In this document: piece by piece, positions 1 through 64,000 of the stretch | Numbering within the stretch: position 1 is the first letter of the stretch | Layout of the letters: every line of letters begins with the position of its first letter | The notes under the pieces: generated by a model | What the model was told of the DNA's origin: nothing | Databases searched by the model: none | The model's input: only the letters and a program-made list of their open reading frames with translations | Assembly (NCBI RefSeq): GCF_017348835.2 | Contig: NZ_CP071375.1 | Origin: Escherichia coli | GTDB lineage: Bacteria > Pseudomonadota > Gammaproteobacteria > Enterobacterales > Enterobacteriaceae | DNA length: 64,000 nucleotides | Strand: one strand, 5' to 3' | Made by a program: the position numbers and the translations under genes

Positions 1-6
1 TAAGGC

Positions 7-54
7 TATCCCTTAATTGTGCATGCTGTTGCGACTATGCACAATTAAGGGATA
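7..54. repeat. Perfect 18-bp inverted repeat with 12-nt spacer (TATCCCTTAATTGTGCAT / ATGCACAATTAAGGGATA), about 80-125 nt upstream of the yajQ start
   Basis: Read directly: arms 7-24 and 37-54 are exact reverse complements. Confidence 0.85.
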
Positions 55-131
55 CGTCCTGGTGCAGGACTGTTGGTTATTTAACTTTGCAGGTATTATG
101 CTTCGCATCAAAAATGAAGGGAGAGGAAAAG

Positions 132-623
132 ATGCCATCTTTCGATATTGTCTCTGAAGTTGATCTTCAGGAAGCACGTAACGCGGTCGATAACGCGAGC
201 CGCGAAGTGGAGTCCCGTTTTGACTTCCGTAACGTTGAAGCCTCATTTGAGCTGAACGACGCCAGCAAAACCATCAAAGTGTTGAGCGAGTCCGACTTCC
301 AGGTCAATCAGTTGCTGGATATTCTGCGTGCCAAGCTGCTGAAGCGCGGCATTGAAGGCAGTTCACTGGATGTACCGGAAAATATCGTTCATAGCGGTAA
401 AACCTGGTTTGTGGAAGCGAAACTGAAACAGGGCATTGAGAGCGCCACTCAGAAAAAAATCGTCAAGATGATCAAAGACAGCAAACTGAAAGTGCAGGCG
501 CAAATTCAGGGCGATGAGATCCGCGTGACTGGCAAATCTCGTGATGATTTGCAGGCTGTCATGGCGATGGTGCGCGGTGGCGATCTGGGTCAGCCGTTCC
601 AGTTCAAAAACTTCCGCGATTAA
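132..623 (+). CDS. yajQ: Nucleotide-binding protein YajQ (UPF0234 family), 163 aa
   Basis: ORF-track frame 87..623; start placed at internal Met ([11 protein letters not shown]...) preceded by GGAGAGG about 8 nt upstream; sequence recognised. Confidence 0.93.
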
Positions 624-639
624 TCGCGACAACCTGCGC

Positions 640-750
640 TTTGTTCATGTCAGATGCGGCATGAACGCCTGGTTCGGCCTACAAAGGTTTGTAAATCAGG
701 AGCTTAGTAGGCCTGATAAGCGTAGCGCAGCAGGCAATTTCGCCTCGCTT
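640..750. repeat. REP/BIME: two inverted REP-like units between convergent yajQ and yajR
   Basis: GATGCGGCATGAACGCC...GGCCTAC and inverted GTAGGCCTGATAAGCGTAGCGCA motifs typical of enterobacterial REP. Confidence 0.7.
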
Positions 751-2115
751 TTATGCCTGGCGAATTGCCTGTTCAACATCAAAGCGATTCGTCACTTTGC
801 TGTCGATTTTCACATAAGCTGAATGTTCTTCTTCTGCAATCAACACTTCTTTGATGCCTTCAGTTTCTAGCAAACGCACTTTTAACGCCTCGTTTGCGGC
901 AATGTTCGCCGGGATTTCAATGCGCAAACTGCTGACATTCGGCGGTTCTTTCATGGTACTGGCGACTGCCAGCCACACTGCGGCCAGCATTGCGCCAGCG
1001 AGAAATACGCCCTGACCGTCAAACATGCCGTCAATCCAGCCGCCCAGTGAACCGCCAATCGCCACGCCAAGAAACTGGCTGGTGGAGTAAACACCCATCG
1101 CCGTACCTTTGTAACCTGCTGGCGACTCTTTACTGATAAGTGAGGGCAGGAGGGCTTCCATCAAATTAAACGCCACAAAGAAAAGCTGCACGCCGACCAC
1201 CAGTTGCCAGAACTGCGTTTGCGCGTTCCACAACACAATTTCCGCAACCACGATCAACCCGACGCAGAAGACAAAGACTTGCTTCATTTTGCGCTTAACT
1301 TCAGCGTAGATAATGAAAGGCACGACCGAGCCAAAGGCGATTAGCATTGTCGCCAGATAGACCTTCCAGTGTTCAGCCGCCGGGAACCCTGCATCAGCCA
1401 GTTGTCCGGGCAGGGCAACAAACGTCGACATCAGCAAAATATGCAGACACATAATGCCAAAGTTGAGTTTCAGCAGCCGCGGTTCCGCCAGCACTTTACT
1501 GAAACTGCCTTTCACCATTCCAGACTCACGATTAAGTACGTGAGTGCTACTGTTGGGCACAACCCAAATGGTCAACGCAATGCCGGTCGTTGCCAGAATA
1601 GCGATCATCCAGAACAGCGCGTGCAGCCCAAGTTTGTGAGTGATGATCGGGCCAAGCACCATCGCAATGGCAAAGGTAATGCCAAAACTCACGCCGATAA
1701 ACGCCATTGCTTTGGTGCGGTTTTGTTCGCGCGTGAGATCGGAAAGCAGCGCCATAACGGCAGCGGCAATCGCACCGGAGCCTTGTAGCGCCCGGCCCAG
1801 AATAATTCCCCAGATGGAGTCAGAGAGCGCAGCGATAACGCTACCGGCGGCAAACACTGCCAGCCCACCGACAATTAATGGTTTGCGACCAATGCGGTCG
1901 GAAAGCAGGCCAAACGGAATCTGAAAAACGGCCTGAGTCAGACCATAAATACCAATGGCAATACCGATTAATGCTTCGCTGGCACCTTGCAGAGCCATGC
2001 CGTACGTGGTCAGAACCGGCAGAACCATGAACATGCCCAGCATGCGCAACGAGAATACGGTCCCTAAACCCCAGGTCGCGCGCCGCTCACCTGGCGTCAT
2101 TTTATAATCGTTCAT
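751..2115 (-). CDS. yajR: MFS transporter YajR, 454 aa
   Basis: ORF-track 751..2313 minus; start trimmed to MNDYKMTPGERR... to match known N-terminus and length. Confidence 0.9.
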   Translation of the reverse strand: MNDYKMTPGERRATWGLGTVFSLRMLGMFMVLPVLTTYGMALQGASEALIGIAIGIYGLTQAVFQIPFGLLSDRIGRKPLIVGGLAVFAAGSVIAALSDSIWGIILGRALQGSGAIAAAVMALLSDLTREQNRTKAMAFIGVSFGITFAIAMVLGPIITHKLGLHALFWMIAILATTGIALTIWVVPNSSTHVLNRESGMVKGSFSKVLAEPRLLKLNFGIMCLHILLMSTFVALPGQLADAGFPAAEHWKVYLATMLIAFGSVVPFIIYAEVKRKMKQVFVFCVGLIVVAEIVLWNAQTQFWQLVVGVQLFFVAFNLMEALLPSLISKESPAGYKGTAMGVYSTSQFLGVAIGGSLGGWIDGMFDGQGVFLAGAMLAAVWLAVASTMKEPPNVSSLRIEIPANIAANEALKVRLLETEGIKEVLIAEEEHSAYVKIDSKVTNRFDVEQAIRQA

Positions 2116-2222
2116 TACCACCTCTGTTTTAAATTCGCGACTAGTGTAAAGCGGCAAACGAATGGGGTAAACATGCGGATTTTTTAGTAAATATTTCGAG
2201 AGGGATATGTTTCTAATGCTAA

Positions 2223-2250
2223 GAAAAAAGGTGCCGTAGCACCTTTTTAA
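2223..2250. terminator. Bidirectional intrinsic terminator between convergent-end cyoE and divergent yajR (AAAAAGGTGC-CGTA-GCACCTTTTT)
   Basis: Perfect GC-containing hairpin flanked by A-run and T-run, just after cyoE stop. Confidence 0.7.
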
Positions 2251-2263
2251 TAGAGAGGTTGTG

Positions 2264-3154
2264 TTACCACACAGCAGCCAGCAGCGTATGCGAGTCCGGC
2301 ACCATAAAATCAACGGACATCATCACCGAGAGGGCAGTGATGGCGATGATAGAGAAGCCGAACAGCTTGCGCGCCCAGATTCTGTCATCAGCAACTTTAT
2401 AACCGCGCAGGGCCATACCTAACCACCAGACGCTCACCGCCGCGGCGACCACCAGATATTTATATCCAGCGTAACCGCCAAGAGAGAGCATCAGCGTGGC
2501 AACGGCAAAGGCGATGATATACAGCGTGATGTGATTCTTCGCCACCGAAATGCCTTTTACCACTGGCAATACCGGAATGTTTGCCGCCTGGTAATCCTTA
2601 AAGCGGAAAATGGCGATGGCATAGGAGTGAGGCATCTGCCACAGGCTGAAGATAGCCAGCAGGATCGCTGCGCCGCTATCGAACTCGCCGGTTACTGCAC
2701 AGTAGCCAATCACCGGCGGCGCAGCGCCGGAGAGCGAACCAATCAATGTGCCGTAGACCGAGTGGCGTTTCATGTACAGGCTATAAACGCCGACATAAAC
2801 CACAAAGCCCATCACCCCCAGCCAGCAGGCCAGCGGATTCGCGCCAAACCACAGCAGCATAAAGCCAGCAATACCCAGCAAGGTGGCGTACACCAGCGAG
2901 ACAGCAGGAGAGATCAGGCCTTTAACCAGCACCCGATTCTTCGTCCTTTCCATCTTTCTGTCGATATCCCTGTCGATGTAGTTGTTAAACACACAACCCG
3001 ACGCCACAACCAGTGACACCCCAACCAGCGTGTAGATAAACAGGGGATAATCAATGCTGCCCTTTGAGGCCAGCAGGAATCCCCCAATCACCGAGATCAG
3101 GTTGCCAAAGATGATGCCTGGTTTCGTTACTTGCAGGTATTGCTTAAACATCAT
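2264..3154 (-). CDS. cyoE: Heme O synthase (protoheme IX farnesyltransferase) CyoE, 296 aa
   Basis: ORF-track 2264..3199 minus; start at [19 protein letters not shown] to match known protein. Confidence 0.92.
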
Positions 3155-3165
3155 AACCGCCGCTC

Positions 3166-6102
<2,937 letters not shown>

Positions 6103-6111
6103 TCAACCCCT

Positions 6112-7059
<948 letters not shown>

Positions 7060-7518
7060 TTAACGACCTCAATTCCACGGGATCTGGTGGCGTTTAAAGT
7101 GTGTGGGCATTTTACGGGAAGGTTACATTACTGTAAACATGATTAAATTCCTGTTACTTGGATTTGGCTGTCAGGTCACATATGTTGCAAAACATATCAG
7201 GTTGATTTTAAGAAGCTGTTGCAAAAGGGCGTTATAACAAAAGGGGAGTGCAGAAGGAGTCTGGGCGGGCAATTGGTATAACCAATGCGAAATAAAACAA
7301 TTATTTAACAAATAATTATCATTGGAGTGACAACTGGGTGGTGAGAAAATAAAGACTCATTAGCTGAATCGTGTAAGAAAAATAGAATTTATAAATGGCG
7401 CCAATAATTTCCAAACGCTAAGCCGCACAAAAGAACAAATATTAATAAGCGATGCTGATGTTTATTTAGCCGTAATAATTACGGCGAGTGATTACTACAG
7501 CTAAATAATATTTACAGA
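7060..7518 (-). promoter_or_regulatory. cyoABCDE promoter/regulatory region (459 bp, AT-rich) containing several palindromes
   Basis: Large intergenic region upstream of cyoA; cyo operon is known to be controlled by ArcA/FNR/Cra/Fur/CRP; individual sites not resolved here. Confidence 0.6.
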
Positions 7519-8994
7519 TTACGTCAGATGCGTTTTTCGTAGCGCCAGATAATCCAGCAAACCACCAAGCACGACGCCAGAAAGGGCGACTAAAACCCCG
7601 ACTTCCAGCAGAGCAGGCAGGAAAGAGAAGTGCGTCAAATCCAGCGCGTCCATCGTCAACAGCAGTAACCACACGGCCAACAGGCTGACGCCCGCCGCCA
7701 GTGTCCACATGGCAAAGGCATAACCTGCCGGATATGCGGTACGGGAGATAAAGTTGTCATTTACTCGTGTATATTCAAGCGTCTGGCGGCAAACCAGCAG
7801 CAAAATAAGCCCAGGTACGGCAGCGGCGACGGAGAATAGATAGAATGTCGACCAGCCGTGTGCTTCAACAAACCAACCCGCCACGGGGCCGACATAAACT
7901 CGCCCTACAGCAGAAAGCGCTGAGAGCAGGGCAAATTGAGTAGCGGAAAATGACTTATTACATAGCGTCATTAACAGCGCGACAAAGGCTGATGTGCCCA
8001 TCCCGCCACAGAGGTTTTCGAAAAAGACGGCTGCGCCCATGCTGTAGAGATGCTTATCAGTAATCGACAGCAGCCAGTAACCAGCGTTAGACGCACCTTG
8101 TAAAATGCCGAAAATCAGCAGTGCCCGGAATAGAGACAGGCGCTGCATCAAAATCCCACCGTACAATGCGCCAACAATGGTCGCTAGTAAGCCAAGCGTT
8201 TTGTTTACCACGCCTACTTCACCCGCATCAAACCCGACGCCGCGAATCAAAAACGTGGTTGTCAGGCTCATGGCGAATGCGTCGCCCACCTTATACAGCA
8301 CGATAAGAAGCAAAATAAGCCAGGCATTATTGCGACCAAAGAAATCTCGCAGAGGTGCAACAACCGCTTGTTCCAGCGTTTTGGGCACAGGAATGGTGTC
8401 GGTTGGTTCTGGTGCAAGCAACGTCGCGATAATACAGGGGATCAACAGCGCCGCCATCAACCAGTACATGCCCTGCCAGCCCAGCCATTTATCTGCCAGC
8501 CACAGGGCTAGGCCGCCGGAAACCAGCATCCCTAAACGGTAACCCAGAACGCTGATTGCCGCGCCCGCACCACGTTCTTCTGCCGGGAGCACATCGGTTT
8601 TCCACGCATCGAAGACAATATCCTGGGAGGCAGAGCAAAAAGCGATCACCACCGCCAGCGCCGCCATCCAGCGGAGTTGGGTGCCTGGTTCGAGAAAACC
8701 CATCGCCGCAATGGCGACTAATAACAGGATTTGCGTGGCGAGCAGCCACCCGCGCCGCCGCCCAAAAAATGGGGGCGTGTAGCGGTCCATCAGCGGTGAC
8801 CAGAGGAATTTAAAAACGTAAGCCTGGCCTACCAGAGAGAAGAAACCAATGGTTTTGAGATCGATATTCTCGACCGTCATCCAGGCCTGTAAGGTGCCGG
8901 ATGTCAGGGCGAGCGGTAGCCCGGAAGCAAAACCCAGGATCAGCAATATGGCTGAACGCGGCTGTTGAAAAATACGTAAATATTGACTGGACAT
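7519..8994 (-). CDS. ampG: Muropeptide permease AmpG (MFS), 491 aa
   Basis: ORF-track full length; MSSQYLRIFQQPRSAILLILGF... Confidence 0.95.
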   Translation of the reverse strand: MSSQYLRIFQQPRSAILLILGFASGLPLALTSGTLQAWMTVENIDLKTIGFFSLVGQAYVFKFLWSPLMDRYTPPFFGRRRGWLLATQILLLVAIAAMGFLEPGTQLRWMAALAVVIAFCSASQDIVFDAWKTDVLPAEERGAGAAISVLGYRLGMLVSGGLALWLADKWLGWQGMYWLMAALLIPCIIATLLAPEPTDTIPVPKTLEQAVVAPLRDFFGRNNAWLILLLIVLYKVGDAFAMSLTTTFLIRGVGFDAGEVGVVNKTLGLLATIVGALYGGILMQRLSLFRALLIFGILQGASNAGYWLLSITDKHLYSMGAAVFFENLCGGMGTSAFVALLMTLCNKSFSATQFALLSALSAVGRVYVGPVAGWFVEAHGWSTFYLFSVAAAVPGLILLLVCRQTLEYTRVNDNFISRTAYPAGYAFAMWTLAAGVSLLAVWLLLLTMDALDLTHFSFLPALLEVGVLVALSGVVLGGLLDYLALRKTHLT

Positions 8995-9037
8995 GGGCGT
9001 CTACAGGCCCGGCTTGCACCGGGCCAGAGGGCAGAAA

Positions 9038-9616
9038 TTAACGCGCGTTCTGCTTGATGAATTCGTGAATGCTGGTGTCCTGAGACATATCAGCGATGGT
9101 ATCGGTCAGCACACTGTTAACCGCATCGGCGATATTTTTGTTGGAGGCCTGGAACGCACCTTCAACGTTGTAGCTGGCACGATAGTTTTTGGTCATTTTG
9201 TTGCCATTCTGCGCGGTAGCGATGATGGCGATATCCGCTTTGGTAGCGATGTTGTAGCGCACGTTGCCCTGGGACACGTCAGCATACAGTTGGCTAACGA
9301 TGATTTGCAGATTAACCGGGCCATTCGGACCAACCATGTAACCACGCGCGGTCATCTGTTTTTCCAGCACTTCTTGCAGCAGGAAACGCAGATCGCGGGA
9401 GGCGGTCAGGGTAACGATTTGATTATCGCGGGTGACTTTTGCCAGCGCCTGATCGGTACGCTGATCGGCACCATTAATGCTTACGGTGACGCCCATCAGG
9501 CTTGGATCCTGCTGTGGCAGTGTAATCGTCGGGGAAACTTCAATAGTTGTTGGCGGTTTTGCGCATCCTGCAAGCATAAACAGAGCAACTAACGGGAAGA
9601 GGATTTTTTTGAACAT
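9038..9616 (-). CDS. yajG: Lipoprotein YajG, 192 aa
   Basis: ORF-track 9038..9775 minus; start at MFKKILFPLVALFMLAGC (signal peptide plus lipobox). Confidence 0.9.
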   Translation of the reverse strand: MFKKILFPLVALFMLAGCAKPPTTIEVSPTITLPQQDPSLMGVTVSINGADQRTDQALAKVTRDNQIVTLTASRDLRFLLQEVLEKQMTARGYMVGPNGPVNLQIIVSQLYADVSQGNVRYNIATKADIAIIATAQNGNKMTKNYRASYNVEGAFQASNKNIADAVNSVLTDTIADMSQDTSIHEFIKQNAR

Positions 9617-9920
9617 GTTCGGGCTCTCAGAGACTCTTAAGCGTGTTTGGTAAAAATTCCCGCCATCATAACATTGCCAACGGCGAGGGGAAGTAGGTAA
9701 GGCATGTAAATTCATCATGTTGACGAAATAATCGCCCCTGGTAAAAGAAACGCTGATGCGAGGCCTGTGTTTCAATCTTTAAATCAGTAAACTTCATACG
9801 CTTGACGGAAAAACCAGGACGAAACCTAAATATTTGTTGTTAAGCTGCAATGGAAACGGTAAAAGCGGCTAGTATTTAAAGGGATGGATGACATCTCAGC
9901 GTTGTCGGAGGAGATATTTC

Positions 9921-10238
9921 ATGATGATACGTGAGCGGATAGAAGAAAAATTAAGGGCGGCGTTCCAACCCGTATTCCTCGAAGTAGTGGATGAAAGCTA
10001 TCGTCACAATGTCCCAGCCGGCTCTGAAAGCCATTTTAAAGTTGTGCTGGTCAGCGATCGTTTTACGGGTGAACGTTTTCTGAATCGTCATCGAATGATT
10101 TACAGTACTTTAGCGGAGGAACTCTCTACTACCGTTCATGCGCTGGCTCTGCATACTTACACTATTAAGGAGTGGGAAGGGTTGCAGGACACCGTCTTTG
10201 CCTCTCCTCCCTGTCGTGGAGCAGGAAGCATCGCGTAA
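9921..10238 (+). CDS. bolA: Stress-induced morphogene/transcriptional regulator BolA, 105 aa
   Basis: ORF-track 9888..10238; start at [15 protein letters not shown] to match known protein. Confidence 0.92.
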
Positions 10239-10291
10239 AAACGCATTTGCAACTGTCGGCGCTTTTCCAGTATGTTGCTAAAGATTTTATG

Positions 10292-10319
10292 AAAAACGGC
10301 CTGCGGGCCGTTTTGTTTT
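10292..10319 (+). terminator. bolA intrinsic terminator (AAACGGCC-TGCG-GGCCGTTT followed by T-run)
   Basis: Hairpin plus TTTTGTTTT read downstream of bolA stop. Confidence 0.7.
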
Positions 10320-10572
10320 GTCTGGATTTTGCGCTTTTTGCCCAGCATTCAGACGAAAATTGCCCGGGAATTGTGAAAAAATACGCGACAGCGCGCAATA
10401 ACCGTTCTCGACTCATAAAAGTGATGCCGCTATAATGCCGCGTCCTATTTGAATGCTTTCGGGATGATTCTGGTAACAGGGAATGTGATTGATTATAAGA
10501 ACATCCCGGTTCCGCGAAGCCAACAACCTGTGCTTGCGGGGTAAGAGTTGACCGAGCACTGTGATTTTTTGA

Positions 10573-11880
<1,308 letters not shown>

Positions 11881-11913
11881 TTTACGCAGCATAACGCGCT
11901 AAATTCGCACAAA

Positions 11914-11946
11914 GGCCCGTCACCGCCAGGTGGTGGGCTTTTTTTT
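11914..11946 (+). terminator. tig intrinsic terminator
   Basis: GC-rich imperfect hairpin GCCCGTCACCGCCAGGTGGTGGGC followed by T8. Confidence 0.7.
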
Positions 11947-12017
11947 GTCATGAATTTTGCATGGAACCGTGCGAAAAGCCTCTTTCGGTGTTAGCGTAAC
12001 AACAAAAGATTGTTATG

Positions 12018-12046
12018 CTTGAAATATGGTGATGCCGTACCCATAA
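12018..12046 (+). promoter_or_regulatory. Sigma-32 (heat-shock) promoter of clpP: -35 CTTGAA, -10 CCCATAAC-like
   Basis: Motifs match sigma-32 consensus (TTGAAA / CCCCATNT) with 15-16 bp spacer, about 80 nt upstream of clpP. Confidence 0.5.
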
Positions 12047-12125
12047 CACAGGGACTAGCTGATAATCCGTCCATAAGGTTACAATCGGTACAGCAGGTTT
12101 TTTCAATTTTATCCAGGAGACGGAA

Positions 12126-12749
12126 ATGTCATACAGCGGCGAACGAGATAACTTTGCACCCCATATGGCGCTGGTGCCGATGGTCATTGAACAGACCTCA
12201 CGTGGTGAGCGCTCTTTTGATATCTATTCTCGTCTACTTAAGGAACGCGTCATTTTTCTGACTGGCCAGGTTGAAGACCACATGGCTAACCTGATTGTGG
12301 CGCAGATGCTGTTCCTGGAAGCAGAAAACCCAGAAAAAGATATCTATCTGTACATTAACTCCCCAGGCGGGGTGATCACTGCCGGGATGTCTATCTATGA
12401 CACCATGCAGTTTATCAAGCCTGATGTCAGCACCATCTGTATGGGCCAGGCGGCCTCAATGGGCGCTTTCTTGCTGACCGCAGGGGCAAAAGGTAAACGT
12501 TTTTGCCTGCCGAATTCGCGCGTGATGATTCACCAACCGTTGGGCGGCTACCAGGGCCAGGCGACCGATATCGAAATTCATGCCCGTGAAATTCTGAAAG
12601 TTAAAGGGCGCATGAATGAACTTATGGCGCTTCATACGGGTCAATCATTAGAACAGATTGAACGTGATACCGAGCGCGATCGCTTCCTTTCCGCCCCTGA
12701 AGCGGTGGAATACGGTCTGGTCGATTCGATTCTGACCCATCGTAATTGA
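12126..12749 (+). CDS. clpP: ATP-dependent Clp protease proteolytic subunit ClpP, 207 aa
   Basis: ORF-track full length; [30 protein letters not shown]... Confidence 0.97.
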
Positions 12750-12874
12750 TGCCAGAGGCGCAACTGTGCCGCTATACTTATCCAGGGCGGCACAACGCTG
12801 TAAGCGGCTTGCGCCTGAGAATGGCATTTGCGTCGTCGTGTGCGGCACAAAGAACAAAGAAGAGGTTTTGACCC

Positions 12875-14149
12875 ATGACAGATAAACGCAAAGATGGCTC
12901 AGGCAAATTGCTGTATTGCTCTTTTTGCGGCAAAAGCCAGCATGAAGTGCGCAAGCTGATTGCCGGTCCATCCGTGTATATCTGCGACGAATGTGTTGAT
13001 TTATGTAACGACATCATTCGCGAAGAGATTAAAGAAGTTGCACCGCATCGTGAACGCAGTGCGCTACCGACGCCGCATGAAATTCGTAACCACCTGGACG
13101 ATTACGTTATCGGCCAGGAACAGGCGAAAAAAGTGCTGGCGGTCGCGGTATACAACCATTACAAACGTCTGCGCAACGGCGATACCAGCAATGGTGTCGA
13201 GTTGGGCAAAAGTAACATTCTGCTGATCGGTCCGACTGGTTCCGGTAAAACGCTGCTGGCTGAAACGCTGGCGCGCCTGCTGGACGTCCCGTTCACCATG
13301 GCCGACGCAACCACGCTGACCGAAGCCGGTTATGTGGGCGAAGACGTTGAAAACATCATTCAGAAGCTGTTGCAAAAGTGCGATTACGACGTACAGAAAG
13401 CGCAGCGCGGGATTGTCTACATCGATGAAATCGACAAGATTTCTCGTAAGTCAGACAACCCGTCTATTACCCGTGACGTTTCCGGTGAAGGCGTACAGCA
13501 GGCACTGTTGAAACTGATCGAAGGTACGGTAGCTGCTGTTCCACCGCAAGGTGGGCGTAAACATCCGCAGCAGGAATTCTTGCAGGTTGATACCTCTAAG
13601 ATCCTGTTTATTTGTGGCGGTGCGTTTGCCGGTCTGGATAAAGTGATTTCCCATCGTGTAGAAACCGGCTCCGGCATTGGTTTTGGCGCGACGGTAAAAG
13701 CGAAGTCCGACAAAGCAAGCGAAGGCGAGCTGCTGGCGCAGGTTGAACCGGAAGATCTGATCAAGTTTGGTCTTATCCCTGAGTTTATTGGTCGTCTGCC
13801 GGTTGTCGCAACGTTGAATGAACTGAGCGAAGAAGCTCTGATTCAGATCCTCAAAGAGCCGAAAAACGCCCTGACCAAGCAGTATCAGGCGCTGTTTAAT
13901 CTGGAAGGCGTGGATCTGGAATTCCGTGACGAGGCGCTGGATGCTATCGCTAAGAAAGCGATGGCGCGTAAAACCGGTGCCCGTGGCCTGCGTTCCATCG
14001 TAGAAGCCGCACTGCTCGATACCATGTACGATCTGCCGTCCATGGAAGATGTCGAAAAAGTGGTTATCGACGAGTCGGTAATTGATGGTCAAAGCAAACC
14101 GTTGCTGATTTATGGCAAGCCGGAAGCGCAACAGGCATCTGGTGAATAA
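12875..14149 (+). CDS. clpX: ATP-dependent Clp protease ATP-binding subunit ClpX, 424 aa
   Basis: ORF-track full length; N-terminal zinc-binding CSFCGK...CDEC and Walker A GPTGSGKT. Confidence 0.97.
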
Positions 14150-14180
14150 TTAACCATTCCCATACAATTAGTTAACCAAA

Positions 14181-14211
14181 AAGGGGGGATTTTATCTCCC
14201 CTTTAATTTTT
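14181..14211 (+). terminator. Terminator-like hairpin after clpX (AGGGGGGAT-TTTA-TCTCCCCT followed by T-rich run)
   Basis: Imperfect G/C stem followed by TTTAATTTTT. Confidence 0.45.
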
Positions 14212-14226
14212 CCTCTATTCTCGGCG

Positions 14227-14253
14227 TTGAATGTGGGGGAAACATCCCCATAT
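14227..14253 (+). promoter_or_regulatory. Sigma-32 (heat-shock) promoter of lon: -35 TTGAAT, 13-bp spacer, -10 CCCCATAT
   Basis: Near-consensus sigma-32 elements read about 85-110 nt upstream of lon ATG; coordinates consistent with the lon start frame. Confidence 0.7.
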
Positions 14254-14336
14254 ACTGACGTACATGTTAATAGATGGCGTGAAGCACAGTCGTGTCATCT
14301 GATTACCTGGCGGAAATTAAACTAAGAGAGAGCTCT

Positions 14337-16691
14337 ATGAATCCTGAGCGTTCTGAACGCATTGAAATCCCCGTATTGCCGCTGCGCGATGTGGTGGTTT
14401 ATCCGCACATGGTCATCCCCTTATTTGTCGGGCGGGAAAAATCTATCCGTTGTCTGGAAGCGGCGATGGACCATGATAAAAAAATTATGCTGGTTGCGCA
14501 GAAAGAAGCTTCAACGGATGAGCCGGGTGTAAACGATCTTTTCACCGTCGGGACCGTGGCCTCTATATTGCAGATGCTGAAACTGCCTGACGGCACCGTC
14601 AAAGTGCTGGTCGAGGGGTTACAGCGCGCGCGTATTTCTGCGCTCTCTGACAATGGCGAACACTTTTCTGCGAAGGCGGAGTATCTGGAGTCGCCGACCA
14701 TTGATGAGCGAGAACAGGAAGTGCTGGTGCGTACTGCAATCAGCCAGTTCGAAGGCTACATCAAGCTGAACAAAAAAATCCCACCAGAAGTGCTGACGTC
14801 GTTGAATAGCATCGACGATCCGGCGCGTCTGGCGGATACCATTGCTGCACATATGCCGCTGAAACTGGCTGACAAACAGTCCGTTCTGGAGATGTCCGAC
14901 GTTAACGAACGTCTAGAATATCTGATGGCAATGATGGAATCGGAAATCGATCTGCTGCAGGTTGAGAAACGCATTCGCAACCGCGTTAAAAAGCAGATGG
15001 AGAAATCCCAGCGTGAGTACTATCTGAACGAGCAAATGAAAGCTATTCAGAAAGAACTCGGTGAAATGGACGACGCGCCGGACGAAAACGAAGCCCTGAA
15101 GCGCAAAATCGACGCGGCGAAGATGCCGAAAGAGGCAAAAGAGAAAGCGGAAGCAGAGTTGCAGAAGCTGAAAATGATGTCTCCGATGTCGGCAGAAGCG
15201 ACCGTAGTGCGTGGTTATATCGACTGGATGGTACAGGTACCGTGGAATGCGCGCAGCAAGGTCAAAAAAGACCTGCGTCAGGCGCAGGAAATCCTTGATA
15301 CCGACCATTATGGTCTGGAGCGCGTGAAAGATCGCATCCTTGAGTATCTTGCGGTTCAAAGCCGTGTCAACAAAATCAAGGGACCGATCCTCTGCCTGGT
15401 AGGGCCGCCGGGGGTAGGTAAAACGTCCCTGGGTCAGTCCATCGCCAAAGCCACTGGGCGTAAATATGTCCGTATGGCGCTGGGCGGCGTGCGTGATGAA
15501 GCGGAAATCCGTGGTCACCGCCGTACTTACATCGGTTCTATGCCGGGTAAACTGATCCAGAAAATGGCGAAAGTGGGCGTGAAAAACCCGCTGTTCCTGC
15601 TCGATGAGATCGACAAAATGTCTTCTGACATGCGAGGCGATCCGGCCTCTGCACTGCTTGAAGTGCTGGATCCAGAGCAGAACGTAGCGTTCAGCGACCA
15701 CTACCTGGAAGTGGATTACGATCTCAGCGACGTGATGTTTGTCGCGACGTCGAACTCCATGAACATTCCGGCACCGCTGCTGGATCGTATGGAAGTGATT
15801 CGCCTCTCCGGTTATACCGAAGATGAAAAACTGAACATCGCCAAACGTCACCTGCTGCCGAAGCAGATTGAACGTAATGCACTGAAAAAAGGTGAGCTGA
15901 CCGTCGACGATAGCGCCATTATCGGCATTATTCGTTACTACACCCGTGAGGCGGGCGTGCGTGGTCTGGAGCGTGAAATCTCCAAACTGTGCCGTAAAGC
16001 GGTTAAGCAGTTACTGCTCGATAAGTCATTAAAACATATCGAAATTAACGGCGATAACCTGCATGACTATCTCGGTGTTCAGCGTTTTGACTATGGACGC
16101 GCGGATAACGAAAACCGTGTCGGTCAGGTAACCGGTCTGGCGTGGACTGAAGTGGGCGGTGACTTGCTGACCATTGAAACCGCATGTGTTCCGGGGAAAG
16201 GCAAACTGACCTATACCGGTTCGCTCGGCGAAGTGATGCAGGAGTCCATTCAGGCGGCGTTAACGGTGGTTCGTGCGCGTGCGGAAAAACTGGGGATCAA
16301 CCCTGATTTTTACGAAAAACGCGACATCCACGTCCACGTACCGGAAGGTGCGACGCCGAAAGATGGTCCGAGTGCTGGTATTGCTATGTGCACCGCGCTG
16401 GTTTCTTGCCTGACCGGTAACCCGGTTCGTGCCGATGTGGCAATGACCGGTGAGATCACTCTGCGTGGTCAGGTACTGCCGATCGGTGGTTTGAAAGAAA
16501 AACTACTGGCAGCGCATCGCGGTGGGATTAAAACAGTGTTAATTCCGTTCGAAAATAAACGCGATCTGGAAGAGATTCCTGACAACGTAATTGCCGATCT
16601 GGACATTCATCCTGTGAAGCGCATTGAGGAAGTTCTGACTCTGGCGCTGCAAAATGAACCGTCTGGCATGCAGGTTGTGACTGCAAAATAG
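14337..16691 (+). CDS. lon: ATP-dependent protease Lon, 784 aa
   Basis: ORF-track 14292..16691; start at [25 protein letters not shown]; Walker [10 protein letters not shown]; catalytic serine motif PKDGPSAG. Confidence 0.96.
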
Positions 16692-16723
16692 TGACCTCGC
16701 GCAAAATGCACTAATAAAAACAG

Positions 16724-16760
16724 GGCTGGCAGGCTAATTCGGGCTTGCCAGCCTTTTTTT
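16724..16760 (+). terminator. lon intrinsic terminator (GGCTGGCAGGC...GCTTGCCAGCC followed by T7)
   Basis: Long GC hairpin followed by TTTTTTT. Confidence 0.8.
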
Positions 16761-16899
16761 GTCTCGCTAAGTTAGATGGCGGATCGGGCTTGCCCTTATT
16801 AAGGGGTGTTGTAAGGGGATGGCTGGCCTGATATAACTGCTGCGCGTTCGTACCTTGAAGGATTCAAGTGCGATATAAATTATAAAGAGGAAGAGAAGA

Positions 16900-17172
16900 G
16901 TGAATAAATCTCAATTGATCGACAAGATTGCTGCAGGGGCTGATATCTCTAAAGCTGCGGCTGGCCGTGCGTTAGATGCTATTATTGCTTCCGTAACTGA
17001 ATCTCTGAAAGAAGGGGATGATGTAGCACTGGTAGGTTTTGGTACTTTTGCCGTTAAAGAGCGTGCTGCCCGTACTGGCCGCAACCCGCAGACCGGTAAA
17101 GAGATCACCATCGCTGCCGCTAAAGTACCGAGCTTCCGTGCAGGTAAAGCACTGAAAGACGCGGTAAACTAA
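16900..17172 (+). CDS. hupB: DNA-binding protein HU-beta, 90 aa
   Basis: ORF-track full length; [29 protein letters not shown]... Confidence 0.97.
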
Positions 17173-17207
17173 GCGTTGTCCCCAGTGGGGATGTGACGAA
17201 GTTCAAG

Positions 17208-17235
17208 GGCGCATCTACTGATGTGCCTTTTTTAT
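17208..17235 (+). terminator. hupB intrinsic terminator (GGCGCATC-TACT-GATGTGCC followed by T-run)
   Basis: Hairpin plus TTTTTTATTT read after hupB stop. Confidence 0.7.
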
Positions 17236-17363
17236 TTGTATTCGGTGACTTTCTGTGTCTTGTGGGCTGACAATTGCCCCCGTTTCTTGTCACAATAGGC
17301 CTTTGCGCGCATCGATACGTTGCGTGAGGTACACAGTCATCTACAGCGGAGTGTTGTTACACC

Positions 17364-19341
<1,978 letters not shown>

Positions 19342-19349
19342 ACCGTTAA

Positions 19350-19757
<408 letters not shown>

Positions 19758-19776
19758 TTAATTTGCATAGTGGCAG

Positions 19777-19809
<33 letters not shown>

Positions 19810-19861
19810 TGACCTCTGTACTTATAACAGTTCTTATAACAACAAGTAAGGTTATTGCGCT

Positions 19862-20260
19862 ATGCAAACACAAATTAAAGTTCGTGGATATCATCTTGAT
19901 GTTTACCAGCACGTTAACAACGCCCGCTACCTTGAGTTTCTCGAAGAAGCCCGCTGGGATGGGCTGGAAAACAGCGACAGTTTTCAGTGGATGACCGCCC
20001 ATAACATCGCTTTCGTGGTGGTGAATATCAATATTAACTATCGCCGTCCGGCAGTATTGAGCGACCTGTTAACTATCACCAGTCAGTTGCAGCAATTAAA
20101 TGGAAAGAGCGGCATTTTAAGTCAGGTCATCACTCTTGAGCCGGAAGGGCAGGTGGTAGCCGACGCGCTCATTACGTTTGTTTGTATCGATCTCAAAACG
20201 CAGAAGGCTTTAGCGCTGGAAGGGGAGCTGCGCGAAAAGCTGGAGCAGATGGTTAAGTAA
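19862..20260 (+). CDS. fadM: Long-chain acyl-CoA thioesterase III FadM (hotdog fold), 132 aa
   Basis: ORF-track full length; MQTQIKVRGYHLDVYQHVNNARYLEFLEEARW. Confidence 0.92.
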   Translation: MQTQIKVRGYHLDVYQHVNNARYLEFLEEARWDGLENSDSFQWMTAHNIAFVVVNININYRRPAVLSDLLTITSQLQQLNGKSGILSQVITLEPEGQVVADALITFVCIDLKTQKALALEGELREKLEQMVK

Positions 20261-20264
20261 ACGT

Positions 20265-20310
20265 TTTGTTGTGCCGGATGCTCATGCCGCATCCGGCAAC
20301 ATCCCGAGTA
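20265..20310. repeat. Single REP element between fadM and queC
   Basis: GCCGGATGCTCATGCCGCATCCGGCAAC palindromic REP-like motif. Confidence 0.65.
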
Positions 20311-20311
20311 A

Positions 20312-21007
20312 TTACTTCAACCCGGTCTTCTGCTTCATCGCTGCCATCACCGTCGGTTTATCGGCCAGATAATGATTCAAACCGTTGGCGCGTAAATTAC
20401 ATGCCGCACATTGACCGCAACCGTCGCCTTTAATGCCGTTATAGCAGGTCAGCGTTTCGTTACGGACTAAATCCAGCTTGCCGTAATAATCTGCCAGCGC
20501 CCAGGTTTCCGCTTTATCAATCCACATCAGCGGCGTTTCAAAACGAATCTCTTTCGCCATGCCCAGACTAACGGCATGGTTTAGTGCTTTCACAAATTCA
20601 TCGCGGCAATCCGGGTAACCGGAGAAGTCTGTTTCGCAGACCCCGGTAATCACCGCTTCTGCTTTCACCTGATACGCGTAAATCGCCGCCAGCGTCAGAA
20701 ACAAAATATTACGCCCAGGGACAAACGTATTAGGGATGCCATCGGCTTCAGGTTCATAATCTGGCACTGGAATGCTGTCACGCGTCAGACTGCTGACTGC
20801 CAGCTCATTAAGCAGGGTGACATCCAGCACCTTATGCGCGCGTGCACCCAGTTTCAGCGCCAGATCGCGCGCGACGTCGATCTCTGCGCGATGGCGCTGA
20901 CCGTAATCGAACGTCACGCAATGGACTTCATCATAGTGTTGCAATGCCTGCACCAGACAGGTTGTAGAGTCCTGGCCCCCACTGAATACAACGACAGCAC
21001 GTTTCAT
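20312..21007 (-). CDS. queC: 7-cyano-7-deazaguanine synthase QueC, 231 aa
   Basis: ORF-track full length; N-terminal PP-loop SGGQDS; C-terminal Zn-binding cysteines (CGQCAAC). Confidence 0.95.
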
Positions 21008-21070
21008 AAATCATCCTGCTAAATCGATAAAACGTTATGGTAACCCCTGTGGTTAACCCGGACCAGCTCT

Positions 21071-22771
21071 TCATTGCGACGGTGCGGGTAGCCAGGCTTC
21101 GGTAAATTCAAACCAGCCGCGCGGTGTCAGTCGCACACCGTTTACTCCGGGCGGCGCGCTAATGCGATAGTGATAGTTGAACAGTGGTGTCAGCGTTGCG
21201 TCTGCCATTAACTGGCTAAACACCGTTTTCAGGGCATTAAATCGGTTTTCCTCATAAGGCATTACTTGCACGGCATCCAGCGTTGATTGCAGATGTGCGT
21301 ATGTACTGGCAGTAAAAACATGCGGCCACAGCGGATCGCAGCGCAGCCACTGTTCAAGGGTATATTCCGGTGCTTCGCCAATTAATCTGTCGCCCATCAT
21401 GAGGTCTGCTTGATCCAGTGGCGTGGCACCGTCCCAGTTTTTCGCGTTATGAAAAACAATCTTTAGCTCGCAACCTTCTTCTGCCAGCGTCGTTCGTAGC
21501 TGTTCTGCCATGGCGTGAAGTTCCACGGGTAGGTGATAAACCAGCGTCAGTGTTTCAGGTAGTTTGACTTCCTCCGGAACTTGCCATTGTGGAATGGTCC
21601 AGCCTGGAAGCAATGCATTACTGGCGGTGATCAGGTTTTCTCCGACTTCTAACGTTTGTAGTAAGCCGGATTGATGAATAATGGTGATCACTTTTCGAGC
21701 CTGCCAGAGCGTCAGTCGGGGGCTTTTGCGCAACGTTAAATAGCAAAAACCTAAACTGATGCCGCTACTGACCTGACTGACCCGTTGCAGCTCCTCCGGT
21801 TTGCCGATGGTGATTTGCACGGGATGCCGACAACTGGTTCCCAAATCTTTTTCGAAAAGCGGCGGAGTTATCCAGTACTCAACCGCTTTAAGCAGCGGAT
21901 GACGTAAATGGTAATAATCATGGCTTTCCAGGCGCACCAGCTCCGCTGTGAATTGTGTTAAGCGAAAAGGACCCGTGCCGATCAGTGGGAATTGCGGATG
22001 CGCCAGATGGCTGCAATAGCTCGCCAGCCGGTGCGCAAGCCAGTAATCAGGGCGATGTAAAAAGAAGGTCAGACACTGCGGATGGGTGACTTCAATACGC
22101 TTCACGCTAATAAATAATTGATCCAGTGCTGGCAGTTGTAACAGCATCAATAATCGCTGGTGTAAGTGTGAGGCTTTTACTGCATCGCCGTTATGCCAGT
22201 GTAGGGTTGAACGAAGATAAAAGTCCCAGCGTAACCCGTCAGTAGAGGTTTCCCAGTGATGTGCTAAATCGCCAATCGGGCGCTGGGTATTATTATCGAA
22301 GCGGGTCAGGCCGGAAAATATCTGTCCGGCGAGATGCTGCTCAGCACGGCCGGGCAAAAAGCCCGGTTGTAGCGGTTCGAGCGGGCGATAGTAGGGAATA
22401 CGCAACGTGGGTGTATCGTTTTGCCATTGTCCGCCCATAAACGGCTGTAACAGAGTGCGCAGCTCACCTGGGGCCAGTTGCGCCAGCTCCAGCACATCTT
22501 GCTGCTTTCCGGTTTCCAGTGCCTTTTCCATCATCGCATTGCGTAGCGATTCTGGCGTGACCAGAAAGCGTAATTGTCCGCGCTTTCCGCGTCCTGACTG
22601 CGCCTGCCACTCCAGCCATCCCGCCTCTTGTGCCTGACGCAACAGCGTACGAACATGGCGTTCGCTGCAAAAACAGCGTTCGGCCAGTTCGCTGACGGTG
22701 ACGGTTTGCGGCTTTCCGGCGGAAGGTTGCCACAGACGTTGATACTGGTTAAGACGGTTGAGCAGTCGCAT
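21071..22771 (-). CDS. ybaE: Uncharacterised YbaE: N-terminal SgrR-like HTH fused to periplasmic solute-binding-like domain, 566 aa
   Basis: ORF-track 21071..22786 minus; start at MRLLNRLNQYQRLWQ; family assignment from recognition of the K-12 protein. Confidence 0.85.
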   Translation of the reverse strand: MRLLNRLNQYQRLWQPSAGKPQTVTVSELAERCFCSERHVRTLLRQAQEAGWLEWQAQSGRGKRGQLRFLVTPESLRNAMMEKALETGKQQDVLELAQLAPGELRTLLQPFMGGQWQNDTPTLRIPYYRPLEPLQPGFLPGRAEQHLAGQIFSGLTRFDNNTQRPIGDLAHHWETSTDGLRWDFYLRSTLHWHNGDAVKASHLHQRLLMLLQLPALDQLFISVKRIEVTHPQCLTFFLHRPDYWLAHRLASYCSHLAHPQFPLIGTGPFRLTQFTAELVRLESHDYYHLRHPLLKAVEYWITPPLFEKDLGTSCRHPVQITIGKPEELQRVSQVSSGISLGFCYLTLRKSPRLTLWQARKVITIIHQSGLLQTLEVGENLITASNALLPGWTIPQWQVPEEVKLPETLTLVYHLPVELHAMAEQLRTTLAEEGCELKIVFHNAKNWDGATPLDQADLMMGDRLIGEAPEYTLEQWLRCDPLWPHVFTASTYAHLQSTLDAVQVMPYEENRFNALKTVFSQLMADATLTPLFNYHYRISAPPGVNGVRLTPRGWFEFTEAWLPAPSQ

Positions 22772-22870
22772 ATAAACCCGGAACAATATTATTTAACTAT
22801 TCACTATTACTTCCGTATATATCAGGTGATACTCAATCACCATTAACCGTGTCACAGAGTGGAGAAAGAA

Positions 22871-23689
22871 ATGGCTCGTCTGGCAGCATTTGATATGGAT
22901 GGCACTTTATTGATGCCTGACCATCATTTAGGTGAGAAAACCCTCTCTACTTTGGCGCGACTGCGTGAACGCGACATTACCCTCACTTTTGCCACGGGGC
23001 GTCATGCGCTGGAGATGCAGCATATTCTCGGGGCGCTATCGCTGGATGCGTATTTGATTACCGGCAACGGAACGCGCGTGCATTCTCTGGAAGGTGAACT
23101 TTTACATCGTGATGATTTACCTGCGGATGTCGCGGAGCTGGTGCTGTATCAGCAATGGGATACCCGAGCAAGCATGCATATCTTCAATGACGATGGTTGG
23201 TTTACCGGGAAAGAGATCCCTGCGTTGTTGCAGGCATTTGTCTATAGCGGTTTTCGTTATCAGATAATCGATGTCAAAAAAATGCCACTCGGCAGCGTCA
23301 CCAAGATCTGCTTCTGTGGCGATCACGACGATCTTACACGCTTGCAGATCCAGCTACACGAAGCATTATCCGAGCGTGCACATTTGTGTTTTTCCGCCAC
23401 GGATTGCCTCGAAGTGCTGCCGGTGGGCTGCAATAAAGGCGCTGCACTGACGGTGCTGACCCAACATTTAGGTTTATCGTTGCGCGATTGCATGGCCTTT
23501 GGTGATGCGATGAACGATCGCGAAATGTTAGGCAGCGTCGGTAGCGGATTTATTATGGGCAATGCGATGCCGCAACTGCGCGCGGAGCTCCCGCATTTAC
23601 CGGTGATTGGACATTGCCGAAATCAGGCTGTCTCTCACTATTTGACGCACTGGCTGGACTATCCACATCTACCTTATTCCCCCGAATAA
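22871..23689 (+). CDS. cof: HMP-PP phosphatase Cof (HAD superfamily), 272 aa
   Basis: ORF-track 22859..23689; start at [14 protein letters not shown] (HAD motif I DxDGT). Confidence 0.93.
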
Positions 23690-23842
23690 CGAGATCCCTT
23701 CCAGCACCGGGCAATTGCCCGGTTTTTTTTTGCGTTGAATTTGTCATTTTGTGCCGTGGTGTTTAAACCGCACAGAATAAATTGTCGTGATTTCACCTTT
23801 AAAATAAAATTAAAAGAGAAAAAAATTCTCTGTGGAAGGGCT

Positions 23843-24301
23843 ATGTTAGATAAAATTGACCGTAAGCTGCTGGCCTTACTGCAGCAGGATTGCACCCTCT
23901 CTTTGCAGGCACTGGCTGAAGCCGTTAATCTGACAACCACCCCTTGCTGGAAGCGCCTGAAACGGCTGGAGGACGACGGTATCCTTATCGGCAAAGTCGC
24001 CCTGCTGGATCCGGAAAAAATAGGCCTCGGCCTGACCGCCTTTGTGCTGATAAAAACGCAACATCACAGCAGCGAATGGTATTGCCGCTTTGTCACGGTG
24101 GTTACCGAAATGCCAGAAGTGCTGGGGTTCTGGCGCATGGCTGGTGAATACGATTATCTGATGCGCGTCCAGGTTGCCGACATGAAACGCTACGACGAGT
24201 TTTATAAGCGTCTGGTAAACAGCGTGCCGGGGCTGTCGGACGTCACTTCCAGCTTCGCGATGGAACAGATTAAATACACCACTTCTTTACCCATCGAATA
24301 A
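23843..24301 (+). CDS. decR: Lrp/AsnC-family transcriptional regulator DecR (YbaO), 152 aa
   Basis: ORF-track 23735..24301; start at [16 protein letters not shown]; N-terminal HTH typical of AsnC family. Confidence 0.9.
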
Positions 24302-24330
24302 ATATCCAGAATCAGGTCAGGACACAACGC

Positions 24331-27877
<3,547 letters not shown>

Positions 27878-27920
27878 TTCGCGCAAAATTTCATCGTTGG
27901 TGCAAAAATGTAACGCACTG

Positions 27921-27937
27921 TGCACTGTCATAGTGCG
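27921..27937 (+). promoter_or_regulatory. NtrC-type enhancer site (TGCACTGTCATAGTGCG) upstream of glnK
   Basis: 17-bp element with TGCAC...GTGCG half-sites matching NtrC consensus architecture; coordinates frame-checked. Confidence 0.55.
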
Positions 27938-27989
27938 TTTTCATTTTCAATCTTCTTAACTTCCTGCTCTCTTTCTCGTTTTTCATTTC

Positions 27990-28005
27990 TGGCACACCGC
28001 TTGCA
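27990..28005 (+). promoter_or_regulatory. Sigma-54 promoter of glnK-amtB (TGGCAC-N5-TTGCA)
   Basis: Exact -24 GG / -12 GC consensus read in sequence, about 55 nt upstream of glnK ATG; coordinates frame-checked. Confidence 0.85.
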
Positions 28006-28057
28006 ATATCTTCTTCGTGTAGCAGAACCATTACCGAATTCTGACCGGAGGGGATCT

Positions 28058-28396
28058 ATGAAGCTGGTGACCGTGATAATCAAACCATTCAAGCTGGAAG
28101 ACGTTCGTGAAGCGTTATCTTCCATTGGTATTCAGGGCCTGACCGTCACCGAAGTGAAAGGTTTCGGGCGTCAGAAAGGGCATGCCGAGCTGTACCGGGG
28201 GGCGGAATACAGCGTCAACTTCCTGCCAAAAGTAAAAATTGATGTGGCGATTGCTGATGACCAACTCGATGAAGTGATCGATATCGTCAGTAAGGCGGCT
28301 TACACCGGAAAAATTGGCGACGGCAAAATCTTCGTCGCTGAATTGCAACGCGTCATTCGTATTCGTACCGGCGAAGCCGACGAAGCGGCGCTGTAA
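28058..28396 (+). CDS. glnK: Nitrogen regulatory protein PII-2 GlnK, 112 aa
   Basis: ORF-track 27920..28396; start at MKLVTVIIKPFKLEDVREAL. Confidence 0.96.
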   Translation: MKLVTVIIKPFKLEDVREALSSIGIQGLTVTEVKGFGRQKGHAELYRGAEYSVNFLPKVKIDVAIADDQLDEVIDIVSKAAYTGKIGDGKIFVAELQRVIRIRTGEADEAAL

Positions 28397-28425
28397 TCTC
28401 TGGCACACAGCAACAGGAACGAAAA

Positions 28426-29712
28426 ATGAAGATAGCGACGATAAAAACTGGGCTTGCTTCACTGGCGATGCTGCCGGGACTGGTAATGGCTGCACCTGCG
28501 GTGGCCGATAAAGCCGACAATGCGTTTATGATGATTTGTACTGCGCTGGTGCTGTTTATGACTATTCCGGGGATTGCCCTGTTTTACGGTGGGTTGATTC
28601 GCGGCAAAAACGTGCTGTCGATGCTGACGCAGGTGACGGTGACGTTTGCACTGGTCTGTATTCTCTGGGTGGTTTACGGTTACTCGCTGGCGTTTGGTGA
28701 GGGCAACAACTTCTTCGGCAACATTAACTGGCTGATGCTGAAAAACATCGAACTGACGGCGGTGATGGGCAGCATTTGTCAGTATATCCACGTAGCGTTT
28801 CAGGGATCGTTTGCCTGCATTACCGTAGGCTTGATAGTTGGGGCGCTGGCGGAACGAATCCGCTTCTCAGCTGTGTTGATTTTCGTGGTGGTATGGCTGA
28901 CGCTCTCTTACATTCCAATTGCGCATATGGTCTGGGGCGGTGGTTTGCTGGCTTCTCACGGTGCGCTGGATTTCGCGGGTGGCACGGTGGTGCACATTAA
29001 CGCCGCAATCGCCGGTCTGGTGGGCGCGTATCTGATAGGAAAACGCGTGGGCTTCGGTAAAGAGGCGTTTAAACCGCACAACCTGCCGATGGTCTTCACC
29101 GGGACTGCCATTCTCTATATCGGTTGGTTTGGCTTTAACGCCGGGTCAGCGGGCACGGCGAAAGAAATCGCGGCACTGGCATTTGTGAATACTGTGGTCG
29201 CAACGGCGGCGGCAATTCTTGGCTGGATCTTCGGTGAATGGGCGCTGCGTGGTAAGCCTTCACTGCTGGGGGCGTGTTCTGGCGCGATTGCCGGTCTGGT
29301 CGGCGTGACGCCAGCCTGTGGCTACATTGGTGTTGGCGGCGCGTTGATTATCGGCGTGGTAGCTGGTCTGGCGGGCTTGTGGGGCGTTACCATGCTCAAA
29401 CGCTTGCTGCGGGTGGATGATCCCTGCGATGTCTTCGGTGTGCACGGCGTTTGTGGCATTGTCGGCTGTATCATGACCGGGATTTTTGCCGCCAGTTCGC
29501 TGGGCGGCGTGGGCTTCGCTGAAGGTGTGACGATGGGCCATCAGTTGCTGGTACAGTTGGAAAGCATTGCCATTACGATCGTCTGGTCCGGTGTGGTGGC
29601 ATTTATTGGCTACAAACTGGCGGATCTGACGGTTGGCCTGCGTGTGCCGGAAGAACAGGAGCGAGAAGGGCTGGACGTCAACAGTCACGGCGAGAATGCC
29701 TATAACGCGTAA
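28426..29712 (+). CDS. amtB: Ammonium channel AmtB, 428 aa
   Basis: ORF-track full length; signal peptide then multi-TM Amt fold. Confidence 0.96.
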   Translation: MKIATIKTGLASLAMLPGLVMAAPAVADKADNAFMMICTALVLFMTIPGIALFYGGLIRGKNVLSMLTQVTVTFALVCILWVVYGYSLAFGEGNNFFGNINWLMLKNIELTAVMGSICQYIHVAFQGSFACITVGLIVGALAERIRFSAVLIFVVVWLTLSYIPIAHMVWGGGLLASHGALDFAGGTVVHINAAIAGLVGAYLIGKRVGFGKEAFKPHNLPMVFTGTAILYIGWFGFNAGSAGTAKEIAALAFVNTVVATAAAILGWIFGEWALRGKPSLLGACSGAIAGLVGVTPACGYIGVGGALIIGVVAGLAGLWGVTMLKRLLRVDDPCDVFGVHGVCGIVGCIMTGIFAASSLGGVGFAEGVTMGHQLLVQLESIAITIVWSGVVAFIGYKLADLTVGLRVPEEQEREGLDVNSHGENAYNA

Positions 29713-29722
29713 CAAGCACTGC

Positions 29723-29762
29723 AAAAAACAGCCGGACGGTTTTCACCTCCGGCTATTTTTTT
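29723..29762. terminator. Bidirectional intrinsic terminator shared by convergent amtB and tesB (AGCCGGA...TCCGGCT flanked by A-run and T-run)
   Basis: Hairpin with A6 upstream and T8 downstream read directly. Confidence 0.75.
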
Positions 29763-30621
29763 AATTGTGATTACGCATCACCCCTTCCTGAACGGTCGAG
29801 GCAACCAGTACGCCGTCCTGGGTATAAAACTCACCGCGCACAAAGCCACGTGCGCTGGACGCCGAGGTGCTCTCCACGCTATACAGCAGCCATTCATTCA
29901 AATTAAACGGGCGATGGAACCACATGGAATGGTCAATGGTGGCAATCTGAATCCCCGGTTCGAGAAAACCGATGCCGTGCGGCTGTAGAGCTACCGGCAG
30001 GAAGTTAAGATCAGAAGCGTAACCGAGCAGATACTGATGAACGCGCAGGTCATCCGGCACGCTACCATTTGCGCGGATCCACACCTGACGATGTGGTTCT
30101 GCGACGTGACCTTTCAGTGGGTTATGAAACTCCACCGGACGGACTTCCAGCGGACGATCGCAGATGAATTTATCTTTAAGCACTGGCGGCAGCAGGTGCG
30201 CCAGCGACTGGGCGATTTGCGTTTCCGAAGGCAGGCCATCAGGCGCTGGCGCGGACGGCATTGTTTTTTGATGTTCGAAACCCGCTTCTGGTGCCTGGAA
30301 AGAGGCCGTCATATAAAAAATCGGTTTGCCGTTTTGAATAGCAGCAACCCGGCGGGCGCTGAAGCTGTTACCGTCACGCAGCGTTTCGACATCATAAATA
30401 ATCGGCTTCTTACTATCGCCAGGGCGAAGAAAATAGCTGTGAAACGAATGTACCAGCCGCTCTTCAGGGACGGTCTCTTTTGCAGCATACAAGGCCTGCC
30501 CCACGACCTGGCCGCCAAATACCTGGCGTAAACCTAAATCTTCACTCTGGCCGCGAAAGAGTCCTTCCTCAATTTTTTCCAGATTTAACAATGTCAGTAA
30601 ATTTTTTAGCGCCTGACTCAT
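29761..30621 (-). CDS. tesB: Acyl-CoA thioesterase II TesB, 286 aa
   Basis: ORF-track 29761..30639 minus; start at [24 protein letters not shown]. Confidence 0.94.
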
Positions 30622-30838
30622 ATAACTCTCCAGTAACAAAGCTGCCGCAGCAAGCCAAAGTGAGTTGAGTATAACGCAAATTTGCTACTGGTCCGATGGG
30701 TGCAATGGTCTGAATTACGGGCTAATTACAGGCAGAAATGCGTGATGTGTGCCACAATTGTTGACGTTACTATTTTGTTAACCACTCTTCCGGCGAGGAA
30801 AGTTAGCCCGCTGGTGCATTGATAATAAGGAGAAATGA

Positions 30839-31411
30839 ATGAAACTCGTGCACATGGCCAGTGGTTTAGCGGTTGCGATTGCGTTGGCGGCTTGCGCAGA
30901 TAAAAGCGCGGATATTCAGACGCCAGCCCCGGCTGCAAATACGTCTATTTCAGCAACACAACAACCTGCTATCCAGCAACCGAATGTCTCCGGTACCGTC
31001 TGGATCCGTCAGAAAGTCGCACTGCCGCCTGATGCTGTGCTGACCGTGACACTTTCTGACGCGTCGTTAGCCGATGCACCGTCAAAAGTGCTGGCGCAGA
31101 AAGCGGTGCGTACTGAAGGTAAACAGTCACCATTCAGCTTTGTTCTGCCATTTAACCCGGCAGATGTTCAGCCGAACGCGCGTATTCTGTTGAGTGCGGC
31201 GATTACCGTGAATGACAAACTGGTATTTATCACCGATACCGTTCAGCCGGTGATCAACCAGGGCGGAACTAAAGCCGACCTGACATTGGTGCCGGTACAG
31301 CAAACCGCCGTGCCGGTTCAGGCCAGCGGTGGCGCAACGACTACCGTACCTTCGACTTCACCAACTCAGGTGAATCCGTCTTCGGCAGTTCCAGCTCCTA
31401 CGCAATATTAA
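30839..31411 (+). CDS. ybaY: Lipoprotein YbaY, 190 aa
   Basis: ORF-track full length; lipobox LAAC; Pro/Ala/Thr-rich low-complexity tail. Confidence 0.9.
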   Translation: MKLVHMASGLAVAIALAACADKSADIQTPAPAANTSISATQQPAIQQPNVSGTVWIRQKVALPPDAVLTVTLSDASLADAPSKVLAQKAVRTEGKQSPFSFVLPFNPADVQPNARILLSAAITVNDKLVFITDTVQPVINQGGTKADLTLVPVQQTAVPVQASGGATTTVPSTSPTQVNPSSAVPAPTQY

Positions 31412-31441
31412 GCGACATTAACCCTCTCCGCCCGGAGAGGG

Positions 31442-31831
31442 TTAGTAGTTCCAGCGATAACGCTGCAAGTCGATTTGCCCGCTTCCCGATACCATCACAC
31501 CTTCTGCCAGTAATGCCTGTCGCTGACGCTGTAAATCCGGTCCGGTTAGCGAAATTGTGCCGTGGCGATTAACCACCCGGTGCCAGGGTAAGGTGCTGCC
31601 TTCAGGGAGACGCTTTAACACACCGCCCACCTGGCGCGCGGCGCGGGGCGATCCCGCCAGTTTCGCCACATCACCGTAAGTGGTTACATAGCCTTCGGGA
31701 ATAGCGGCGACGATTTGCCAGACGCGTTGGGGAAATGAATCTTCTTTTTCCATCTTTTCTTCCTGAGGTAATTTTTCAGCATAATCTGGAAAAACGCCCG
31801 AGTGAAGTCGCATTGCGCAAGAAACCAGCAT
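31442..31831 (-). CDS. atl: Alkyltransferase-like DNA-damage recognition protein Atl (YbaZ), 129 aa
   Basis: ORF-track 31442..31852 minus; C-terminal sequence recognised; start chosen at second in-frame start to give 129 aa; alternatives at 31852 (TTG) and 31813 (ATG). Confidence 0.8.
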   Translation of the reverse strand: MLVSCAMRLHSGVFPDYAEKLPQEEKMEKEDSFPQRVWQIVAAIPEGYVTTYGDVAKLAGSPRAARQVGGVLKRLPEGSTLPWHRVVNRHGTISLTGPDLQRQRQALLAEGVMVSGSGQIDLQRYRWNY

Positions 31832-31907
31832 CTGGCACGCAATGGGTTGCAATTAGCCGGGGCAGCAGTGATAATGCGCCTGCGCGTTGGTTCTCAACGC
31901 TCTCAAT

Positions 31908-32021
31908 GGGGGCTCTGTTGGTTCTCCCGCAACGCTACTCTGTTTACCAGGTCAGGTCCGGAAGGAAGCAGCCAAGGCAGATGACGCGTGTGCCGGGATG
32001 TAGCTGGCAGGGCCCCCACCC
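31908..32021 (+). ncRNA. ffs: 4.5S RNA (signal recognition particle RNA), 114 nt
   Basis: Exact match to remembered 4.5S RNA sequence GGGGGCUCUGUUGGUUCUCCCGCAACGC...GGCAGGGCCCCCACCC; conserved SRP domain IV motif GGAAGGAAGCAGCC present; coordinates frame-checked against overlapping ORF-track translation. Confidence 0.95.
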
Positions 32022-32131
32022 ATTTCTGCCTCCCACCGTTTCGTCAAAAAATCCCAACATGGCTAAACTTTAACCACAACTGACGTCGCAAGAATTGTCT
32101 GGCTGCGCAGTACGCTTCGGAGGTATGTCTG

Positions 32132-32485
32132 ATGAAGTATGTTGATGGTTTTGTGGTTGCCGTTCCTGCCGATAAAAAGGATGCCTATCGGGAAATGGCC
32201 GCTAAGGCCGCGCCATTGTTTAAAGAGTTTGGCGCGCTTCGTATTGTCGAATGCTGGGCCAGCGATGTACCGGATGGCAAAGTGACCGATTTTCGTATGG
32301 CGGTGAAAGCGGAAGAGAATGAAGAGGTTGTCTTTAGCTGGATTGAATACCCTTCAAAAGAGGTCCGCGACGCTGCTAATCAAAAGATGATGTCGGATCC
32401 ACGGATGAAAGAGTTCGGCGAGTCCATGCCGTTTGATGGTAAGCGAATGATCTATGGCGGATTCGAGTCAATCATCGACGAATAG
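32132..32485 (+). CDS. ybaA: Uncharacterised protein YbaA (DUF1428), 117 aa
   Basis: ORF-track full length; MKYVDGFVVAVPADKKDAYREMAAKAAP. Confidence 0.9.
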   Translation: MKYVDGFVVAVPADKKDAYREMAAKAAPLFKEFGALRIVECWASDVPDGKVTDFRMAVKAEENEEVVFSWIEYPSKEVRDAANQKMMSDPRMKEFGESMPFDGKRMIYGGFESIIDE

Positions 32486-32526
32486 GTAGCGTGACGGGCT
32501 GTGCGGCGTGCCGTCAGCCCAAAAAT

Positions 32527-34077
32527 TCACAAATGTTGCTCGGCCCAGCGTAAGAAATCTTCTTTCGGTAATGCCTTGCTGTAGAGCCAGCCCTGACCGT
32601 AGTGCACGCCATGCTGGCGTAGCCACTCTTCTTGTTTACTGGTTTCGATTCCCTCCGCTACCATTTTCAGTTTCAGTGTTTTTGCCATTTCGATGATATG
32701 CGGCGTGACATTTTTATATTCCAGCGCATCAACGAAAGATTTATCGATCTTCAGAATGTCGACATCCAGATCCTGTAAATAACTTAAACTTGAATACCCC
32801 GTACCAAAATCATCAAGATAAATTTCATGGCCCGCCTCCCGGTAGCGAGAAATTATCGGGGCGCTGGTTTTCGGATCGGCAAACTCGCGTTCAGTGAGTT
32901 CAAGCGCGATCTGTCTGGGATTAACCTGATAGTGATTGATCATTTCACGCAGCAATTGCGGGATTTTTTCCGAGGTGAGCACGGTGGATTCAAGATTGAT
33001 CGAAATATGCTGCTGTGGATGCTGACGCAGCCAGTCGCCCATATCTTCAAAGACGCTTCTTATAATCAGTAGCGTCAATGGCTCAGAAAGGCCCGTTTGC
33101 TGTGCCAGCGGAATAAAACTATCTGGTGACAACCAACTACCGTCTGTCTGCGGCCAGCGCGCCAGTGCCTCAGCACCGACAATTTTGCCATTGGCTAAGG
33201 AGACAATCGGCTGATAGTGCACGCAAATATCACGATTTTCGATAGCATCCTGCAGCCGATGATGCGGTGACTGGATACGGCGCAAAATACGCAGCACAAA
33301 CATCGCTGCCAGCAGGCCAATCACCAACCCGAGCGGTAACCAAATAAAGACTTGCCGATGCCAGCCTTTCTGCAACATTTTCGTTGAAGCCCAGGTGATG
33401 ATCGAAATATTCATCTCCGGGAAGGGCAGGATATCGTAAATGATTCCATTATTTTCGATATGCTCACCGGGTGTTTTTTGTAGCCTGGTAATAATTCCCT
33501 GAGCAATTTCATCGCTGCTGGTTATGACAACGTTATGGGCATTGCCAATAATGGCGGCATCAATTTGCCATGAGCTATAGGGAATGACATCAATAAAGGA
33601 AGCGGGGTCGATCATGACGACATAATGTGCCGTTCCCATGGCGACCATGTAACGGATAATGCCTAAATCGTTATGCGATGTTAACCAGACACGATAACCA
33701 TCTTTCGAAATTTTACCTGGCTCGGGGAAGGTATCGGGCGGACTTTCATGCTCCAGAGACGAACACTGGGGAACGTTGTTATCGATATAAACCACTTCCT
33801 GAATATAGCGATAACTGTAAGATACCCGACGCATTTCCATGAGATGGGCTTCGCTACAGGCAGCGCCTTGCCATCTTTCCAGCTCTTGCAGCGCATCTTT
33901 CCCTTGTGTCGCCACCTTATTGGCCCGAATAGCGACGCGGGAGGAATAGGTATTCAGCTCTTCAATAAACGATGTTTCTACCTGCTGATGGGCCAGCCAG
34001 ATGCTTAAGCCGACAGGCAGCAATACTGAAATAATCAGTACTCCCGAAATAAGGCCGACCAGATGTCGTGTTCTCAC
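32527..34077 (-). CDS. pdeB: c-di-GMP phosphodiesterase PdeB (YlaB), CSS-motif sensor plus EAL domain, 516 aa (GTG start; upstream ATG at 34083 would give 518 aa)
   Basis: ORF-track 32527..34083 minus; EAL-domain motifs (QIALELTE, DDFGTGYSSL); N-terminal TM then periplasmic domain. Confidence 0.88.
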   Translation of the reverse strand: MRTRHLVGLISGVLIISVLLPVGLSIWLAHQQVETSFIEELNTYSSRVAIRANKVATQGKDALQELERWQGAACSEAHLMEMRRVSYSYRYIQEVVYIDNNVPQCSSLEHESPPDTFPEPGKISKDGYRVWLTSHNDLGIIRYMVAMGTAHYVVMIDPASFIDVIPYSSWQIDAAIIGNAHNVVITSSDEIAQGIITRLQKTPGEHIENNGIIYDILPFPEMNISIITWASTKMLQKGWHRQVFIWLPLGLVIGLLAAMFVLRILRRIQSPHHRLQDAIENRDICVHYQPIVSLANGKIVGAEALARWPQTDGSWLSPDSFIPLAQQTGLSEPLTLLIIRSVFEDMGDWLRQHPQQHISINLESTVLTSEKIPQLLREMINHYQVNPRQIALELTEREFADPKTSAPIISRYREAGHEIYLDDFGTGYSSLSYLQDLDVDILKIDKSFVDALEYKNVTPHIIEMAKTLKLKMVAEGIETSKQEEWLRQHGVHYGQGWLYSKALPKEDFLRWAEQHL

Positions 34078-34240
34078 CAGCATATCCTTATTAACACAGT
34101 GTAGGGAAAGTATATCTGATTGTGGAAAAAGGCTGGCAGGAGATAAGGAGGTAGAGCTGGTATTTCATGAAGTGATGGGTGGAAACGATCATTGTCATTT
34201 GACCAGGCGCAGAGCTTTACGCCTGGTATGTAACCCTAAC

Positions 34241-34711
34241 TTAAGATGTTGATTCGGCGCGAGCGAGGGTAAAAATATCGTAAAAAGACAGTTCACCTTT
34301 ACGGACGATCATTTTTTGCAGTTGTTCCTTATGAACATCCGCGACACGCGGAGAGTTCAAGATGGCTTCAACCAGCGCGGCAGGTACAAAGCGCGTGTTG
34401 TACCATTCGCCGTTATAGCAAACGCGGAAATCCAGCACGTCGATATCTTCATAGCGGTAGCGTGGGTAGACATCGAAAAAGAAGAAACCATTAAGCAGGA
34501 TAAATAATACAACCAGTAGCCAGACAGAGCCTGAAAGCGTTTCGGACTGCAACATCACCGCCAGGGTGGCAAAAAAAGCAACGTACATACCGATAAACAG
34601 CCCCGGATGTTTACGGATAAAACTGATACTAAAGCGGGGTTTGTTGTCGCGTTTTTCGCGGGTATTCAGAGACTCAATCGTTTCGGTCAGCAGGCGTTGT
34701 ATTTCGGTCAT
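34241..34711 (-). CDS. ylaC: Inner membrane protein YlaC, 156 aa
   Basis: ORF-track 34241..34750 minus; start at [15 protein letters not shown]; two predicted TM helices. Confidence 0.88.
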
Positions 34712-34826
34712 CGTTTGCCTTCGTGGTATCTGCAACTTTCCAGGGAACACCCTATTTTAACGTGGGAATAGTAGAGGGAAAGTAACAGATTTACCACAAT
34801 TTTGCATAACAGTTGCGAAAAACCGA

Positions 34827-35378
34827 TTACAATTTTTTAATCATTCTGGCTGGATTACCGCCCACGACAACGTTGTCCGGGACATCTTTTGTGACAACTG
34901 CACCTGAGGCTACCACGACGTTATCACCAATGGTCACACCAGGGTTAATGACCGCGCGTCCGCCAATCCAGACGTTATTACCGATGGTGACGGGTTTCCC
35001 CAGTTCAGCACCGCTATTACGTGCTACAGGGTCGATGGGATGTGTTGCCGTGTAGATATGAACGCCTGGTGCCAACATACAGTTATCACCGATGCGAATA
35101 GGGCAGACATCAAGCATCACGCAATCGAAGTTGGCGAAAAAATTATTACCGAGAAAAATGTTATAGCCATAGTCACAGCGAAACGTTGGCTCAATATAAG
35201 CCTCTGTCACCTGACCGAATAAATCAGCGAGAATTTGCTGGCGTAATGTGTGCTCTTCCGCCAGGGAATGATTGTATCGGTGAATAAGCTGACGAGCGTG
35301 CAGGCGATCGCGAGATAACGTCTCATCTGCCGAGCGATACAACTCACCAGCAATCATCTTTTCTTTTTCTGTGCTCAT
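34827..35378 (-). CDS. maa: Maltose O-acetyltransferase Maa (hexapeptide-repeat family), 183 aa
   Basis: ORF-track full length; left-handed beta-helix hexapeptide repeats ([14 protein letters not shown]..., [25 protein letters not shown]). Confidence 0.93.
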
Positions 35379-35455
35379 TACTGACCTCCGGTTGCTGAAA
35401 ATGCGGCAACACAGTAAGACGAAAAGTCAGTGAAGAGAACGTTCCCATTACATCT

Positions 35456-35472
35456 GTGTGATAAAGATCACA
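35456..35472. promoter_or_regulatory. CRP-like site TGTGA-N6-TCACA upstream of maa
   Basis: Both consensus CRP half-sites with canonical 6-bp spacer read in sequence about 85 bp upstream of maa start; function inferred. Confidence 0.45.
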
Positions 35473-35549
35473 TAGGGTATGTCTTCATGGCGAAAAAGTA
35501 TAAAATTCTTAATAAACAGCCGGTTATAGCTCCGAAAGCGAATTATTTA

Positions 35550-35768
35550 TTAGCGAATAAATTTCCATACTGAGGAAGGGATCTTGTCGTACAGTTTATT
35601 CATGGTCAATTCGGCGAGGCGGTGATCTGCGGCTGAGTAAAATACCGCCAGTTCATTATCTGATAATTCGTATTTATTTTTCTCGATAACACGCTCCAGC
35701 GTGTCAATTGTCTGGCAACGACGTAAACGCATTAAATAATCGGTTTTCGTTAAAGGTTTTTCGGACAT
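35550..35768 (-). CDS. hha: Hemolysin expression-modulating protein Hha, 72 aa
   Basis: C-terminal 72 codons of ORF-track 35550..36014; start at [20 protein letters not shown] to match known protein. Confidence 0.92.
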
Positions 35769-35793
35769 ACTTCTACCCATGGTTGTAATAATT

Positions 35794-36168
35794 CTAACAA
35801 GATAAACTCGCAGGATTCTCTTTCGTCGCATTGACAAAACAACGGAATAGTCGATTACCTGACTTCCGCCATTTCTGAAGATCCTGCATATTAATACCAT
35901 AACTACTGAACAACATAAAGGTGTCATCCAGATATTCGTCGATCTGCTCAATGAGCTTATTGTCTTCATTATACTTAATTTTGTAATTAAGTGCGAAGGT
36001 CGCAATATGCTCAATCAGTTCATTCAACTGGAGGTTGATCGCCGAGGTTGGGTCGTTAACCCAGCCATGATTGCTTTCTTCAAGGTTTGCAAGGCAGTCA
36101 TGATACAGAGTTTCACAGAGAAACTTAAGCTGTGCGATATCATGTCTTTTGGGTGAGTATTCATCCAT
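35794..36168 (-). CDS. tomB: Hha toxicity modulator TomB (YbaJ), 124 aa
   Basis: ORF-track full length; [31 protein letters not shown]. Confidence 0.92.
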
Positions 36169-36670
36169 AACGCGTCCCCTTCTTAGCGGTTGAACTAACG
36201 GACACCTTTCGGGATGGAAAAAACTTACTGACCTGGACTTGCCCTCTCGTTTGTTAGCTTAACTATAAGCCACTCTTTGCAGGTTTTCATCGCATTATTA
36301 CGAAAAATTACAATTAGGAAGGAAGCGGGACAGGGCTCACTTTTTCATACTAGCACCAACCCGCAGCAGGTAAAAGCAGTTTGCTCGAACTGTTCATAAC
36401 ATTTCAGGATTATCGCCAGATGAAATTGGTGACACTAATACCAGGATTGCTCTGAATATGACGTAATAACCGAGGAATGAATAAAGAATTACCGCAAATA
36501 ATTAAGAATAGCCTCTAAATGATTATGGATTATTAAATCTATTAGCGCTACTTAATATAAATTAACTAACAATCAGTATTTTTTATGAATTTTATCCGTG
36601 GTTAATACTGGTTTTCGTATGAGATCCTGAGTTGGTGGTTCAATTACTCCTTAATGTTCGTAGGTTATGC

Positions 36671-36696
36671 ATAAAAAAGGCCGCTTACGCGGCCTT
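36671..36696 (-). terminator. acrAB intrinsic terminator (AAGGCCGC-GTAA-GCGGCCTT followed by T-run on minus strand)
   Basis: Perfect 8-bp GC stem directly after acrB stop; plus-strand ATAAAAAA gives the minus-strand U-tract. Confidence 0.8.
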
Positions 36697-36713
36697 AGTG
36701 ATTACACGTTGTA

Positions 36714-39866
<3,153 letters not shown>

Positions 39867-39885
39867 TTAACGGCTCCTGTTTAAG

Positions 39886-41079
39886 TTAAGACTTGGACTG
39901 TTCAGGCTGAGCACCGCTTGCGGCTTGCTGGTTATTATCAGCGGTAACTTCTTGTGCTTTTACCTGGACACCAGGACGCACTTTCTGCAGCCCACTTATT
40001 ACTACGCGATCGCCTGCTTTCAGACCTTCTGTCACCAGCCACTTATCTCCAATAGCCTGGCTTGCAACGATCGGACGGGTTTCCACTTTGTCATCCGCGC
40101 CAACTACCAGTACGGTGGCATCGCCACGCGGCGTACGGGTTACGCCCTGTTGCGGGACTAAAATAGCGTTTGGATTAAGCCCTTCTTCCAGACGTGCGCG
40201 CACGAACATACCCGGCAGCAGAGTGTGATCCGGGTTCGGGAAGATAGCGCGTAGGGTGATAGACCCAGTGGTCTGATCAACGGTAACGTCAGAGAATTCC
40301 AGCGTACCGTCCTGCGGGAACTTAATGCCGTCACTGGTGATCAGCGACACTTTGGCTTTGCCGTTCTCTTGTTTCAGCGTGCCATTCGCCAGTTCCTGTT
40401 TCAGGCGCAGGAAGTCGTTGCTGGACTGGGTCACATCAACGTAGATCGGATCAAGTTGCTGCACGGTTGCCAGCGCAGTCGCCTGACCGTTCTGTACCAA
40501 TGCGCCTTCCGTCACGTTCGACTTACCAATGCGACCGCTAATCGGAGAGGTGACTTTGGTGTAAGCCAGATTGATCCGCGCAGTTTCAACAGCAGCTTTC
40601 GCCGCAGTTACCGCAGCATTCGCCTGTTGCGCATCAGCCAGAGCCTGATCGTACTCTTGCTTACTGATGTACTGAGTACCGAGCAGTTTCTGATAACGAT
40701 TCACCGTCAATTGCGCGATATTGGCTGCAGCCTGGGCTTTCGCCAGATCACCTTTCGCACTGTCGTATGTCGCCTGATAGGTCGCAGGATCAATCTGATA
40801 GAGAGAGACACCTGCTTCGATGTCGCTACCTTCTTTGAAATTACGCTTCAGGATAATCCCGCTAACTTGAGGACGAACTTCTGCGATCCGGTAGGCACTG
40901 GTGCGACCCGGAAGCTCGGTTGTGATCTGCAGAGGTTCAGTTTTGACTGTTACTACGCCAACGGCGGGCATCTGCTGGCCACCTTGTTGGGCCTGTTTGT
41001 CGTCACATCCTGTTAGGGCTAAGCTGCCTGAGAGCATCAGAACGACCGCCAGAGGCGTAAACCCTCTGTTTTTGTTCAT
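39886..41079 (-). CDS. acrA: RND efflux periplasmic adaptor (membrane fusion lipoprotein) AcrA, 397 aa
   Basis: ORF-track 39886..41115 minus; start at MNKNRGFTPLAVVLMLSGSLALTGC (lipobox). Confidence 0.95.
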   Translation of the reverse strand: MNKNRGFTPLAVVLMLSGSLALTGCDDKQAQQGGQQMPAVGVVTVKTEPLQITTELPGRTSAYRIAEVRPQVSGIILKRNFKEGSDIEAGVSLYQIDPATYQATYDSAKGDLAKAQAAANIAQLTVNRYQKLLGTQYISKQEYDQALADAQQANAAVTAAKAAVETARINLAYTKVTSPISGRIGKSNVTEGALVQNGQATALATVQQLDPIYVDVTQSSNDFLRLKQELANGTLKQENGKAKVSLITSDGIKFPQDGTLEFSDVTVDQTTGSITLRAIFPNPDHTLLPGMFVRARLEEGLNPNAILVPQQGVTRTPRGDATVLVVGADDKVETRPIVASQAIGDKWLVTEGLKAGDRVVISGLQKVRPGVQVKAQEVTADNNQQAASGAQPEQSKS

Positions 41080-41168
41080 ATGTAAACCTCGAGTGTCCGA
41101 TTTCAAATTGGTCAATGGTCAAAAGTTAATAAACCCATTGCTGCGTTTATATTATCGTCGTGCTATGG

Positions 41169-41192
41169 TACATACATTCACAAATGTATGTA
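41169..41192. promoter_or_regulatory. AcrR operator: 24-bp palindrome TACATACATT-CACA-AATGTATGTA in the acrR-acrA divergent promoter region
   Basis: 10-bp perfect inverted arms read in sequence 29 bp upstream of acrR ATG; matches the known AcrR operator. Confidence 0.85.
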
Positions 41193-41220
41193 AATCTAAC
41201 GCCTGTAAATTCACGAACAT

Positions 41221-41868
41221 ATGGCACGAAAAACCAAACAAGAAGCGCAAGAAACGCGCCAACACATCCTCGATGTGGCTCTACGTCTTTTCTCACAGCA
41301 GGGGGTATCATCCACCTCGCTGGGTGAGATTGCAAAAGCAGCTGGCGTTACGCGCGGTGCAATCTACTGGCATTTTAAAGACAAGTCGGATTTGTTCAGT
41401 GAGATCTGGGAACTGTCAGAATCCAATATTGGTGAACTAGAGCTTGAGTATCAGGCAAAATTCCCTGGCGATCCACTCTCAGTATTAAGAGAGATATTAA
41501 TTCATGTTCTTGAATCCACGGTGACAGAAGAACGGCGTCGATTATTGATGGAGATTATATTCCACAAATGCGAATTTGTCGGAGAAATGGCTGTTGTGCA
41601 ACAGGCACAACGTAATCTCTGTCTGGAAAGTTATGACCGTATAGAACAAACGTTAAAACATTGTATTGAAGCGAAAATGTTGCCTGCGGATTTAATGACG
41701 CGTCGGGCAGCAATTATTATGCGCGGCTATATTTCCGGCCTGATGGAAAACTGGCTCTTTGCCCCGCAATCTTTTGATCTTAAAAAAGAAGCCCGCGATT
41801 ACGTCGCCATCTTACTGGAGATGTATCTCCTGTGCCCCACGCTTCGTAACCCTGCCACTAACGAATAA
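41221..41868 (+). CDS. acrR: TetR-family repressor AcrR, 215 aa
   Basis: ORF-track full length; N-terminal TetR HTH ([37 protein letters not shown]). Confidence 0.96.
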
Positions 41869-41995
41869 CCCTGAATCTGACTCCAGGATTTTTCCTGGAC
41901 ATTTTCGTCGTTGCTATTCTGGTTCACTGCGTCGTGATATTCTTGCGGTTTGACTTTTTCAGGTCGTTCTTCAGGTTCAGAAACCTTCATTCATC

Positions 41996-44900
41996 ATGAC
42001 TATGTTCCAGTATTACAAACGATCACGGCATTTTGTTTTTTCAGCATTTATTGCTTTTGTTTTTGTCTTGTTATGCCAGAACACGGCGTTTGCGCGGGCG
42101 TCATCGAATGGTGATCTGCCGACAAAAGCGGACCTGCAGGCGCAACTTGACTCATTAAATAAACAAAAAGATCTTTCTGCTCAGGACAAACTGGTGCAGC
42201 AGGATCTGACAGATACATTAGCCACCCTCGATAAAATTGATCGCGTAAAAGAAGAGACCGTTCAGCTACGGCAAAAAGTCGCTGAAGCGCCGGAAAAAAT
42301 GCGCCAGGCGACGGCGGCGTTAACAGCACTTAGCGATGTCGATAACGACGAAGAAACGCGCAAAATTCTGAGCACGCTTTCGTTGCGCCAGCTGGAAACT
42401 CGCGTTGCCCAGGCGCTGGACGATTTGCAAAACGCACAAAACGATCTGGCGTCTTATAACAGCCAGCTGGTTTCGTTACAGACGCAGCCCGAACGCGTGC
42501 AAAATGCGATGTATAACGCTTCGCAGCAGCTGCAACAAATTCGCAGTCGTCTGGATGGGACTGATGTCGGCGAGACTGCCTTACGTCCCAGCCAGAAAGT
42601 GTTAATGCAGGCTCAGCAGGCGTTGCTGAATGCGGAGATTGACCAGCAGCGTAAAAGCCTGGAAGGGAATACCGTCTTGCAGGATACCTTGCAAAAGCAA
42701 CGTGATTACGTGACGGCGAACAGCGCCCGTCTGGAGCACCAGTTACAACTGTTGCAAGAAGCGGTAAACAGCAAGCGCCTGACTTTAACCGAAAAAACGG
42801 CGCAGGAAGCCGTCTCCCCGGATGAAGCCGCGCGTATTCAGGCTAATCCGCTGGTGAAGCAGGAACTGGAAATTAACCAGCAGTTAAGTCAGCGTCTGAT
42901 TACCGCGACTGAAAACGGTAATCAGTTGATGCAGCAAAACATTAAAGTCAAAAACTGGCTGGAGCGGGCGCTGCAATCGGAACGCAATATTAAAGAGCAG
43001 ATTGCCGTCCTGAAGGGCAGCCTGCTGTTGTCTCGTATCCTTTACCAGCAACAACAAACGCTGCCCTCGGCGGATGAACTGGAAAACATGACCAACCGCA
43101 TCGCGGATTTGCGTCTCGAACAGTTTGAAGTTAACCAGCAGCGTGATGCACTCTTCCAGAGCGATGCGTTCGTCAACAAACTGGAAGAAGGTCACACCAA
43201 CGAAGTCAACAGCGAAGTTCACGATGCGTTATTACAAGTGGTTGATATGCGTCGCGAATTGCTGGATCAACTCAACAAACAGTTGGGTAACCAGCTGATG
43301 ATGGCCATTAACCTGCAAATCAACCAGCAGCAGTTAATGAGTGTGTCGAAAAACCTGAAATCCATCCTGACTCAGCAAATCTTTTGGGTGAACAGTAACC
43401 GTCCAATGGACTGGGACTGGATCAAAGCGTTCCCGCAAAGCCTGAAAGATGAATTTAAGTCGATGAAAATTACGGTGAACTGGGAAAAAGCCTGGCCCGC
43501 CGTTTTTATCGCTTTCCTCGCTGGTTTGCCGCTGCTGTTGATTGCCGGGCTGATCCACTGGCGTCTGGGGTGGCTGAAAGCGTATCAACAAAAACTGGCT
43601 TCCGCTGTGGGTTCCCTGCGTAACGATAGCCAGCTCAACACACCAAAAGCGATCCTTATCGACCTGATCCGCGCGCTGCCGGTGTGCCTGATTATTCTCG
43701 CGGTTGGCCTGATTCTGTTGACCATGCAGCTCAACATTAGCGAACTGCTATGGTCGTTCAGCAAAAAACTGGCGATTTTCTGGCTGGTGTTTGGCCTGTG
43801 CTGGAAGGTACTGGAGAAAAACGGCGTTGCCGTGCGTCACTTCGGCATGCCGGAGCAGCAGACCAGCCACTGGCGTCGGCAAATTGTCCGCATCAGTCTC
43901 GCGTTGCTGCCTATCCATTTCTGGTCTGTGGTGGCAGAACTTTCCCCGCTGCATCTGATGGATGATGTGCTGGGGCAGGCGATGATTTTCTTCAACCTGC
44001 TGCTGATTGCCTTCCTGGTGTGGCCGATGTGCCGCGAAAGCTGGCGTGATAAAGAGTCGCACACCATGCGACTGGTCACCATTACCGTGCTGTCGATTAT
44101 CCCGATTGCGTTGATGGTGCTGACTGCCACGGGTTATTTCTACACCACGCTGCGCCTCTCCGGGCGTTGGATTGAAACCGTTTATTTGGTGATCATCTGG
44201 AACCTGCTGTACCAGACGGTATTGCGCGGCTTAAGCGTAGCGGCGCGGCGTATCGCCTGGCGTCGTGCGCTGGCGCGTCGGCAGAATCTGGTGAAAGAGG
44301 GCGCAGAAGGTGCCGAACCGCCGGAAGAACCCACCATTGCACTGGAACAGGTTAACCAGCAGACGCTGCGTATTACCATGTTGCTGATGTTTGCGCTGTT
44401 CGGTGTCATGTTCTGGGCAATTTGGTCCGATTTGATCACCGTGTTCAGCTATCTCGACAGCATCACGCTCTGGCATTACAACGGCACTGAAGCTGGCGCT
44501 GCGGTGGTGAAAAACGTCACCATGGGCAGTCTGTTGTTTGCGATTATCGCCTCAATGGTGGCCTGGGCGTTGATTCGCAACCTGCCTGGTTTGCTGGAAG
44601 TGCTGGTGCTCTCGCGACTGAATATGCGCCAGGGCGCGTCGTATGCCATTACTACCATCCTTAACTACATCATTATTGCTGTTGGTGCGATGACGGTGTT
44701 CGGATCGCTGGGCGTCTCTTGGGATAAACTCCAGTGGCTGGCAGCAGCATTATCCGTAGGTCTTGGTTTTGGTTTACAAGAAATTTTCGGTAACTTCGTC
44801 TCCGGTTTGATCATTCTATTCGAACGTCCGGTGCGTATTGGCGATACGGTAACCATTGGTAGCTTCTCGGGGACGGTAAGTAAGATCCGTATTCGTGCGA

Positions 44901-45358
44901 CAACGATTACCGATTTCGATCGCAAAGAAGTGATCATCCCGAACAAAGCGTTTGTTACCGAGCGTCTGATCAACTGGTCGTTGACTGACACTACTACGCG
45001 TCTGGTGATCCGTCTCGGCGTGGCCTATGGCTCCGATCTGGAAAAAGTGCGTAAAGTGTTACTGAAGGCGGCGACTGAGCACCCAAGGGTGATGCACGAA
45101 CCAATGCCGGAAGTCTTCTTTACGGCGTTTGGTGCCAGCACGTTGGATCATGAGCTGCGTCTGTATGTGCGTGAACTGCGTGACCGTAGTCGTACTGTCG
45201 ATGAGCTGAACCGTACTATCGATCAGCTGTGCCGTGAAAACGACATCAACATTGCCTTTAACCAGCTTGAAGTGCATCTGCACAACGAGAAGGGCGATGA
45301 GGTGACGGAAGTAAAACGCGACTACAAAGGCGACGATCCGACGCCAGCGGTAGGGTAA
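41996..45358 (+). CDS. mscK: Potassium-dependent mechanosensitive channel MscK (KefA), 1120 aa
   Basis: ORF-track full length; signal peptide, long coiled-coil periplasmic region, C-terminal MscS-like domain. Confidence 0.95.
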   Translation: MTMFQYYKRSRHFVFSAFIAFVFVLLCQNTAFARASSNGDLPTKADLQAQLDSLNKQKDLSAQDKLVQQDLTDTLATLDKIDRVKEETVQLRQKVAEAPEKMRQATAALTALSDVDNDEETRKILSTLSLRQLETRVAQALDDLQNAQNDLASYNSQLVSLQTQPERVQNAMYNASQQLQQIRSRLDGTDVGETALRPSQKVLMQAQQALLNAEIDQQRKSLEGNTVLQDTLQKQRDYVTANSARLEHQLQLLQEAVNSKRLTLTEKTAQEAVSPDEAARIQANPLVKQELEINQQLSQRLITATENGNQLMQQNIKVKNWLERALQSERNIKEQIAVLKGSLLLSRILYQQQQTLPSADELENMTNRIADLRLEQFEVNQQRDALFQSDAFVNKLEEGHTNEVNSEVHDALLQVVDMRRELLDQLNKQLGNQLMMAINLQINQQQLMSVSKNLKSILTQQIFWVNSNRPMDWDWIKAFPQSLKDEFKSMKITVNWEKAWPAVFIAFLAGLPLLLIAGLIHWRLGWLKAYQQKLASAVGSLRNDSQLNTPKAILIDLIRALPVCLIILAVGLILLTMQLNISELLWSFSKKLAIFWLVFGLCWKVLEKNGVAVRHFGMPEQQTSHWRRQIVRISLALLPIHFWSVVAELSPLHLMDDVLGQAMIFFNLLLIAFLVWPMCRESWRDKESHTMRLVTITVLSIIPIALMVLTATGYFYTTLRLSGRWIETVYLVIIWNLLYQTVLRGLSVAARRIAWRRALARRQNLVKEGAEGAEPPEEPTIALEQVNQQTLRITMLLMFALFGVMFWAIWSDLITVFSYLDSITLWHYNGTEAGAAVVKNVTMGSLLFAIIASMVAWALIRNLPGLLEVLVLSRLNMRQGASYAITTILNYIIIAVGAMTVFGSLGVSWDKLQWLAAALSVGLGFGLQEIFGNFVSGLIILFERPVRIGDTVTIGSFSGTVSKIRIRATTITDFDRKEVIIPNKAFVTERLINWSLTDTTTRLVIRLGVAYGSDLEKVRKVLLKAATEHPRVMHEPMPEVFFTAFGASTLDHELRLYVRELRDRSRTVDELNRTIDQLCRENDINIAFNQLEVHLHNEKGDEVTEVKRDYKGDDPTPAVG

Positions 45359-45394
45359 TAACGAAAGGGGGCGACATTTTGTTGCCCCGAGATT

Positions 45395-45530
45395 GCTAAC
45401 AAAGTGCGCGTTGTTCATGCCGGATGCGGCGTGACCGCCTTATCCGGCCTACGAAACCGCAAAAATTCAATATATTGCAGGAGCGGTGTAGGCCTGATAA
45501 GCGTAGCGCATCAGGCAGTTTTGCGTTTGC
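45395..45530. repeat. REP/BIME: two inverted REP units after mscK
   Basis: GCCGGATGCGGCGTGACCGCCTTATCCGGCCTAC and inverted GTAGGCCTGATAAGCGTAGCGCATCAGGCA. Confidence 0.8.
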
Positions 45531-45569
45531 CCGCAACCTTAGGGGACATTTAGCCACCCCATTTATTTC

Positions 45570-45731
45570 TCACTTTTCCGCCTCATCATCGCGCGTTAAT
45601 TTCTTTTCATAATCGCGTTTTACAATATCCAGCGCGCGCAGCACGGTACTGGCAGGGATCTGATTTTCCTCCAGCAGCACAATCAAATCGACAGCCAGTT
45701 TGACATCGTCAGGGGCATTTTCCAGTGACAT
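45570..45731 (-). CDS. ybaM: Small protein YbaM (DUF2496), 53 aa; below ORF-track size cutoff
   Basis: Manual translation of minus strand: [53 protein letters not shown]; stop position frame-checked against overlapping plus-strand ORF. Confidence 0.8.
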
Positions 45732-45744
45732 ACTCTCTCCATTG

Positions 45745-46272
45745 CTAGCGGGTTAAACGCGCTAACCTGTTTTCGATTTTTTCCAGCGCATGGCGACACC
45801 GCGCCAGGCGCGCTTCATAGGCTTCCACTTCACGATGCAGCGTTTGCTGTTCCACGAGATCGGTCACCCGCGCCAGGCGGGCTCTGCGTTCGGCAACCAT
45901 CTCACGTAGCCGCCGCTCAAAATCCTGATGCTGAATACGTTTACGCTGCCAGCGGGCAATTTTCGGTGGCGCACTGTCCCACTCGCGCAATGACCAGGCG
46001 GAGGCTTCACGCGCGATGGCTTCCAGTTGTGCCGCCAGATGTTCCGCCAGCCAGGCCACTTGCGGCAGCTGTTGCTGCTCAACTGCATGACGAAGCGCAG
46101 CCAGATTATCGCCCGCCTCGTCGAGACAAGCCTGTAGTGTTGTCGCACGAGTCTGAAAAAGATGCCCGTCGAAACGAGCACTTAGCGTGGCGAACTGTGA
46201 CACCGGGGCACAACGCTGACGCAGCGTAGCGAGCTGTCCTTCCAGTTTTTCCAGCAGCAGGGCGGTTTTCAC
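45745..46272 (-). CDS. priC: Primosomal replication protein N'' PriC, 175 aa
   Basis: ORF-track full length; [27 protein letters not shown]. Confidence 0.93.
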
Positions 46273-46341
46273 GATAAGACCTCAATGAAAATGATAATTG
46301 TTATGCTAAAGTAGCCACTCTGTAAGCTGACAACACTCAAT

Positions 46342-46719
46342 ATGCAACGAATCATTTTAATCATCATTGGCTGGCTGGCGGTAGTGCTGGGTACGCTGGG
46401 CGTGGTATTACCGGTATTACCGACGACGCCGTTTATCCTGCTGGCGGCCTGGTGCTTTGCCCGTTCTTCCCCGCGCTTTCACGCCTGGTTGCTGTACCGC
46501 TCATGGTTTGGCAGCTATCTACGTTTCTGGCAGAAACATCATGCGATGCCGCGCGGCGTCAAACCGCGGGCGATTTTGCTTATTTTGCTCACGTTTGCCA
46601 TTTCTCTGTGGTTCGTCCAGATGCCATGGGTGCGCATCATGTTGCTGGTAATTCTCGCCTGTTTGCTTTTCTATATGTGGCGAATTCCGGTGATTGATGA
46701 AAAGCAAGAAAAGCACTGA
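46342..46719 (+). CDS. ybaN: Inner membrane protein YbaN (DUF454), 125 aa
   Basis: ORF-track full length; hydrophobic TM segments. Confidence 0.9.
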
Positions 46720-46871
46720 AGCACAACAATCGCAGTTGCAATTATTGCGTACAGCCAGTACATTCTGGCGTTTTCGAGCACAGGCGCAGGCGGTCAAAGG
46801 TTAAACAACTGTTACTTTTGATACGTTTAAAACGCGCCGTGAGTACCACCGTAACAAGCAGGCATACACTT

Positions 46872-47423
46872 ATGACCGCGACTGCACAGCAGCTTGAGTA
46901 TCTCAAAAATAGCATCAAAAGCATTCAGGACTACCCAAAACCCGGCATTCTTTTCCGCGATGTCACCAGCTTACTGGAAGACCCGAAAGCTTACGCTCTC
47001 AGCATCGACTTGCTGGTTGAGCGTTACAAAAATGCGGGCATTACCAAAGTTGTCGGCACCGAAGCGCGTGGCTTCTTGTTTGGCGCTCCGGTAGCTCTGG
47101 GTCTGGGCGTTGGCTTTGTGCCGGTCCGTAAACCGGGCAAACTGCCGCGTGAAACCATCAGTGAAACTTACGACCTGGAATACGGCACCGATCAGCTGGA
47201 AATCCACGTTGATGCCATCAAACCGGGCGACAAAGTTCTGGTGGTGGACGATCTGCTGGCAACCGGCGGCACTATCGAAGCGACCGTTAAACTGATCCGT
47301 CGTCTGGGTGGTGAAGTGGCTGACGCTGCGTTCATTATCAACCTGTTCGATCTCGGCGGCGAACAGCGTCTCGAAAAACAGGGCATTACCAGCTACAGCC
47401 TTGTCCCGTTCCCGGGCCATTAA
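46872..47423 (+). CDS. apt: Adenine phosphoribosyltransferase Apt, 183 aa
   Basis: ORF-track 46818..47423; start at [30 protein letters not shown]; PRPP-binding motif [13 protein letters not shown]. Confidence 0.95.
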
Positions 47424-47551
47424 TTATCGCCAGTCTTGTGCTGCCCACGCTACGGACAGCACAAGATGTGCATTCAGCCTCGCCGTTCTGACGGGGCTGT
47501 GTTAGCATTACCCCTTCGTGAATCCACCTTCCAGCGTTTCAGAGCCTGCCA

Positions 47552-48846
47552 ATGAGTTATCAGGTCTTAGCCCGAAAATGGCGCCCACAAACCTTTGCTG
47601 ACGTCGTCGGCCAGGAACATGTGCTGACCGCACTGGCGAACGGCTTGTCGTTAGGGCGTATTCATCATGCTTATCTTTTTTCCGGTACCCGTGGCGTCGG
47701 AAAAACCTCTATCGCCCGACTGCTGGCGAAGGGGCTAAACTGCGAAACCGGCATTACCGCGACGCCGTGCGGCGTGTGCGATAACTGTCGTGAAATCGAG
47801 CAGGGGCGCTTTGTCGATCTGATTGAAATCGACGCCGCCTCGCGCACCAAAGTTGAAGATACCCGCGACCTGCTGGATAACGTCCAGTACGCTCCGGCGC
47901 GTGGTCGTTTCAAAGTTTATCTCATCGACGAAGTGCATATGCTGTCGCGCCACAGCTTTAACGCACTGTTAAAAACTCTTGAAGAGCCGCCGGAGCACGT
48001 TAAGTTTCTGCTGGCGACGACCGATCCACAGAAATTGCCGGTGACGATTTTGTCGCGCTGTTTGCAATTTCATCTCAAGGCGCTGGATGTCGAGCAAATT
48101 CGCCATCAACTTGAGCACATCCTCAATGAAGAACATATCGCTCACGAGCCGCGGGCGCTGCAATTGCTGGCGCGCGCCGCTGAAGGCAGCCTGCGAGATG
48201 CCTTAAGTCTGACCGACCAGGCGATTGCCAGCGGTGACGGCCAGGTTTCAACCCAGGCGGTCAGTGCGATGCTGGGTACGCTTGACGACGATCAGGCGCT
48301 GTCGCTGGTTGAAGCGATGGTCGAGGCCAACGGCGAGCGCGTAATGGCACTGATTAATGAAACCGCTGCCCGTGGTATCGAGTGGGAAGCGTTGCTGGTG
48401 GAAATGCTCGGCTTGTTGCATCGTATTGCGATGGTACAACTTTCGCCTGCTGCACTTGGCAACGACATGGCCGCCATCGAGCTGCGGATGCGTGAACTGG
48501 CGCGCACCATACCGCCGACGGATATTCAGCTTTACTATCAGACGCTGTTGATTGGTCGCAAAGAATTACCGTATGCGCCGGACCGCCGTATGGGCGTTGA
48601 GATGACGCTGCTGCGCGCGCTGGCGTTCCATCCGCGTATGCCGCTGCCTGAGCCAGAAGTGCCACGCCAGTCCTTTGCACCCGTCGCGCCAACGGCAGTA
48701 ATGACGCCACCCCAGGTGCCGCCGCAACCGCAATCAGCGCCGCAGCAGGCACCGACTGTACCGCTCCCGGAAACCACCAGCCAGGTGCTGGCGGCGCGCC
48801 AGCAGTTGCAGCGCGTGCAGGGAGCAACCAAAGCAAAAAAGAGTGA
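47552..48846 (+). CDS. dnaX: DNA polymerase III gamma subunit, 431 aa, produced by programmed -1 frameshift at 48835-48841 then Glu and TGA stop at 48844-48846
   Basis: Slippery heptamer A AAA AAG in frame at codons 428-430; -1 frame reads GAG TGA immediately after; established mechanism. Confidence 0.85.
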
Positions 48847-49483
48847 ACCGGCAGCCGCTACCCGCGCGCGGCCGGTGAATAACGCTGCGCTGGAAAGACT
48901 GGCTTCGGTCACCGATCGCGTTCAGGCGCGTCCGGTGCCATCGGCGCTGGAAAAAGCGCCAGCCAAAAAAGAAGCGTATCGCTGGAAGGCGACCACTCCG
49001 GTGATGCAGCAAAAAGAAGTGGTCGCCACACCGAAGGCGCTGAAAAAAGCGCTGGAACATGAAAAAACGCCGGAACTGGCGGCGAAGCTGGCGGCAGAAG
49101 CCATTGAGCGCGACGCGTGGGCGGCTCAGGTGAGTCAACTTTCGCTACCAAAACTGGTCGAACAGGTGGCGTTAAATGCCTGGAAAGAGGAGAGTGATAA
49201 CGCAGTATGTTTGCATTTGCGCTCCTCTCAGCGGCATTTGAACAACCGCGGTGCACAGCAAAAACTGGCTGAAGCGTTGAGCATGTTAAAAGGTTCAACG
49301 GTTGAACTGACTATCGTTGAAGATGATAATCCCGCGGTGCGTACGCCGCTGGAGTGGCGTCAGGCGATATACGAAGAAAAACTTGCGCAGGCGCGCGAGT
49401 CCATTATTGCGGATAATAATATTCAGACCCTGCGTCGGTTTTTCGATGCGGAGCTGGATGAAGAAAGTATCCGCCCCATTTGA
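47552..49483 (+). CDS. dnaX: DNA polymerase III tau subunit DnaX, 643 aa (full-length product)
   Basis: ORF-track full length; Walker A GTRGVGKTS; zinc-binding CGVCDNC. Confidence 0.97.
   Translation: MSYQVLARKWRPQTFADVVGQEHVLTALANGLSLGRIHHAYLFSGTRGVGKTSIARLLAKGLNCETGITATPCGVCDNCREIEQGRFVDLIEIDAASRTKVEDTRDLLDNVQYAPARGRFKVYLIDEVHMLSRHSFNALLKTLEEPPEHVKFLLATTDPQKLPVTILSRCLQFHLKALDVEQIRHQLEHILNEEHIAHEPRALQLLARAAEGSLRDALSLTDQAIASGDGQVSTQAVSAMLGTLDDDQALSLVEAMVEANGERVMALINETAARGIEWEALLVEMLGLLHRIAMVQLSPAALGNDMAAIELRMRELARTIPPTDIQLYYQTLLIGRKELPYAPDRRMGVEMTLLRALAFHPRMPLPEPEVPRQSFAPVAPTAVMTPPQVPPQPQSAPQQAPTVPLPETTSQVLAARQQLQRVQGATKAKKSEPAAATRARPVNNAALERLASVTDRVQARPVPSALEKAPAKKEAYRWKATTPVMQQKEVVATPKALKKALEHEKTPELAAKLAAEAIERDAWAAQVSQLSLPKLVEQVALNAWKEESDNAVCLHLRSSQRHLNNRGAQQKLAEALSMLKGSTVELTIVEDDNPAVRTPLEWRQAIYEEKLAQARESIIADNNIQTLRRFFDAELDEESIRPI
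48835..48875 (+). other. dnaX: dnaX programmed ribosomal frameshift cassette: slippery site A_AAA_AAG (48835-48841) plus downstream stem-loop CCGGCAGCCGCTACCCGCGCGCGGCCGG (48848-48875)
   Basis: Heptamer and GC-rich hairpin 6 nt downstream read directly; frame verified from the dnaX start. Confidence 0.9.
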
Positions 49484-49520
49484 TCGTAAGCACAGCTTAC
49501 GTTCGTCATCCTTAACGTGA

Positions 49521-49864
<344 letters not shown>

Positions 49865-49865
<1 letters not shown>

Positions 49866-50470
49866 TGCAAACCAGCCCGCTGTTAACACAGCTTATGGAA
49901 GCACTGCGCTGTCTGCCGGGCGTTGGCCCGAAGTCGGCGCAGCGTATGGCGTTCACGCTGCTTCAGCGCGATCGTAGCGGCGGGATGCGTCTGGCGCAGG
50001 CGCTCACCCGGGCGATGTCGGAAATCGGCCACTGCGCCGATTGCCGCACTTTCACCGAACAGGAAGTCTGTAACATCTGTTCGAATCCGCGTCGTCAGGA
50101 AAACGGTCAAATCTGTGTGGTGGAGAGTCCGGCGGACATTTACGCCATTGAGCAGACGGGGCAGTTTTCAGGTCGTTATTTTGTGTTGATGGGGCATCTG
50201 TCACCGCTGGACGGCATCGGTCCGGATGATATCGGGCTTGATCGTCTGGAACAGCGTCTGGCAGAGGAAAAAATCACTGAAGTGATCCTCGCCACCAATC
50301 CCACGGTTGAAGGTGAAGCTACCGCTAACTACATTGCCGAGCTTTGCGCGCAATATGACGTGGAAGCCAGCCGAATCGCTCATGGCGTACCGGTTGGCGG
50401 CGAACTGGAAATGGTCGATGGCACCACGTTGTCGCATTCCCTTGCCGGGCGTCATAAGATTCGTTTTTAA
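49865..50470 (+). CDS. recR: Recombination protein RecR, 201 aa
   Basis: ORF-track full length; C4 zinc finger ([16 protein letters not shown]); Toprim region; start overlaps ybaB stop (TGATG). Confidence 0.96.
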
Positions 50471-50499
50471 GCAAACGAGAGCAGGATCACCTGCTCTCG

Positions 50500-50528
50500 C
50501 TTGAAATTATTCTCCCTTGTCCCCATCT
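50500..50528 (+). promoter_or_regulatory. Sigma-32 (heat-shock) promoter of htpG: -35 CTTGAAA, 15-bp spacer, -10 CCCCATCT
   Basis: Near-consensus sigma-32 elements read about 50-80 nt upstream of htpG ATG. Confidence 0.7.
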
Positions 50529-50579
50529 CTCCCTCATCCTGTTTTTAACCTTAAAATGGCATTATTGAGGTAGACCTAC

Positions 50580-52454
50580 ATGAAAGGACAAGAAACTCGT
50601 GGTTTTCAGTCAGAAGTGAAACAGCTTCTGCACCTGATGATCCATTCTCTCTATTCCAATAAAGAAATCTTCCTGCGTGAGCTTATCTCTAACGCCTCCG
50701 ATGCGGCGGACAAGCTGCGTTTCCGTGCGCTCTCTAACCCGGACCTGTACGAAGGTGATGGCGAACTGCGCGTTCGTGTCTCTTTCGATAAAGACAAGCG
50801 CACGCTGACCATCTCCGATAACGGCGTGGGGATGACCCGCGACGAAGTGATTGACCATCTGGGGACTATCGCTAAATCCGGTACCAAATCATTCCTCAAA
50901 TCCCTGGGTTCTGACCAGGCGAAAGACAGCCAGCTGATCGGTCAGTTTGGTGTTGGTTTCTACTCTGCGTTTATCGTGGCCGACAAAGTGACCGTGCGTA
51001 CTCGCGCGGCAGGCGAAAAACCACAAAATGGCGTCTTCTGGGAATCGGCTGGCGAAGGTGAATACACCGTTGCCGACATCACCAAAGAAGATCGTGGTAC
51101 TGAAATCACCCTGCATCTGCGTGAAGGCGAAGACGAGTTCCTCGATGACTGGCGCGTGCGTTCCATCATCAGCAAATACTCCGACCATATCGCGCTGCCG
51201 GTAGAGATCGAAAAACGCGAAGAGAAAGATGGCGAAACCGTTATCTCCTGGGAAAAAATCAACAAAGCGCAGGCGCTGTGGACTCGTAACAAGTCGGAAA
51301 TCACCGATGAAGAGTATAAAGAGTTCTACAAACACATCGCCCACGACTTTAACGATCCGCTGACCTGGAGCCACAACCGCGTTGAAGGTAAGCAGGAGTA
51401 CACCAGCCTGCTGTACATCCCGTCCCAGGCTCCGTGGGATATGTGGAACCGTGATCATAAACACGGCCTGAAACTGTATGTTCAGCGTGTGTTCATCATG
51501 GACGACGCAGAACAGTTCATGCCGAACTATCTGCGCTTCGTGCGTGGTCTGATTGACTCCAGCGATCTGCCGCTGAACGTTTCCCGTGAAATCCTCCAGG
51601 ACAGCACGGTAACGCGTAACCTGCGCAATGCGCTGACCAAGCGTGTGCTGCAAATGCTGGAAAAACTGGCGAAAGACGACGCGGAAAAATACCAGACCTT
51701 CTGGCAACAGTTTGGCCTGGTACTGAAAGAAGGTCCGGCGGAAGATTTCGCTAACCAGGAAGCGATCGCCAAACTGCTGCGTTTTGCTTCTACTCATACC
51801 GATTCTTCTGCGCAGACCGTGTCCCTGGAAGACTACGTTTCCCGCATGAAAGAAGGGCAGGAGAAAATCTACTACATCACTGCAGACAGCTATGCGGCAG
51901 CGAAGAGCAGCCCGCACCTGGAACTGCTGCGTAAGAAAGGCATCGAAGTTCTGCTGCTTTCCGACCGCATCGATGAGTGGATGATGAACTATCTGACTGA
52001 GTTCGACGGTAAACCGTTCCAGTCGGTGTCTAAAGTTGACGAGTCGCTGGAAAAACTGGCTGACGAAGTTGATGAGAGCGCGAAAGAAGCGGAGAAAGCA
52101 CTGACTCCGTTCATCGACCGTGTGAAAGCCCTGCTCGGCGAGCGCGTGAAAGATGTCCGTCTGACTCACCGTCTGACCGATACGCCAGCGATCGTTTCGA
52201 CCGACGCGGACGAAATGAGCACTCAGATGGCGAAACTGTTCGCTGCGGCGGGCCAGAAAGTGCCAGAAGTGAAATACATCTTCGAACTGAACCCGGATCA
52301 CGTACTGGTGAAACGTGCGGCAGATACTGAAGATGAAGCGAAGTTCAGCGAGTGGGTAGAACTGCTGCTGGATCAGGCGCTGCTGGCAGAACGCGGCACG
52401 CTGGAAGATCCGAACCTGTTTATTCGTCGTATGAACCAGCTGCTGGTTTCCTGA
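50580..52454 (+). CDS. htpG: Chaperone HtpG (Hsp90), 624 aa
   Basis: ORF-track full length; GHKL ATPase N-terminal motifs ([17 protein letters not shown]). Confidence 0.97.
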
Positions 52455-52457
52455 TGT

Positions 52458-52495
52458 AATGCCGGATGACCTTCGTGTCATCCGGCATTTTTCTT
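52458..52495 (+). terminator. htpG intrinsic terminator (ATGCCGGATGAC...GTCATCCGGCAT followed by T-run)
   Basis: Long inverted repeat immediately after stop, followed by TTTTTCTTTT. Confidence 0.75.
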
Positions 52496-52562
52496 TTCAT
52501 CATCTGCACTTTCCGCAAATTATCTCGCCATTAACCGTTTCAGCCTCAGGTGCCTTTCTTGA

Positions 52563-53279
<717 letters not shown>

Positions 53280-53410
53280 TCAAGCCGCAGCAGATCTGCT
53301 TTCGGGCAGGTCTGCTCATCCACCTCAGGCAATACCTCTCACAGCAATTAGTTCTTCTTCCTCACTTTTCCGCTACAATTATCAACAAGTTGAATCGATA
53401 AGAGGCGGTA

Positions 53411-54373
53411 ATGCGTCAGACTAAAACCGGTATCCTGCTGGCAAACCTGGGTACGCCCGATGCCCCCACACCTGAAGCGGTAAAACGCTATCTGAAACAA
53501 TTTTTAAGCGACAGACGCGTGGTTGATACCTCACGGTTGTTATGGTGGCCATTGCTGCGCGGCGTGATTTTGCCGCTGCGCTCGCCGCGTGTGGCGAAGC
53601 TGTATGCCTCTGTCTGGATGGAAGGTGGCTCGCCACTGATGGTTTACAGCCGCCAGCAACAGCAGGCGCTGGCACAACGTTTACCGGAGACGCCCGTAGC
53701 GCTGGGAATGAGCTACGGCTCGCCATCACTGGAAAGCGCCGTAGACGAACTCCTGGCAGAGCATGTAGATCATATTGTGGTGCTGCCGCTTTATCCGCAA
53801 TTCTCCTGTTCTACGGTCGGTGCGGTATGGGATGAACTGGCACGCATTCTGGCGCGCAAACGTAGCATTCCGGGGATATCGTTTATACGTGATTACGCCG
53901 ATAACCACGATTACATTAATGCACTGGCGAACAGCGTACGCACTTCTTTTGCCAAACATGGCGAACCGGATCTGCTACTGCTCTCTTATCATGGCATTCC
54001 CCAGCGTTATGCAGATGAAGGCGATGATTACCCGCAACGTTGCCGCACAACGACTCGTGAACTGGCTTCCGCATTGGGGATGGCACCGGAAAAAGTGATG
54101 ATGACCTTTCAGTCGCGCTTTGGTCGGGAACCCTGGCTGATGCCTTATACCGACGAAACGCTGAAAATGCTCGGAGAAAAAGGCGTAGGTCATATTCAGG
54201 TGATGTGTCCGGGCTTTGCTGCGGATTGTCTGGAGACGCTGGAAGAGATTGCCGAGCAAAACCGTGAGGTCTTCCTCGGTGCCGGCGGGAAAAAATATGA
54301 ATATATTCCGGCGCTTAATGCCACGCCGGAACATATCGAAATGATGGCTAATCTTGTTGCCGAGTATCGCTAA
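53411..54373 (+). CDS. hemH: Ferrochelatase HemH, 320 aa
   Basis: ORF-track full length; [28 protein letters not shown]. Confidence 0.95.
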
Positions 54374-55329
54374 AGCTGAGCGGTAAAGAACTGAGCGCCG
54401 TCGCGAAGAGCCTCGTCGGCGGTTTTCATCATCCGTGAATAATGCAAAAAGGCGTGCAGTGTGCCTGGGTAGAGTTTGAACTCACAGGGCTGCTGATGCG
54501 CCGCTAACGTCTGGTAAAGCAGACGGCTGTCATCCAGCAGCGGATCGAACTCCGCCCCGGCAATAAAACAGGGCGGAACTTCGCGAGTGAGATCATTATT
54601 AAACAGACAGTAATACGGCGACTCGCGGTCCGCGTCGTTGCTTAAATACGCCTCTTCATACATCTGCAAATCCTGTTGCGTTAAGCCATCCCAGACACCG
54701 CCCAACAGACGACGAGTCACGGAATCCCGTAATCCGTAAAGCCCATACCACAGCAAAACACCCGCAACTTTACCGCAATCGATCTGTTTATCACGCAACC
54801 ACAACGCACTGGCGAGCGCCAGCATGGCACCTGCGGAATCACCGGCAAAGCCAATGCGGGACATATTGATTTGATAATCCTCCACCTGCTGGTGGAAATA
54901 ACAACAAGCAGCCACAATTTCCTCTATCGCTTGCGGAAAACGCGCTTCAGGTGAAAGGGTGTAATCAATACCAATCACCGTACATTGGCTGTAGCTTGCC
55001 AGCAGGCGCATGATGCGATCGTGGGTATCGAGATTGCCGAGAATAAAACCGCCTCCATGCAAATAAAATAGCGTCGCTGGGCTATCTGGCTGCGGACAAA
55101 AGAGACGTGTTTCCACCTGCCCATATTTTGTGGGAACCATGTAAGCTCTGGTTGCCATTTCTGGAGCGCCCGCATTCCAGAATCGGCGCTCAAGCGTGTA
55201 ATACTGTCGTTGCTCAGCAATCGTTCCCGTTGCGGGCCAGGGCGGTAAATCCGGCTGAAGAGTATTCACAACGGTCTTCATTTCAGCAGAAATAAGGTCC
55301 AGAACAGGTAATTTGTTTTCCGGCTTCAT
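54370..55329 (-). CDS. aes: Acetyl esterase Aes (alpha/beta hydrolase, HSL family), 319 aa
   Basis: ORF-track full length; oxyanion motif HGGGF and nucleophile elbow GDSAG. Confidence 0.95.
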
Positions 55330-55480
55330 ACAAAAACTCCTTTCAAATTACGTCATTGTAAGGAACCACTGCCATGAAAATGCGATCCCGCCTGCTGATA
55401 TTGAAACTGGCTGCGTCTCGCGCGCTCCCGTCAGATTGTGTTAACATTCGCCGCTCAGTTAACCACCCGTAAAAACAACC

Positions 55481-56785
55481 ATGAAATTTCCCGGTAAACG
55501 TAAATCCAAACATTACTTCCCCGTAAATGCACGCGATCCGCTGCTTCAGCAATTCCAGCCAGAAAACGAAACCAGCGCCGCCTGGGTAGTGGGTATCGAT
55601 CAAACGCTGGTCGATATTGAAGCGAAAGTGGATGATGAATTCATTGAGCGTTATGGATTAAGCGCCGGGCATTCACTGGTGATTGAGGATGACGTAGCCG
55701 AAGCGCTTTATCAGGAACTAAAACAGAAAAACCTGATTACCCATCAGTTTGCGGGTGGCACCATTGGTAACACCATGCACAACTACTCGGTGCTCGCGGA
55801 CGACCGTTCGGTGCTGCTGGGCGTCATGTGCAGCAATATTGAAATTGGCAGCTATGCCTATCGTTACCTGTGTAACACCTCCAGCCGTACCGATCTTAAC
55901 TATCTACAAGGCGTGGATGGCCCGATTGGTCGTTGCTTTACGCTGATTGGCGAGTCCGGGGAACGTACCTTTGCTATCAGCCCTGGCCACATGAACCAGC
56001 TGCGGGCTGAAAGTATTCCGGAAGATGTGATTGCCGGAGCCTCGGCTCTGGTTCTCACCTCTTATCTGGTGCGTTGCAAGCCGGGTGAACCCATGCCGGA
56101 AGCAACCATGAAAGCCATTGAGTACGCGAAGAAATATAACGTACCGGTGGTGCTGACGCTGGGCACCAAGTTTGTCATTGCAGAGAATCCGCAGTGGTGG
56201 CAGCAATTCCTCAAAGACCACGTTTCTATCCTTGCGATGAACGAAGATGAAGCCGAAGCGTTGACCGGAGAAAGCGATCCATTGTTGGCATCTGACAAGG
56301 CGCTGGACTGGGTAGATCTGGTGCTGTGCACCGCCGGGCCAATCGGCTTGTATATGGCGGGCTTTACCGAAGACGAAGCGAAACGTAAAACCCAGCATCC
56401 GCTGCTGCCGGGCGCTATAGCGGAATTCAACCAGTATGAGTTTAGCCGCGCCATGCGCCACAAGGATTGCCAGAATCCGCTGCGTGTCTATTCGCACATT
56501 GCGCCGTACATGGGCGGGCCGGAAAAAATCATGAACACCAACGGAGCAGGGGATGGCGCACTGGCAGCGTTGCTGCATGACATTACCGCCAACAGCTACC
56601 ACCGTAGCAACGTACCAAACTCCAGCAAACATAAATTCACCTGGTTAACTTATTCATCGTTAGCGCAGGTGTGTAAATATGCTAACCGTGTGAGCTATCA
56701 GGTACTGAACCAGCATTCACCTCGTTTAACGCGCGGCTTGCCGGAGCGTGAAGACAGTCTGGAAGAGTCTTACTGGGATCGTTAA
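55481..56785 (+). CDS. gsk: Inosine-guanosine kinase Gsk, 434 aa
   Basis: ORF-track full length; MKFPGKRKSKHYFPVNARDPLLQQF; PfkB-type C-terminal motif. Confidence 0.95.
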   Translation: MKFPGKRKSKHYFPVNARDPLLQQFQPENETSAAWVVGIDQTLVDIEAKVDDEFIERYGLSAGHSLVIEDDVAEALYQELKQKNLITHQFAGGTIGNTMHNYSVLADDRSVLLGVMCSNIEIGSYAYRYLCNTSSRTDLNYLQGVDGPIGRCFTLIGESGERTFAISPGHMNQLRAESIPEDVIAGASALVLTSYLVRCKPGEPMPEATMKAIEYAKKYNVPVVLTLGTKFVIAENPQWWQQFLKDHVSILAMNEDEAEALTGESDPLLASDKALDWVDLVLCTAGPIGLYMAGFTEDEAKRKTQHPLLPGAIAEFNQYEFSRAMRHKDCQNPLRVYSHIAPYMGGPEKIMNTNGAGDGALAALLHDITANSYHRSNVPNSSKHKFTWLTYSSLAQVCKYANRVSYQVLNQHSPRLTRGLPEREDSLEESYWDR

Positions 56786-56794
56786 GTTATCGTC

Positions 56795-56890
56795 GGTTCG
56801 TAGGCCAGATAAGGCGTTCACGCCGCATCTGGCATTTGGCATCTCGATGCCTGATGCGACGCTGGCGCGTCTTATCATGCCTACATATTT
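56795..56890. repeat. REP/BIME: two inverted REP units after gsk
   Basis: GTAGGCCAGATAAGGCGTTCACGCCGCATCTGGCA and GATGCCTGATGCGACGCTGGCGCGTCTTATCATGCCTAC. Confidence 0.8.
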
Positions 56891-56918
56891 TTCATATTTT
56901 ACATCCGGCAACCACCGT

Positions 56919-58595
56919 TTACCCCGTCACCACCTCACCCGCCGGTGGCGTTTCCAGCAGTTCCAGCATAGTACGGGCAATTTCACGCTCACCCATCACT
57001 ACCTGATTCGCGCCACGTTCGGTGATATACGCCACTTCATCGTCGTAATGGGCGCGGGCGATAATCTCAATATCCGGGTTTTTCGCGCGGGCAGACGCCA
57101 CAATCTCGCCTGCTTCATAACCGTTGGGAATCGTCAGGATCAGCCATTTTGCACATTCCAGATGCGCCAGTTGCATAATTTCTTCGTTCGCCGCATTGCC
57201 CAATACAGCGCGGACCCCACGCTCTCGCAGCTCATCAACACGGGTTCGTGACGTCTCAATCACCACCAGCGGAATATCAGAGGCGAGCAATTTCTCCCCC
57301 AGCAGGCTGCCTACACGACCGTAACCAACCAGTAGCGCATGGTTGCAAATATCCACTGGGATCTGCTTCTCTTCTTCGATTGCCTCTTCCAGCGTCTGCT
57401 CTTCCAGCGTTTCGGTCTTCGCCAGATATTTCTCCAGCAGCGCAAACAGGACCGGGTTGAGCATAATCGACAAAATCGCACCTGCCAGTACCAGGTTCTG
57501 CCCGGCTTGCGGCAACAGATCCAGCGCCATGCCCAGTCCCGCCAGGATAAACGCGAACTCACCAATTTGCGCCAGGCTGGCGGCGATAGTTAATGCCGTA
57601 CGTTGGGAGTGACCAAACAGTCGCACCAGGAAAAACGCGGCTAACGATTTACCAAACAGAATAATCGCCAGCGTCGCCAGCACTGCCAGCGGTTGCTGAA
57701 TCAGAATTAACGGATCAAACAACATCCCGACGGAGACAAAAAACAGCACCGCAAACGCGTCGCGCAATGGCAGCGTATCGTGGGCGGCACGGTGACTCAG
57801 TTCAGACTCGTTCAGTACCATCCCGGCAAAGAACGCACCGAGTGCAAAGGAGACATCAAACAGCTCCACCGCACCAAAGGCAATCCCTAACGCCAGCGCC
57901 AGCACCGACAGGGTAAACAGCTCGCGAGAACCGGTTGCCGCGCTGCGTGCCATAATCCACGGCACCAGACGGCGACCTACCAGCATCATAATGGCGATAA
58001 ACGCGATCACTTTGCCGATGGTGATCCCCATATCGACTGCAAGAGTGGCAAAGCCCACATCGCCCTGTTCCATCATTCCTGCCACTGCGGGCAGCAACAC
58101 CAGCGTCAGAACCATTACCAGGTCTTCCACAATCAACCAACCGATGGCGATTTGCCCACGTTGACTATCAATTAATTGCCGTTCTTCAAGTGCGCGCAGT
58201 AACACCACGGTACTGGCGGTGGAAAGACATAAGCCGAACACGATACCGGTCATTAACGACCAGCCCAGCACGGCAGAGAGCGCCATACCCAGCAGCGTCG
58301 CCACGGCTATCTGGGCGATCGCGCCGGGAATGGCGATGGCCTTTACCGCCATCAAATCCTTCAGCGAAAAGTGCAGACCCACGCCAAACATCAACAGAAT
58401 GACGCCCAGTTCAGCCAGTTCCGGCGCAAGCTTGGTATCGGCAACAAAGCCCGGAGTGAATGGTCCTGCCAGCACACCCGCTAACAGATATCCCACCAGA
58501 GGAGAAATACGTAGTTTATTGGCCAGCATGCCGAGGATAAAGGCGAGCACAAGGCCGCCAACAATGGTGGTGATAAGCGGGGTGGCGTGATGCAT
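56919..58595 (-). CDS. ybaL: CPA2-family monovalent cation:proton antiporter with C-terminal RCK/TrkA-N domain YbaL, 558 aa
   Basis: ORF-track full length; multi-TM N-terminus; Rossmann-like GYGRVG in C-terminal domain. Confidence 0.93.
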   Translation of the reverse strand: MHHATPLITTIVGGLVLAFILGMLANKLRISPLVGYLLAGVLAGPFTPGFVADTKLAPELAELGVILLMFGVGLHFSLKDLMAVKAIAIPGAIAQIAVATLLGMALSAVLGWSLMTGIVFGLCLSTASTVVLLRALEERQLIDSQRGQIAIGWLIVEDLVMVLTLVLLPAVAGMMEQGDVGFATLAVDMGITIGKVIAFIAIMMLVGRRLVPWIMARSAATGSRELFTLSVLALALGIAFGAVELFDVSFALGAFFAGMVLNESELSHRAAHDTLPLRDAFAVLFFVSVGMLFDPLILIQQPLAVLATLAIILFGKSLAAFFLVRLFGHSQRTALTIAASLAQIGEFAFILAGLGMALDLLPQAGQNLVLAGAILSIMLNPVLFALLEKYLAKTETLEEQTLEEAIEEEKQIPVDICNHALLVGYGRVGSLLGEKLLASDIPLVVIETSRTRVDELRERGVRAVLGNAANEEIMQLAHLECAKWLILTIPNGYEAGEIVASARAKNPDIEIIARAHYDDEVAYITERGANQVVMGEREIARTMLELLETPPAGEVVTG

Positions 58596-58800
58596 TCCGT
58601 CTCCTTTTCCTGGTGGTTATTGTCCATTTTTGGCCGGGAAAACCAAAATTACAGGTAATAGTTTATGACAATTTCATTGATGATGTTCATGAATAATTAT
58701 TGAATTTTGCAGAAAAATGGAATTAGCTGCAAAAAAAGCACGGATCGGAAAACAGAAGGCGGTTTAACAGAGGAAAGGCTTATGGCGACTGTAAAACGAT

Positions 58801-58825
58801 GCAGCCAAAGTTTGCCTTTGGCTGC
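58801..58825 (-). terminator. fsr terminator-like hairpin (perfect 10-bp stem GCAGCCAAAG-TTTGC-CTTTGGCTGC)
   Basis: Perfect inverted repeat immediately downstream of fsr stop; weak U-tract on minus strand. Confidence 0.5.
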
Positions 58826-58832
58826 AATGAAA

Positions 58833-60053
58833 TCAGTCTTTATGCCGGTTATCAGGCAGGAATATGGTCAACATCCCCAATAGTGGCAGGAAAGCACAGA
58901 TTTTATAGACTAACTCGATGCTGGTGTGATCGGCGATAAGCCCCAGAACTGCCGCTCCCAGACCTCCCATGCCGAAAGCAAAACCGAAAAAGAGTCCAGA
59001 AACCATACCGATACGTCCCGGAAGCAGCTCCTGAGCGTAGACCAGAATGGCAGAGAATGCCGAAGCGAGGATAAATCCAATAATCACCGTTAAAACCCCC
59101 GTCCAGTGCAGGCTGGCGTAGGGTAAAATCAGCGTAAACGGCGCAACGCCGAGGATAGAGCCCCAAATCACATATTTCCGCCCAATTTTATCCCCTACAG
59201 GCCCGCCGATCACCGTACCTGCCGCAACGGCAAACAGGAAGGCAAACAGATGAAGCTGAGCATTCTGGATAGATAATCCGAATTTTTGCATCAGATAAAA
59301 GGTGTAATAGCTGCTGATGCTCGCCATATAGAAATATTTCGAGAAAATGAGGATTAACAGAATGCTGACCGCCAGTACCACTTTGTTGCGCGGCAGTGGA
59401 TTGATAATCGTCGCTTTGGGTTTTCCTTTATTCATTCGGTGCTGTGCCGAGTACCAACGGCTGATTTGCGCCAACACCACGATCGCCAGCAGTGCCGCAA
59501 GCACAAACCAGGCAACGTTGCCTTTGCCATAAGGCGCGATAATCACCGCCGCCAGCAAGGGTCCCAGGGAACTGCCAAAGTTGCCGCCGACCTGAAAGAT
59601 AGATTGCGCCAGGCCATGCCGCCCGCCGGAAGCCATACGGGCTACGCGAGAAGATTCCGGATGAAAGACCGATGAACCGGTACCGACCAGCGCCGCCGCC
59701 AGCAGAACTGCGCCAAAACTGCCCGCCAGCGCAAGCAGCACCAGACCACTTAAGGTAAAGCACATGCCAATTGGCAACGACCACGGCATCGGATATTTAT
59801 CGGTCCAGTAGCCGACCACTGGTTGCAGTAGCGAAGAGGCGAGCTGGAAGGTGAGGGTTATCATGCCAATCTGCATAAATGTCAGAGAAAATTCTGACTG
59901 AAGCAGCGGATAAATCGCCAGAATCAGCGATTGGATCATGTCGTTCAGCAGATGTGAGAGGCTGATAGCACCTAAAATACCAAACGATGTTCGGGCCTTG
60001 GTCGTTGACGCAGCCGCGCCCGCCACAGGCTGGGTTTGTTCACTCATTGCCAT
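58833..60053 (-). CDS. fsr: Fosmidomycin resistance MFS transporter Fsr, 406 aa
   Basis: ORF-track full length; MAMSEQTQPVAGAAASTTKARTSFGILG. Confidence 0.94.
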   Translation of the reverse strand: MAMSEQTQPVAGAAASTTKARTSFGILGAISLSHLLNDMIQSLILAIYPLLQSEFSLTFMQIGMITLTFQLASSLLQPVVGYWTDKYPMPWSLPIGMCFTLSGLVLLALAGSFGAVLLAAALVGTGSSVFHPESSRVARMASGGRHGLAQSIFQVGGNFGSSLGPLLAAVIIAPYGKGNVAWFVLAALLAIVVLAQISRWYSAQHRMNKGKPKATIINPLPRNKVVLAVSILLILIFSKYFYMASISSYYTFYLMQKFGLSIQNAQLHLFAFLFAVAAGTVIGGPVGDKIGRKYVIWGSILGVAPFTLILPYASLHWTGVLTVIIGFILASAFSAILVYAQELLPGRIGMVSGLFFGFAFGMGGLGAAVLGLIADHTSIELVYKICAFLPLLGMLTIFLPDNRHKD

Positions 60054-60270
60054 AGGAAAGTCACTTTTTCAGGGTTGCGATGTAAAGAATGATCTTATTT
60101 GTGATTATTACCCGACTAACATACCTGTATGCGTCGCCTGAAGGAAGTCTCAACGCTGAATACAGAATTTCTAATCTGGATGCAGATTTATCTTCACCGG
60201 ACGCAGACTTGTCTATGATGTCGCGTCATACTATTTTTCAACACGTTGAAATCAGGTCAGGGAGAGAAGT

Positions 60271-61923
60271 ATGAAATTATTGCAGCGGGGCGTGGCGTTA
60301 GCACTGTTAACCACATTTACACTGGCGAGTGAAGCTGCTCTGGCGTATGAGCAGGATAAAACCTACAAAATTACAGTTCTGCATACCAATGATCATCATG
60401 GGCATTTTTGGCGCAATGAATATGGCGAATATGGTCTGGCGGCGCAAAAAACGCTGGTGGATGGTATCCGCAAAGAGGTTGCGGCTGAAGGCGGTAGCGT
60501 GCTGCTACTTTCCGGTGGCGACATTAACACTGGCGTGCCCGAGTCTGACTTACAGGATGCCGAACCTGATTTTCGCGGTATGAATCTGGTGGGCTATGAC
60601 GCGATGGCGATCGGTAATCATGAATTTGATAATCCGCTCACCGTATTACGCCAGCAGGAAAAGTGGGCCAAGTTCCCGTTGCTTTCCGCGAATATCTACC
60701 AGAAAAGTACCGGCGAGCGCCTGTTTAAACCATGGGCGCTATTTAAGCGTCAGGATCTGAAAATTGCCGTTATTGGCCTGACGACGGATGACACAGCGAA
60801 GTTAGGCAACCCAGAAAACTTCACCGATATTGAGTTCCGTAAGCCCGCTGATGAAGCGAAGCTAGTGATTCAGGAGCTGCAACAGACAGAAAAGCCAGAC
60901 ATTATTATCGCGGCGACCCATATGGGGCATTACGACAATGGTGAGCACGGCTCTAACGCACCGGGCGATGTGGAGATGGCGCGCGCGCTGCCTGCCGGAT
61001 CGCTGGCGATGATCGTCGGTGGTCACTCGCAAGATCCGGTCTGCATGGCGGCAGAAAACAAAAAACAGGTCGATTACGTGCCGGGTACGCCATGCAAACC
61101 GGATCAACAAAACGGCATCTGGATTGTGCAGGCGCATGAGTGGGGCAAATACGTGGGACGGGCTGATTTTGAGTTTCGTAATGGCGAAATGAAAATGGTT
61201 AACTATCAGCTGATTCCGGTGAACCTGAAGAAGAAAGTGACCTGGGAAGACGGGAAAAGCGAGCGCGTGCTGTACACCCCTGAAATCGCTGAAAACCAGC
61301 AAATGATCTCGCTGTTATCGCCGTTCCAGAACAAAGGCAAAGCGCAGCTGGAAGTGAAAATAGGCGAAACCAATGGTCGTCTGGAAGGCGATCGTGACAA
61401 AGTGCGTTTTGTACAGACCAATATGGGGCGGTTAATTCTGGCAGCACAAATGGATCGCACTGGTGCCGACTTTGCGGTGATGAGCGGAGGCGGAATTCGT
61501 GATTCTATCGAAGCAGGCGATATCAGCTATAAAAACGTGCTGAAAGTGCAGCCATTCGGCAATGTGGTGGTGTATGCCGACATGACCGGTAAAGAGGTGA
61601 TTGATTACCTGACCGCCGTCGCGCAGATGAAGCCAGATTCAGGTGCCTACCCGCAATTTGCCAACGTTAGCTTTGTGGCGAAAGACGGCAAACTGAACGA
61701 CCTTAAAATCAAAGGCGAACCGGTCGATCCAGCGAAAACTTACCGTATGGCGACATTAAACTTCAATGCCACCGGCGGTGATGGCTATCCGCGCCTTGAT
61801 AACAAACCGGGCTATGTGAATACCGGCTTTATTGATGCCGAAGTGCTGAAAGCGTATATCCAGAAAAGCTCGCCGCTGGATGTGAGTGTTTATGAACCGA
61901 AAGGTGAGGTGAGCTGGCAGTAA
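60271..61923 (+). CDS. ushA: Periplasmic UDP-sugar hydrolase / 5'-nucleotidase UshA, 550 aa
   Basis: ORF-track full length; signal peptide; metallophosphoesterase motifs (HTNDHHG, GGDINTG, GNHEFD). Confidence 0.96.
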   Translation: MKLLQRGVALALLTTFTLASEAALAYEQDKTYKITVLHTNDHHGHFWRNEYGEYGLAAQKTLVDGIRKEVAAEGGSVLLLSGGDINTGVPESDLQDAEPDFRGMNLVGYDAMAIGNHEFDNPLTVLRQQEKWAKFPLLSANIYQKSTGERLFKPWALFKRQDLKIAVIGLTTDDTAKLGNPENFTDIEFRKPADEAKLVIQELQQTEKPDIIIAATHMGHYDNGEHGSNAPGDVEMARALPAGSLAMIVGGHSQDPVCMAAENKKQVDYVPGTPCKPDQQNGIWIVQAHEWGKYVGRADFEFRNGEMKMVNYQLIPVNLKKKVTWEDGKSERVLYTPEIAENQQMISLLSPFQNKGKAQLEVKIGETNGRLEGDRDKVRFVQTNMGRLILAAQMDRTGADFAVMSGGGIRDSIEAGDISYKNVLKVQPFGNVVVYADMTGKEVIDYLTAVAQMKPDSGAYPQFANVSFVAKDGKLNDLKIKGEPVDPAKTYRMATLNFNATGGDGYPRLDNKPGYVNTGFIDAEVLKAYIQKSSPLDVSVYEPKGEVSWQ

Positions 61924-61930
61924 TCCGAAA

Positions 61931-61954
61931 GTGCCGGATATTTGCATCCGGCAC
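61931..61954. terminator. Hairpin between convergent ushA and ybaK (GTGCCGGAT-ATTTGC-ATCCGGCAC)
   Basis: Perfect 9-bp stem between the two stop codons; flanking U-tracts weak. Confidence 0.5.
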
Positions 61955-61959
61955 AATGC

Positions 61960-62454
<495 letters not shown>

Positions 62455-62525
62455 TTAAACAAAAAAACGAAGCAAGCATACGCCTGATGGCGGTCCAAAA
62501 AAAAGAGTCATCTTGCCTAAGAGTA

Positions 62526-62558
62526 TTGGCAGGATGGTGAGATTGAGCGACAATCGAG
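62526..62558 (+). promoter_or_regulatory. Putative sigma-70 promoter of chiX: -35 TTGGCA, 17-bp spacer, -10 GACAAT
   Basis: Hexamers read directly upstream of the ChiX 5' end; transcription start site not verified. Confidence 0.45.
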
Positions 62559-62560
62559 TT

Positions 62561-62644
62561 ACACCGTCGCTTAAAGTGACGGCATAATAATAAAAAAATG
62601 AAATTCCTCTTTGACGGGCCAATAGCGATATTGGCCATTTTTTT
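62561..62644 (+). ncRNA. chiX: ChiX (MicM/SroB) Hfq-dependent small RNA, about 84 nt, with terminator hairpin GGCCAATAGCGATATTGGCC plus U7
   Basis: Sequence ACACCGTCGCTTAAAGTGACGGCATAATAATAAAAAAATGAAATTCCTCTTTGACGGGCCAATAGCGATATTGGCCATTTTTTT matches remembered ChiX including seed CUCUUUGACGGG; coordinates frame-checked. Confidence 0.9.
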
Positions 62645-63437
62645 AGCGCAACATTTGCGGTAAATTCCCTTCTCCATACAGGTGTAGTGCACCGACCGCG
62701 ACCACATATCGCCCCGGCGGCATGGCGCGTAATTTATCCCGCCAGGCGAGATTTCGCTGATGCATCAGCACATCGTACAGCGACTGACTGAACGTATTGG
62801 GCAGCGTTATTTCATTATTTTGCGGCGGCGCATTCAGCCACCAGCTCATCATTTGTTGCAGCAACCGTGCGTTGGTATGCCAGTGGGTCAGCGTATCGTC
62901 CAGCAGTGCCAGTCCTTTGTCAGGGAGCTGGAGCAACATGGTAATCTGGTTTTCAGCCCCTTCCAGTTCAATCACGGGTTTATGTTGTTGCTTCGCCGCC
63001 TGCAATAACTGGTAATCGATACCGTATTCTGCCCGCAGCCCCAGTTTTTGTGCCTGCGTCGCCTGAAGAACCATCGCGATTTGCCACAGCGGTTGGGTAG
63101 AAAAGAGTGACGGAGAAATGCCCATCACCTGGCTAATGTGCTGCAGATTTTGTAATTGCTCCTCGCTAATGCGCTCTTCCAGCGCCTCACAGGCAGGCAA
63201 ATTAGCAAAAGGCGTATCGCTGGTGGAAACATCCGCCTCGACGATCAGCGCATCGGCGTTTTTGAGCTTTTTGAGCAAACGGGTGGGCAGGGGAGCCATA
63301 TCGTGGCTACCCATATGAATACTGCCGAGCAGATGAAAATGGCGATTGCCGGGGAGGGTGATATCAATGGCAGGCCAGGTGTAATGATTACCGCGCAGCG
63401 CGGCCCAAAGCGTTTTTACCCGGTACAACAGATCCAT
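62643..63437 (-). CDS. ybaP: TraB/GumN (Tiki-like) family protein YbaP, 264 aa; function unknown
   Basis: ORF-track full length; GxxH-type motif HLLGSIHMGSHDM typical of the family. Confidence 0.9.
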   Translation of the reverse strand: MDLLYRVKTLWAALRGNHYTWPAIDITLPGNRHFHLLGSIHMGSHDMAPLPTRLLKKLKNADALIVEADVSTSDTPFANLPACEALEERISEEQLQNLQHISQVMGISPSLFSTQPLWQIAMVLQATQAQKLGLRAEYGIDYQLLQAAKQQHKPVIELEGAENQITMLLQLPDKGLALLDDTLTHWHTNARLLQQMMSWWLNAPPQNNEITLPNTFSQSLYDVLMHQRNLAWRDKLRAMPPGRYVVAVGALHLYGEGNLPQMLR

Positions 63438-63574
63438 ACGACCTCCCTTTGTGAAATATCATGCTAGCGCGCGGGGAGGGATGGCGCAAATGGAGTTGGG
63501 GACTTGTTTAATGTGTTTGTATGATTCAGTATGTTCTTGTATCGCTATTCACAGGGAAGCAACAGTTAAAAACT

Positions 63575-63916
63575 ATGAAACAGGCAACAAGAAAACCGAC
63601 GACACCCGGAGATATTCTTCTCTATGAATATCTGGAACCGCTCGCTTTGAAAATCAATGAGTTAGCAGAGTTGCTGCATGTTCATCGTAATAGCGTCAGT
63701 ACACTGATCAATAATAATCGTAAACTCACCACTGAGATGGCATTCCGTCTGGCGAAAGTTTTTGATACCACAGTCGATTTTTGGCTAAACCTCCAGGCGG
63801 CAGTTGATCTTTGGGAAGTTGAAAACAACATGCGCACCCAGGAAGAATTGGGACGGATTGAAACAGTGGCTGAATATTTGGCACGCCGTGAAGAGCGTGC
63901 AAAAAAGGTCGCGTAA
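63575..63916 (+). CDS. ybaQ: XRE/HigA-like helix-turn-helix protein YbaQ, 113 aa (in-frame upstream ATG at 63521 would give 131 aa)
   Basis: ORF-track 63521..63916; start at MKQATRKPTTPGDILLYEYLEPLALKINELAELLHVHRNSVSTLINNNRKLTTEMAFRLAKVF (HTH). Confidence 0.85.
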   Translation: MKQATRKPTTPGDILLYEYLEPLALKINELAELLHVHRNSVSTLINNNRKLTTEMAFRLAKVFDTTVDFWLNLQAAVDLWEVENNMRTQEELGRIETVAEYLARREERAKKVA

Positions 63917-63934
63917 GGCCAAAACATCGCTTCA

Positions 63935-64000
63935 TCTCGTAGGCCGGATAAGGCGTTCACGCCGCATCCGGCATCCGAGTACCATTGCCTGATGCGACGC
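63935..64000. repeat. REP elements after ybaQ (second unit truncated by window end)
   Basis: GTAGGCCGGATAAGGCGTTCACGCCGCATCCGGCA and partial GCCTGATGCGACGC. Confidence 0.75.

Follow-up and report, generated by a model that had tools for sequence, protein, structure and literature searches.

Several leader helices of roughly two turns are known to be cut by RNase III with an effect on mRNA stability, among them phage T7 R1.1, the rpsO-pnp leader, and the adhE leader. A site between the divergent genes panE and yajQ of Escherichia coli was reported by Gordon, Cameron, and Pfleger (2017, mBio 8:e00128-17, PMC5371410). Their table of RNase III sites has position 444573, "Intergenic (panE-yajQ)," where 2 and 3 reads were counted in the wild type versus 96 in an rnc deletion mutant (32- to 48-fold), and it marks the site "Y" for in vitro cleavage, which was assayed with T7 transcripts; 5' RACE was used too. 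The half-life of the yajQ mRNA was about 6 min with RNase III cleavage versus about 3 min without it. The same authors drew a long double-stranded region, noted that the panE strand could form this hairpin as well, marked a second RNase III cut as putative in the legend to their Fig. 4, proposed stabilizing 5' hairpins of processed mRNAs, and cautioned that ends made by RNase III can be mistaken for promoter starts.

A second group of systems comprises the bidirectional promoters described by Warman et al. (Grainger laboratory), which share one -10 element and have starts that are 10, 18, or 23 bp apart. Here, we describe a perfect palindrome in the panE-yajQ spacer, compare it with these systems, and weigh the explanations for its symmetry.

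A single-copy perfect palindrome between panE and yajQ

We analyzed a 64,000-nucleotide stretch of E. coli DNA, which is called the window throughout and whose first letter is position 1. The following features near its left end were located.

Positions 7 to 24, no strand: left arm of the perfect palindrome, TATCCCTTAATTGTGCAT, found by repeat search and unchanged between E. coli and E. albertii
Positions 25 to 36, no strand: central spacer or loop of 12 nt, GCTGTTGCGACT, from repeat search and folds
Positions 37 to 54, no strand: right arm of the palindrome, ATGCACAATTAAGGGATA, found by repeat search
Positions 132 to 623, + strand: yajQ coding sequence, 163 amino acids

An earlier reading of the DNA, made from the sequence only, had pointed to a perfect 18-bp inverted repeat with a 12-nt spacer, and the inverted-repeat search returned exactly this structure: the arms at 7 to 24 and 37 to 54 were complementary at 18/18 nucleotides (100%), with 12 nt between them. 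It was the sole inverted repeat of at least 14 nt in the whole window (12-nt seed, arms no more than 60 nt apart). With the base composition of the window, between 1.7e-5 and 5.4e-5 perfect inverted repeats of at least 18 bp with loops of up to 20 to 60 nt were expected by chance in 64 kb. The placement upstream of yajQ in the panE-yajQ divergent region was likewise borne out, with the yajQ ATG at position 132 and the ATG of the divergent panE gene 36 to 37 nt to the left of position 1, which gives a spacer of 167 bp.

The panE-yajQ locus was present in 5,424 of the 5,426 complete E. coli genomes, and the palindrome occupied one locus per genome across these 5,424, even at an E-value of 10; the two match places per genome were both strands of one palindrome. 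There was no match in the phage sequences searched. The plasmid collection gave matches only in megabase records, which were mislabeled chromosomes, and none in true plasmids. Because it is single copy in each genome, the palindrome is not REP-like, as the earlier reading had stated. REP/BIME, ERIC, and MITE-type elements were ruled out as candidates, as many dispersed copies would be expected rather than one per genome. A search of Rfam 15 with L001 2750-3250 returned two chance-level matches (E = 3 and 9.3), far under the gathering score. The half-sites TGTGC...GCACA and AATTGTG resemble those of CRP and lacO. A CRP- or LacI-type operator was rejected because the spacing is wrong, with 16 to 18 bp between the halves instead of 6.

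The palindrome as an RNase III site

Two further features were derived from the published RNase III data and from folding.

Positions 7 to 54 (MG1655 444558 to 444605), + strand: RNA hairpin within the long 5' leader of yajQ, a published RNase III substrate (Gordon et al. 2017, and folds)
Position 22 (MG1655 NC_000913.3 444573), + strand: RNase III-dependent coverage gap (table of Gordon et al. and coordinate conversion)

The reads of Gordon et al. were mapped to NC_000913.3 (PMC5371410). Coordinate conversion placed the palindrome at 444558 to 444605 of that sequence and the yajQ start at 444683, so position 444573 is window position 22, within the left arm. The T7 templates used for the in vitro cleavage spanned the palindrome on both strands (window -174 to 563 for yajQ and 177 to -587 for panE). 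The palindrome is therefore an RNase III site that was already described and experimentally validated, that is, a known site and not a new one.

The folding that had been proposed as a check of the earlier reading agreed with this. The predicted RNA stem had 18+2 bp and, whichever strand was folded, a free energy of about -31 kcal/mol (z about -6), the additional 2 bp coming from G25-C26 paired with G31-C32, and the stem was retained in the predicted fold of the full 275-nt leader. The predicted fold thus includes a double-stranded helix of about two turns (about 20 bp), as in RNase III processing hairpins. Such hairpins are cut in a staggered way that leaves 2-nt 3' overhangs, and from the geometry of this stem, the partner cut is expected near window positions 41 to 42. 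The RNA-seq library of Gordon et al. was perhaps not strand specific, and by their account the hairpin could also form on the panE strand, so the one that matters in vivo could lie on either strand. In a proteomic comparison, YajQ was 0.56-fold in the rnc-14 mutant (Huang et al. 2020, PMC7373196).

The earlier reading had offered two options, a 5'-UTR structure or a binding site for a dimeric protein. The first was correct, in that the hairpin is a published RNase III-cleaved structure, and positive support for the second did not emerge.

Transcripts across the spacer

Huang et al. (PMC7373196) cross-tabulated several earlier transcript maps in U00096.2 coordinates, which we converted to window positions by subtracting 443775 (checked with yajQ at 443907). 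A p19 double-stranded RNA cluster, number 46, lies at 443437-443776 and is labeled "panE 5'"; the p19-captured duplexes are 21 to 22 bp long and reach window position +2. As the same paper reports second-hand, the double-stranded RNA locus MS-115 of Lybecker ("Divergent," 443638-443836) runs through the palindrome, the + strand operon promoter of Conway is at 443641, or window -134, inside panE, and the overlap of this operon with the divergent panE operon is 142 nt and reaches 443783, or window 8. The distal start and the overlap maps indicate a long yajQ leader that is antisense to the panE 5' end and passes through the palindrome.

Two observations concern the region upstream. The distal + strand start has a good -10 hexamer, TACAAT, 8 nt before it, inside panE (L001 2853-2866, window -147 to -134). 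Also, the p19 cluster extends to window -338, which hints at further antisense starts within panE.

A nearer promoter lies on the other side of the palindrome.

Positions 94 to 107, + strand: proximal yajQ promoter, with -10 hexamer TATTAT (94 to 99) in GGTATTATGC and a start at 107

Romero et al. (2014, PMC4681348) mapped this start as FWD_(I)-443882 (window 107), a class I end that was flagged as known. It is 8 nt after the -10 hexamer TATTAT, the surrounding GGTATTATGC block is conserved across the Enterobacteriaceae, and position 107 is the main (proximal) yajQ start, downstream of the palindrome. Because the proximal start lies downstream, only transcripts from the distal start carry the hairpin. 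The earlier reading had called for transcript starts as a check; in the published maps, the hairpin is transcribed from the distal yajQ start, and the main yajQ start is past it. The GGTATTATGC block itself (window 92 to 101) was invariant from Escherichia to Pluralibacter. On the opposite strand it is CATAAT, which means that the -10 of the proximal yajQ promoter could be bidirectional; Romero et al. gave no - strand start at window 92 to 101 (PMC4681348).

Mirror-image promoter-like elements

Each strand of the palindrome carries one promoter-like element.

Positions 17 to 45, + strand: promoter-like TTGTGC (17 to 22), 17 bp, CACAAT (40 to 45), start at 52
Positions 16 to 44, - strand: mirror promoter-like TTGTGC (44 to 39), 17 bp, CACAAT (21 to 16), starts at 10 and 8

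In a pattern search, TTGTGC-N17-CACAAT was found on both strands here and nowhere else in the window, with 0.01 occurrences expected by chance. Starts were predicted from the hexamers at 52 (+) and 9 (-), and these predictions were written down before the start-site table was seen; the panE 5' end at window 8 was already known at that time. The table of Romero et al. (PMC4681348) has TAP-enriched ends at FWD_(II)-443827, or window 52 (+), and at RVS_(II)-443785, or window 10 (-), and the Conway panE 5' end is at window 8 (-), as cited in PMC7373196. The + strand start at 52 is a canonical 7 nt past the -10 hexamer, and the published maps placed a 5'-triphosphate end there. RNase III ends carry a 5' monophosphate and therefore should not be TAP enriched. 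The divergent starts are 42 to 44 bp apart, and each -35 hexamer overlaps the -10 hexamer of the other promoter. The earlier reading had overlooked both the proximal yajQ start at 107 and these hexamers in the arms with mapped starts flanking them.

When compared with the sigma-70 consensus, TTGTGC matched at 3/6 positions and CACAAT at 4/6 (with A2 and T6), at a spacing of 17 bp. A consensus promoter scan of the palindrome region called no promoter on either strand, as the hexamers fell under its threshold. The class II ends of Romero et al. are TAP enriched (5' triphosphate) but are without a coverage step (PMC4681348), so the starts at 52 and 10 could reflect weak or background initiation; this pattern is expected for weak or nested promoters. 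Given the weak hexamers and the negative consensus scan, the mirror-promoter layer is supported but not proven: the hexamers and the published start maps suggest that the two strands of the palindrome act as weak sigma-70-type promoters that fire outward. The literature searched contained no reporter assay or in vitro transcription experiment on these promoters and no paper combining yajQ with "bidirectional promoter," and the ROSE 2023 supplement had no entry for yajQ or panE.

Distribution and conservation

The conservation of the palindrome, which the earlier reading had proposed to examine, was high within Escherichia and broke down outside it. Of 5,424 E. coli genomes, 5,340 (98.5%) shared an identical sequence at window positions 1 to 62, and 3,071 did so over the 62 nt of the spacer that follow. 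In E. albertii, the palindrome and its loop were identical to those of E. coli, with 0 differences over window -35 to 55; all five spacer differences between the two species were at window 56 to 85, and 15% of yajQ third codon positions differed. The Escherichia sample consisted of E. coli and E. albertii.

The Citrobacter freundii group (werkmanii, youngae, braakii, and FP75) has a homologous, imperfect palindrome with an unrelated 13-nt loop. The palindrome was absent from Salmonella (sequences obtained through PanE homologues), C. amalonaticus, C. farmeri, two other Citrobacter, Enterobacter, Leclercia, Lelliottia, Pseudescherichia, and the other aligned genera, and among the matches listed for more distant Enterobacterales there was no comparable repeat upstream of yajQ. 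The genera that lack it have just 8 to 10 nt at this place, between GGTGTT and TAGTATAGCG. Because most relatives have only these 8 to 10 nt, the patchy distribution points to an insertion of about 60 nt, and the alignments look like an insertion common to Escherichia and the C. freundii group. Absence or degeneration in close relatives had been named in advance as grounds against the earlier reading. Outside Escherichia this is literally what was found, and it reflects a lineage-restricted insertion, not a lack of function.

Of the 84 E. coli genomes that differed in window 1 to 62, the one inspected carried an IS element in the left arm, not a point mutation. In this strain, E. coli 13TMH22 (L085, NZ_CP019256.1, 1-300), the IS3-family element IS1203 is in the left arm with a junction at window ~13 to 17; it parts the palindrome from panE and destroys the hairpin, which makes the strain a natural knockout.

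Several observations were made on the surrounding DNA. In E. coli APEC E19025 (L003, NZ_CP126931.1, 1685-2893), the transposase gene of an IS4-family element, ISVsa5 (IS10-like), is in the panE-yajQ spacer, with a junction near window 98, close to the proximal yajQ -10. Beyond yajR, this strain has genes for a TPR protein and a GNAT acetyltransferase in place of cyoE, which suggests a rearrangement. The yajQ-yajR spacer (window ~640 to 745) contains REP/BIME-like sequences, such as GCCTGATAAGCGTAGCGC, and accounts for much of the 95 to 99% identity spread among E. coli genomes in a 700-nt search. The yajQ product of Salmonella enterica is called as 169 amino acids (L086 284-793) or 163 amino acids (L087 284-775), a matter of an alternative upstream start codon call.

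Pairing in Citrobacter and loss of a conserved panE block in Escherichia

The predicted hairpins of the Citrobacter sequences were more stable on the panE-sense strand (-25 to -32.5 kcal/mol) than on the yajQ-sense strand (-7 to -22 kcal/mol). In a six-sequence alignment, 87.7% of the cells were paired on the - strand versus 73.2% on the + strand. Eight pairs varied on one side only, and these were G·U pairs on the - strand and C·A mismatches on the + strand. One-sided changes favored the - strand in 8/9 cases (p about 0.04, with five closely related sequences). A core, ATTGT.C / G.ACAAT, in which the hexamers lie, was constant throughout and was the sole part of the arms that was invariant across Escherichia and Citrobacter. 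The pairing pattern suggests RNA-level selection in the panE leader of Citrobacter, where a TATACT promoter lies upstream of the hairpin. As the sample is small and its members are closely related, we treat this strand bias as a lead only.

The TATACT block has a different fate in Escherichia, where a small hairpin is found instead.

Positions 56 to 70, + strand: 6-bp hairpin GTCCTG-gtg-CAGGAC, Escherichia only

This hairpin is perfect, is followed by a T-rich stretch, and stands in place of the TAGTATAGCG block. That block (TATACT on the panE strand) was conserved in all other Enterobacteriaceae examined, and in Escherichia it now reads TGGTGCAGGA. Judging from this conservation, TATACT is probably the ancestral panE -10. 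Because the conserved -10 block was mutated away, the panE-directed copy in the palindrome is the probable working panE promoter in Escherichia, and the loss of TATACT is consistent with the panE promoter having moved into the palindrome. We also propose the hairpin at 56 to 70 as a candidate for the 5' stabilizing hairpin of the processed yajQ mRNA.

Interpretation and alternatives

The explanation that we consider quite probable is that the palindrome is transcribed and works in two layers, as an RNase III hairpin at the RNA level and as mirror promoters at the DNA level. The RNA layer was shown by others. From the distal promoter inside panE (window -134), a minority of yajQ transcripts start, antisense to the 5' end of panE, and read through the palindrome to form a perfect stem-loop of about 20 bp. 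RNase III cuts this stem at MG1655 444573 (window 22) and thereby separates the antisense leader from the yajQ message; the processed mRNA lives about twice as long, and YajQ protein is correspondingly lower in an rnc mutant. The mirror copies would fire outward, from window 52 toward yajQ and from window 8 to 10 toward panE, and in Citrobacter the pairing of the inserted element would be kept preferentially on the panE-sense strand.

A broader version of this explanation is tentative. One lineage-restricted palindromic insertion of about 60 nt might have served three purposes. It may have supplied a mirror promoter pair; it may have replaced the ancestral panE promoter in Escherichia, with TATACT then becoming the small hairpin; and it may have provided a stem for RNase III in which different strands are selected in different genera: in the C. 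freundii group the panE leader, in Escherichia the long yajQ leader. Simultaneous selection on both strands, or on its DNA and RNA readings, would then account for the perfect pairing of the Escherichia copy.

Alternatively, the palindrome may function at the DNA level only, as overlapping divergent promoters or as a symmetric docking site for RNA polymerase or a regulator, with RNase III cleavage of rare read-through transcripts incidental to the symmetry. The mirror TTGTGC-N17-CACAAT elements with TAP-enriched starts at the canonical distance speak for such an account, and it also draws on the arm core that alone is invariant in both Escherichia and Citrobacter and on the loss of the ancestral panE -10 block in Escherichia. 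However, a promoter requires two hexamers and not 18/18 complementary positions, and the outer stem (7 to 14 and 47 to 54) is also invariant in Escherichia. The retention of pairing through G·U in Citrobacter is sensible only for RNA, and RNase III measurably alters the half-life of the yajQ mRNA and the amount of YajQ protein. We give limited credence to an account confined to DNA.

It is unlikely that the palindrome serves as an operator through which a dimeric or tetrameric regulator, such as NtrC or another factor, controls panE, yajQ, or both. Its perfect dyad symmetry would suit an operator, as would the GTGCA/TGCAC motifs in the arms and a half-site-like GGTGCA at 62 to 67, and an in vitro gSELEX study placed an NtrC peak in the panE/yajQ spacer (U00096.2 443846, about window 71, 41% intensity). 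The center of that peak is outside the palindrome, though, and both its resolution and its intensity are low. The earlier reading had suggested a comparison with transcription factor motifs; the 17-bp NtrC box TGCACCAnnnTGGTGCA, the one motif that was scanned, had no match at up to three mismatches in window 1 to 131. Two 18-bp arms with 12 bp between them (48 bp in total) are far longer than operators usually are, the drift of the outer arm positions in Citrobacter is strand biased and resembles that of an RNA, and the literature searched gave no paper that ties a regulator to the palindrome.

The palindrome might also be a neutral relic, that is, an inserted palindrome, or a quasipalindrome that template switching made perfect, which has not yet decayed in Escherichia. 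Its occurrence in Escherichia and the C. freundii group and not in Salmonella, C. amalonaticus/farmeri, or Enterobacter, its imperfect state in Citrobacter, and the tolerance of an IS element in the left arm by at least one natural E. coli strain all fit this idea. Against it, 0 of the 48 nt are substituted between E. coli and E. albertii, where about 7 substitutions would be expected at the 15% seen at synonymous sites (0.85^48 is about 4e-4), and the 12-nt loop, which template switching cannot protect, is also unchanged. Because the conservation between these species includes the loop, a neutral relic is quite unlikely; the sequence is moreover invariant in 98.5% of E. coli genomes next to a polymorphic spacer, and others have measured molecular effects.

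Finally, an intrinsic terminator or attenuator for one of the divergent transcripts is extremely improbable: the large hairpin is very stable and the scan flagged the small hairpin at 56 to 70 followed by TGTTGGTTAT as terminator-like, but the sequence and the scan agreed with the earlier reading that no T-tract (U-tract) follows the large hairpin on either strand, its stem is A+T-rich, the terminator-like matches equaled the chance expectation, the supplementary files of Adams et al. (2021) give no yajQ or panE 3' ends, and nothing needs terminating in a spacer between divergent genes.

Comparison with known systems

As a validated RNase III site, the palindrome belongs among the few cases in which RNase III cleavage stabilizes an mRNA. 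What is added here beyond the known RNase III site is modest and consists of the symmetry of the promoter-like elements, the history of the insertion, and the strand bias in Citrobacter. If the two-layer reading holds, a divergent gene pair can be rewired by a single short, symmetric insertion, which brings both genes new promoters as well as a processing site at which yajQ is uncoupled from a leader running antisense to panE. The perfect copy in Escherichia, the one-strand, G·U-tolerant copy in Citrobacter, and the lack of a copy in Salmonella offer a natural test of DNA- versus RNA-level selection.

The panE-yajQ site of Gordon et al. (2017, PMC5371410) and the palindrome are the same object, since 444573 is within the left arm. 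The parts of that paper used here do not contain the promoter-like hexamers, the flanking starts, the phylogenetic distribution, or the Citrobacter strand bias. They do describe a similar overlap at the aceEF and pflBA sites and at metY-nusA-infB P2, where the RNase III-cut stem likewise overlaps -35, -10, or start sequences. Because the stem overlaps promoter elements, processed and primary 5' ends lie close together. Those three sites each have one unidirectional internal promoter, whereas the palindrome has two outward, mirror-image promoter-like elements with TAP-enriched starts.

Divergent operons with overlapping 5' UTRs, an "excludon"-like arrangement, have been described as a class cut by RNase III (Lybecker et al. 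2014; Huang et al. 2020, PMC7373196); the panE/yajQ overlap of about 142 nt likewise belongs here. In that class, the double-stranded RNA is intermolecular (sense/antisense), and the palindrome adds an intramolecular stem beside the overlap. As in the class of Warman et al., symmetry would let RNA polymerase bind either way and drive divergent mRNAs. Unlike the promoters of that class, those of the palindrome do not share a -10 element; their -35 and -10 hexamers overlap, and their starts are farther apart. The classical RNase III stems of T7 R1.1, rpsO-pnp, and adhE have the same leader helix of about two turns as the palindrome. T7 sites typically have internal loops, whereas the palindrome stem is perfectly paired, and the cut in pnp destabilizes the message, whereas the cut upstream of yajQ stabilizes it.

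Follow-up and report, generated by a model that had tools for sequence, protein, structure and literature searches.

The 127-nt spacer between the convergent genes yajQ and yajR of Escherichia coli carries two inverted REP units, and we consider it likely, taking this assignment together with the account of origin and action given below, that they compose a single-copy BIME-1-type element in which a Y unit and a Z1 unit are placed tail-to-tail around a shortened L linker. That the REP pair after yajQ is real and well beyond chance was confirmed. In the 64,000-nt stretch of DNA that was analyzed, hereafter called the window, yajQ (plus strand) occupies 132-623 and yajR (minus strand) 751-2115 according to the annotation of K-12 and PE164, and the element lies between the two stop codons and is, accordingly, extragenic. 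The window as a whole is collinear with K-12 MG1655 444552-508550 (~444.5-508.5 kb) at 98.6% identity, the adk-hemH spacer being the sole replaced stretch. Bases 560-800 have a match in 5407 of 5426 complete E. coli genomes and are 100% identical to those of strain PE164 and 91.7% identical to those of K-12, whose allele differs from that of the window at 17 positions in the bin 601-800. The parts of the element and of the adjoining 3′ region are as follows.

634-648, plus strand: 5′ flank of the element (..CTGCGCTTTGTTCATG), common to the canonical BIME-1 copy at 45405-45418
649-682, plus strand: degenerate Y-type REP (palindromic unit), GTCAGATGCGGCATGAACGCCTGGTTCGGCCTAC, 6/34 mismatches to the consensus of the initial annotation
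683-706, unstranded: inter-REP linker of 24 nt, equal to the L motif without its 11-nt AT-rich core, as seen from an alignment gap against the mscK/ybaM copy
707-735, minus strand: Z1-type REP (palindromic unit), GCCTGCTGCGCTACGCTTATCAGGCCTAC, 1/29 mismatches (28/29) to consensus
729-773, unstranded: strong hairpin (CAGCAGGCAATT..AATTGCCTGTT) predicted by folding, with the 3′ arm of Z1 plus flank as its 5′ arm and the last yajR codons as its 3′ arm
776, plus strand: K-12 equivalent of the yajQ transcript 3′ end (Term-seq, MG1655 445327; PMC7815308), coordinate checked against the K-12 sequence

The REP pair and its subtype

The two units face each other with their feet (..CTAC-24 nt-GTAG..), the tetranucleotides being CTAC at 679-682 in Y (28/34 match) and GTAG at 707-710 in Z1 (28/29). 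A REP unit is defined as an imperfect palindrome of 30-40 nt that agrees with the y, z1 or z2 consensus and has a conserved GTAG/CTAC tetranucleotide at its foot (PMC3333891), and both units have this foot as well as the consensus. The blastn-short search gave E values of 2.7e-5 for Y and 1.6e-7 for Z1, while 200 first-order-Markov simulated windows yielded 0 matches to Y at ≤8 mismatches and a mean of 0.005 matches to Z1 at ≤7 mismatches. The proposal of the initial annotation that inverted REP units form a BIME between convergent yajQ and yajR is therefore borne out, and the lack of a significant consensus match, which it had named as counterevidence, was not what these values showed. The search that it had recommended, with a REP consensus on both strands, finds the target at ≤8 mismatches but not at ≤3, where the 34-nt consensus picks out three sites (45419, 56800, and 63939), none of them in this spacer. 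Both units do lie in the gap that they had been said to fill, but together they cover only 63 of its 127 nt, and the strongest structure of the region is the separate hairpin at 729-773. The idea that the palindromes are chance GC-rich inverted repeats instead of REPs, which could appeal to the failure of the consensus at ≤3 mismatches and to the shuffled-like folding of Y alone, was rejected as next to impossible on the grounds of the simulation control, where nothing reached the similarity observed, the 28/29 match of Z1, and a collinear alignment to canonical BIME-1 that extends over ~120 nt with the flanks included.

BIME-1 is a single-copy combination of y and z1 whose linker L is long, conserved, and often provided with an IHF site, and BIME-2 combines y with z2, has short linkers, and is repeated in tandem (PMC3333891, PMC1187871); naRNA4 has the composition Y-l-Z2 (PMC4550694). 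Four other REP-related sites of the window had been regarded as the same element type.

20273-20297, minus strand: fadM/queC, a lone short REP-like hairpin (GCCGGATGC/GCATCCGGC) found by blastn-short, without a GTAG/CTAC tail and not a BIME
45405-45530, plus strand: mscK/ybaM, canonical BIME-1 with Y at 45419-45452 (plus), a 35-nt L linker, and Z1 at 45488-45516 (minus)
56800-56884, unstranded: gsk/ybaL, BIME-2-type with Y at 56800-56833 (minus), a 15-nt linker, and Z2 at 56849-56884 (plus), head-to-head
63939-64000, unstranded: ybaQ/copA, BIME-2-type cut by the window end, with Y at 63939-63972 (minus) and Z2 from 63987 (plus), head-to-head

All of them belong to the REP superfamily, but they comprise one BIME-1, two BIME-2-type elements, of which the ybaQ/copA unit is tandemly repeated in K-12, and one lone REP-like hairpin. 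The statement that the elements always stand at gene 3′ ends held for all five sites, which are located between convergent 3′ ends, and the impression that REPs are the only repeat class is consistent with a repeat scan whose sole long high-identity families (D3, D9, I1, and I2) are REP-derived. Three REP-stem-like hairpins with GCCGGA(T) stems had been missed, at 29734-29760, 52459-52490, and 61933-61952. Of these, the first serves amtB and tesB as a bidirectional terminator, REP42 being listed for amtB (PMC10100675), the second terminates htpG and has a T-run, and the third lies between ushA and ybaK without a T-run.

The subtype follows from the lengths of the Z units. Because Rfam naRNA4, which represents Y-l-Z2, matches 56803-56881 in the gsk/ybaL unit (71.4 bits), and this stretch contains a 36-nt Z, Z2 is the longer of the two Z units and Z1 the one of 29 nt; the composition of the yajQ/yajR element is therefore Y + Z1. 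Its alignment with the Y + Z1 element of mscK/ybaM (45405-45530) runs collinearly through the 5′ flank, where TGCG.(T/G)TTGTTCATG is conserved, then Y, both linker ends, Z1, and the 3′ flank, and the sole gap, as measured against this one canonical copy, is the 11 nt that removes TCAATATATTG, the AT-rich center of L. The canonical copy occurs at a median of 22 places per genome in 5425 of 5426 E. coli genomes, and the high repetition expected of an extragenic REP is shown by this related copy, since the yajQ/yajR element itself, being degenerate, is unique in the genome at the megablast level. The element thus shares with the BIME-1 (RIB/RIP) of E. coli one Y and one Z1 in inverse, tail-to-tail arrangement, a single-copy state, an extragenic position at the 3′ ends of transcription units, and flanks and linker ends that align with the canonical copy. 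It departs from BIME-1 in its linker, which at 24 nt, against 35, is missing the AT-rich core with the IHF site, in its degraded Y stem, and in a total length below the typical ~140 bp (PMC1187871). With BIME-2 and naRNA4 (REP325-type Y-l-Z2) it has the Y unit and the principle of an inverted pair in common, but its Z1, tail-to-tail orientation, L-derived linker, and untandem state are different. Assignment to BIME-2, for which a preference of gyrase has been reported (PMC6379681), was rejected on the basis of the 29-nt Z1 in place of Z2 and the lack of tandem repetition.

The Rfam scan of 560-840 gave nothing at threshold, including no match to naRNA4 (RF02564). Both BIME-1 linkers in the window resemble the ES036 (CssrF) sRNA family (RF02751) below its gathering score of 37.6, with 13.7 bits at 683-714 and 22.9 bits at 45454-45495, and this family may be derived from a BIME-1 linker. 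Matches above threshold were those expected in a K-12-like region.

14170-14265, minus strand: sraA
31916-32012, plus strand: 4.5S/SRP RNA
48816-48880, plus strand: dnaX frameshift element
62561-62644, plus strand: sroB (ChiX)

The element is an ordinary one that was correctly recognized by the initial annotation and is not new. A table based on K-12 annotation gives "yajQ ... REP40a", along with REP42 for amtB, REPt45 for adk, and REP46ab for gsk (PMC10100675). We take REP40a of yajQ to be the yajQ/yajR BIME, which therefore had already been catalogued, and the name rests on the table of that paper, not on annotation coordinates, because the RefSeq MG1655 record lists no repeat_region features.

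Decay, allelic variation, and origin

Compared with its canonical counterpart, the Y unit has lost its structure. When folded alone, 649-682 reaches only -10/-7.8 kcal/mol (z -0.65/-0.05), which is no REP fold and no better than shuffles, whereas canonical Y reaches -21/-22 kcal/mol (z ~-4.3); an A.C mismatch and G.U wobbles are found in its stem. Z1 (707-735) gives the expected but weak fold at -10.3/-9.5 kcal/mol (z ~-1.6), against -12.9/-13.2 for canonical Z1. Ten alleles sharing 89-100% identity all have a spacer of 127 nt and a nearly invariant Z1, and 87% of cells are paired in the canonical REP structure across them. Two haplotypes of Y exist: GTCAGAT..(G/A)TTCGGC, found in the window and K-12, contains the mismatch and wobbles, and GCCGAAT..ATTCGGC forms a perfect 7-bp stem; in addition, allele AF10 converts the A.C mismatch into A-U. 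Covariation among the 10 alleles was not above that of shuffles, a result that is uninformative rather than negative. The spacer is polymorphic, with 142 genomes at least 99% identical to the window as opposed to 5342 for the adjoining panE-yajQ spacer, and the element is present in at least 5284 of 5426 genomes. The damaged Y stem and the deletion of the IHF-binding core of L suggest age and wear in the copy of E. coli.

These traits raise the possibility, which we regard as real but rather unlikely, that the element is a passive relic, i.e., a decaying selfish repeat that is tolerated between convergent genes and has no present role, the 3′ end of yajQ being set wholly by the 729-773 hairpin and Rho. 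The degraded Y stem and truncated L are what such a relic would exhibit, as is the far greater variability of this spacer than of the panE-yajQ spacer; the 3′ end mapped in K-12 lies outside the REP stems, and one strain has exchanged the element for a 4.1-kb cassette without loss of yajQ or yajR. A relic agrees less well, however, with a Z1 that stays almost invariant among divergent alleles and provides one arm of the terminal hairpin, with a length fixed at 127 nt in 10/10 alleles and retention of the element in nearly all genomes, and with the restoration of the mismatched pair in AF10.

The strain with the cassette is E. coli CFE299 (L005 1565-1623; L014 19900-24060), in which the BIME and the final ~10 yajR codons have given way to 4.1 kb of AT-rich DNA with genes for a SEL1-like repeat protein and for a TPR protein. 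About 120 genomes cover <80% of the query at the yajQ/yajR locus. On the other side of yajQ, the divergent panE-yajQ promoter region (7-54) contains a perfect 18-bp inverted repeat, TATCCCTTAATTGTGCAT / ATGCACAATTAAGGGATA, with 12 nt between the arms; the repeat is single-copy, is conserved at ≥99% identity in 5342 of the 5424 E. coli genomes, and might serve as an operator or as a 5′-UTR hairpin. At 19400-21800 (ybaV-fadM-queC-ybaE), up to 41 differences from K-12 occur per 200 nt, where the average over the window is ~2.7, which points to a patch acquired by recombination with a distant lineage. The replaced adk-hemH spacer consists in the window of 53 nt (53281-53333) with their own hairpin, unrelated to the K-12 sequence; that of K-12 (locus L004 3270-3426) is ~157 nt long and comprises a G/C-rich, boxC-like CCCCTCG..GAGGGG repeat and a hairpin annotated as REPt45.

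The loss from L also bears on whether the element could act as a functional IHF-binding RIB/RIP element, in which IHF on the inter-REP linker would bend the DNA at the end of two transcription units. BIME-1 has been described in this role, to which we attach only a small probability here. In the window allele (AATCAGGAGCTTA), an exact WATCARNNNNTTR match is present at 694-706. K-12 and the majority of the other alleles, however, do not have this match, L has lost its 11-nt AT-rich core (TCAATATATTG), and the consensus scan discriminates poorly, as it returned 9 matches in the window versus 4.3 expected and failed to pick up canonical L. With the core of L deleted, binding of IHF at this linker seems doubtful.

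The spread of the REP/BIME family in E. coli has been attributed to a REP-associated tyrosine transposase, and the yajQ/yajR element appears to belong to the family spread in this way. Most of the Enterobacterales loci that were examined have yajQ and yajR in convergent orientation. The spacers, as read after yajQ in loci L016, L019, L020, L027, L029, and L018, vary by genus: Enterobacter, Leclercia, and Lelliottia have ~30 nt with a bidirectional terminator only, Citrobacter youngae, Citrobacter werkmanii, and Pseudocitrobacter have tail-to-tail REP doublets of their own, and in Escherichia sp. ESNIH1 a terminator is accompanied by a single REP. Lineages thus differ in what occupies this spacer, and the REPs that several of them have there are not alike in sequence.

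The 3′ end of the yajQ mRNA

In K-12, the yajQ transcript contains the BIME and ends at the foot of a hairpin, and read-through beyond it is Rho-dependent. Under each of the three growth conditions, Term-seq placed a plus-strand 3′ end at 445327 and assigned it to the antisense class with respect to yajR (PMC7815308); this 3′ end corresponds to window 776, 3-5 nt beyond the 729-773 hairpin. No 3′ end of yajR was reported on the minus strand in the same K-12 Term-seq data, and a bicyclomycin-sensitive (Rho) termination region was located at 445853 (plus strand), ~500 nt downstream (PMC7815308). These Term-seq and Rho data come from K-12, not from the window strain, and the two alleles differ at the 17 positions mentioned above. 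The remaining three BIMEs of the window likewise have reported Rho regions on their downstream side, at K-12 490200, 501531, and 509429 (PMC7815308); the four plus-strand regions correspond to window positions ~1302, 45650, 56890, and 64790, the last being outside the window, and each is antisense to the convergent gene.

The hairpin has a folding energy of -26.5 kcal/mol on the plus strand and -24.5 kcal/mol on the minus strand (z -6.5/-5.4), holds the yajR stop codon (751-753) in its loop, competes with the Z1 hairpin for CAGGC, and is kept in both Y haplotypes. The fold of the entire 3′ UTR (624-776) has -68 kcal/mol (z -5.9, or -6.5 for the K-12 allele), and in it the two REP feet pair together instead of the units folding singly. 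REP-dependent stabilization of mRNA has been reported (PMC10100675), and a model exists in which Rho terminates transcription beyond REPs and exonucleases trim the transcript back to a stable stem-loop (PMC6061677). The K-12 data are in keeping with both: the BIME is transcribed as the 3′ untranslated tail of the yajQ mRNA, RNA polymerase passes through it into antisense yajR, and Rho stops transcription ~500 nt downstream. The stable 3′ end is then at 776, at the foot of the -26 kcal/mol hairpin made from the Z1 arm and the last yajR codons, with the folded BIME just upstream, and the BIME and hairpin together probably serve as a barrier to 3′-to-5′ exonucleases that sets the end and stability of the yajQ mRNA. 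Trimming by exonucleases is thus the presumed route to the yajQ 3′ end, and the two REP units themselves may contribute to it; their share may be small, because the mapped 3′ end is at the adjoining hairpin and not at either REP stem. The arrangement resembles REP mRNA stabilizers and the protective stem-loops of Rho-terminated transcripts in its position at an mRNA end, in the Rho region downstream, and in a 3′ end at the foot of a strong stem, but it differs from REP mRNA stabilizers in that the stem at the mapped end combines a REP arm with coding sequence and is not a true REP hairpin.

Intrinsic, Rho-independent termination in both directions, for yajQ as well as for yajR, would be another explanation, since Enterobacter, Leclercia, and Lelliottia have a textbook bidirectional terminator in the position held here by the BIME, and the strong hairpin at 729-773 and a weak hairpin with a T-run on the minus strand (629-614) could be viewed as parts of such a terminator. 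The 729-773 hairpin is, however, followed by UUCAA/UUCUA with no U-run, and the scan for intrinsic terminators, i.e., a stem directly followed by a U-run, found nothing above chance, with no site on the plus strand and a single one on the minus strand, within the chance expectation of 1.2. As the BIME stems lack a plus-strand U-run and the read-through into antisense yajR is Rho-sensitive, intrinsic termination at this site is improbable.

Another, highly speculative and very unlikely possibility is that the Z1 arm has been co-opted into the hybrid hairpin as a switch. The hybrid and Z1 REP hairpins are mutually exclusive, so translation of yajR might switch the 3′ structure while the same hairpin sets the yajQ 3′ end, and one module would tune both genes. 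Ribosomes terminating on the yajR mRNA would melt the hybrid hairpin, and the Z1 hairpin would form only 15 nt past the stop codon. Work by Liang and Deutscher on REPs and translation forms the background of this idea. If the idea were true, mRNA decay or ribosome rescue would depend on yajR translation.

The assignment to a BIME-1-type element carries little weight beyond correct annotation, given that REP and BIME sequences have long been described in E. coli intergenic regions. The refinements over the initial annotation are the BIME-1 subtype, the decay of the Y stem and L core, and the position of the mRNA end at a hybrid hairpin beside the REP pair. In practice, the yajQ/yajR stretch should be masked as a repeat and be taken as neither a regulatory site nor an sRNA gene, and the properties of BIME-1 should not be carried over blindly to a degenerate copy without the IHF core. 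For the biology of the family, it offers an example of a REP arm that has become part of the hairpin at an mRNA 3′ end, and of a single convergent-gene spacer that holds either a plain terminator or REP pairs peculiar to the species, depending on the member of the Enterobacteriaceae.

Follow-up and report, generated by a model that had tools for sequence, protein, structure and literature searches.

Which regulators act on the DNA between ampG and cyoA in Escherichia coli, and does this region hold a Fur box and a palindromic operator? An earlier note, made from the sequence alone, had described an AT-rich region of 459 bp upstream of cyoA with a 7-bp perfect inverted repeat and an element resembling part of a Fur box. 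It had remarked that the cyo operon is heavily regulated, and had proposed scans for Fur, ArcA, FNR, CRP and Cra. We analyzed this region within its window, the whole stretch of 64,000 nucleotides of E. coli DNA in whose coordinates all positions below are given unless stated otherwise. The general description was sound: positions 7060-7518 are the ampG-cyoA intergenic region, 459 bp from the ampG stop to the cyoA ATG, with a GC content of 36.6% as against 51.6% for the whole window. The operon is indeed heavily regulated, with published ArcA and PdhR sites in this region and regulation by Cra stated in the literature.

Drawing on identity to published sites, ArcA matrix scores, conservation and shuffle statistics, we consider it highly probable that 7060-7518 is the complete, already characterized regulatory region of cyoABCDE (cytochrome bo3 oxidase), with an ampG 3' hairpin at its far end, a judgment that covers this explanation in all its parts. 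The region is ordinary, already-known regulatory DNA, and the cyo control region is among the better-mapped respiratory ones of E. coli. The 'Fur-like' element is part of a published ArcA site, and several elements that the earlier note had not reported are present: a PdhR box, a Cra half-site, and a sigma-70 core promoter overlapped by a second ArcA site.

The ampG-cyoA intergenic region and its conservation

The region is bounded by two genes on the minus strand: ampG (7519-8994), whose stop at 7519 forms the upper edge, and cyoA (6112-7059), whose ATG at 7059 forms the lower one, with cyoBCDE downstream. The intergenic region was found in 5424 of 5426 complete E. coli genomes, with 100% identity to several E. 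coli chromosomes; one of the 5426 matching places lies on a plasmid and not on a chromosome. From K-12 MG1655, 7060-7518 differs by six substitutions, without indels, and window positions convert to the K-12 coordinates of NC_000913.3 by adding 444551 and to those of the older U00096.2 by adding 443775. Identity to the window goes down to 95.4% in the strains listed, and three further records lie in the 90-95% band. Across eight E. coli strains, 47 of 519 aligned positions (7030-7548) vary, with dense variation at 7239-7345; the core promoter, the palindrome ATATGTT-GCAA-AACATAT and GTTATAAC are invariant or nearly so.

We further surveyed 80 cyoA loci, taken from one genome per species. Synteny of ampG and cyoA and a spacer of about 390-480 bp are kept in most Enterobacterales loci, and several spacers are longer (520-1425 bp). 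An alignment of 20 Enterobacteriaceae upstream regions with the window shows conserved blocks at the core promoter and 5' UTR, TGTGAC, GTTATAAC, the PdhR box, the ArcA repeats, the Cra half-site, two blocks at 7400-7441 and the hairpin after ampG.

Two other kinds of feature were set aside. The small open reading frames of the region (44 aa on the plus strand and 46 aa on the minus strand) are broken in relatives by indels, including an 11-bp one. An exact repeat of the 10-mer TGTTGCAAAA (7183 and 7217) was also dropped: 19% of shuffles hold such a repeat, and its second copy is kept only in Citrobacter and Salmonella.

The core promoter and 5' UTR

The sole promoter-like match in 6900-7700 (10/12) is the sigma-70 core promoter of cyoABCDE, on the minus strand at 7109-7137, with TTTACA as the -35 element (7137-7132), a 17-bp spacer and TAAAAT as the -10 element (7114-7109). 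Every Enterobacterales locus scanned has TTTACA-N17-TAAAAT, with at most one mismatch, at a similar distance (-74 to -91) from the ATG. We infer that transcription starts at about 7102 on the minus strand, because the site positions -38 to -7 given by Park et al. (2013) correspond to window 7140 to 7109.

The 5' UTR would then span about 43 nt (7060-7102, minus strand), with a Shine-Dalgarno sequence GAGG at 7070-7067, and is nearly invariant among 20 Enterobacteriaceae. Upstream of the Shine-Dalgarno sequence, a short stem CCAC/GTGG can be drawn on the minus strand by pairing 7090-7087 with 7078-7075. In this hand-drawn stem of 4-5 pairs, two pairs are AU instead of CG in Erwiniaceae and Yersiniaceae, which is weak evidence and essentially one evolutionary event; RNAalifold predicted no structure in the 5' UTR.

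A conserved TGTGAC element upstream of the promoter

Further upstream, nearly all Enterobacterales share ATGTGAC (7174-7180 in the window), which sits at -133 or -122 relative to the cyoA ATG. It lies 55 bp from the start of the -35 element in most taxa and 44 bp from it in Escherichia, Citrobacter and Salmonella, a difference of exactly 11 bp. With the exact 11-bp deletion in this clade, ATGTGAC still lies on the same side of the helix as seen from the promoter.

The deeply conserved TGTGAC forms half of a CRP-like element, TGTGA-CCTGAC-AGCCA, at 7165-7180 on the minus strand. The center of TGTGA-N6-AGCCA lies at about -70.5 in E. coli and at -81.5 in most other Enterobacterales, at the distance and on the helical face of class I activation. 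Class I CRP-dependent promoters have site centers near -61.5, -71.5 and -82.5. Scanned with the consensus TGTGA-N6-TCACA instead of a curated matrix, the CRP core match at 7165-7180 is at chance level, 7/10: the left half is perfect, the right half poor, and 87% of shuffles do at least as well. cyoA is listed as a known CRP target but was not recovered by genomic SELEX, and the CRP site of RegulonDB to which Lamoureux 2024 refers may not be the one at 7165-7180. On balance, we lean towards reading the TGTGAC element as a putative CRP site in class I position (-70.5), a reading made from sequence.

The block could instead be the target of another factor, one that recognizes the GTCAC/GTGAC-type repeats recurring upstream in other Enterobacterales, and we hold this to be possible but the less probable reading. 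Erwiniaceae and Yersiniaceae read TGTCAC-N14-GTGACA and then GACACC-N10-GGTGTC, inverted repeats that differ from the CRP arrangement, and the adjoining GGCAGAAC is conserved although CRP does not require it. The modest 7/10 core match and the failure of genomic SELEX to recover cyoA as a CRP target point in the same direction. However, TGTGA is itself a CRP half-site, and -70.5 and -81.5 are classical class I distances one helical turn apart; together with the listing of cyoA among known CRP targets, these argue for the CRP site that we favor.

The Fur-like element lies within a distal ArcA site

The element likened to a Fur box at about 7310-7325 is present, as AATAATTATCATT at 7311-7323, and the best Fur match of the region overlaps it, but that match is at chance level and the element belongs to an ArcA site. 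Reverse-complemented, the 13-mer AATAATTATCATT reads AATGATAATTATT, and this sequence is direct repeat 2 of the distal ArcA site, continuing into repeat 3. The 'Fur-like' 13-mer is thus repeat 2 of this published site, read on the opposite strand, and it resembles a Fur box because one TGATAAT heptamer doubles as an ArcA repeat.

In K-12, three ArcA ChIP-seq peaks lie upstream of cyoA, named cyoA1, cyoA2 and cyoA3, and an arcA mutant derepresses cyoABCDE 64.9-fold (Park et al. 2013, PLoS Genet 9:e1003839; peaks in Tables S2-S4), so that both in vivo ArcA occupancy and ArcA-dependent regulation are on record for K-12. The window is identical to K-12 over the ArcA sites except at position 7324.

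Peak cyoA3 was mapped to 451079 (U00096.2; window 7304), with a predicted site at 451066-451108 whose sequence is TTGTCACTCTAATGATAATTATTTGTTAAATAATTGTTTTATT (Park et al. 2013). This is the distal site, four direct repeats at 11-bp spacing on the minus strand (7291-7333; -231 to -189). It differs from the published sequence by one SNP, at 7324 (G here, A published), which falls in the weakest repeat. We scored the window with an ArcA matrix built from 113 published boxes (Park 2013, Table S3), leaving out both cyoA boxes; the training boxes have a minimum of 9.7 bits and a median of 16.0 bits. At 18.9 bits, the box ATGATAATTATTTGTTAA (7305-7322) outscores every other position of the 64 kb on both strands, and the overlapping box at 7294-7311 reaches 18.0 bits. 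The distal box also matches TGTTAAnnnnnTGTTAA at 11 of 12 positions, reached by 1.2% of shuffles. Altogether, 7291-7333 combines at least two TGTTA-type direct repeats, 11 bp apart center to center, with a box-level score. TTGTTAAnTAnTTGT is conserved in Enterobacteriaceae and Erwiniaceae, and an inverted repeat, AATTATTT-AAC-AAATAATT (7299-7317), lies within the site.

The promoter-proximal ArcA site lies under peak cyoA1: the predicted site at 450884-450915 (U00096.2) corresponds to window 7109-7140 with identical sequence (Park et al. 2013). Its three direct repeats on the plus strand (ATTTTACGGGAAGGTTACATTACTGTAAACAT; -38 to -7) score 13.3 bits with the independent ArcA matrix and overlap the sigma-70 core promoter. 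Peak cyoA2, at 450990-451010 (window 7215-7235), has no predicted box (Park et al. 2013). Under it sits a conserved TTGTTATAAC block at 7231-7240 on the minus strand, with the palindrome GTTATAAC, which is exact in about half of Enterobacteriaceae loci and near-exact in most others (GTTATAAA, GTTATAAT, GTTATCAA). The TTGTTAT of this block stands alone as an ArcA-type direct repeat and ranks second among the single ArcA repeats of the region (8.7 bits), and we infer that it may nucleate the middle peak.

Could AATAATTATCATT still be a working Fur box, with Fe2+-Fur binding at about 7307-7326 over ArcA repeat 2, making cyo iron-responsive and possibly competing with ArcA? We regard this as unlikely. 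The only perfect Fur heptamer of the region, TGATAAT (ATTATCA on the plus strand, 7315-7321), does fall on the element, as does the best match to the 19-bp Fur consensus (12/19 at 7308-7326). However, 63% of shuffles reach this match and 44% reach the 10/14 match to the 7-1-7 form, so the Fur scan gives a chance-level result; like those for CRP, FNR and Cra, it used consensus strings rather than curated matrices. A match of 12/19 falls in the range of some real Fur sites, and Fur and ArcA compete for overlapping DNA at sodA. RegulonDB includes Fur in its list of cyo regulators. A Fur box requires several hexamers in an array, whereas the element has one good hexamer or heptamer, and no second or third Fur hexamer is conserved in the orthologous regions. 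In other genera, TGATAAT shows moderate conservation upstream of the TTGTTAA repeat, but the conserved columns TGATAAT, TTGTTAA and TTGT follow the 11-bp phasing of ArcA repeats, which fully explains their conservation.

The 13-mer AATAATTATCATT also occurs in papers on Fur boxes of other bacteria, whereas cyo goes unmentioned in the main text of the E. coli Fur ChIP-seq paper. In anaerobic Salmonella, cyoABCDE has been reported as Fur-repressed, with transcripts 3- to 8-fold up in a fur mutant; yet the only Fur motif predicted for Salmonella cyoA, a weak one, is AAATTACCAATAATTTCC, the counterpart of window 7400-7412, and the study lists no published Fur binding (Troxell et al. 2011). We therefore retain the distal ArcA site as the identity of this element.

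PdhR, Cra and other conserved blocks

Between the ArcA sites lies a PdhR box, AATTGGTataACCAATg (7271-7287), with the palindrome ATTGGT-ATA-ACCAAT at 7272-7286. Genomic SELEX placed a PdhR site of the same sequence at 451054 (window 7279), matching the consensus at 13 of 14 positions (Anzai et al. 2020). None of 500 shuffles of the region reach this 13/14 match, and the box joins the AATTGGTnnnACCAATT pattern to published binding; most Enterobacteriaceae have kept it. O157:H7 strain MB9-1 and strain JJ2434 show a C>T change in its right arm at 7282 (ACCAAT to ATCAAT), which could weaken PdhR repression of cyo in those two lineages.

Beyond the distal ArcA site, we identified a candidate Cra (FruR) box, GCTGAATCGTGTAAGA, at 7363-7378 on the plus strand, from its conservation and its match to the consensus. 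CGATTCAGC is invariant in 21 aligned sequences (20 Enterobacteriaceae and the window) and present in most Enterobacteriaceae loci, and GCTGAATCG at 7363-7371 is a perfect strong Cra half-site of the GCTGAAWCG type. With consensus strings, the Cra scan yields 12/13 to RSTGAAWCSNTHHW at 7363-7376 and 12/16 to the palindromic consensus, the latter reached by 1.4% of shuffles. According to Kim et al. (2018), cyoABCDE is under the control of Cra.

The FNR scan (TTGAT-N4-ATCAA) came to nothing, with a best match of 7/10 that 99% of shuffles reach, and consensus scans of the region for FNR, CRP, GadE, CusR/HprR, IHF and Fis were all at chance level. MarA was excluded, a cyoA fragment having served as a non-binding control (Sharma 2017). 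At 7400-7441 on the minus strand, conserved blocks without an assigned factor, TGGAAATTATTG and ATATTTGT..TTTTGTGCG, recur in most of the 20 aligned Enterobacteriaceae. The weak Fur motif predicted by Troxell 2011 is the Salmonella version of the first block (TGGAAATTATTG).

A conserved hairpin downstream of ampG

At the far end of the region, folding and covariation reveal a hairpin 3' of ampG (7462-7508, minus strand), with an 18-bp stem in the sense RNA and no U-tract after it. Its free energy is -22.3 kcal/mol (z = -4.1), and the inverted repeat GCCGTAAT-A-ATTACGGC (7469-7485) lies within it. Across 18 sequences, 81% of cells are paired and 12 of the 18 pairs have changed on both sides; these covariation values were reached in none of 500 shuffles, and slid controls were much lower. 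One invariant G.U pair points to the RNA in the ampG sense. A covariance model found the hairpin in 19 of the 80 loci, always about 400-450 nt upstream of cyoA. It found no second copy within the 64-kb window, which argues against a repeat family. In one Citrobacter genome, an ERIC-like element (AAGTAAGTGACTGGGGTGAGCG; positions 1776-2045 of that locus, L070) is inserted between the ampG stop and the hairpin, and the distance from hairpin to cyoA is kept.

An Rfam scan of 6900-7700 at a permissive threshold returned no family and gave only a meaningless miRNA match (E = 0.89) on the hairpin. We rejected the hairpin as an intrinsic (Rho-independent) terminator: the stem is AT-rich and followed by UAAAUAAACA rather than a U-tract, no 3' end maps to it, and a terminator scan of 6900-7700 found none. 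Term-seq lists no 3' end between K-12 451530 and 452393. Its strong 3' ends lie at window 6977-6979, about 80 nt inside cyoA, and at 7842, inside ampG ('ampG int' RNA), that is, at K-12 451528-451530 and 452393 (Adams et al. 2021); both fall outside 7060-7518. Most likely, to judge from sequence and predicted structure, the hairpin would stabilize the ampG transcript at its 3' end or reduce the transcription that runs on into the cyo control region.

A different account of the region takes in both this hairpin and the TGTGAC block. The hairpin would be an uncharacterized conserved structured RNA or insulator rather than a terminator, and the TGTGAC/GTCAC element, of which the E. coli palindrome would be a local variant, would be the site of an unrecognized activator and not of CRP. 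Taken jointly, we consider these propositions improbable. We thus keep to the known cyo control region with an ampG 3' hairpin.

The palindrome ATATGTT-GCAA-AACATAT

The 7-bp perfect inverted repeat that had been noted at about 7180-7197 is exactly there (ATATGTT-GCAA-AACATAT, -95 to -78, confirmed by sequence inspection), but it is no more than chance would supply: among 2000 shuffles that preserved dinucleotides, 37.7% had a perfect inverted repeat whose arms measured 7 bp or more and whose spacer did not exceed 12. Perfect inverted repeats are enriched in the region as a whole, with three having arms of at least 7 bp (P = 0.016) and two having arms of at least 8 bp (P = 0.0095); the other two are those in the distal ArcA site (7299-7317) and in the ampG hairpin (7469-7485).

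Eight diverse E. coli strains all carry the palindrome unchanged while nearby DNA varies, a pattern that might point to constraint. Other genera keep only the promoter-proximal arm (TTGCAACAT on the minus strand, next to TGTGAC), which is part of TTGCAACATATGTGAC. The distal arm varies, reading GATATG in E. coli, GACATA in Citrobacter, GACACA in Salmonella and GTCACA in Klebsiella, and a single C/T substitution separates the E. coli palindrome from the non-palindromic Enterobacter version. Among the papers covered by a full-text search, none prints the palindrome sequence. Because only the proximal arm is conserved, one substitution separates the palindrome from the Enterobacter version and the literature search gave no match, we read the palindrome as most likely an Escherichia-specific coincidence, itself without function, beside a real element.

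That it is instead a genuine operator, for an unrecognized dimeric regulator or for two inverted ArcA monomers feeding the middle ArcA peak, is quite improbable: the invariance among E. coli strains despite 47 variable positions, the regional enrichment of inverted repeats, a position usual for upstream regulators, the ATGTT in each arm (weak ArcA repeats of 6.9 bits on the plus and 5.2 bits on the minus strand) and the proximity, 20-45 bp, of peak cyoA2 with its lack of a predicted box speak for such an operator, but an equal repeat is expected in 38% of shuffles, the distal arm is unconserved in Citrobacter, Salmonella, Enterobacter and Klebsiella, with Enterobacter one substitution away, ArcA binds direct repeats at 11-bp spacing rather than inverted ones, and the sequence appears in no paper found by full-text search. 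The coincidence remains our preferred reading of the palindrome.

Discussion

These elements suggest how the region may work. The sigma-70 promoter TTTACA-17-TAAAAT would start cyo transcription at about 7102 on the minus strand, and the TGTGA half within the conserved TTGCAACATATGTGAC would be used by an activator bound upstream, for which CRP at a class I position (-70.5) is the likeliest candidate. When oxygen is scarce, phosphorylated ArcA represses the operon from three places, namely the three repeats that cover the core promoter (7109-7140), a position in between near 7225, and the four-repeat site at 7291-7333. A pyruvate-responsive PdhR operator (7271-7287) would act between the ArcA sites, with the Cra box (7363-7378) beyond them.

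The useful outcome is a corrected map in window coordinates, which carries little weight as a discovery. In this map, the 'Fur-like' motif is reassigned to ArcA, the PdhR box is identified as the true palindromic operator, and a Cra box and a phase-conserved TGTGA are added. It also provides an example of how easily AT-rich ArcA repeats are mistaken for Fur boxes.

Compared with known systems, the region shares with the Fur box (GATAATGATAATCATTATC; at least three GATAAT hexamers) its AT-richness and one perfect TGATAAT heptamer, but differs from it in a chance-level match of 12/19, in the lack of a hexamer array and in a conservation that follows ArcA phasing. The likeness to class I CRP promoters is closer, with a conserved TGTGA half-site at a class I distance and on the same helical face across Enterobacterales, although the second half-site is poor here (AGCCA or CGGCA) and the score is at chance level. 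With Cra operators the region shares a perfect, invariant strong half-site, which lies about 270 bp upstream of the start and is thus unusually far for direct action on the cyo promoter. The published cyoA box of the PdhR operator family (AATTGGTnnnACCAATT), known from pdhR, ndh and cyoA, is 7271-7287 itself. Finally, among the multi-direct-repeat sites of phosphorylated ArcA (Park 2013), the element once flagged as Fur-like is one of them, cyoA3, and differs from it in strain only, with G rather than A at 7324.

Follow-up and report, generated by a model that had tools for sequence, protein, structure and literature searches.

The dependence of clpP on RpoH was reportedly described by Kroh and Simon in 1990 and by Li, Tao and Simon in 2000. 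The sigma-32 promoter of clpP-clpX is the promoter behind the heat-shock protein F21.5, which is ClpP, reportedly described in the 1990 work of Kroh and Simon. The 2006 study of Nonaka is said to list clpP as a sigma-32 target and to belong to the papers that established RpoH dependence. A clpPX heat-shock promoter is already known and is textbook biology. In the accessible literature on the clpP promoter, the clpP-clpX operon and F21.5, no description of start mapping was found. Sigma-32 recognises the consensus CTTGAAA-13/15-CCCCAT(NT) (PMC3168786). The −35 motif CTTGAA is the contact of sigma-32 region 4, and dnaK P1 is the reference promoter in the structure of the sigma-32 open complex (PMC10216364).

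The window analysed here is a stretch of 64,000 nt of E. coli DNA. An original prediction, made from the sequence, placed a sigma-32 promoter upstream of clpP at positions 12018–12046. With a probability of about 0.9, this element is the heat-shock promoter from which sigma-32 (RpoH) drives the clpP-clpX operon in E. coli. The sequence, its conservation, two transcription starts and the binding of sigma-32 to the region in vivo are observed here or in accessible data. The element is half of an overlapping promoter pair and not a stand-alone heat-shock promoter. The importance of the result beyond correct annotation is small. The features of the locus are as follows.

10582–11880: tig, with its stop codon at 11878–11880 (ORF list)
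11911–11946, plus strand: intrinsic terminator of tig, a GC-rich hairpin with a T-run (terminator scan)
11991–11996, plus strand: −35 hexamer TTAGCG of the upstream promoter, 3/6 to TTGACA, 17 nt upstream of TATGCT
12011–12019, plus strand: extended −10 TGtTATGCT of the upstream promoter, read from the sequence, at −15 to −7 of start 12026
12018–12024, plus strand: sigma-32 −35 element CTTGAAA, 7/7 to the consensus
12025–12038, plus strand: sigma-32 spacer of 14 nt, within the consensus length range and of the same length as in htpG
12026, plus strand: transcription start of the upstream promoter, an A, U00096.2 455801, 100-nt leader, 3166 reads (Cho 2014)
12039–12046, plus strand: sigma-32 −10 element aCCCATaa (ACCCATAA), 5/7 of the specified positions of CCCCATNT, core CCCAT present
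12054, plus strand: transcription start of the sigma-32-type promoter, an A, U00096.2 455829, 72-nt leader, 1303 reads (Cho 2014)
12116–12119, plus strand: Shine-Dalgarno sequence GGAG (sequence, ORF list)
12126–12128, plus strand: clpP start codon ATG (sequence, ORF list)
12126–12749, plus strand: clpP (ORF list, RefSeq annotation of E. coli genomes with identical or nearly identical sequence)
12875–14149, plus strand: clpX (ORF list, RefSeq annotation of E. coli genomes with identical or nearly identical sequence)

The strong tig terminator separates tig transcription from the clpP promoters, and the sigma-32 element is located downstream of it. The genes lon, hupB and ppiD follow downstream of clpX within the window. 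Window coordinates plus 444551 correspond to U00096.3, and U00096.2 coordinates are 776 lower. In an alignment of 9449–19949 (10.5 kb) with K-12 MG1655, the tig-clpP spacer had 0 differences; all 187 differences were outside the spacer, and the strain is non-K-12. With a spacer identical to MG1655, the published starts and ChIP sites of the K-12 clpP locus carry over once coordinates are converted. The 701 nt around the element were present with 95–100% identity and annotated tig and clpP in 5424/5426 complete E. coli genomes, and a 60-nt promoter stretch was 100% identical in 5416 of the 5424.

The element reads CTTGAAATATGGTGATGCCGTACCCATAA on the plus strand, that is CTTGAAA-N14-aCCCATaa, and its 5' end precedes the clpP ATG (12126) by 108 nt, its 3' end by 80 nt. 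Two bases of CCCCATNT, the initial C and the final T, are missing in the clpP −10 element, which was counted against the sigma-32 reading. There are two exact matches to CTTGAA-N13-17-CCCAT in the window, one at clpP and one for htpG at 50500, versus 0.18 expected occurrences. A plain count over the 14 consensus positions gave 12/14 for the clpP site. At least 12/14 was reached by four sites of the window versus 1.9 ± 1.5 in dinucleotide shuffles. Since a shuffled window contains about two sites at this level, the count was not kept as a measure of significance. As it was not convincing, a weight matrix from independent sites was built instead. The matrix used 21 sigma-32 sites of Shewanella oneidensis, excluding clpP, and every position was scored on both strands (128,000 positions). 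The clpP site obtained 17.9 bits and rank 3 of 128,000; shuffled sequences contained 0.23 sites per window with at least 17.9 bits. Higher scores were assigned to htpG (50500, 22.7 bits) and lon (14226, 22.05 bits), and the next best site after clpP had 13.8 bits. Each of the three top-scoring sigma-32 sites of the 64 kb thus precedes a classical heat-shock gene. The original prediction that CTTGAA and CCCATA-type elements fit the heat-shock consensus was correct, with 7/7 in the −35, a 14-nt spacer, 5/7 in the −10 and 17.9 bits. The clpP sigma-32 motif is real and better than chance. Decisive support comes from conservation, transcription start and ChIP data; a motif search by itself would have left the site indistinguishable from chance. 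Another sequence in the window, CTCGAAATATTTACTAAAAAATCCGCATGT at 2171–2200 on the minus strand, had 12/14 by the consensus count but only 12.0 bits by the matrix and probably arose by chance.

Conservation was studied by scanning species-representative genomes with ClpP, which yielded 80 loci, 18 of them from Enterobacterales. On the coding strand, 16/18 other Enterobacterales clpP leaders scored 11–14 of 14, with the form CTTGAA(A)-13/14-CCCCA. The reverse strand of the clpP upstream regions served as control and had a maximum of 11, in 3/80 loci. Matches were present in Enterobacter, Citrobacter, Superficieibacter, Mangrovibacter, Klebsiella sp. and Yersinia, and also in Rahnella, Pectobacterium, Photorhabdus, Acerihabitans, Brenneria and Arsenophonus. 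In a stack of 17 Enterobacterales sequences, CTTGAA and CCCA were invariant (17/17), and the first C of the −10 was present in more than 70%. The spacer length in clpP orthologues was 13 or 14 nt; its sequence varied, and so did the flanks on either side and the separation from the ATG (108–263 nt). Near the gene, AGGAGAC...ATGTC was almost invariant in the alignment of Enterobacterales clpP leaders. In Providencia and Budvicia, the consensus scan detected no clear sigma-32 match upstream of clpP. In Vibrio, Pseudomonas, Shewanella and others beyond Enterobacterales, most scores of the simple consensus scan were at background (8–11/14), so a deeper conservation is not claimed.

Transcription starts were taken from two published genome-wide 5'-triphosphate-enriched data sets of MG1655 (Kim 2012; Cho 2014). 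In exponential phase, U00096.2 455801 was the sole clpP start, with a 51-mer ending ...TGTTATGCTTGAAATA (Kim 2012, PMC3415461). The same start, window position 12026, was called in exponential phase, stationary phase, glutamine and heat, again with a 51-mer ending ...TGTTATGCTTGAAATA; start 12054 was called in stationary phase and glutamine only, with a 51-mer ending ...CCCATAACACAGGGA (Cho 2014 Table S4, PMC3923258). Both starts were assigned to the unit clpP;clpX (Cho 2014, PMC3923258), and the clpP-clpX operon is served by both promoters. The rows of Kim 2012 include no Klebsiella transcription start for clpP. Three further starts inside or just after clpP (U00096.2 456289, 456426 and 456560; window 12500–12874) were assigned to clpX with SigH/SigE ChIP labels. 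Start 456426 had 827 reads and was called in stationary phase, glutamine and heat; 456560 was called in exponential phase and heat (PMC3923258). The matrix detected no sigma-32 motif above 2.3 bits in 12500–12874.

Start 12054 is located 7 nt past the proposed sigma-32 −10. In the table of Cho 2014, this gap is 7 nt for dnaK P1 (CCCCATTT), 7 nt for htpG (CCCCATCT) and 8 nt for lon. The flags of these reference sigma-32 starts are SGH for dnaK P1, S for htpG and SGH for lon, and none is exponential (PMC3923258). Start 12054 resembles all three in being present in stationary phase and absent in exponential phase, and shares the glutamine call with dnaK P1 and lon. It behaves like the sigma-32 class. 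In the heat sample (50 °C, 10 min; Cho 2014), start 12026 was called and 12054 was not; the htpG start is likewise without a heat flag. To be called in Cho 2014, a secondary start needs 40% or more of the level of the gene's strongest one. The missing heat flag at 12054 weakens the sigma-32 claim but does not refute it. It speaks neither for nor against heat induction of this start. Start mapping supports the original prediction with a qualification: the primary start at 12054 fits sigma-32 geometry, and the dominant exponential start at 12026 falls within the element itself.

Occupancy data locate sigma-32 at clpP. ChIP-chip 5 min after heat shock gave a log2 signal of 2.0 at U00096.2 455839, window position ~12064, at clpP. 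It is one of 34 confirmed targets that Wade 2006 and methods other than ChIP had detected as well (PMC2996942). The region SigH_46 (455362–456349) covers the spacer, together with SigD, SigS, SigN and SigE regions (Cho 2014, PMC3923258). The resolution of ChIP-chip is hundreds of bp and cannot tell the two overlapping clpP promoters apart. In vitro genomic SELEX found RpoS and RpoD holoenzymes bound to the tig-clpP spacer; clpP was missing from the list of the RpoH holoenzyme. The supplements of Salmonella RpoH ChIP-exo, Cappable-seq and Bonocora 2013 contained nothing on the clpP promoter, and Salmonella promoter ChIP-exo contained an expression row only. Conservation, a start 7 nt past the −10 and the ChIP-chip signal at clpP together support the predicted sigma-32 promoter upstream of clpP.

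The second promoter of the pair overlaps the first. Counted from the mapped start 12026, its hexamer TATGCT occupies −12 to −7, and the last two bases, CT at 12018–12019, are the first two of the sigma-32 −35. The main log-phase start 12026 falls into the sigma-32 spacer, inside the claimed element. Sequence, start position, exponential use and the RpoD ChIP and gSELEX signals in the spacer suggest a sigma-70-type promoter. It can also explain the binding of RpoD and RpoS in the spacer. A generic sigma-70 scan of 11600–12400 reported no site; the −35 of the upstream promoter is poor (3/6), and the hexamer CATAAC (12042–12047) has no −7 T. The block GTTAGCGTAAC...TTGTTATG was kept only in the Escherichia/Citrobacter/Enterobacter/Klebsiella-like group, with TTGTTATG in eight Enterobacteriaceae-type genomes only. 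The sequence GTTAGCGTAAC (11990–12000) holds the upstream −35 and is a short imperfect palindrome, GTTA-GCG-TAAC, kept in Enterobacteriaceae-type genomes.

Could start 12054 belong to another sigma factor? TTGAAA (12019–12024) and CATAAC, separated by 17 nt, may be read as a sigma-70-family promoter, and the element may have a dual specificity in which E-sigma-70 or E-sigma-S initiates partly or wholly at 12054. RpoD holoenzyme bound in the tig-clpP spacer, and TTGAAA-17-CATAAC was chosen as the best sigma-70 match there (Shimada 2014, PMC3946193). CATAAC would occupy −12 to −7 of 12054. An RpoS gSELEX peak is located in the spacer, SigD and SigS ChIP regions cover it, and the calls of 12054 include stationary phase and leave out the heat sample (Cho 2014, PMC3923258). 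These binding and ChIP signals are explained equally well by the upstream promoter with start 12026, only 28 nt away, and the stationary-phase call is common to the canonical sigma-32 starts of dnaK P1, lon and htpG, the glutamine call to dnaK P1 and lon. With no T at −7, CATAAC is not reported as a site by the sigma-70 scan. Start 12054 was absent in exponential phase, when sigma-70 dominates (PMC3415461). Finally, the bases conserved across genera are CTTGAA and the CCCC(A) tract, not A(−11) and T(−7) of a sigma-70 −10. This reading is unlikely; some use of start 12054 by E-sigma-70 or E-sigma-S may occur.

The 5' end at 12054 could also be a processing product of the transcript from 12026, with the motif being a non-functional resemblance. 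Both 5' ends are on the same transcript path, the enrichment of primary ends by terminator exonuclease is imperfect, and the crude consensus count of the motif was not significant. Against processing, the end falls exactly 7 nt past the −10, as in dnaK P1 and htpG, and its condition profile differs from that of 12026. A chance motif does not fit the third rank of its matrix score in the window, nor its invariance across genera with otherwise unalignable leaders, nor the sigma-32 ChIP signal at clpP (PMC2996942). Geometry, conservation and ChIP data make a processing origin or a chance motif very unlikely. The preferred reading is a sigma-32 promoter at 12018–12046 with its start at 12054.

On this sigma-32 promoter, RNA polymerase with sigma-32 would read CTTGAAA (12018–12024) with region 4 and aCCCATaa (12039–12046) with region 2. 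Initiation at A12054 would yield a clpPX mRNA with a 72-nt leader. Basal expression probably comes from the overlapping extended −10 sigma-70-type promoter TTAGCG-17-TGtTATGCT with start A12026, whose transcripts would run through the sigma-32 promoter. A rise of sigma-32 upon heat, unfolded proteins, starvation or stationary phase would add the 12054 start to basal expression. Occupancy of the two promoters by sigma-70 and sigma-32 polymerases is probably mutually exclusive, because the polymerase footprints overlap and the starts are 28 nt apart. We infer both the assignment of a sigma factor to each start and this mutual exclusion.

The tig-clpP spacer had no RNA family in Rfam, and shuffled sequences folded as well as the 72-nt and 100-nt leaders (z = 0.23 and 0.44), which lends no support to an RNA thermometer or a structured leader. 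The leader block ACTAGCTGATAATCCGTC (12056–12072; consensus CTGGCTGATAATCCGTC) is kept in many Enterobacterales. In the minimum free energy fold, CCGUC pairs with GACGG (12117–12123) between the Shine-Dalgarno sequence and AUG, within an overall fold that is no better than shuffles.

A sigma-70-like promoter, TAGTCA-17-TAGAAT, is located downstream of the sigma-32 motif in other genera, about 45–70 nt before the clpP ATG. It is kept in Yersinia, Rahnella, Pectobacterium, Photorhabdus, Brenneria, Acerihabitans, Arsenophonus, Mangrovibacter and Klebsiella sp. BIGb0407. Its positions in three of the scanned loci are as follows.

Locus L010, 1429–1457: TAGTCA-17-TAGAAT
Locus L011, 1430–1458: TAGTCA-17-TAGAAT
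Locus L008, 1437–1465: TAGTCA-17-TAGAAT

E. coli, Citrobacter and Enterobacter have only the −10 remnant TACAATCGGTAC (12080–12091; TACAAT at 12080–12085) without the −35 half. Mangrovibacter and Klebsiella sp. BIGb0407 have both the downstream and the extended −10 promoter. From these alignments it may tentatively be proposed that the sigma-32 promoter is a fixed ancient part of clpP control and that the housekeeping promoter moved. The Escherichia/Citrobacter/Enterobacter clade would rely instead on a new promoter with an extended −10, placed over part of the sigma-32 −35. This proposal is possible rather than probable. If true, promoter turnover would put sigma-70 and sigma-32 polymerases in direct competition for the same DNA.

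The original prediction also described the region as dense in sigma-32-controlled genes, naming tig, clpPX, lon, ppiD and htpG. This holds for clpP, lon and htpG, which have both motifs and ChIP-chip signals; lon (458088) and htpG (494367) are in the same sigma-32 ChIP-chip table as clpP (PMC2996942). For tig it is not supported: upstream of the gene the sigma-32 matrix reached at most 6.4 bits, and the tig promoter is outside all SigH ChIP regions (PMC3923258). The case of ppiD is weak. The sole sigma-32-like sequence upstream is CTTGTGGGCTGACAATTGCCCCCGTTTCT (17259–17287), CTTGTGG...CCCCCGTTT, with 6.0 bits, and the ppiD starts are labelled SigD/SigS only (Cho 2014, PMC3923258).

Several other elements were seen in the window. 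The sRNA gene sraA (Rfam RF02029, 106.7 bits) is located antisense in the clpX-lon spacer at 14170–14265 on the minus strand. It overlaps the lon sigma-32 promoter GTTGAATGTGGGGGAAACATCCCCATAT (14226–14253, plus strand) and the lon start. The htpG promoter CTTGAAATTATTCTCCCTTGTCCCCATCT (50500–50536) fits the consensus perfectly (14/14) and ranks first among the sigma-32 sites of the window; its published start is an A 7 nt past the −10. At htpG, the offset between window and MG1655 differs by 11 nt, which indicates an indel versus K-12 between lon and htpG. Other Rfam matches in the window were the dnaX frameshift element (48816–48880), SRP RNA (ffs, 31916–32012), sroB (62561–62644) and naRNA4 (56803–56881).

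Compared with known systems, the closest is the clpP-clpX promoter of E. coli K-12, the same locus with identical sequence and no promoter difference. The htpG (50500–50528) and lon (14226–14253) promoters have the CTTGAA/CCCCAT architecture of clpP, and both are sigma-32 ChIP targets. Like clpP, htpG has a 14-nt spacer and a 7-nt gap between −10 and +1. Both fit the consensus better than clpP (12/14, 17.9 bits), with 14/14 and 22.7 bits for htpG and 22.05 bits for lon. The promoter dnaK P1 shares with clpP the CTTGAA −35, a CCCCAT-type −10 and a start 7 nt past the −10. It differs by a 13-nt spacer and the full CCCCATTT, where clpP has 14 nt and ACCCATAA. Unlike htpG and lon, clpP is also read from a stronger housekeeping promoter that overlaps on the upstream side, and in most samples the sigma-32 start is therefore secondary to it.

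Follow-up and report, generated by a model that had tools for sequence, protein, structure and literature searches.

The published consensus for sigma-32 promoters of Escherichia coli consists of a -35 element TTGAAA (or CTTGAA) and a -10 element CCCCATWT. In dnaKp1, the reference sigma-32 promoter with a cryo-EM structure of the open complex, the two elements read TTGAAG and CCCCATTT and are separated by 13 nt, and the -35 element is preceded by the consensus C. K130 makes contact in this structure with the G's that pair with the upstream C's of the -10 element. The promoter of lon (lonp) is an already known, textbook heat-shock promoter. It was reportedly described by Cowing et al. 1985, Gayda et al. 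1985 and Chin et al. 1988, and Nonaka et al. 2006 are said to have described it as well, with lonp included in the RpoH regulon. A review states that lon expression in E. coli depends on sigma-32. A genomic SELEX paper on minor sigma factors contains nothing specific to lon, a Salmonella chaperone paper makes no specific statement about the gene, and the literal spacer string of the promoter gave no match in a literature search.

We analysed a stretch of 64,000 nucleotides of E. coli DNA (the window), in which positions 14227-14253, upstream of lon, carry the elements of such a promoter (Table 1). We identify this site as lonp, the sigma-32 (RpoH) heat-shock promoter of E. coli lon, with a probability of about 95%; the dependence on RpoH is taken from the review and from published occupancy. 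The locus is the same as that of the known promoter, the promoter sequence is without difference, and the transcription start and the sigma occupancy are as published.

The window is a segment of the E. coli chromosome colinear with approximately 444.5-508.5 kb of MG1655. The identity to MG1655 is 98.6% over 50 kb, which marks the strain as a non-K-12 E. coli, and between positions 14200 and 14290 there is no difference, so that the lon promoter region is identical. Window positions are converted to NC_000913.3 by adding 444551. For positions given in the older MG1655 numbering we added 776, which we take to be the offset between the two MG1655 sequence versions, the cross-check being the geometry at htpG and clpP only. 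The list of open reading frames opens lon at an in-frame GTG at 14292, upstream of the ATG that is used in the RefSeq annotation and here.

Table 1. Features of the lon promoter region and of the other heat-shock promoters in the window (window coordinates).
Feature	Position	Strand	Description	Basis
clpX-lon intergenic region	clpX stop 14149, lon ATG 14337		187 nt; contains the promoter	
Small RNA SraA (psrA/t15)	14170-14265	-	Rfam RF02029, full-length	106.7 bits, gathering score 56
clpX intrinsic terminator	14180-14212	+	Hairpin 14180-14204 (11-pair stem) and T run	Terminator scan
lon -35 element	14227-14232	+	TTGAAT; -35 to -30 relative to the published start	Read from sequence
lon spacer	14233-14245	+	GTGGGGGAAACAT, 13 nt	Read from sequence
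IS186 (IS421) insertion hot spot	14236-14249		GGGGAAACATCCCC; inside spacer and -10 element	BL21(DE3) junctions, literature
lon -10 element	14246-14253	+	CCCCATAT; -16 to -9; upstream C's are the sigma-32 'extended -10'	
Sigma-70-type -10 hexamer	14251-14256	+	TATACT; 18 nt after TTGAAT	Consensus scan, 9/12
lon transcription start	14262	+	A; 75 nt upstream of ATG	Published start table
lon leader	14262-14336	+	75 nt; predicted hairpin 14271-14301; invariant ribosome-binding region	
lon coding sequence	14337-16691	+	784 aa; 'lon: endopeptidase La'	ORF end; RefSeq; K-12 lon start 458888 = 14337
clpP heat-shock promoter	12018-12047		CTTGAAA ... aCCCATAA; start ~12054	
htpG heat-shock promoter	50501-50528		TTGAAATTATTCTCCCTTGTCCCCATCT; TTGAAA, 14-nt spacer, CCCCATCT	

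The lon promoter shares its elements and their spacing with dnaKp1. Compared with the published consensus, its -35 element agrees at 5 of 6 positions with TTGAAA, and its -10 element at all 8 with CCCCATWT. The base in front of TTGAA is a G in lon, in contrast to the C found in the consensus and in dnaKp1. All 39 lon promoters (position 14226 of the window, and 38 other species) have G or A here and never the C of CTTGAA. The lon promoter and dnaKp1 also differ in that the distance from the -10 element to the start is one base longer in lon, and in that the overlapping TATACT is a feature of lon that sets it apart. The preliminary description of this DNA had placed TTGAAT, a 13-bp spacer and the -10 element at 14227-14253, and direct reading returns the same coordinates. 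Its assignment of a canonical heat-shock promoter architecture is supported by the consensus match and the dnaKp1 spacing, together with the start, the sigma occupancy and the conservation described below.

Short promoter-like motifs are common, and the site might have been a chance match without function: with up to two mismatches allowed, 0.43 matches are expected in 64 kb. Even at this tolerance the lon site is the sole match in the window, and the exact pattern of 14 specified bases occurs once, against 0.00 expected from 100 dinucleotide-preserving shuffles. The match is also correctly positioned in front of a heat-shock gene and points towards it, the published table has a start and bound sigma factors at the site, and the motif is invariant across genera. 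We give a chance origin no weight. The generic pattern TTGAA-N12-16-CCCCAT has two matches in 64 kb versus 0.11 expected, a number that no shuffle reached, and the second match (50501-50526) lies shortly before htpG, which is likewise a classical heat-shock gene.

The promoters of htpG and clpP have the TTGAA ... CCCCAT architecture in common with lon. The htpG promoter differs from that of lon in its 14-nt spacer and in that sigma-70 binding is not recorded for it in the examined part of the published start table: its start, at 494300 in old coordinates, corresponds to window position 50536, which precedes the htpG ATG by 44 nt, and sigma-32 is the sole factor with binding listed there (PMC3923258). 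The clpP start, at 455829 in old coordinates, corresponds to 12054 and has 1303 reads in the same part of the table (PMC3923258), while the -10 element of clpP is a weaker consensus match than that of lon.

The start of lon transcription has been mapped experimentally. In the part of Table S6 of Cho et al. 2014 that was examined (PMC3923258), the dominant lon start is 458037(+), with 1744 reads and the transcription unit lon. The entry carries the ChIP-chip binding code 'DH' (sigma-70 and sigma-32), the motif code 'DNHF' and the final assignment 'DH'; the source is a genome-wide map rather than a comparison with an rpoH mutant. The table uses the older MG1655 numbering, and 458037 + 776 = 458813 in NC_000913.3 corresponds to window position 14262. 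Eight nucleotides intervene between CCCCATAT and this start, and by the same conversion the htpG and clpP starts each lie 7 intervening nucleotides after their own -10 elements. A start about 7 nt past the -10 element had been predicted from the sequence, and the strong published start, at 8 intervening nucleotides, agrees with that prediction. The same part of the table contains two weak plus-strand starts inside clpX, at about 13742 and 13926 in the window (457517 and 457701 in old coordinates; 82 and 166 reads), which are assigned to lon with sigma-32 binding recorded (PMC3923258).

The published occupancy raises the question of which sigma factor the site primarily serves. The hexamers TTGAAT and TATACT are 18 nt apart and score 9/12 in the consensus scan, and in the examined part of the Cho table the letter 'D' stands in both the binding and the motif column for lon (PMC3923258). 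Conservation points in the same direction. When 39 lon promoters were selected on TTGAA ... CCCCAT alone, CCCCAT was followed by A (38 promoters), T (39), A (35), any base, and T (34). T14256 is thus kept in 34 of the 39 although it lies outside CCCCATWT, and A14252, the other key position of the sigma-70 hexamer, in 38. Taken together, these observations could be read as evidence for an essentially sigma-70 housekeeping promoter with an incidental likeness to sigma-32 promoters. However, the four C's, which are dispensable for sigma-70, do not vary among the 17 genera and are the basis of the match in 38 other species, whereas as a sigma-70 promoter the site is only middling, with an 18-nt spacer and a hexamer matching at 4 of 6 positions. 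The published table also records sigma-32 occupancy here, and the review ties lon expression to sigma-32. We consider a housekeeping promoter with a fortuitous sigma-32 motif very improbable. The site is probably a dual sigma-32/sigma-70 promoter with one start, of which the sigma-70 part is less firmly supported, and the use of sigma-70 is best seen as an added property rather than an alternative. Because sigma-70 also binds the lon promoter, part of the transcription from 14262 is not sigma-32-dependent.

Conservation was assessed with one genome per species, in which a conserved coding pattern of the Lon N-terminus was located by scanning and the DNA upstream of it was examined. We aligned the 200 nt before the lon ATG from 17 genera of Enterobacterales, ranging from Escherichia to Arsenophonus and including Pantoea symbionts. 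The invariant columns of this alignment are TTGAAT, CCCCATAT, the ribosome-binding region AAGAGAGA...ATG, and two single bases. The 13-nt spacer between the promoter elements contains no gaps across the 17 genera, but most of its columns are variable; its length is therefore fixed while its sequence is not. A variable spacer of fixed length between invariant elements is what one classically expects of a two-element promoter. In the clpX terminator, the arms of the hairpin and the T run are also largely kept.

The motif extends beyond the aligned genera. Of the gammaproteobacterial lon loci, 112 had sufficient upstream sequence; TTGAA-N(13-15)-CCCCAT is matched perfectly (11/11) in 36 of them and at 10/11 in 23, while the reverse strand of the same 112 regions, used as a control, never exceeds 9/11. 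In a looser count without the length filter, 38 other gammaproteobacterial species have the perfect pattern TTGAA-N14/15-CCCCAT in front of lon, and the E. coli spacing is present in 34 of the 39 lon promoters (window included). Within E. coli, the 56-nt promoter region is uninterrupted in 5368 of 5424 complete genomes, and the remaining 56 of 5424 are without an uninterrupted copy.

The same stretch is covered on the opposite strand by the modelled small RNA SraA, and the conservation might be ascribed to this RNA, with its 5' hairpin GGGGA...UCCCC, rather than to the lon promoter. The full-length minus-strand match to its Rfam family is well above the gathering score, and the family was found at the same position in 8 of the 12 Enterobacterales genera tested (Escherichia, Citrobacter, Enterobacter, Superficieibacter, Mangrovibacter, Yersinia, Rahnella and Acerihabitans). 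SraA (psrA/t15) is listed in the literature as a small RNA between clpX and lon, it is mentioned in work on lon deletions, and one paper detected it in all conditions tested. The pattern of conservation nevertheless follows the promoter: it is its two elements that are invariant, whereas the spacer, which would form the hairpin, is mostly variable. Photorhabdus, Providencia, Arsenophonus, Rosenbergiella, Vibrio, Pseudoalteromonas and Rheinheimera yielded no sraA match at threshold, yet all of them keep TTGAAT-13-CCCCATAT or a near variant. SraA contains the reverse complement of the whole lon promoter and of the clpX terminator, and the strongly conserved letters of the RF02029 consensus correspond to the lon -10 element, the lon -35 element and the clpX terminator in reverse. 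On the minus strand, the scan returned no consensus sigma-70 promoter, and no sraA start near 14265 is present in the examined part of the Cho table (PMC3923258). Since the elements persist in genera without an sraA match and the spacer is variable, the conservation of 14227-14253 is explained by the promoter and not by the small RNA, which we regard as a very improbable origin.

We treat SraA as a separate antisense feature, outside the promoter mechanism. The 5' end of the modelled RNA and the lon start overlap by 4 nt, and the clpX terminator also scores as a terminator on the minus strand, with a hairpin and a T run. We can only speculate about how the RNA and the promoter coexist. Either polymerases at lonp and at an sraA promoter exclude each other, in which case SraA would be turned off when heat shock induces lon, or the 'SraA family' is under no selection for a function of its own, all its conserved letters being those of the lon -10 and -35 elements and the clpX terminator read in reverse; we hold this proposal to be rather unlikely. 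The same 27 bp accommodate three overlapping features: the sigma-32/sigma-70 promoter of lon, the IS186 target and the 5' hairpin of SraA.

IS186 inserts into targets of the form GGGG-N6/7-CCCC. The sequence GGGG-AAACAT-CCCC at 14236-14249 fits this consensus, and insertions are seen at the site. In BL21(DE3), an IS4-like IS421 element (IS186) lies between clpX and lon (1440-1500 and 2770-2850 of locus L124). The junctions read ...GGGGGAAACATCCC|IS (also written ...GTGGGGGAAACATCCC|IS) and IS|GGGGAAACATCCCCATAT, with the target duplicated, and the insertion splits the promoter, leaving the -35 element on one side and the -10 element on the other. The site that is occupied in BL21(DE3) is unoccupied in the window, so that the promoter of the window is intact.

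The isolate NZ_CP137696.1 has the same break at the lon promoter (2620-2660 of locus L001), and a junction in the same orientation was found in 7 genomes. In NZ_CP137696.1, IS186 is followed directly by entD and fepA (2650-4900 of the same locus), and lon has apparently been deleted next to the element together with the DNA up to entD; in K-12 the distance between the two genes is presumably about 150 kb. The laboratory-evolved strain BW25113 CHXR1G20, in which the match to the promoter region ends at 14248, was considered as another insertion and rejected, as the assembly has a run of N's over 14249-14265. These N's (1835-1851 of locus L123) are scattered exactly over the lon -10 element and start, and may reflect a mixed population at the hot spot.

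The hot spot is well known. The IS186 target at the lon promoter is attributed to saiSree 2001 in the papers that cite this work. Recurrent insertion of IS186 at this site, with a sharply lowered level of Lon protein, has been described in the literature, and laboratory evolution and selections for antibiotic resistance have repeatedly yielded the same insertion.

Downstream of the start, the lon leader may contain a hairpin. When the leaders were folded species by species, a hairpin was predicted about 10 nt past the inferred start in all 14 Enterobacterales leaders, in spite of their differing sequences. In five sequences from Escherichia, Citrobacter and Enterobacter, registered by hand, 48 of the 59 pair cells in the hairpin arms are kept, and in 5 cases both partners have changed with pairing retained. 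A consensus hairpin did not emerge when MAFFT alignments of the leader were folded with RNAalifold, because the alignment is out of register, and the fold of the E. coli leader is no better than that of shuffled sequences (z = 0.00). The predicted hairpin is therefore a lead only, and statistically insecure. Separately, the approximately 20 bases before the lon ATG (14316-14339, TAAACTAAGAGAGAGCTCTATG) are almost invariant in the 17 genera, which is far more than a Shine-Dalgarno sequence alone would require.

From established knowledge and the structure paper, we infer how the promoter is likely to work. Region 4 of sigma-32 would read TTGAAT, and regions 2 and 3 would read CCCCATAT, including its upstream C's, across the fixed 13-nt spacer. 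Promoter opening would then lead to initiation at A14262 and to transcription of the leader followed by lon. Misfolded proteins would titrate DnaK/J and thereby stabilise sigma-32, resulting in more transcription from lonp. The same -35 element, combined with the overlapping TATACT, most likely gives sigma-70 polymerase access to the same start and would account for basal expression.

The finding is correct but ordinary, as the promoter was known. A reading of the sequence without tools placed an experimentally mapped promoter to the base, which makes the site a useful positive control, and a mild interest remains in the overlap with sraA and in the leader hairpin. For the organism, the proposed mechanism would make lon output follow the abundance of sigma-32, so that Lon protease would rise with proteotoxic stress. 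The practical relevance of the site comes from IS186: B strains such as BL21 are Lon-deficient because the element occupies the hot spot formed by the spacer and the -10 element.

Follow-up and report, generated by a model that had tools for sequence, protein, structure and literature searches.

The ybaE gene of Escherichia coli encodes what is very probably a cytoplasmic two-domain regulator, judging from its sequence and structural models. We propose, with a probability of roughly 55%, that YbaE is a ligand-sensing one-component regulator controlling itself and the divergent gene cof. The gene occupies positions 21071..22771 on the minus strand of the window, by which we mean the whole 64,000-nucleotide stretch of E. 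coli DNA that was analyzed. It is a gene already known: its K-12 counterpart, b0445, is annotated as 'uncharacterized protein YbaE', and 5424 of the 5426 complete E. coli genomes annotate this DNA as 'ybaE: SgrR family transcriptional regulator'. The preliminary description of this region regarded the ligand and regulon of YbaE as unknown, and the literature that we found agrees. Namely, a 2009 survey of SgrR homologues lists YbaE as a protein of unknown function, and it is otherwise mentioned only in screens and transcriptomes. YbaE is thus among the remaining E. coli K-12 proteins that have a clear regulator architecture without an assigned signal, DNA site, or target. The account given here is a correct one of a known uncharacterized gene, now with a sharper hypothesis, in which a conserved 60-base stretch beside ybaE is a concrete place to seek the signal and targets.

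The list of open reading frames confirmed the previously described product of 566 amino acids. The frame opens with the ATG at 22771 and runs through 566 codons to the TGA stop at 21071-21073. The mechanical reading frame begins at a TTG at 22786 (571 aa), but in other genera the added stretch falls out of frame, and the ATG is therefore the ybaE start. The dN/dS ratio of 0.05-0.13, found in both domains, indicates purifying selection, and together with its length it places the ybaE reading frame far beyond chance.

The preliminary description had proposed a helix-turn-helix region fused to a solute-binding domain, and the domain search, set beforehand as the refuting test of this architecture, supported both parts. 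Pfam SgrR_N (PF12793) matched residues 7-119 (E 4.4e-39; 133.7 bits, cutoff 24), and SBP_bac_5 (PF00496) gave a partial match at residues 165-303 only (E 7e-17; 62 bits, cutoff 32.4). The alignment to the NCBIfam SgrR model spans residues 8-564, that is, the full length of the protein, and the structural and profile comparisons agree with it. The AlphaFold model (pLDDT 88.9, pTM 0.84) shows a winged-helix topology followed by a binding-protein fold, and the N-terminal topology is the same in two AlphaFold models. The DNA-binding region (residues 1-119) is encoded at 22415..22771 and the sensor domain (residues ~120-566) at 21074..22414, both on the minus strand. The Foldseek search with the YbaE model returned end-to-end matches to NikA, DppA, CntA, and OppA (~510-535 columns, E 1e-27 to 1e-23). 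When the family profile was compared with the PDB, solved family-5 binding proteins matched profile positions 116-558, with a best E of 2e-48.

In the modeled winged helix-turn-helix, helix H26-33 is followed by the recognition helix H37-49, which is associated with C35-S36-E37-R38-H39, and then by a wing (E53-56/E65-69) with G60-R61-G62 and three linker helices. C35, S36, R38, and H39 as well as G60-R61-G62 are invariant in YbaE, SgrR, and other paralogues. Sequence-specific DNA binding and transcriptional control by YbaE are predicted, with indirect support from these invariant residues of the recognition helix and wing and from the conserved spacer element described below.

The C-terminal domain corresponds to the complete cluster-C fold of NikA, DppA, OppA, CntA, and the opine binders (target-normalized TM ~0.6-0.7), at only 13-17% identity. 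These solute-binding proteins serve uptake, whereas the YbaE fold is presumably a cytoplasmic sensor: it differs from them in the missing signal peptide, in the fusion to a DNA-binding region, and in having no transporter partner genes nearby. The regulators of the LacI/GalR and LysR families likewise join a DNA-binding module to a binding-protein fold whose two lobes close around a small molecule in the cytoplasm, and the principle is the same as in YbaE. They use other DNA-binding domains and smaller folds, of cluster B or type 2; a cluster-C fold of the size seen here, about 450 residues, typifies the SgrR family.

YbaE is a full-length paralogue of SgrR and not SgrR itself. BLASTP aligned residues 9-565 to K-12 SgrR at 28% identity (E 3e-55), and the SgrR_N plus SBP_bac_5 architecture is common to the two proteins over their full length. 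The recognition helices are nearly identical (CSERHVRTLL against CSRRHMRTLL), and the GRGKR wing is shared. Both genes face a divergent neighbor across a short spacer, 67 bp from the sgrR start codon to the sgrS start as compared with 99 bp between ybaE and cof, and a Cof-type HAD phosphatase appears in both systems, namely YigL via SgrS and Cof beside ybaE. Meanwhile, YbaE scored 232 bits against the SgrR equivalog model, below its 476-bit cutoff, and the 2009 survey puts it in a separate clade (Clade 2). The sgrR gene lies at the thiB-leuD site and ybaE at the ppiD-queC-cof site. An sgrS/sgrT partner is absent at ybaE, where the neighbor is the protein gene cof and no Rfam match was found at E <= 1 within positions 19000-25000; in the true SgrR relative fetched for comparison, SgrT adjoins. 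The two spacers could not be aligned, save for the word GTTCC before the start codon.

The previously described divergence of ybaE from cof was borne out, with a spacer of 99 bp (22772..22870) that must hold both promoters. It should be noted that queC had been described as convergent to ybaE, which is not the case, as the two genes lie in tandem on the same minus strand with a 63-bp gap. The cof gene (22871..23689, plus strand), the proposed target, encodes a Cof-type HAD-IIB phosphatase that matched the NCBIfam HMP-PP phosphatase equivalog with 555 bits, the second-best family being YigL with 221 bits. Among the 80 Enterobacteriaceae loci fetched, the divergent cof and ybaE followed by queC were kept in every locus reaching both neighbors, and the same order was found at a 45%-identical ortholog (L082), whose genome lacks other neighbors through loss. 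Since the whole region keeps its gene order across Enterobacteriaceae, the conserved position beside cof argues only weakly for functional coupling.

Of the 80 related loci, most have a spacer of 93-102 bp. At least 95% conservation was found at 38 of the 99 spacer columns, and all of these lie within the ybaE-proximal 60 bp. The first conserved block, AGTATCACCTGATATATACGGAAGTAATAGTGAATA on the ybaE strand (22798..22833, minus strand), is a candidate for overlapping core promoters plus an operator. In the 70-71 non-redundant spacers from Enterobacteriaceae, most of its columns reach 95% conservation or more, the cof-proximal part of the spacer being variable, and the block is unique within the window. 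A consensus scanner found no promoter in the spacer at its threshold; the block may nevertheless contain a ybaE element, TGnTATATA (22824-22816), and a cof element, GATACT (22828-22833, plus strand). The second block, TTGTTCCGGGTTT on the ybaE strand (22774..22786, minus strand), ends 2 nt before the ybaE ATG. It is a weak ribosome-binding region, and it possibly forms an imperfect inverted repeat together with the block 1 sequence CGGAAGTAAT, as its second arm. By itself, this 13-mer is not a rare word in the window when 2 mismatches are allowed.

Both blocks extend beyond close relatives. Block 1 was recognizable upstream of the 45%-identical ortholog and of a 40%-identical homologue (L083), and related forms of block 2 stand at the same place, GTTCAGGATTT in the former and GTTCAGGTTTTT in the latter. 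The elements CAGTAT, CGGAA, TGAAyA, and TGTTCmGG-TTT also precede the 40%-identical homologue, whose divergent neighbors are GFO/IDH/MocA oxidoreductases and not cof. As the same elements stand upstream of a homologue with another divergent neighbor, the conserved element follows the regulator gene.

The inverted-repeat readings that involve the conserved elements are imperfect and not uniform, with CGGAAG...GTTCCG in Enterobacteriaceae compared with TGAACA-N12/13-TGTTCA in the distant homologues. A perfect inverted repeat, GGTGAT-N5-ATCACC (22825-22841), was rejected as an operator because its conservation is limited to Escherichia. The idea that the ybaE leader holds a cis-regulatory RNA found no support: besides the lack of an Rfam match, the fold energy was no better than that of shuffled sequences (z = +0.17), and compensatory change does not preserve the CGGAA/TTCCG pairing in either the 45%-identical ortholog or the 40%-identical homologue.

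In the regulation that we propose, the N-terminal winged helix-turn-helix of cytoplasmic YbaE would bind DNA, and the family-5 domain, carrying no export signal, would act as an intracellular ligand sensor. The closure of the two lobes on the ligand would presumably alter DNA binding or activation. YbaE would act on the spacer shared with cof through the near-invariant 60 bp beside its own start codon and from there regulate both the cof promoter and its own weak one. SgrR reportedly (Vanderpool and Gottesman 2007) binds the short sgrR-sgrS spacer, and by analogy an action of YbaE on the ybaE-cof spacer appears quite conceivable, at somewhat less than even odds. Meanwhile, the 2009 survey proposed the genes divergent from sgrR homologues as their targets. 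If YbaE indeed uses the spacer element as its operator and has Cof as its target, a y-gene gains a function, Cof becomes tied to a regulated stress response, and a second member of the SgrR family becomes usable to find what large binding-protein sensor domains bind.

More speculatively, the signal of YbaE would be a phosphorylated metabolite whose build-up Cof relieves, in a scheme mirroring SgrR -> SgrS -> YigL, in which SgrR controls the synthesis of SgrS and SgrS in turn activates yigL (PMC4021124). The candidate signals would include a pyrimidine pyrophosphate (HMP-PP or a toxic analogue), pyridoxal phosphate, and a sugar phosphate. The SgrR analogy says nothing firm about the chemistry of the YbaE ligand; that this ligand is phosphorylated we consider doubtful. 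An equally doubtful extension would make YbaE-Cof a second, direct circuit of phospho-metabolite stress in parallel to SgrR-SgrS-YigL, in which the binding-protein domain of YbaE senses the accumulating compound and YbaE binds the 60-bp element, activates Cof, and represses itself. A general link between the SgrR family and HAD phosphatases found no support, as no such phosphatase was seen beside other family members in the contexts inspected (six proteins, five loci).

The conserved spacer could also be explained without YbaE binding, by two weak divergent promoters that overlap, together with a ribosome-binding region and the site of a different factor. YbaE would then be a genuine ligand-sensing regulator with its targets elsewhere, for example in the catabolism or transport of carbon sources, and the 60 bp would hold promoters, the ribosome-binding region, and perhaps some other site. 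We regard this as possible although unlikely. Block 1 can plausibly be read as holding weak promoter elements in both directions, distant genes (setA and alaC) are among the SgrR targets, and other SgrR-family members adjoin PTS, MFS, or oxidoreductase genes. The ybaE gene is induced in carbon limitation, where it resembles the Crp-cAMP-dependent catabolic regulators, and its own dependence on Crp-cAMP is apparently indirect (PMC6390033). A moderately conserved TGTGA word near cof might suggest direct CRP control, but the published band-shift with the ybaE promoter was negative (PMC6390033). Against distant targets stands the extent of conservation in the spacer, since at least 95% over ~38 positions exceeds what is seen at the adjacent queC promoter. 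The retention of the elements upstream of the homologue with another divergent neighbor is also what one would expect of a site that belongs with the regulator itself. YbaE was absent from the ChIP-exo candidates of a ChIP-exo paper, in whose supplements it occurs only in the differential-expression table, as b0445.

The downstream gene queC (20312..21007, minus strand; NCBIfam QueC equivalog, 488 bits) suggests another role, in which YbaE controls the synthesis of the queuosine precursor by regulating queC or being co-transcribed with it. The two genes share a strand across the short gap, in which no terminator-like site was found, and the order of ybaE and queC is kept in all 80 loci and at the 45%-identical ortholog. 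Nevertheless, we find this role improbable. The gap has its own promoter-like element (21037..21065, minus strand), with TGGTCC (-35-like) and TACCAT (-10-like) separated by 17 nt, as well as an SD sequence. In 72 sequences of this spacer, GCTGG and TACCAT form the conserved columns; only 14 of the 63 columns are at least 95% conserved, and conservation is confined to the -35, -10, and SD positions. In addition, the 40%-identical homologue has the upstream element without queC, the Rfam search of positions 19000-25000 gave no preQ1 riboswitch or other element, and the K-12 RNA-seq table in the supplement of the ChIP-exo paper gives mean counts of 285 for b0444 (queC) and 53 for b0445 (ybaE), a roughly five-fold difference. 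An obligatory ybaE-queC operon was rejected in view of the conserved promoter-like element, with read-through still possible. We conclude that queC, with its own conserved promoter-like element, is probably not the main target of YbaE. The word TCCGGGTT, which occurs before the ybaE start and again just after the ybaE stop, was attributed to chance, as the downstream copy lies in the non-conserved promoter spacer.

It is very improbable that YbaE has ceased to bind DNA or a ligand for regulation, being a decaying paralogue or working through protein-protein contacts. The low expression of ybaE and the lack of a firmly assigned phenotype would agree with decay, as would the shortened alleles that occur in some strains (473 aa in L018, and clusters of 444 and 487 aa). 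On the other hand, both domains are under purifying selection, the DNA-reading residues are invariant, and ybaE is nearly universal in E. coli. Across genera, nearly all orthologues have retained 565-567 aa, the exceptions being a few C-terminally extended forms of 578 aa.

Older annotations and some papers present YbaE as the exported, periplasmic binding component of an ABC transporter, which would suit its family-5 fold but is scarcely credible, being contradicted by the sequence: the protein has a conserved winged helix at its N-terminus, is homologous over its full length to the cytoplasmic transcription factor SgrR, and lacks a signal peptide, a hydrophobic N-terminus, and adjacent permease or ATPase genes. 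Namely, hydropathy analysis revealed no signal peptide or lipoprotein signal at the N-terminus (MRLLNRLNQYQRLWQPSAGKPQ), where the maximum 10-residue hydropathy in the first 40 residues is 0.53, and no membrane segment in YbaE. Permease and ATPase genes were not found beside ybaE in the window or in the related loci reaching its neighbors, which are queC and cof. YbaE is accordingly predicted to be cytoplasmic.

The nearest solved folds to the N-terminal domain of YbaE are winged-helix DNA binders of the MarR family and others, and these matches are weak (E ~1e-3). Residues 1-119 model as helix-strand-helix-helix-strand-strand plus a wing, for which the best solved matches are of the MarR type (TM 0.42-0.47). 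The Pfam search gave no MarR match in YbaE at E <= 0.1, only sub-threshold ones to HTH_36 and Rrf2. The MarR family has dimerization helices, whereas YbaE has instead a linker to the binding-protein domain. The designation 'MarR-type HTH domain' occurs in some source annotations.

The ybaE reading frame was located on the minus strand between an ATG at 22771 and a stop codon ending at 21071, and it encodes 566 aa. The ORF list extends the frame mechanically to a TTG at 22786 (571 aa). This TTG was rejected as the start, since the distance from the conserved upstream sequence to the ATG varies by 0–5 nt or more in other genera and the TTG is therefore out of frame there; the ATG assumed in the preliminary description was thus retained. 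The 2.1 kb around ybaE found a match in 5424 of 5426 complete E. coli genomes, where the gene is annotated as "ybaE: SgrR family transcriptional regulator" with queC and cof flanking it. The K-12 counterpart is b0445, "uncharacterized protein YbaE" (465612–467312, minus strand). Earlier work had already established the gene, its architecture and the family to which it belongs: YbaE was assigned to Clade 2 in the 2009 survey of SgrR homologues, and Pfam, COG and RefSeq carry corresponding names. Our additions to this record are the complete binding-protein fold, a putative queC promoter, an operator-like conserved element with evidence of its tie to the regulator gene, and a parallel between Cof and YigL, offered as a testable hypothesis.

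The HMM domain search agreed with the proposed fusion of HTH and solute-binding domains, matching Pfam SgrR_N at residues 7–119 (E = 4.4e-39) and SBP_bac_5 at residues 165–303 (E = 7e-17), the latter over the first 157 of 368 profile positions only. The NCBIfam SgrR model aligned over residues 8–564 and scored 232 bits against a cutoff of 476, and K-12 SgrR was 28% identical to YbaE over the whole length (BLASTP, E = 3e-55). As the alignment is full-length and the score falls below the SgrR cutoff, YbaE is a full-length paralogue of SgrR and not SgrR itself.

The AlphaFold model of YbaE, for which 75 family sequences were used as input, was confident (pLDDT 88.9, pTM 0.84) and displayed a winged-helix topology at residues 1–70, three helices up to residue 111 and then a large two-lobed alpha/beta domain. 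Foldseek aligned it with the solved NikA, DppA, CntA, OppA, SapA and opine binders over ~510–535 columns (E = 1e-27 to 1e-23, 13–17% identity), and the family profile matched solved family-5 binding proteins at positions 116–558 (best E = 2e-48). These matches indicate that the modelled binding-protein fold is complete and that Pfam covers a third of it. The fused HTH–SBP architecture was present in none of the solved structures matched. The N-terminal 119 residues modelled separately (pLDDT 86.7) were closest, though weakly (E about 1e-3), to MarR-type and other winged-helix DNA binders. Without exception, YbaE orthologues, SgrR and other paralogues share four residues of the recognition helix (C35, S36, R38 and H39) and G60-R61-G62 in the wing.

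The N-terminus of YbaE is hydrophilic and no membrane segment was found in its sequence, which places the protein in the cytoplasm; some papers call it "periplasmic" or an "ABC transporter binding protein", labels that were set aside as annotation carry-over. YbaE showed every SgrR-family feature that could be tested, and it fell outside both SgrR proper and the periplasmic transporter components. In comparisons with K-12, with E. albertii and with cryptic Escherichia lineages, dN/dS was 0.05–0.13 and similar in both domains, and nearly all orthologues across genera have 565–567 aa, with a few C-terminally extended forms of 578 aa. YbaE is a cytoplasmic protein under selection that combines a conserved winged helix with a complete binding-protein fold. 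Among the variants, one E. coli genome (locus L018, 5001–6347) carries a truncated ybaE of 473 aa, and two N-terminally shortened protein clusters were seen (P0025, 444 aa; P0016, 487 aa), one with 305 member sequences. A single database entry (P0002, 818 aa) joins YbaE to QueC and is probably a sequencing or stop-loss artefact.

The divergent orientation of cof was confirmed: its ATG lies at 22871 on the plus strand, preceded by GGAG, and a 99-bp spacer separates it from ybaE. By contrast, queC (20312–21007, minus strand), previously described as convergent, lies on the same strand as ybaE and starts 63 bp downstream of its stop codon; this was the only error in an otherwise correct description. 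For the scan of relatives, one genome per species was used and the best 80 of 243 confirmed relatives were kept, all of them Enterobacteriaceae with 66–96% identity. Among these 80, every locus reaching far enough had the order cof (divergent), ybaE, queC (same strand). YbaE and Cof diverge faster than QueC, DecR or MdlA, with identities in distant genera of 66–72% for YbaE and 67–79% for Cof versus 87–94% for QueC. In a 3.5-Mb genome that encodes an ortholog with 45% identity, the locus retains cof, ybaE and queC and lacks fadM and mdlAB. Outside Escherichia (L005–L080, about 2880–4080 in locus coordinates), the interval between decR (ybaO) and cof is ~1.2 kb longer, leaving room for one gene absent from the window, possibly the cysteine desulfhydrase gene cdsH.

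Within the 63-bp gap between ybaE and queC, conservation is confined to GCTGG(TC), TACCAT 17 nt further along and the ribosome-binding site, with 14 of its 63 columns conserved to 95% or more; GCTGG and TACCAT are kept across 72 such spacers. The promoter-like pair TGGTCC, 17 nt, TACCAT (21037–21065) directly follows the ybaE stop codon and has the appearance of a separate promoter for queC. Between the two genes no terminator-like site was found, so read-through from ybaE into queC is possible but not required.

Of the 99 columns in the ybaE–cof spacer (22772–22870), 38 reach a conservation of at least 95%, all within the 60 bp nearest ybaE; the cof-proximal 40 bp vary freely. Column conservation defines block 1 (22833–22798, AGTAT..C.TG..ATATACGGAAGTAATAGTGAATA), which occurs once in the window, and block 2 (22786–22774, TTGTTCCGGGTTT). 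The same words recur, in the same order and equally far from the start codon, before the 45%-identical ortholog and a 40%-identical homologue. As the neighbour of the latter is not cof, the element follows the regulator gene. An RNA structure was rejected, because the element had no Rfam match, the ybaE leader folded no better than its shuffles and compensatory change was not found. An imperfect inverted repeat, CGGAAGTAAT...ATTGTTCCG, can be inferred within the element, and distant homologues have a perfect TGAACA-N12/13-TGTTCA in its place. Candidate promoter parts are an extended -10-like TGATATATA for ybaE (22824–22816) and a -10-like GATACT hexamer for cof (22828–22833), with weak -35 candidates inside block 1. 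Block 1 also holds the consecutive in-frame stops TAA TAG TGA (22802–22810, ybaE strand, GTAATAGTGA), which would end any translation arriving from upstream and are probably a coincidence of conserved sequence. In the otherwise variable cof leader region, the TGTGA word of CTGTGAC (22850–22856, ybaE strand) is 80–95% conserved across genera and resembles a CRP half-site or a -35-like GTGACA.

The adjacency of cof and ybaE is locked across a short, unusually conserved spacer. Vanderpool and Gottesman reportedly described in 2007 the self-repression of SgrR from a short shared spacer. By analogy with SgrR, YbaE probably binds the conserved ybaE–cof element and represses its own gene, and cof would probably be under its control, with a small molecule as the cue. 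In the 2009 survey, SgrR-family genes were often divergent from sugar-related genes, which were proposed as their targets; SgrR activates sgrS, setA and alaC. Cof belongs to the Cof-type HAD-IIB phosphatases, and the family that it matches next best is YigL (221 bits), a phosphatase induced through SgrR–SgrS that clears sugar phosphates (PMC4021124). The parallel with the SgrR–SgrS circuit is suggestive, and from the kinship of Cof with YigL and the role of YigL one might reasonably guess that YbaE senses a phosphorylated metabolite.

According to published data, ybaE is weakly expressed. It is upregulated in glucose limitation in a Crp-cAMP-dependent manner, and no Crp binding to its promoter was detected in a band-shift assay (PMC6390033). 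It was also up 3.7-fold in a biofilm comparison, listed beside anaerobic hydrogenase genes (PMC5389662), and the Keio ybaE knockout showed lacritin peptide resistance in an unvalidated screen.

Family members with 28–40% identity to YbaE occupy unrelated gene contexts: divergent from two GFO/IDH/MocA oxidoreductases or from an MFS gene, after a PTS EIICB gene, adjoining a TetR gene, or about 1.8 kb from a type VI secretion cluster. One distant member is a true SgrR with SgrT alongside. On a metagenome contig (L086), two paralogues in tandem (3001–4677 and 5131–6795, sharing 34% and 30% identity with YbaE) have fimbrial usher/adhesin genes on one side and a LuxR-type (GerE) regulator on the other, a setting that does not resemble the sugar-related contexts reported for the SgrR family.

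The ybaE allele itself is mosaic. A ~2.4-kb patch (~19400–21780), spanning the 3' part of ybaV, fadM, queC and ybaE codons ~330–566, is 86–94% identical to K-12 and 95–98% to Escherichia whittamii (L002); the window is otherwise ordinary E. coli, with 98–100% identity to K-12 on either side. One recombination boundary lies inside ybaE. The patch holds ~230 of the 288 differences from K-12 in 18449–25460, and 27 of the 28 amino-acid differences of YbaE fall at residues 354–523. Owing to the patch, only one genome (strain PE164, pig) matched at 100% and most at about 94%. Within mdlA (~24990–25130), about 25 further differences from K-12 are clustered over a short stretch, which may be another small recombination patch.

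Follow-up and report, generated by a model that had tools for sequence, protein, structure and literature searches.

The sigma-54-dependent glnK-amtB promoter in a stretch of Escherichia coli DNA and a terminator-like hairpin that overlaps its NtrC site

In a 64-kb stretch of Escherichia coli DNA (the window), we have re-identified what is very probably glnKp, the already known promoter of glnK-amtB in E. coli, which depends on sigma-54 and is activated by NtrC. Its sigma-54 core and a strong NtrC site lie between mdlB and glnK, and the NtrC site is shared with a predicted terminator-like hairpin at the end of mdlB. The glnKp promoter of E. coli K-12 is reportedly the subject of van Heeswijk et al. 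1996 and Atkinson et al. 2002. It is in wide use, both to report nitrogen starvation and as a part of synthetic circuits. The re-identification of such an ordinary, well-characterised NtrC/sigma-54 promoter matters little in itself. The overlap of enhancer and terminator and the strict phasing of the enhancer over 31 genomes would be small refinements of a known system, and these, along with native-context support for an anti-Shine-Dalgarno insulator, may interest those who engineer sigma-54 enhancers.

The glnK-amtB locus and its sigma-54 core promoter

Open reading frames and a megablast comparison with 5,426 complete E. coli genomes gave the locus order mdlA-mdlB-glnK-amtB-tesB. The locus was matched in 5,423 of the 5,426 genomes, with a 100% match in two pig isolates, and the gene order was borne out by the RefSeq annotation of strain PE164 (100% identical) and of K-12 MG1655. 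The genes and promoter elements needed for what follows are these:

26096..27877, + strand: mdlB, an SmdB-family ABC transporter (PE164 RefSeq annotation converted to window coordinates; end of the open reading frame)
27875-27877, + strand: the mdlB stop codon, TGA; mdlB lies upstream of glnK and is co-oriented with it
27989..28005, + strand: the sigma-54 (RpoN) core promoter glnKp, CTGGCACACCGCTTGCA (motif read, K-12 identity and ChIP-seq motif OS03)
28016..28057, + strand: predicted transcription start at 28016-28017 and 42-nt 5' UTR (start rule; OS03 centre + 19)
28047-28053, + strand: the Shine-Dalgarno (SD) sequence of glnK, GGAGGGG, within the 5' UTR
28058..28396, + strand: glnK, PII-2 nitrogen regulatory protein, with its ATG at 28058 (open reading frames and RefSeq annotation)
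28426..29712, + strand: amtB, ammonium transporter, co-transcribed with glnK (open reading frames and RefSeq annotation)

The earlier note had read an exact TGGCAC-N5-TTGCA at 27990-28005 and a 17-bp TGCAC...GTGCG element at 27921-27937, and both sets of coordinates proved exact on re-reading, which makes this promoter a useful positive control for readings of that kind. The sigma-54 element consists of TGGCAC (27990-27995), the spacer ACCGC (27996-28000) and TTGCA (28001-28005). Its two diagnostic dinucleotides, whose absence the same note had named as a reason to give up the reading, are both present, with the -24 GG at 27991-27992 and the -12 GC at 28003-28004. The sequence TGGCACACCGCTTGCA at 27990-28005 is the sole exact match to TGGCAC-N5-TTGCW on either strand of the 64 kb, where 0.10 matches are expected. 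At least one exact match turned up in 9 of 100 shuffles of the window, and the motif alone is statistically suggestive and not overwhelming.

Comparison with the characterised promoter, which the earlier note had put forward as a check, identified the element directly. From 27888 to the glnK ATG, an alignment showed the window to be K-12 MG1655 sequence apart from two SNPs, both of which fall outside the motifs. The first, in the linker between enhancer and core, has T at 27951 where MG1655 has A; the second is T for C at 28009, which provides one extra A-U pair in the predicted anti-SD:SD helix discussed below. The window and K-12 glnKp thus differ over this interval at 27951 and 28009 only, and they have in common the core 17-mer, the NtrC dyad, the Shine-Dalgarno sequence and the gene order. 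The core CTGGCACACCGCTTGCA corresponds to the K-12 sigma-54 ChIP-seq peak OS03 (FAT 18) of Bonocora et al. 2015 (PMC4591121). In window numbering the OS03 centre (U00096.2 position 471761) falls at 27997, the midpoint of 27989-28005 (K-12 U00096.3 positions are window positions + 444,540, and U00096.2 numbers are 776 lower). In the supplement of that study the OS03 motif has a PSSM score of at least 9.5 in the majority of the gamma-proteobacterial genomes covered (~20), and the EcoCyc status of the glnK promoter in 2015 is given there as 'predicted', not experimentally confirmed (PMC4591121). A gSELEX peak of the RpoN holoenzyme has likewise been placed between mdlB and glnK in K-12 (Shimada et al. 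2021; PMC8743547). A promoter scan of 27700-28600 returned 0 sigma-70-like sites.

The transcription start was predicted by a rule that sets +1 twelve bases past the C of the -12 dinucleotide. For K-12 glnAp2 this rule reproduces exactly the published positions of the two strong NtrC sites, -140 and -108; for the window it sets +1 at 28016 and the centre of the NtrC dyad at -87. The start predicted for OS03, 19 bp past the motif centre and 42 nt before glnK (PMC4591121), also converts to window position 28016. A second TGGCAC, at 28401-28406 between glnK and amtB, was considered as a promoter and rejected; it has no -12 GC and is conserved only in Escherichia and Citrobacter.

The NtrC site, its conservation and its helical phase

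27921..27937, no strand assigned: strong NtrC (NRI) site, or enhancer, TGCACTGTCATAGTGCG, centred at -87 (PWM rank, orthologous sites and helical phasing)
27888..27917, no strand assigned: candidate weak or auxiliary NtrC sites (from half-site conservation and spacing)

The 17-mer reads TGCAC (27921-27925), TGTCATA (27926-27932) and GTGCG (27933-27937). It is an imperfect dyad, the right arm being GTGCG and not GTGCA, and the final G recurs in all 15 Enterobacterales loci described below. Within the 64-kb window TGCAC-N7-GTGCA has 4 matches with at most one mismatch against 3.4 expected, and the core GCAC-N7-GTGC has 2 matches against 1.99 expected. Neither this motif nor the sigma-54 motif is statistically remarkable by itself; their significance comes from context. 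The NtrC element precedes the only exact sigma-54 core by 69 bp, and given ~2 GCAC-N7-GTGC matches per 64 kb, the chance that one falls in a 140-bp upstream zone is ~0.004. The element stands above chance because it is placed near a sigma-54 core, ranks first by position weight matrix (PWM) and is conserved across genera.

The PWM was trained on the two glnAp2 sites and 13 sites upstream of glnK in other genera, with E. coli and E. albertii excluded. In the NtrC scan, another check put forward in the earlier note, 27921-27937 came top of 63,984 positions with 21.1 bits, against 10.9 for the runner-up, a rank that partly reflects homology since the training set includes other-genus orthologues of the tested site. 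The runner-up match is at 14592-14608, inside lon. The site TGCACTGTCATAGTGCG contains the full GCAC-N7-GTGC core and has 4 mismatches to the 14 specified bases of the idealised consensus TGCACCA-N3-TGGTGCA. That consensus was tried as a discriminator and discarded, sequences inside mdlB scoring equal or higher.

A GlnK-anchored scan of the genomes of 100,044 species yielded 79 loci, 15 of them from Enterobacterales. A sigma-54 core with at most two mismatches was found in all 15 Enterobacterales loci, as well as in many other gamma-proteobacteria; in the 15, the predicted start and the ATG are separated by 33-78 nt. A (T/C/A)GCAC-N7-GTGCG dyad precedes the core in 14 of the 15 and in the window, and mdlB is the upstream gene in 14/15. 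Among Enterobacterales with mdlB-glnK synteny, the core is accompanied by a GCAC-N7-GTGCG site in 15 of 15. The other Enterobacterales glnK promoters resemble the one in the window in having the sigma-54 core 32-104 nt before the ATG and one or more NtrC dyads upstream in helical phase; in other genera the strong dyad lies at -97 to -142, often with extra sites 32-33 or 62 bp further upstream, and the Pseudomonas glnK promoter has an NtrC pair at -109/-142 and a long 5' UTR.

Phasing was analysed in 32 sites from 31 loci that combine a good core with a strict GCAC-N7-GTGC site. The distances from site to start in these loci are -87, -97/-98, -108 to -111, -118, -128 to -133, -139 to -142 and ~-150. 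The Rayleigh R for the 31 loci is 0.75-0.77 at periods of 10.5-10.6 bp; periods of 9.5 and 12.5 bp give 0.18 and 0.04, respectively. With each distinct distance counted once, R is similar. A periodicity of ~10.5 bp implies that the enhancer is kept on one face of the helix while its distance shifts by whole turns, as expected of an activator that works by looping. Nowhere in the sample are enhancer and promoter closer together than in E. coli and E. albertii. Taken together, PWM rank, conservation and helical phasing support the assignment of 27921-27937 as an NtrC site.

Canonical NtrC enhancers are tandem, and no second strong NtrC site was found by PWM in the mdlB-glnK intergenic region. 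Two overlapping candidates for weaker sites lie immediately upstream. The first, 27888-27904, has a perfect right half-site, TGGTGCA, at 27898-27904, and its centre lies 33 bp before that of the strong site; its GGTGCA is kept in 8 of the nine close enterics compared below, and its 33-bp spacing is that found at glnAp2, in Pseudomonas and in several enterics. The second, 27901-27917, is a weak dyad, TGCAAAAATGTAACGCA, centred 20 bp upstream of the strong site. The two rank only 227 and 1228 of 63,984 by PWM, although close relatives keep both of them. Citrobacter, Enterobacter Ag1 and a Klebsiella sp. have a second NtrC site 32-33 bp upstream of the main one.

The earlier note had called the arrangement the textbook nitrogen-regulated architecture. 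This description holds insofar as the element is glnKp, with a sigma-54 core and an NtrC site, and fails insofar as only one site is strong, where the textbook has a tandem pair. The likeness to glnAp2, the paradigm of NtrC/sigma-54 promoters, extends to the -24/-12 core, the upstream GCAC-N7-GTGC dyads and activation by looping (PMC1865078). The two promoters differ in the number of strong sites, which is two at glnAp2 (-140 and -108) and one, much closer to the start (-87), at glnKp. In addition, glnAp2 has low-affinity 'governor' sites and is overlapped by the sigma-70 promoter glnAp1, whereas glnKp has only weak or half sites further upstream and no sigma-70 promoter. A lone strong site should make glnKp more demanding of NtrC~P than glnAp2, in line with the published ordering (PMC3870243).

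A terminator-like hairpin of mdlB overlapping the enhancer

27912..27948, + strand: terminator-like RNA hairpin of mdlB (terminator scan, fold energy and conservation)

The terminator scan flagged 27912-27939 and the T-run that follows, beginning 35 nt past the mdlB stop codon. In the predicted hairpin, AACGCACTGTG (27912-27922) pairs with CATAGTGCGTT (27929-27939) to give an 11-bp stem, 5 of whose pairs are G-C, closed by the 6-nt loop CACTGT. The last two bases of the stem also belong to the T-run, TTTTCATTTTC (27938-27948). The U-tract is interrupted in E. coli (UUUUCAUUUUC) and is continuous, with 5-8 U, in relatives. The hairpin has an energy of -14.4 kcal/mol, which drops to -18.2 when the A/U flanks are included, and the fold of the 83-nt region has z = -3.8. 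The 3' arm of the hairpin consists of the right NtrC half-site plus TT. Most of the 5' arm precedes the dyad, and most of the left half-site, TGCAC, falls in the loop. The axes of symmetry therefore differ, that of the hairpin being 27925.5 and that of the NtrC dyad 27929, 3.5 bp apart.

The hairpin was compared in nine close enterics drawn from Escherichia, Citrobacter, Enterobacter, Superficieibacter and a Klebsiella sp. Over the 9 species 92.9% of cells are paired, as against 25-66% when the partners are slid, and the TTTT straight after the stem is invariant. One pair is compensatory, U-A in 4 species and C-G in 5, with a change of the right half-site from ATAG to ATGG matched in the 5' arm at a base outside the dyad. 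The covariation is modest, amounting to one pair and probably one evolutionary event. From these features we infer that mdlAB transcripts end at 27940-27948 through an intrinsic terminator.

The stability of this hairpin, its pairing across the nine species, the compensatory use of a left-arm base that does not belong to the dyad, and the fact that the 17-mer motif by itself is statistically not rare would all sit well with a different account, in which the palindrome at 27921-27937 is the stem of the mdlB terminator only and NtrC acts from another site. We regard that account as improbable. In Yersinia, Rahnella, Acerihabitans and Photorhabdus a separate hairpin near the mdlB stop codon carries the terminator anatomy, and the GCAC-N7-GTGCG dyad is nonetheless kept there, with no T-run and at distances from the stop of up to 175 nt. 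Persistence of the dyad where the terminator is separate points to its conservation as an NtrC site in its own right. The dyad also keeps the 11-bp spacing of NtrC half-sites although the hairpin axis is offset from it, its distance to the sigma-54 core is in phase with the helical repeat, and the PWM picks out no other NtrC site between mdlB and glnK.

Retaining 27921-27937 as an NtrC site, we conclude from the comparison across genera that the compact 180-260-bp spacer of the E. coli clade appears to have fused the NtrC dyad with the mdlB terminator. It is possible, and we put it forward tentatively, that throughout Escherichia-Citrobacter-Enterobacter-Klebsiella the NtrC enhancer is merged with the mdlAB terminator in an overlap that is functional and previously undescribed. 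If true, the same ~28 bp would be both the RNA signal that ends mdlAB and the DNA enhancer that starts glnK-amtB, and glnK-amtB would be insulated in three layers, by termination, by SD occlusion and by the closed complex of the sigma-54 polymerase. NtrC~P on the overlapping site might, in addition, act as a transcription roadblock. No description of an enhancer/terminator overlap at mdlB-glnK was found in the searchable literature, and Rfam has no RNA family in the mdlB-glnK region.

Activation by NtrC and predicted occlusion of read-through RNA

Binding and expression data from K-12 bear on the identity of the activator. Brown et al. 2014 (PMC4066584) found NtrC enriched 39.7-fold by ChIP-seq in a peak immediately upstream of glnK; the interval converts to window 27977-28057, ~40 bp downstream of the dyad, and is compatible with it only at the resolution of ChIP-seq. 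In the same study glnK mRNA was not readily detected in a glnG deletion and was restored by complementation (PMC4066584). An NtrC gSELEX peak has been located between mdlB and glnK (Shimada et al. 2021; PMC8743547). Schumacher et al. 2013 (PMC3870243) described glnKp as a 'simpler' promoter, exclusively dependent on NtrC phosphorylation, and a proposal cited there holds that glnK and nac fire only once NtrC passes a threshold. A dyad alone does not reveal the specificity of its activator, and E. coli has about a dozen sigma-54 activators (bEBPs), so that one of these other than NtrC could be imagined to use the dyad. Such a substitution is highly improbable, given that the GCAC-N7-GTGC core is common to the dyad and the two experimentally defined glnAp2 NtrC sites, that both NtrC ChIP-seq (PMC4066584) and gSELEX (PMC8743547) hit the region and that the transcript depends on glnG as just described. 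We therefore continue with NtrC as the activator of glnKp.

27938..27989, + strand: pyrimidine-rich looping linker of 52 bp (C+T content), holding a distal CT-rich anti-SD segment at ~27960-27978
28009..28017, + strand: proximal anti-Shine-Dalgarno segment, TCTTCTTCG, at or just upstream of the start and so present in read-through RNA only

The mechanism of the Ntr system is established knowledge and is here applied to glnKp. Sigma-54 RNA polymerase would sit on the core (27989-28005), at the -24 GG and -12 GC, in a closed complex that it cannot open by itself. Under nitrogen limitation NtrB would phosphorylate NtrC, and NtrC~P would assemble on the enhancer, that is, on the strong dyad at 27921-27937, probably aided by the weak or half sites in 27888-27917. 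The NtrC~P oligomer would then contact the polymerase by looping the pyrimidine-rich linker and, with ATP hydrolysis, open the promoter, so that transcription from ~28016-28017 would give the glnK-amtB mRNA. The right NtrC half-site and the T-run would double as the 3' arm of the intrinsic terminator (27912-27948) that ends mdlAB transcripts, and in any RNA that reads through, the CT-rich anti-SD segments (28009-28017 and ~27960-27978) would mask the ribosome-binding site of glnK.

This last step was examined by RNA folding. On the + strand of the window, C+T content over 80 nt peaks at 27936-28017 (0.775), and in read-through RNA TCTTCTTCG is predicted to pair with 28046-28054 at a probability of 0.99-1.0. 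The probabilities that the SD is unpaired, all computed in silico, were as follows:

native transcript from 28016: 0.36-0.39
read-through RNA with the real upstream 80 nt: 0.002
about 200 arbitrary 80-mers of the window placed upstream: mean 0.35, with 0 as low as the real one
read-through RNA with the K-12 alleles 27951A + 28009C: 0.006
read-through RNA with 28010-28016 swapped to purines (in silico mutation): 0.09
read-through RNA with both 28010-28016 and 27960-27978 swapped to purines (in silico mutation): 0.68

When the proximal segment alone is swapped, the distal CT segment takes over the pairing with the SD in these predictions. Of 15 relatives, 14 likewise have an SD that is less accessible in the read-through RNA than in the native transcript. 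Shuffling the 80 nt upstream with their composition preserved lowers SD accessibility too, and the effect is thus compositional, a matter of CT-richness. A single conserved anti-SD:SD helix was considered and rejected, the shuffle control pointing to composition instead. We infer from the predicted folds that the glnK SD is sequestered in read-through RNA only and that the sigma-54 transcript stays translatable.

That the motifs are chance matches, with glnK-amtB driven by mdlAB read-through or by an unrecognised sigma-70 promoter, is hardly credible, for despite the exact sigma-54 motif found somewhere in 9/100 window shuffles and an NtrC-like core at chance frequency, the sequence is that of a ChIP-seq-verified K-12 sigma-54 site, is conserved in 15 Enterobacterales and beyond and has no sigma-70-like promoter in its surroundings (27700-28600), and any read-through RNA is predicted to be terminated and translationally occluded.

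The occlusion predicted at the native locus has a counterpart in the work of Levy et al. (10.1101/086108), who dissected glnKp with hundreds of mutants and found that its CT-rich flanks silence the translation of read-through transcripts by pairing with the SD. They assigned this to a 7-nt CT-rich region centred at -4 and to a distal CT-rich region, with additive effects (10.1101/086108). The likeness of the present arrangement to their 'insulator' covers the proximal CT segment at about -4, the distal CT segment, the additivity and the silencing of read-through only. Their constructs were synthetic reporter contexts, whereas the pairing predicted here is with the native glnK SD and the native upstream RNA, and in the window, unlike in those constructs, a terminator-like hairpin precedes the CT-rich stretch.

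NtrC-like dyad and terminator-like hairpin upstream of glnK

An additional NtrC-like dyad, (T/C)GCACCA-N3-TCAGGC(A/G), was found in many Enterobacterales (glnK loci L004-L007 and L010-L013 of other genomes), where it precedes the main NtrC site by ~62 bp, equal to six helical turns. In L005, L006, L007 and L004 the mdlB-glnK spacer begins with this dyad, which in Enterobacter and Superficieibacter lies right next to the stop codon of mdlB. The additional dyad is missing from E. coli and E. albertii.

The main NtrC dyad of the window (27921-27937) overlaps a terminator-like hairpin and T-run of mdlB, the gene upstream (27912-27948); the hairpin is kept in nine close enterics with one compensatory pair. 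Unlike in E. coli, the terminator-like hairpin of Yersinia, Rahnella and Photorhabdus is an element separate from the NtrC dyad.

The pyrimidine-rich stretch before glnK and strain differences

The 80-nt stretch with the highest C+T content on the + strand of the entire 64-kb window lies at 27936-28017 (C+T 0.775). Predictions for RNA reading through into glnK from upstream show this stretch masking the Shine-Dalgarno sequence of glnK completely. Position 28009 is T in the window and C in K-12, and the T would add one pair to this predicted occluding helix. AmtB (28426-29712) differs from that of K-12 by two residue changes, Y118C and N246K (precursor numbering). Among 5,423 E. coli genomes, only two, those of the pig isolates PE164 and F2_81, matched the 801-bp glnK region at 99% or more, and the next best among the matches listed were at 98.9%.

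The 10-mer TCTGGCACAC of the glnKp -24 region (27988-27997) recurs in the glnK-amtB spacer at 28398-28407. This copy has no GC at -12, its conservation extends no further than Escherichia and Citrobacter, and it is probably not a promoter.

Other matches and RNA families in the window

The sequence TTGTCATGAATTTTGCA (11945-11961, + strand) is identical to the published motif of OS02, a sigma-54 ChIP-seq site upstream of clpP in K-12 (PMC4591121). Another sigma-54-like match, with two mismatches (41246-41261, - strand), is close to where site IA05 from the same study maps after coordinate conversion. The second-best match to the NtrC matrix, GGCACCGTCAAAGTGCT (14592-14608), is within lon (ORF 14292-16691), ~20 bp downstream of the sigma-54-like TGGCCTCTATATTGCA (14557-14572, two mismatches), also within lon; this intragenic pair probably arose by chance. 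Five RNA families were matched at the Rfam gathering threshold:

Rfam matches in the window
14170-14265, sraA
31916-32012, SRP RNA (ffs)
48816-48880, dnaX frameshift element
56803-56881, naRNA4
62561-62644, sroB

These matches are consistent with ~444.5-508.5 kb of the E. coli chromosome (K-12 coordinates).

Follow-up and report, generated by a model that had tools for sequence, protein, structure and literature searches.

The 64,000-nucleotide stretch of Escherichia coli DNA analyzed here (the window) raises the question of what occupies the interval between atl and ybaA. The first-pass annotation, made from the letters alone, had described this interval as 300 bp free of genes except for a 4.5S RNA gene, ffs, recognized by its sequence. 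The gap does measure exactly 300 bp (31832-32131), and it is filled by ffs. The 114 nt of the plus strand from 31908 to 32021 begin with GGGGGCTCTG (also quoted as GGGGGCTCTGTTGG) and end with GGGCCCCCACCC (also quoted as GGCAGGGCCCCCACCC). In a direct comparison with E. coli K-12 MG1655, 114 of 114 positions matched NC_000913.3 476448-476561, which is annotated as the curated ncRNA "ffs, b0455, signal recognition particle 4.5S RNA." The proposed identity therefore stands with 0 mismatches, and the domain IV tetraloop region is unchanged. We conclude, with a probability of about 99%, that 31908-32021 is ffs, the single-copy gene of 4.5S RNA, and nothing of substance spoke against this reading. 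The product forms the RNA half of the E. coli signal recognition particle (SRP), the bacterial particle that steers membrane proteins to the membrane. The ffs gene of the window is an already known E. coli gene without variant features, and the gene itself holds nothing new.

The analysis itself shows that the sequence is identical to K-12 ffs and belongs to the RNA family, that its structure covaries, that it is a single-copy gene in conserved synteny, and that promoter and leader are conserved. For the transcription start, processing by RNase P and RNase T, binding of Ffh and FtsY, and essentiality, we rely on publications about the identical K-12 sequence. The window strain is E. coli but not K-12, as it differs from MG1655 by 28 single nucleotide polymorphisms (SNPs) in 4 kb (29960-33960). 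Statements on expression in this strain rest on K-12; because 31842-32208, comprising promoter, leader, gene, and 3' flank, shows 0 differences from MG1655, the published results transfer directly. The SNP nearest to ffs lies at 31841 (A in the window, G in K-12), 6 nt upstream of the -35 hexamer. The segment 31400-32500 is 100% identical to that of the pig isolate PE164. The features of the locus are collected in Table 1.

Table 1. Features of the ffs locus and its neighborhood (window coordinates)
Feature	Position	Strand	Size	Basis
ybaY	30839-31411	+		Mapping from K-12
atl (RefSeq: ybaZ, "DNA base-flipping protein")	31442-31831	-		Pfam PF01035; K-12 start maps to 31831
Predicted -35 hexamer TTGCAA	31847-31852	+		Sigma-70 scan, conservation
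Predicted -10 hexamer GATAAT	31870-31875	+		Sigma-70 scan, conservation
G+C-rich discriminator GCGCCT	31876-31881	+		Directly after the -10 hexamer
5' leader of pre-4.5S RNA	31882-31907	+	~26 nt	K-12 5' ends, identical sequence
Mature 4.5S RNA (ffs)	31908-32021	+	114 nt	K-12 identity, fold, covariation
Extent of RF00169 match	31916-32012	+		Rfam covariance model
Domain IV core GGUCAGGUCCGGAAGGAAGCAGCC (= GGTCAGGTCCGGAAGGAAGCAGCC)	31950-31973	+	24 nt	Mapping of the predicted fold
Candidate attachment site, empty (attB core TGGCAGGGCCCCCACCCATTTC)	32005-32026	+	22 bp	Direct repeat around the EFF60 island
Unpaired 3' overhang ACCC	32018-32021	+		Unpaired in the minimum-free-energy fold
ybaA	32132-32485	+		Pfam PF07237
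pdeB	32527-34083	-		Mapping from K-12

Family membership was assessed with Rfam covariance models, a check that the first-pass annotation had itself named along with the comparison to K-12 ffs. The model RF00169 (Bacteria_small_SRP, clan CL00003) matched over its whole length (model positions 1 to 97 of 97); the score of 68.1 bits exceeds the gathering score of 40, and the E value is 5.5e-13 for the whole window. Together with the K-12 identity and the synteny, this score supports the earlier assignment to ffs. In most E. coli genomes, the "SRP_RNA" feature given by PGAP corresponds to the 97-nt Rfam core only. The ends used here, which give 114 nt, agree with the curated K-12 record and fit a terminal helix with an ACCC overhang, and they are meaningful because the covariation reported below extends to nucleotides 1-5 and 106-110, outside the Rfam match. 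The true ends of the gene thus reach 8 to 9 nt past the feature that automated pipelines take from Rfam.

Other RNA models were also considered. A low-threshold Rfam scan of 31700-32200 returned SNORD20 at 19.8 bits, against a threshold of 43 and with an E value of 0.94, which is chance level. A tRNA or tmRNA reading of the region was rejected, since ARAGORN found no such gene in 31000-33000. Elsewhere in the window, Rfam matches above the gathering score were obtained for sraA (14170-14265, minus strand, 106.7 bits), the dnaX ribosomal frameshift element (48816-48880, plus strand, 96.8 bits), naRNA4/CssrE (56803-56881, plus strand, 71.4 bits), and sroB (62561-62644, plus strand, 82.1 bits).

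A single long hairpin of -57 kcal/mol is predicted for the 114-mer, with a z score of -3.15 relative to dinucleotide shuffles. At its apex, a GGAA tetraloop of the GNRA type (nucleotides 53-56, window 31960-31963) is closed by the pairs C52-G57, C51-G58, and U50-A59. Below it lie a symmetric internal loop of 4 x 4 nt (nucleotides 46-49 and 60-63) and an asymmetric loop of 4 x 1 nt, formed by ACCA at nucleotides 39-42 (31946-31949) opposite A67 (31974), which flanks the domain IV core. This core is the binding site of the Ffh M domain. It occurs once in the window, where 0 occurrences are expected even with 3 mismatches allowed, and this count, together with the Rfam E value, excludes a chance origin. 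In a scan covering one genome per species, the exact 24-mer was found in at least 120 genomes or contigs of Alpha-, Beta-, and Gammaproteobacteria, Actinomycetota, Bacillota, Planctomycetota, Chloroflexota, and others, and it is invariant in an alignment of 15 gammaproteobacterial homologues.

Covariation was measured on these 15 gammaproteobacterial sequences, all of the same long-hairpin form, by counting pairs on the E. coli structure. The E. coli pairing was retained in 92.3% of the alignment cells, and 18 of 42 pairs had changed on both sides. None of 500 shuffles reached the observed values for pairing and double changes, and sliding the 3' partners by 1 to 3 columns lowered pairing to 37 to 53%. 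The same helix was recovered independently by RNAalifold. The contig L117, labeled as a Klebsiella pneumoniae metagenome-assembled genome (MAG), was left out as probably mis-binned; its SRP RNA is of the type found at Burkholderiales loci (L023, L045, and L049) and not an enterobacterial 4.5S RNA.

The pattern of substitutions bears directly on whether the region might instead encode a small protein, its RNA-like features being secondary. Two open reading frames (ORFs) do exist mechanically on the plus strand, one of 60 amino acids with a GTG start (31802-31984), which the first-pass annotation had already called spurious, and one of 112 amino acids (31735-32073). Neither has a Pfam match at an E value of 0.01 or below, and neither MG1655 nor any of the PGAP-annotated E. 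coli records that were inspected has a coding sequence at the site, in line with the earlier verdict on the shorter ORF. Moreover, the 60-amino-acid ORF has its start upstream of the -35 hexamer and its stop within the RNA, meaning that its start codon would be missing from the main transcript. The substitutions between species are compensatory pairs across the hairpin and do not follow a codon pattern. We regard a protein-coding origin as extremely improbable, and the covariation effectively refutes it. For annotation, where alone the finding matters, this means that the 300 bp between atl and ybaA belong to an essential RNA gene that has been studied in detail and that two spurious ORFs can be dropped.

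The surroundings of the gene are those of K-12: ybaY, atl/ybaZ, ffs, ybaA, and pdeB follow each other in the same order and in the same orientations. Among complete E. coli genomes, the ffs 114-mer was present in 5,424 of 5,426, in exactly one copy each and, in 5,420 of these 5,424, at an identity of at least 99%; all 15 of the matches listed carry an ffs annotation. The gene is therefore a single-copy core gene of the species. Two of the 5,426 genomes gave no match, and two matches fell on records labeled as plasmids. Since ffs is known from the literature to be essential (PMC7049720, PMC5499578), these four cases suggest assembly or labeling problems.

A scan of 31600-32300 found a single sigma-70-like site, TTGCAA and GATAAT separated by 17 nt, which agrees with the consensus at 9 of 12 positions. 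We aligned the flanks of the window gene with those of Escherichia albertii, Citrobacter werkmanii, Enterobacter sp., Superficieibacter, and Photorhabdus. The -35 element reads TTGCAA, TTGCAT, or TTGCTA in these relatives, and GATAAT is invariant in all six enterobacterial sequences that include the upstream flank. On the strength of this conservation, the segment 31847-31875 most likely acts as the own sigma-70 promoter of ffs. In K-12, RNA sequencing placed the 5' ends of pre-4.5S RNA mainly at -26, with minor ends at about -127 and -153, while older reports give a leader of 22 to 24 nt (PMC5499578). The -26 end corresponds to position 31882 of the window, 7 nt downstream of the -10 hexamer. 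The leader is predicted to form a small hairpin with a 6-bp stem (GCGUUG-GUUCU-CAACGC, 31884-31900). Across four to five genera the stem is conserved and the loop variable; Photorhabdus has GCUUU...AAAGC instead.

The start of the neighboring atl/ybaZ gene is annotated inconsistently. The K-12 RefSeq record gives 129 amino acids (start at 31831), versus 103 amino acids (312 nt, start near 31753) in PGAP annotation elsewhere. The longest ORF (31442-31852, minus strand) begins at a TTG at 31852, inside the -35 hexamer of ffs, and the Pfam domain occupies residues 33-112 of the 129-amino-acid form. Positions -127 and -153, the approximate minor 5' ends of pre-4.5S RNA, would be antisense to this disputed 5' part of atl/ybaZ.

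Maturation has been described for K-12. The 5' end of mature 4.5S RNA is generated by RNase P, and cells are viable with 5'-extended 4.5S RNA (PMC5499578, PMC7049720, PMC4176162), while trimming by RNase T is reported to stop at CC and leave a 4-nt ACCC overhang (PMC3439924). This overhang matches the unpaired nucleotides at the 3' end of the window gene. With its conserved promoter, its leader, and the ACCC overhang, the sequence fits a precursor that is cut at its 5' end by RNase P and trimmed at its 3' end by exonucleases. Transcription in the window strain would then start near 31882 and yield a precursor with a leader of about 26 nt carrying the small hairpin; RNase P would cut off this leader and leave G31908 as the 5' end, and 3'-to-5' exonucleases, chiefly RNase T, would trim the 3' tail to ...ACCC at 32021.

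How transcription ends was addressed by a consensus scan of 31600-32300, in which no convincing terminator was found after 32021. One terminator-like hit (31899-31913) falls within the leader and the first nucleotides of ffs and does not exceed what shuffled sequences give. In the flank alignment, the 3' flank is conserved among enterics only as ACCCAUUUC and diverges beyond it. We infer that the 4.5S hairpin together with this short U-rich tail may serve as the terminator.

The mature RNA would thus be one long irregular hairpin whose apical domain IV carries two internal loops and the GGAA tetraloop and is bound to the M domain of Ffh. It would then act as a scaffold for the GTPases Ffh and FtsY in the cotranslational targeting of inner membrane proteins. 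In K-12, ffh and ftsY lie elsewhere on the chromosome. 4.5S RNA has been described as a scaffold for both the assembly and the relocation of the Ffh-FtsY GTPases during cotranslational targeting (PMC5499578).

The 3' end of ffs also marks a point of variation between E. coli strains. In about 67 of the 5,424 genomes, the match to 31400-32500 breaks directly after ffs. In E. coli EFF60, an insert of about 10 kb lies between ffs and ybaA, starting after the equivalent of position 32026 (occupied site at L002 6605-6627 and L003 ~37660-37690). The 22 bp that precede this point, namely the last 17 nt of ffs and 5 nt downstream, occur once in the window, where the site is unoccupied. The EFF60 insert ends with a second copy of TGGCAGGGCCCCCACCCATTTC, by which ffs is regenerated exactly, and the EFF60 ffs is identical to that of the window. 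The insert carries the gene of a tyrosine integrase (PF00589) about 100 bp away from ffs. It further codes for a resolvase and for DUF2188 and 8xMP proteins, and it has several ORFs without a Pfam match. DNA of the island integrase was found in 62 of 5,426 E. coli genomes (~1%) and never on plasmids. Integrase variants of 95.6% and 93.6% identity also lie directly after ffs with different cargo, and Citrobacter werkmanii carries an integrase protein of 99.4% identity after its ffs. Among sequenced phages there was no close relative, the best protein match being about 30% identical.

A more distant case was found in Stutzerimonas urumqiensis, where one scaffold carries a full ffs (L110 2824-2947) and, about 12 kb away, a 5'-truncated second copy that lacks the first ~10 nt (L111 827-950). 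An integrase gene lies about 0.8 kb after the first copy, and its product is 37.5% identical to the E. coli integrase over 240 aligned residues. The arrangement suggests a related element that targets ffs and makes a duplication of about 100 nt, much longer than 22 bp.

Elements of this kind leave partial copies of ffs behind in some strains, as seen in the 22-bp repeat of EFF60 and the truncated copy of Stutzerimonas, and one might ask whether the window gene is itself a decayed or horizontally acquired duplicate, for example a fragment displaced by an integrated element, and not the working gene. This seems most unlikely, as the window copy is of full length without a mismatch to K-12, stands behind its own promoter in the native ybaY-atl-ffs-ybaA-pdeB context, and is accompanied in the 64 kb by no second domain IV core or att core; furthermore, E. 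coli genomes that have ffs have exactly one copy. The window holds an intact ffs gene with the empty site at its 3' end, and the island is context and not a property of the window.

The chances are about even, in our judgment, that 32005-32026 is a live attB for a family of small islands whose tyrosine integrases target the gene of SRP RNA in Enterobacteriaceae. In the literature that could be searched, we found no account of ffs-targeting elements of this kind in E. coli. An ffs attachment site was reported there only for phage phiEf11, in Enterococcus faecalis (2025), along with sites predicted by bioinformatics for Streptococcus pneumoniae (PMC12540744). That ffs is a hotspot of integration, in about 1% of E. 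coli genomes, could be of interest to those who map genomic islands.

The arrangement resembles that of integrases targeting tRNA and tmRNA genes and that of phiEf11, in that a tyrosine integrase adjoins the 3' end of a stable RNA gene, which a short direct repeat regenerates. However, the EFF60 repeat restores ffs exactly, whereas phiEf11 alters 12 of the last 17 nt (PMC12540744), and, unlike phiEf11, the enterobacterial element is an island of about 10 kb without a close relative among sequenced phages.

As for the RNA itself, the window gene and K-12 ffs (b0455) are alike in all 114 nt, in promoter, leader, and 3' flank, and in neighbors and their orientation; what differs is the host strain. 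The 4.5S RNAs of Pseudomonas, Vibrio, Haemophilus, and Rheinheimera have in common with it the hairpin architecture, the domain IV core, and a GUGCCG motif in the 3' strand. The terminal and middle helices of other gammaproteobacterial 4.5S RNAs differ in sequence yet stay paired, which accounts for the 18 double-change pairs, and the Vibrio versions are a few pairs shorter. Unlike the 271-nt scRNA of Bacillus and the eukaryotic 7SL RNA, 4.5S RNA has no Alu domain. Its maturation by RNase P and exonucleases also differs from that of the Bacillus subtilis scRNA, which is reported to be matured by RNase III (PMC1935012). Bacillus scRNA and 7SL RNA carry the same domain IV (helix 8) core that binds Ffh or SRP54, and the Bacillus and Paenibacillus loci contain the same 24-mer as the ffs gene of the window.
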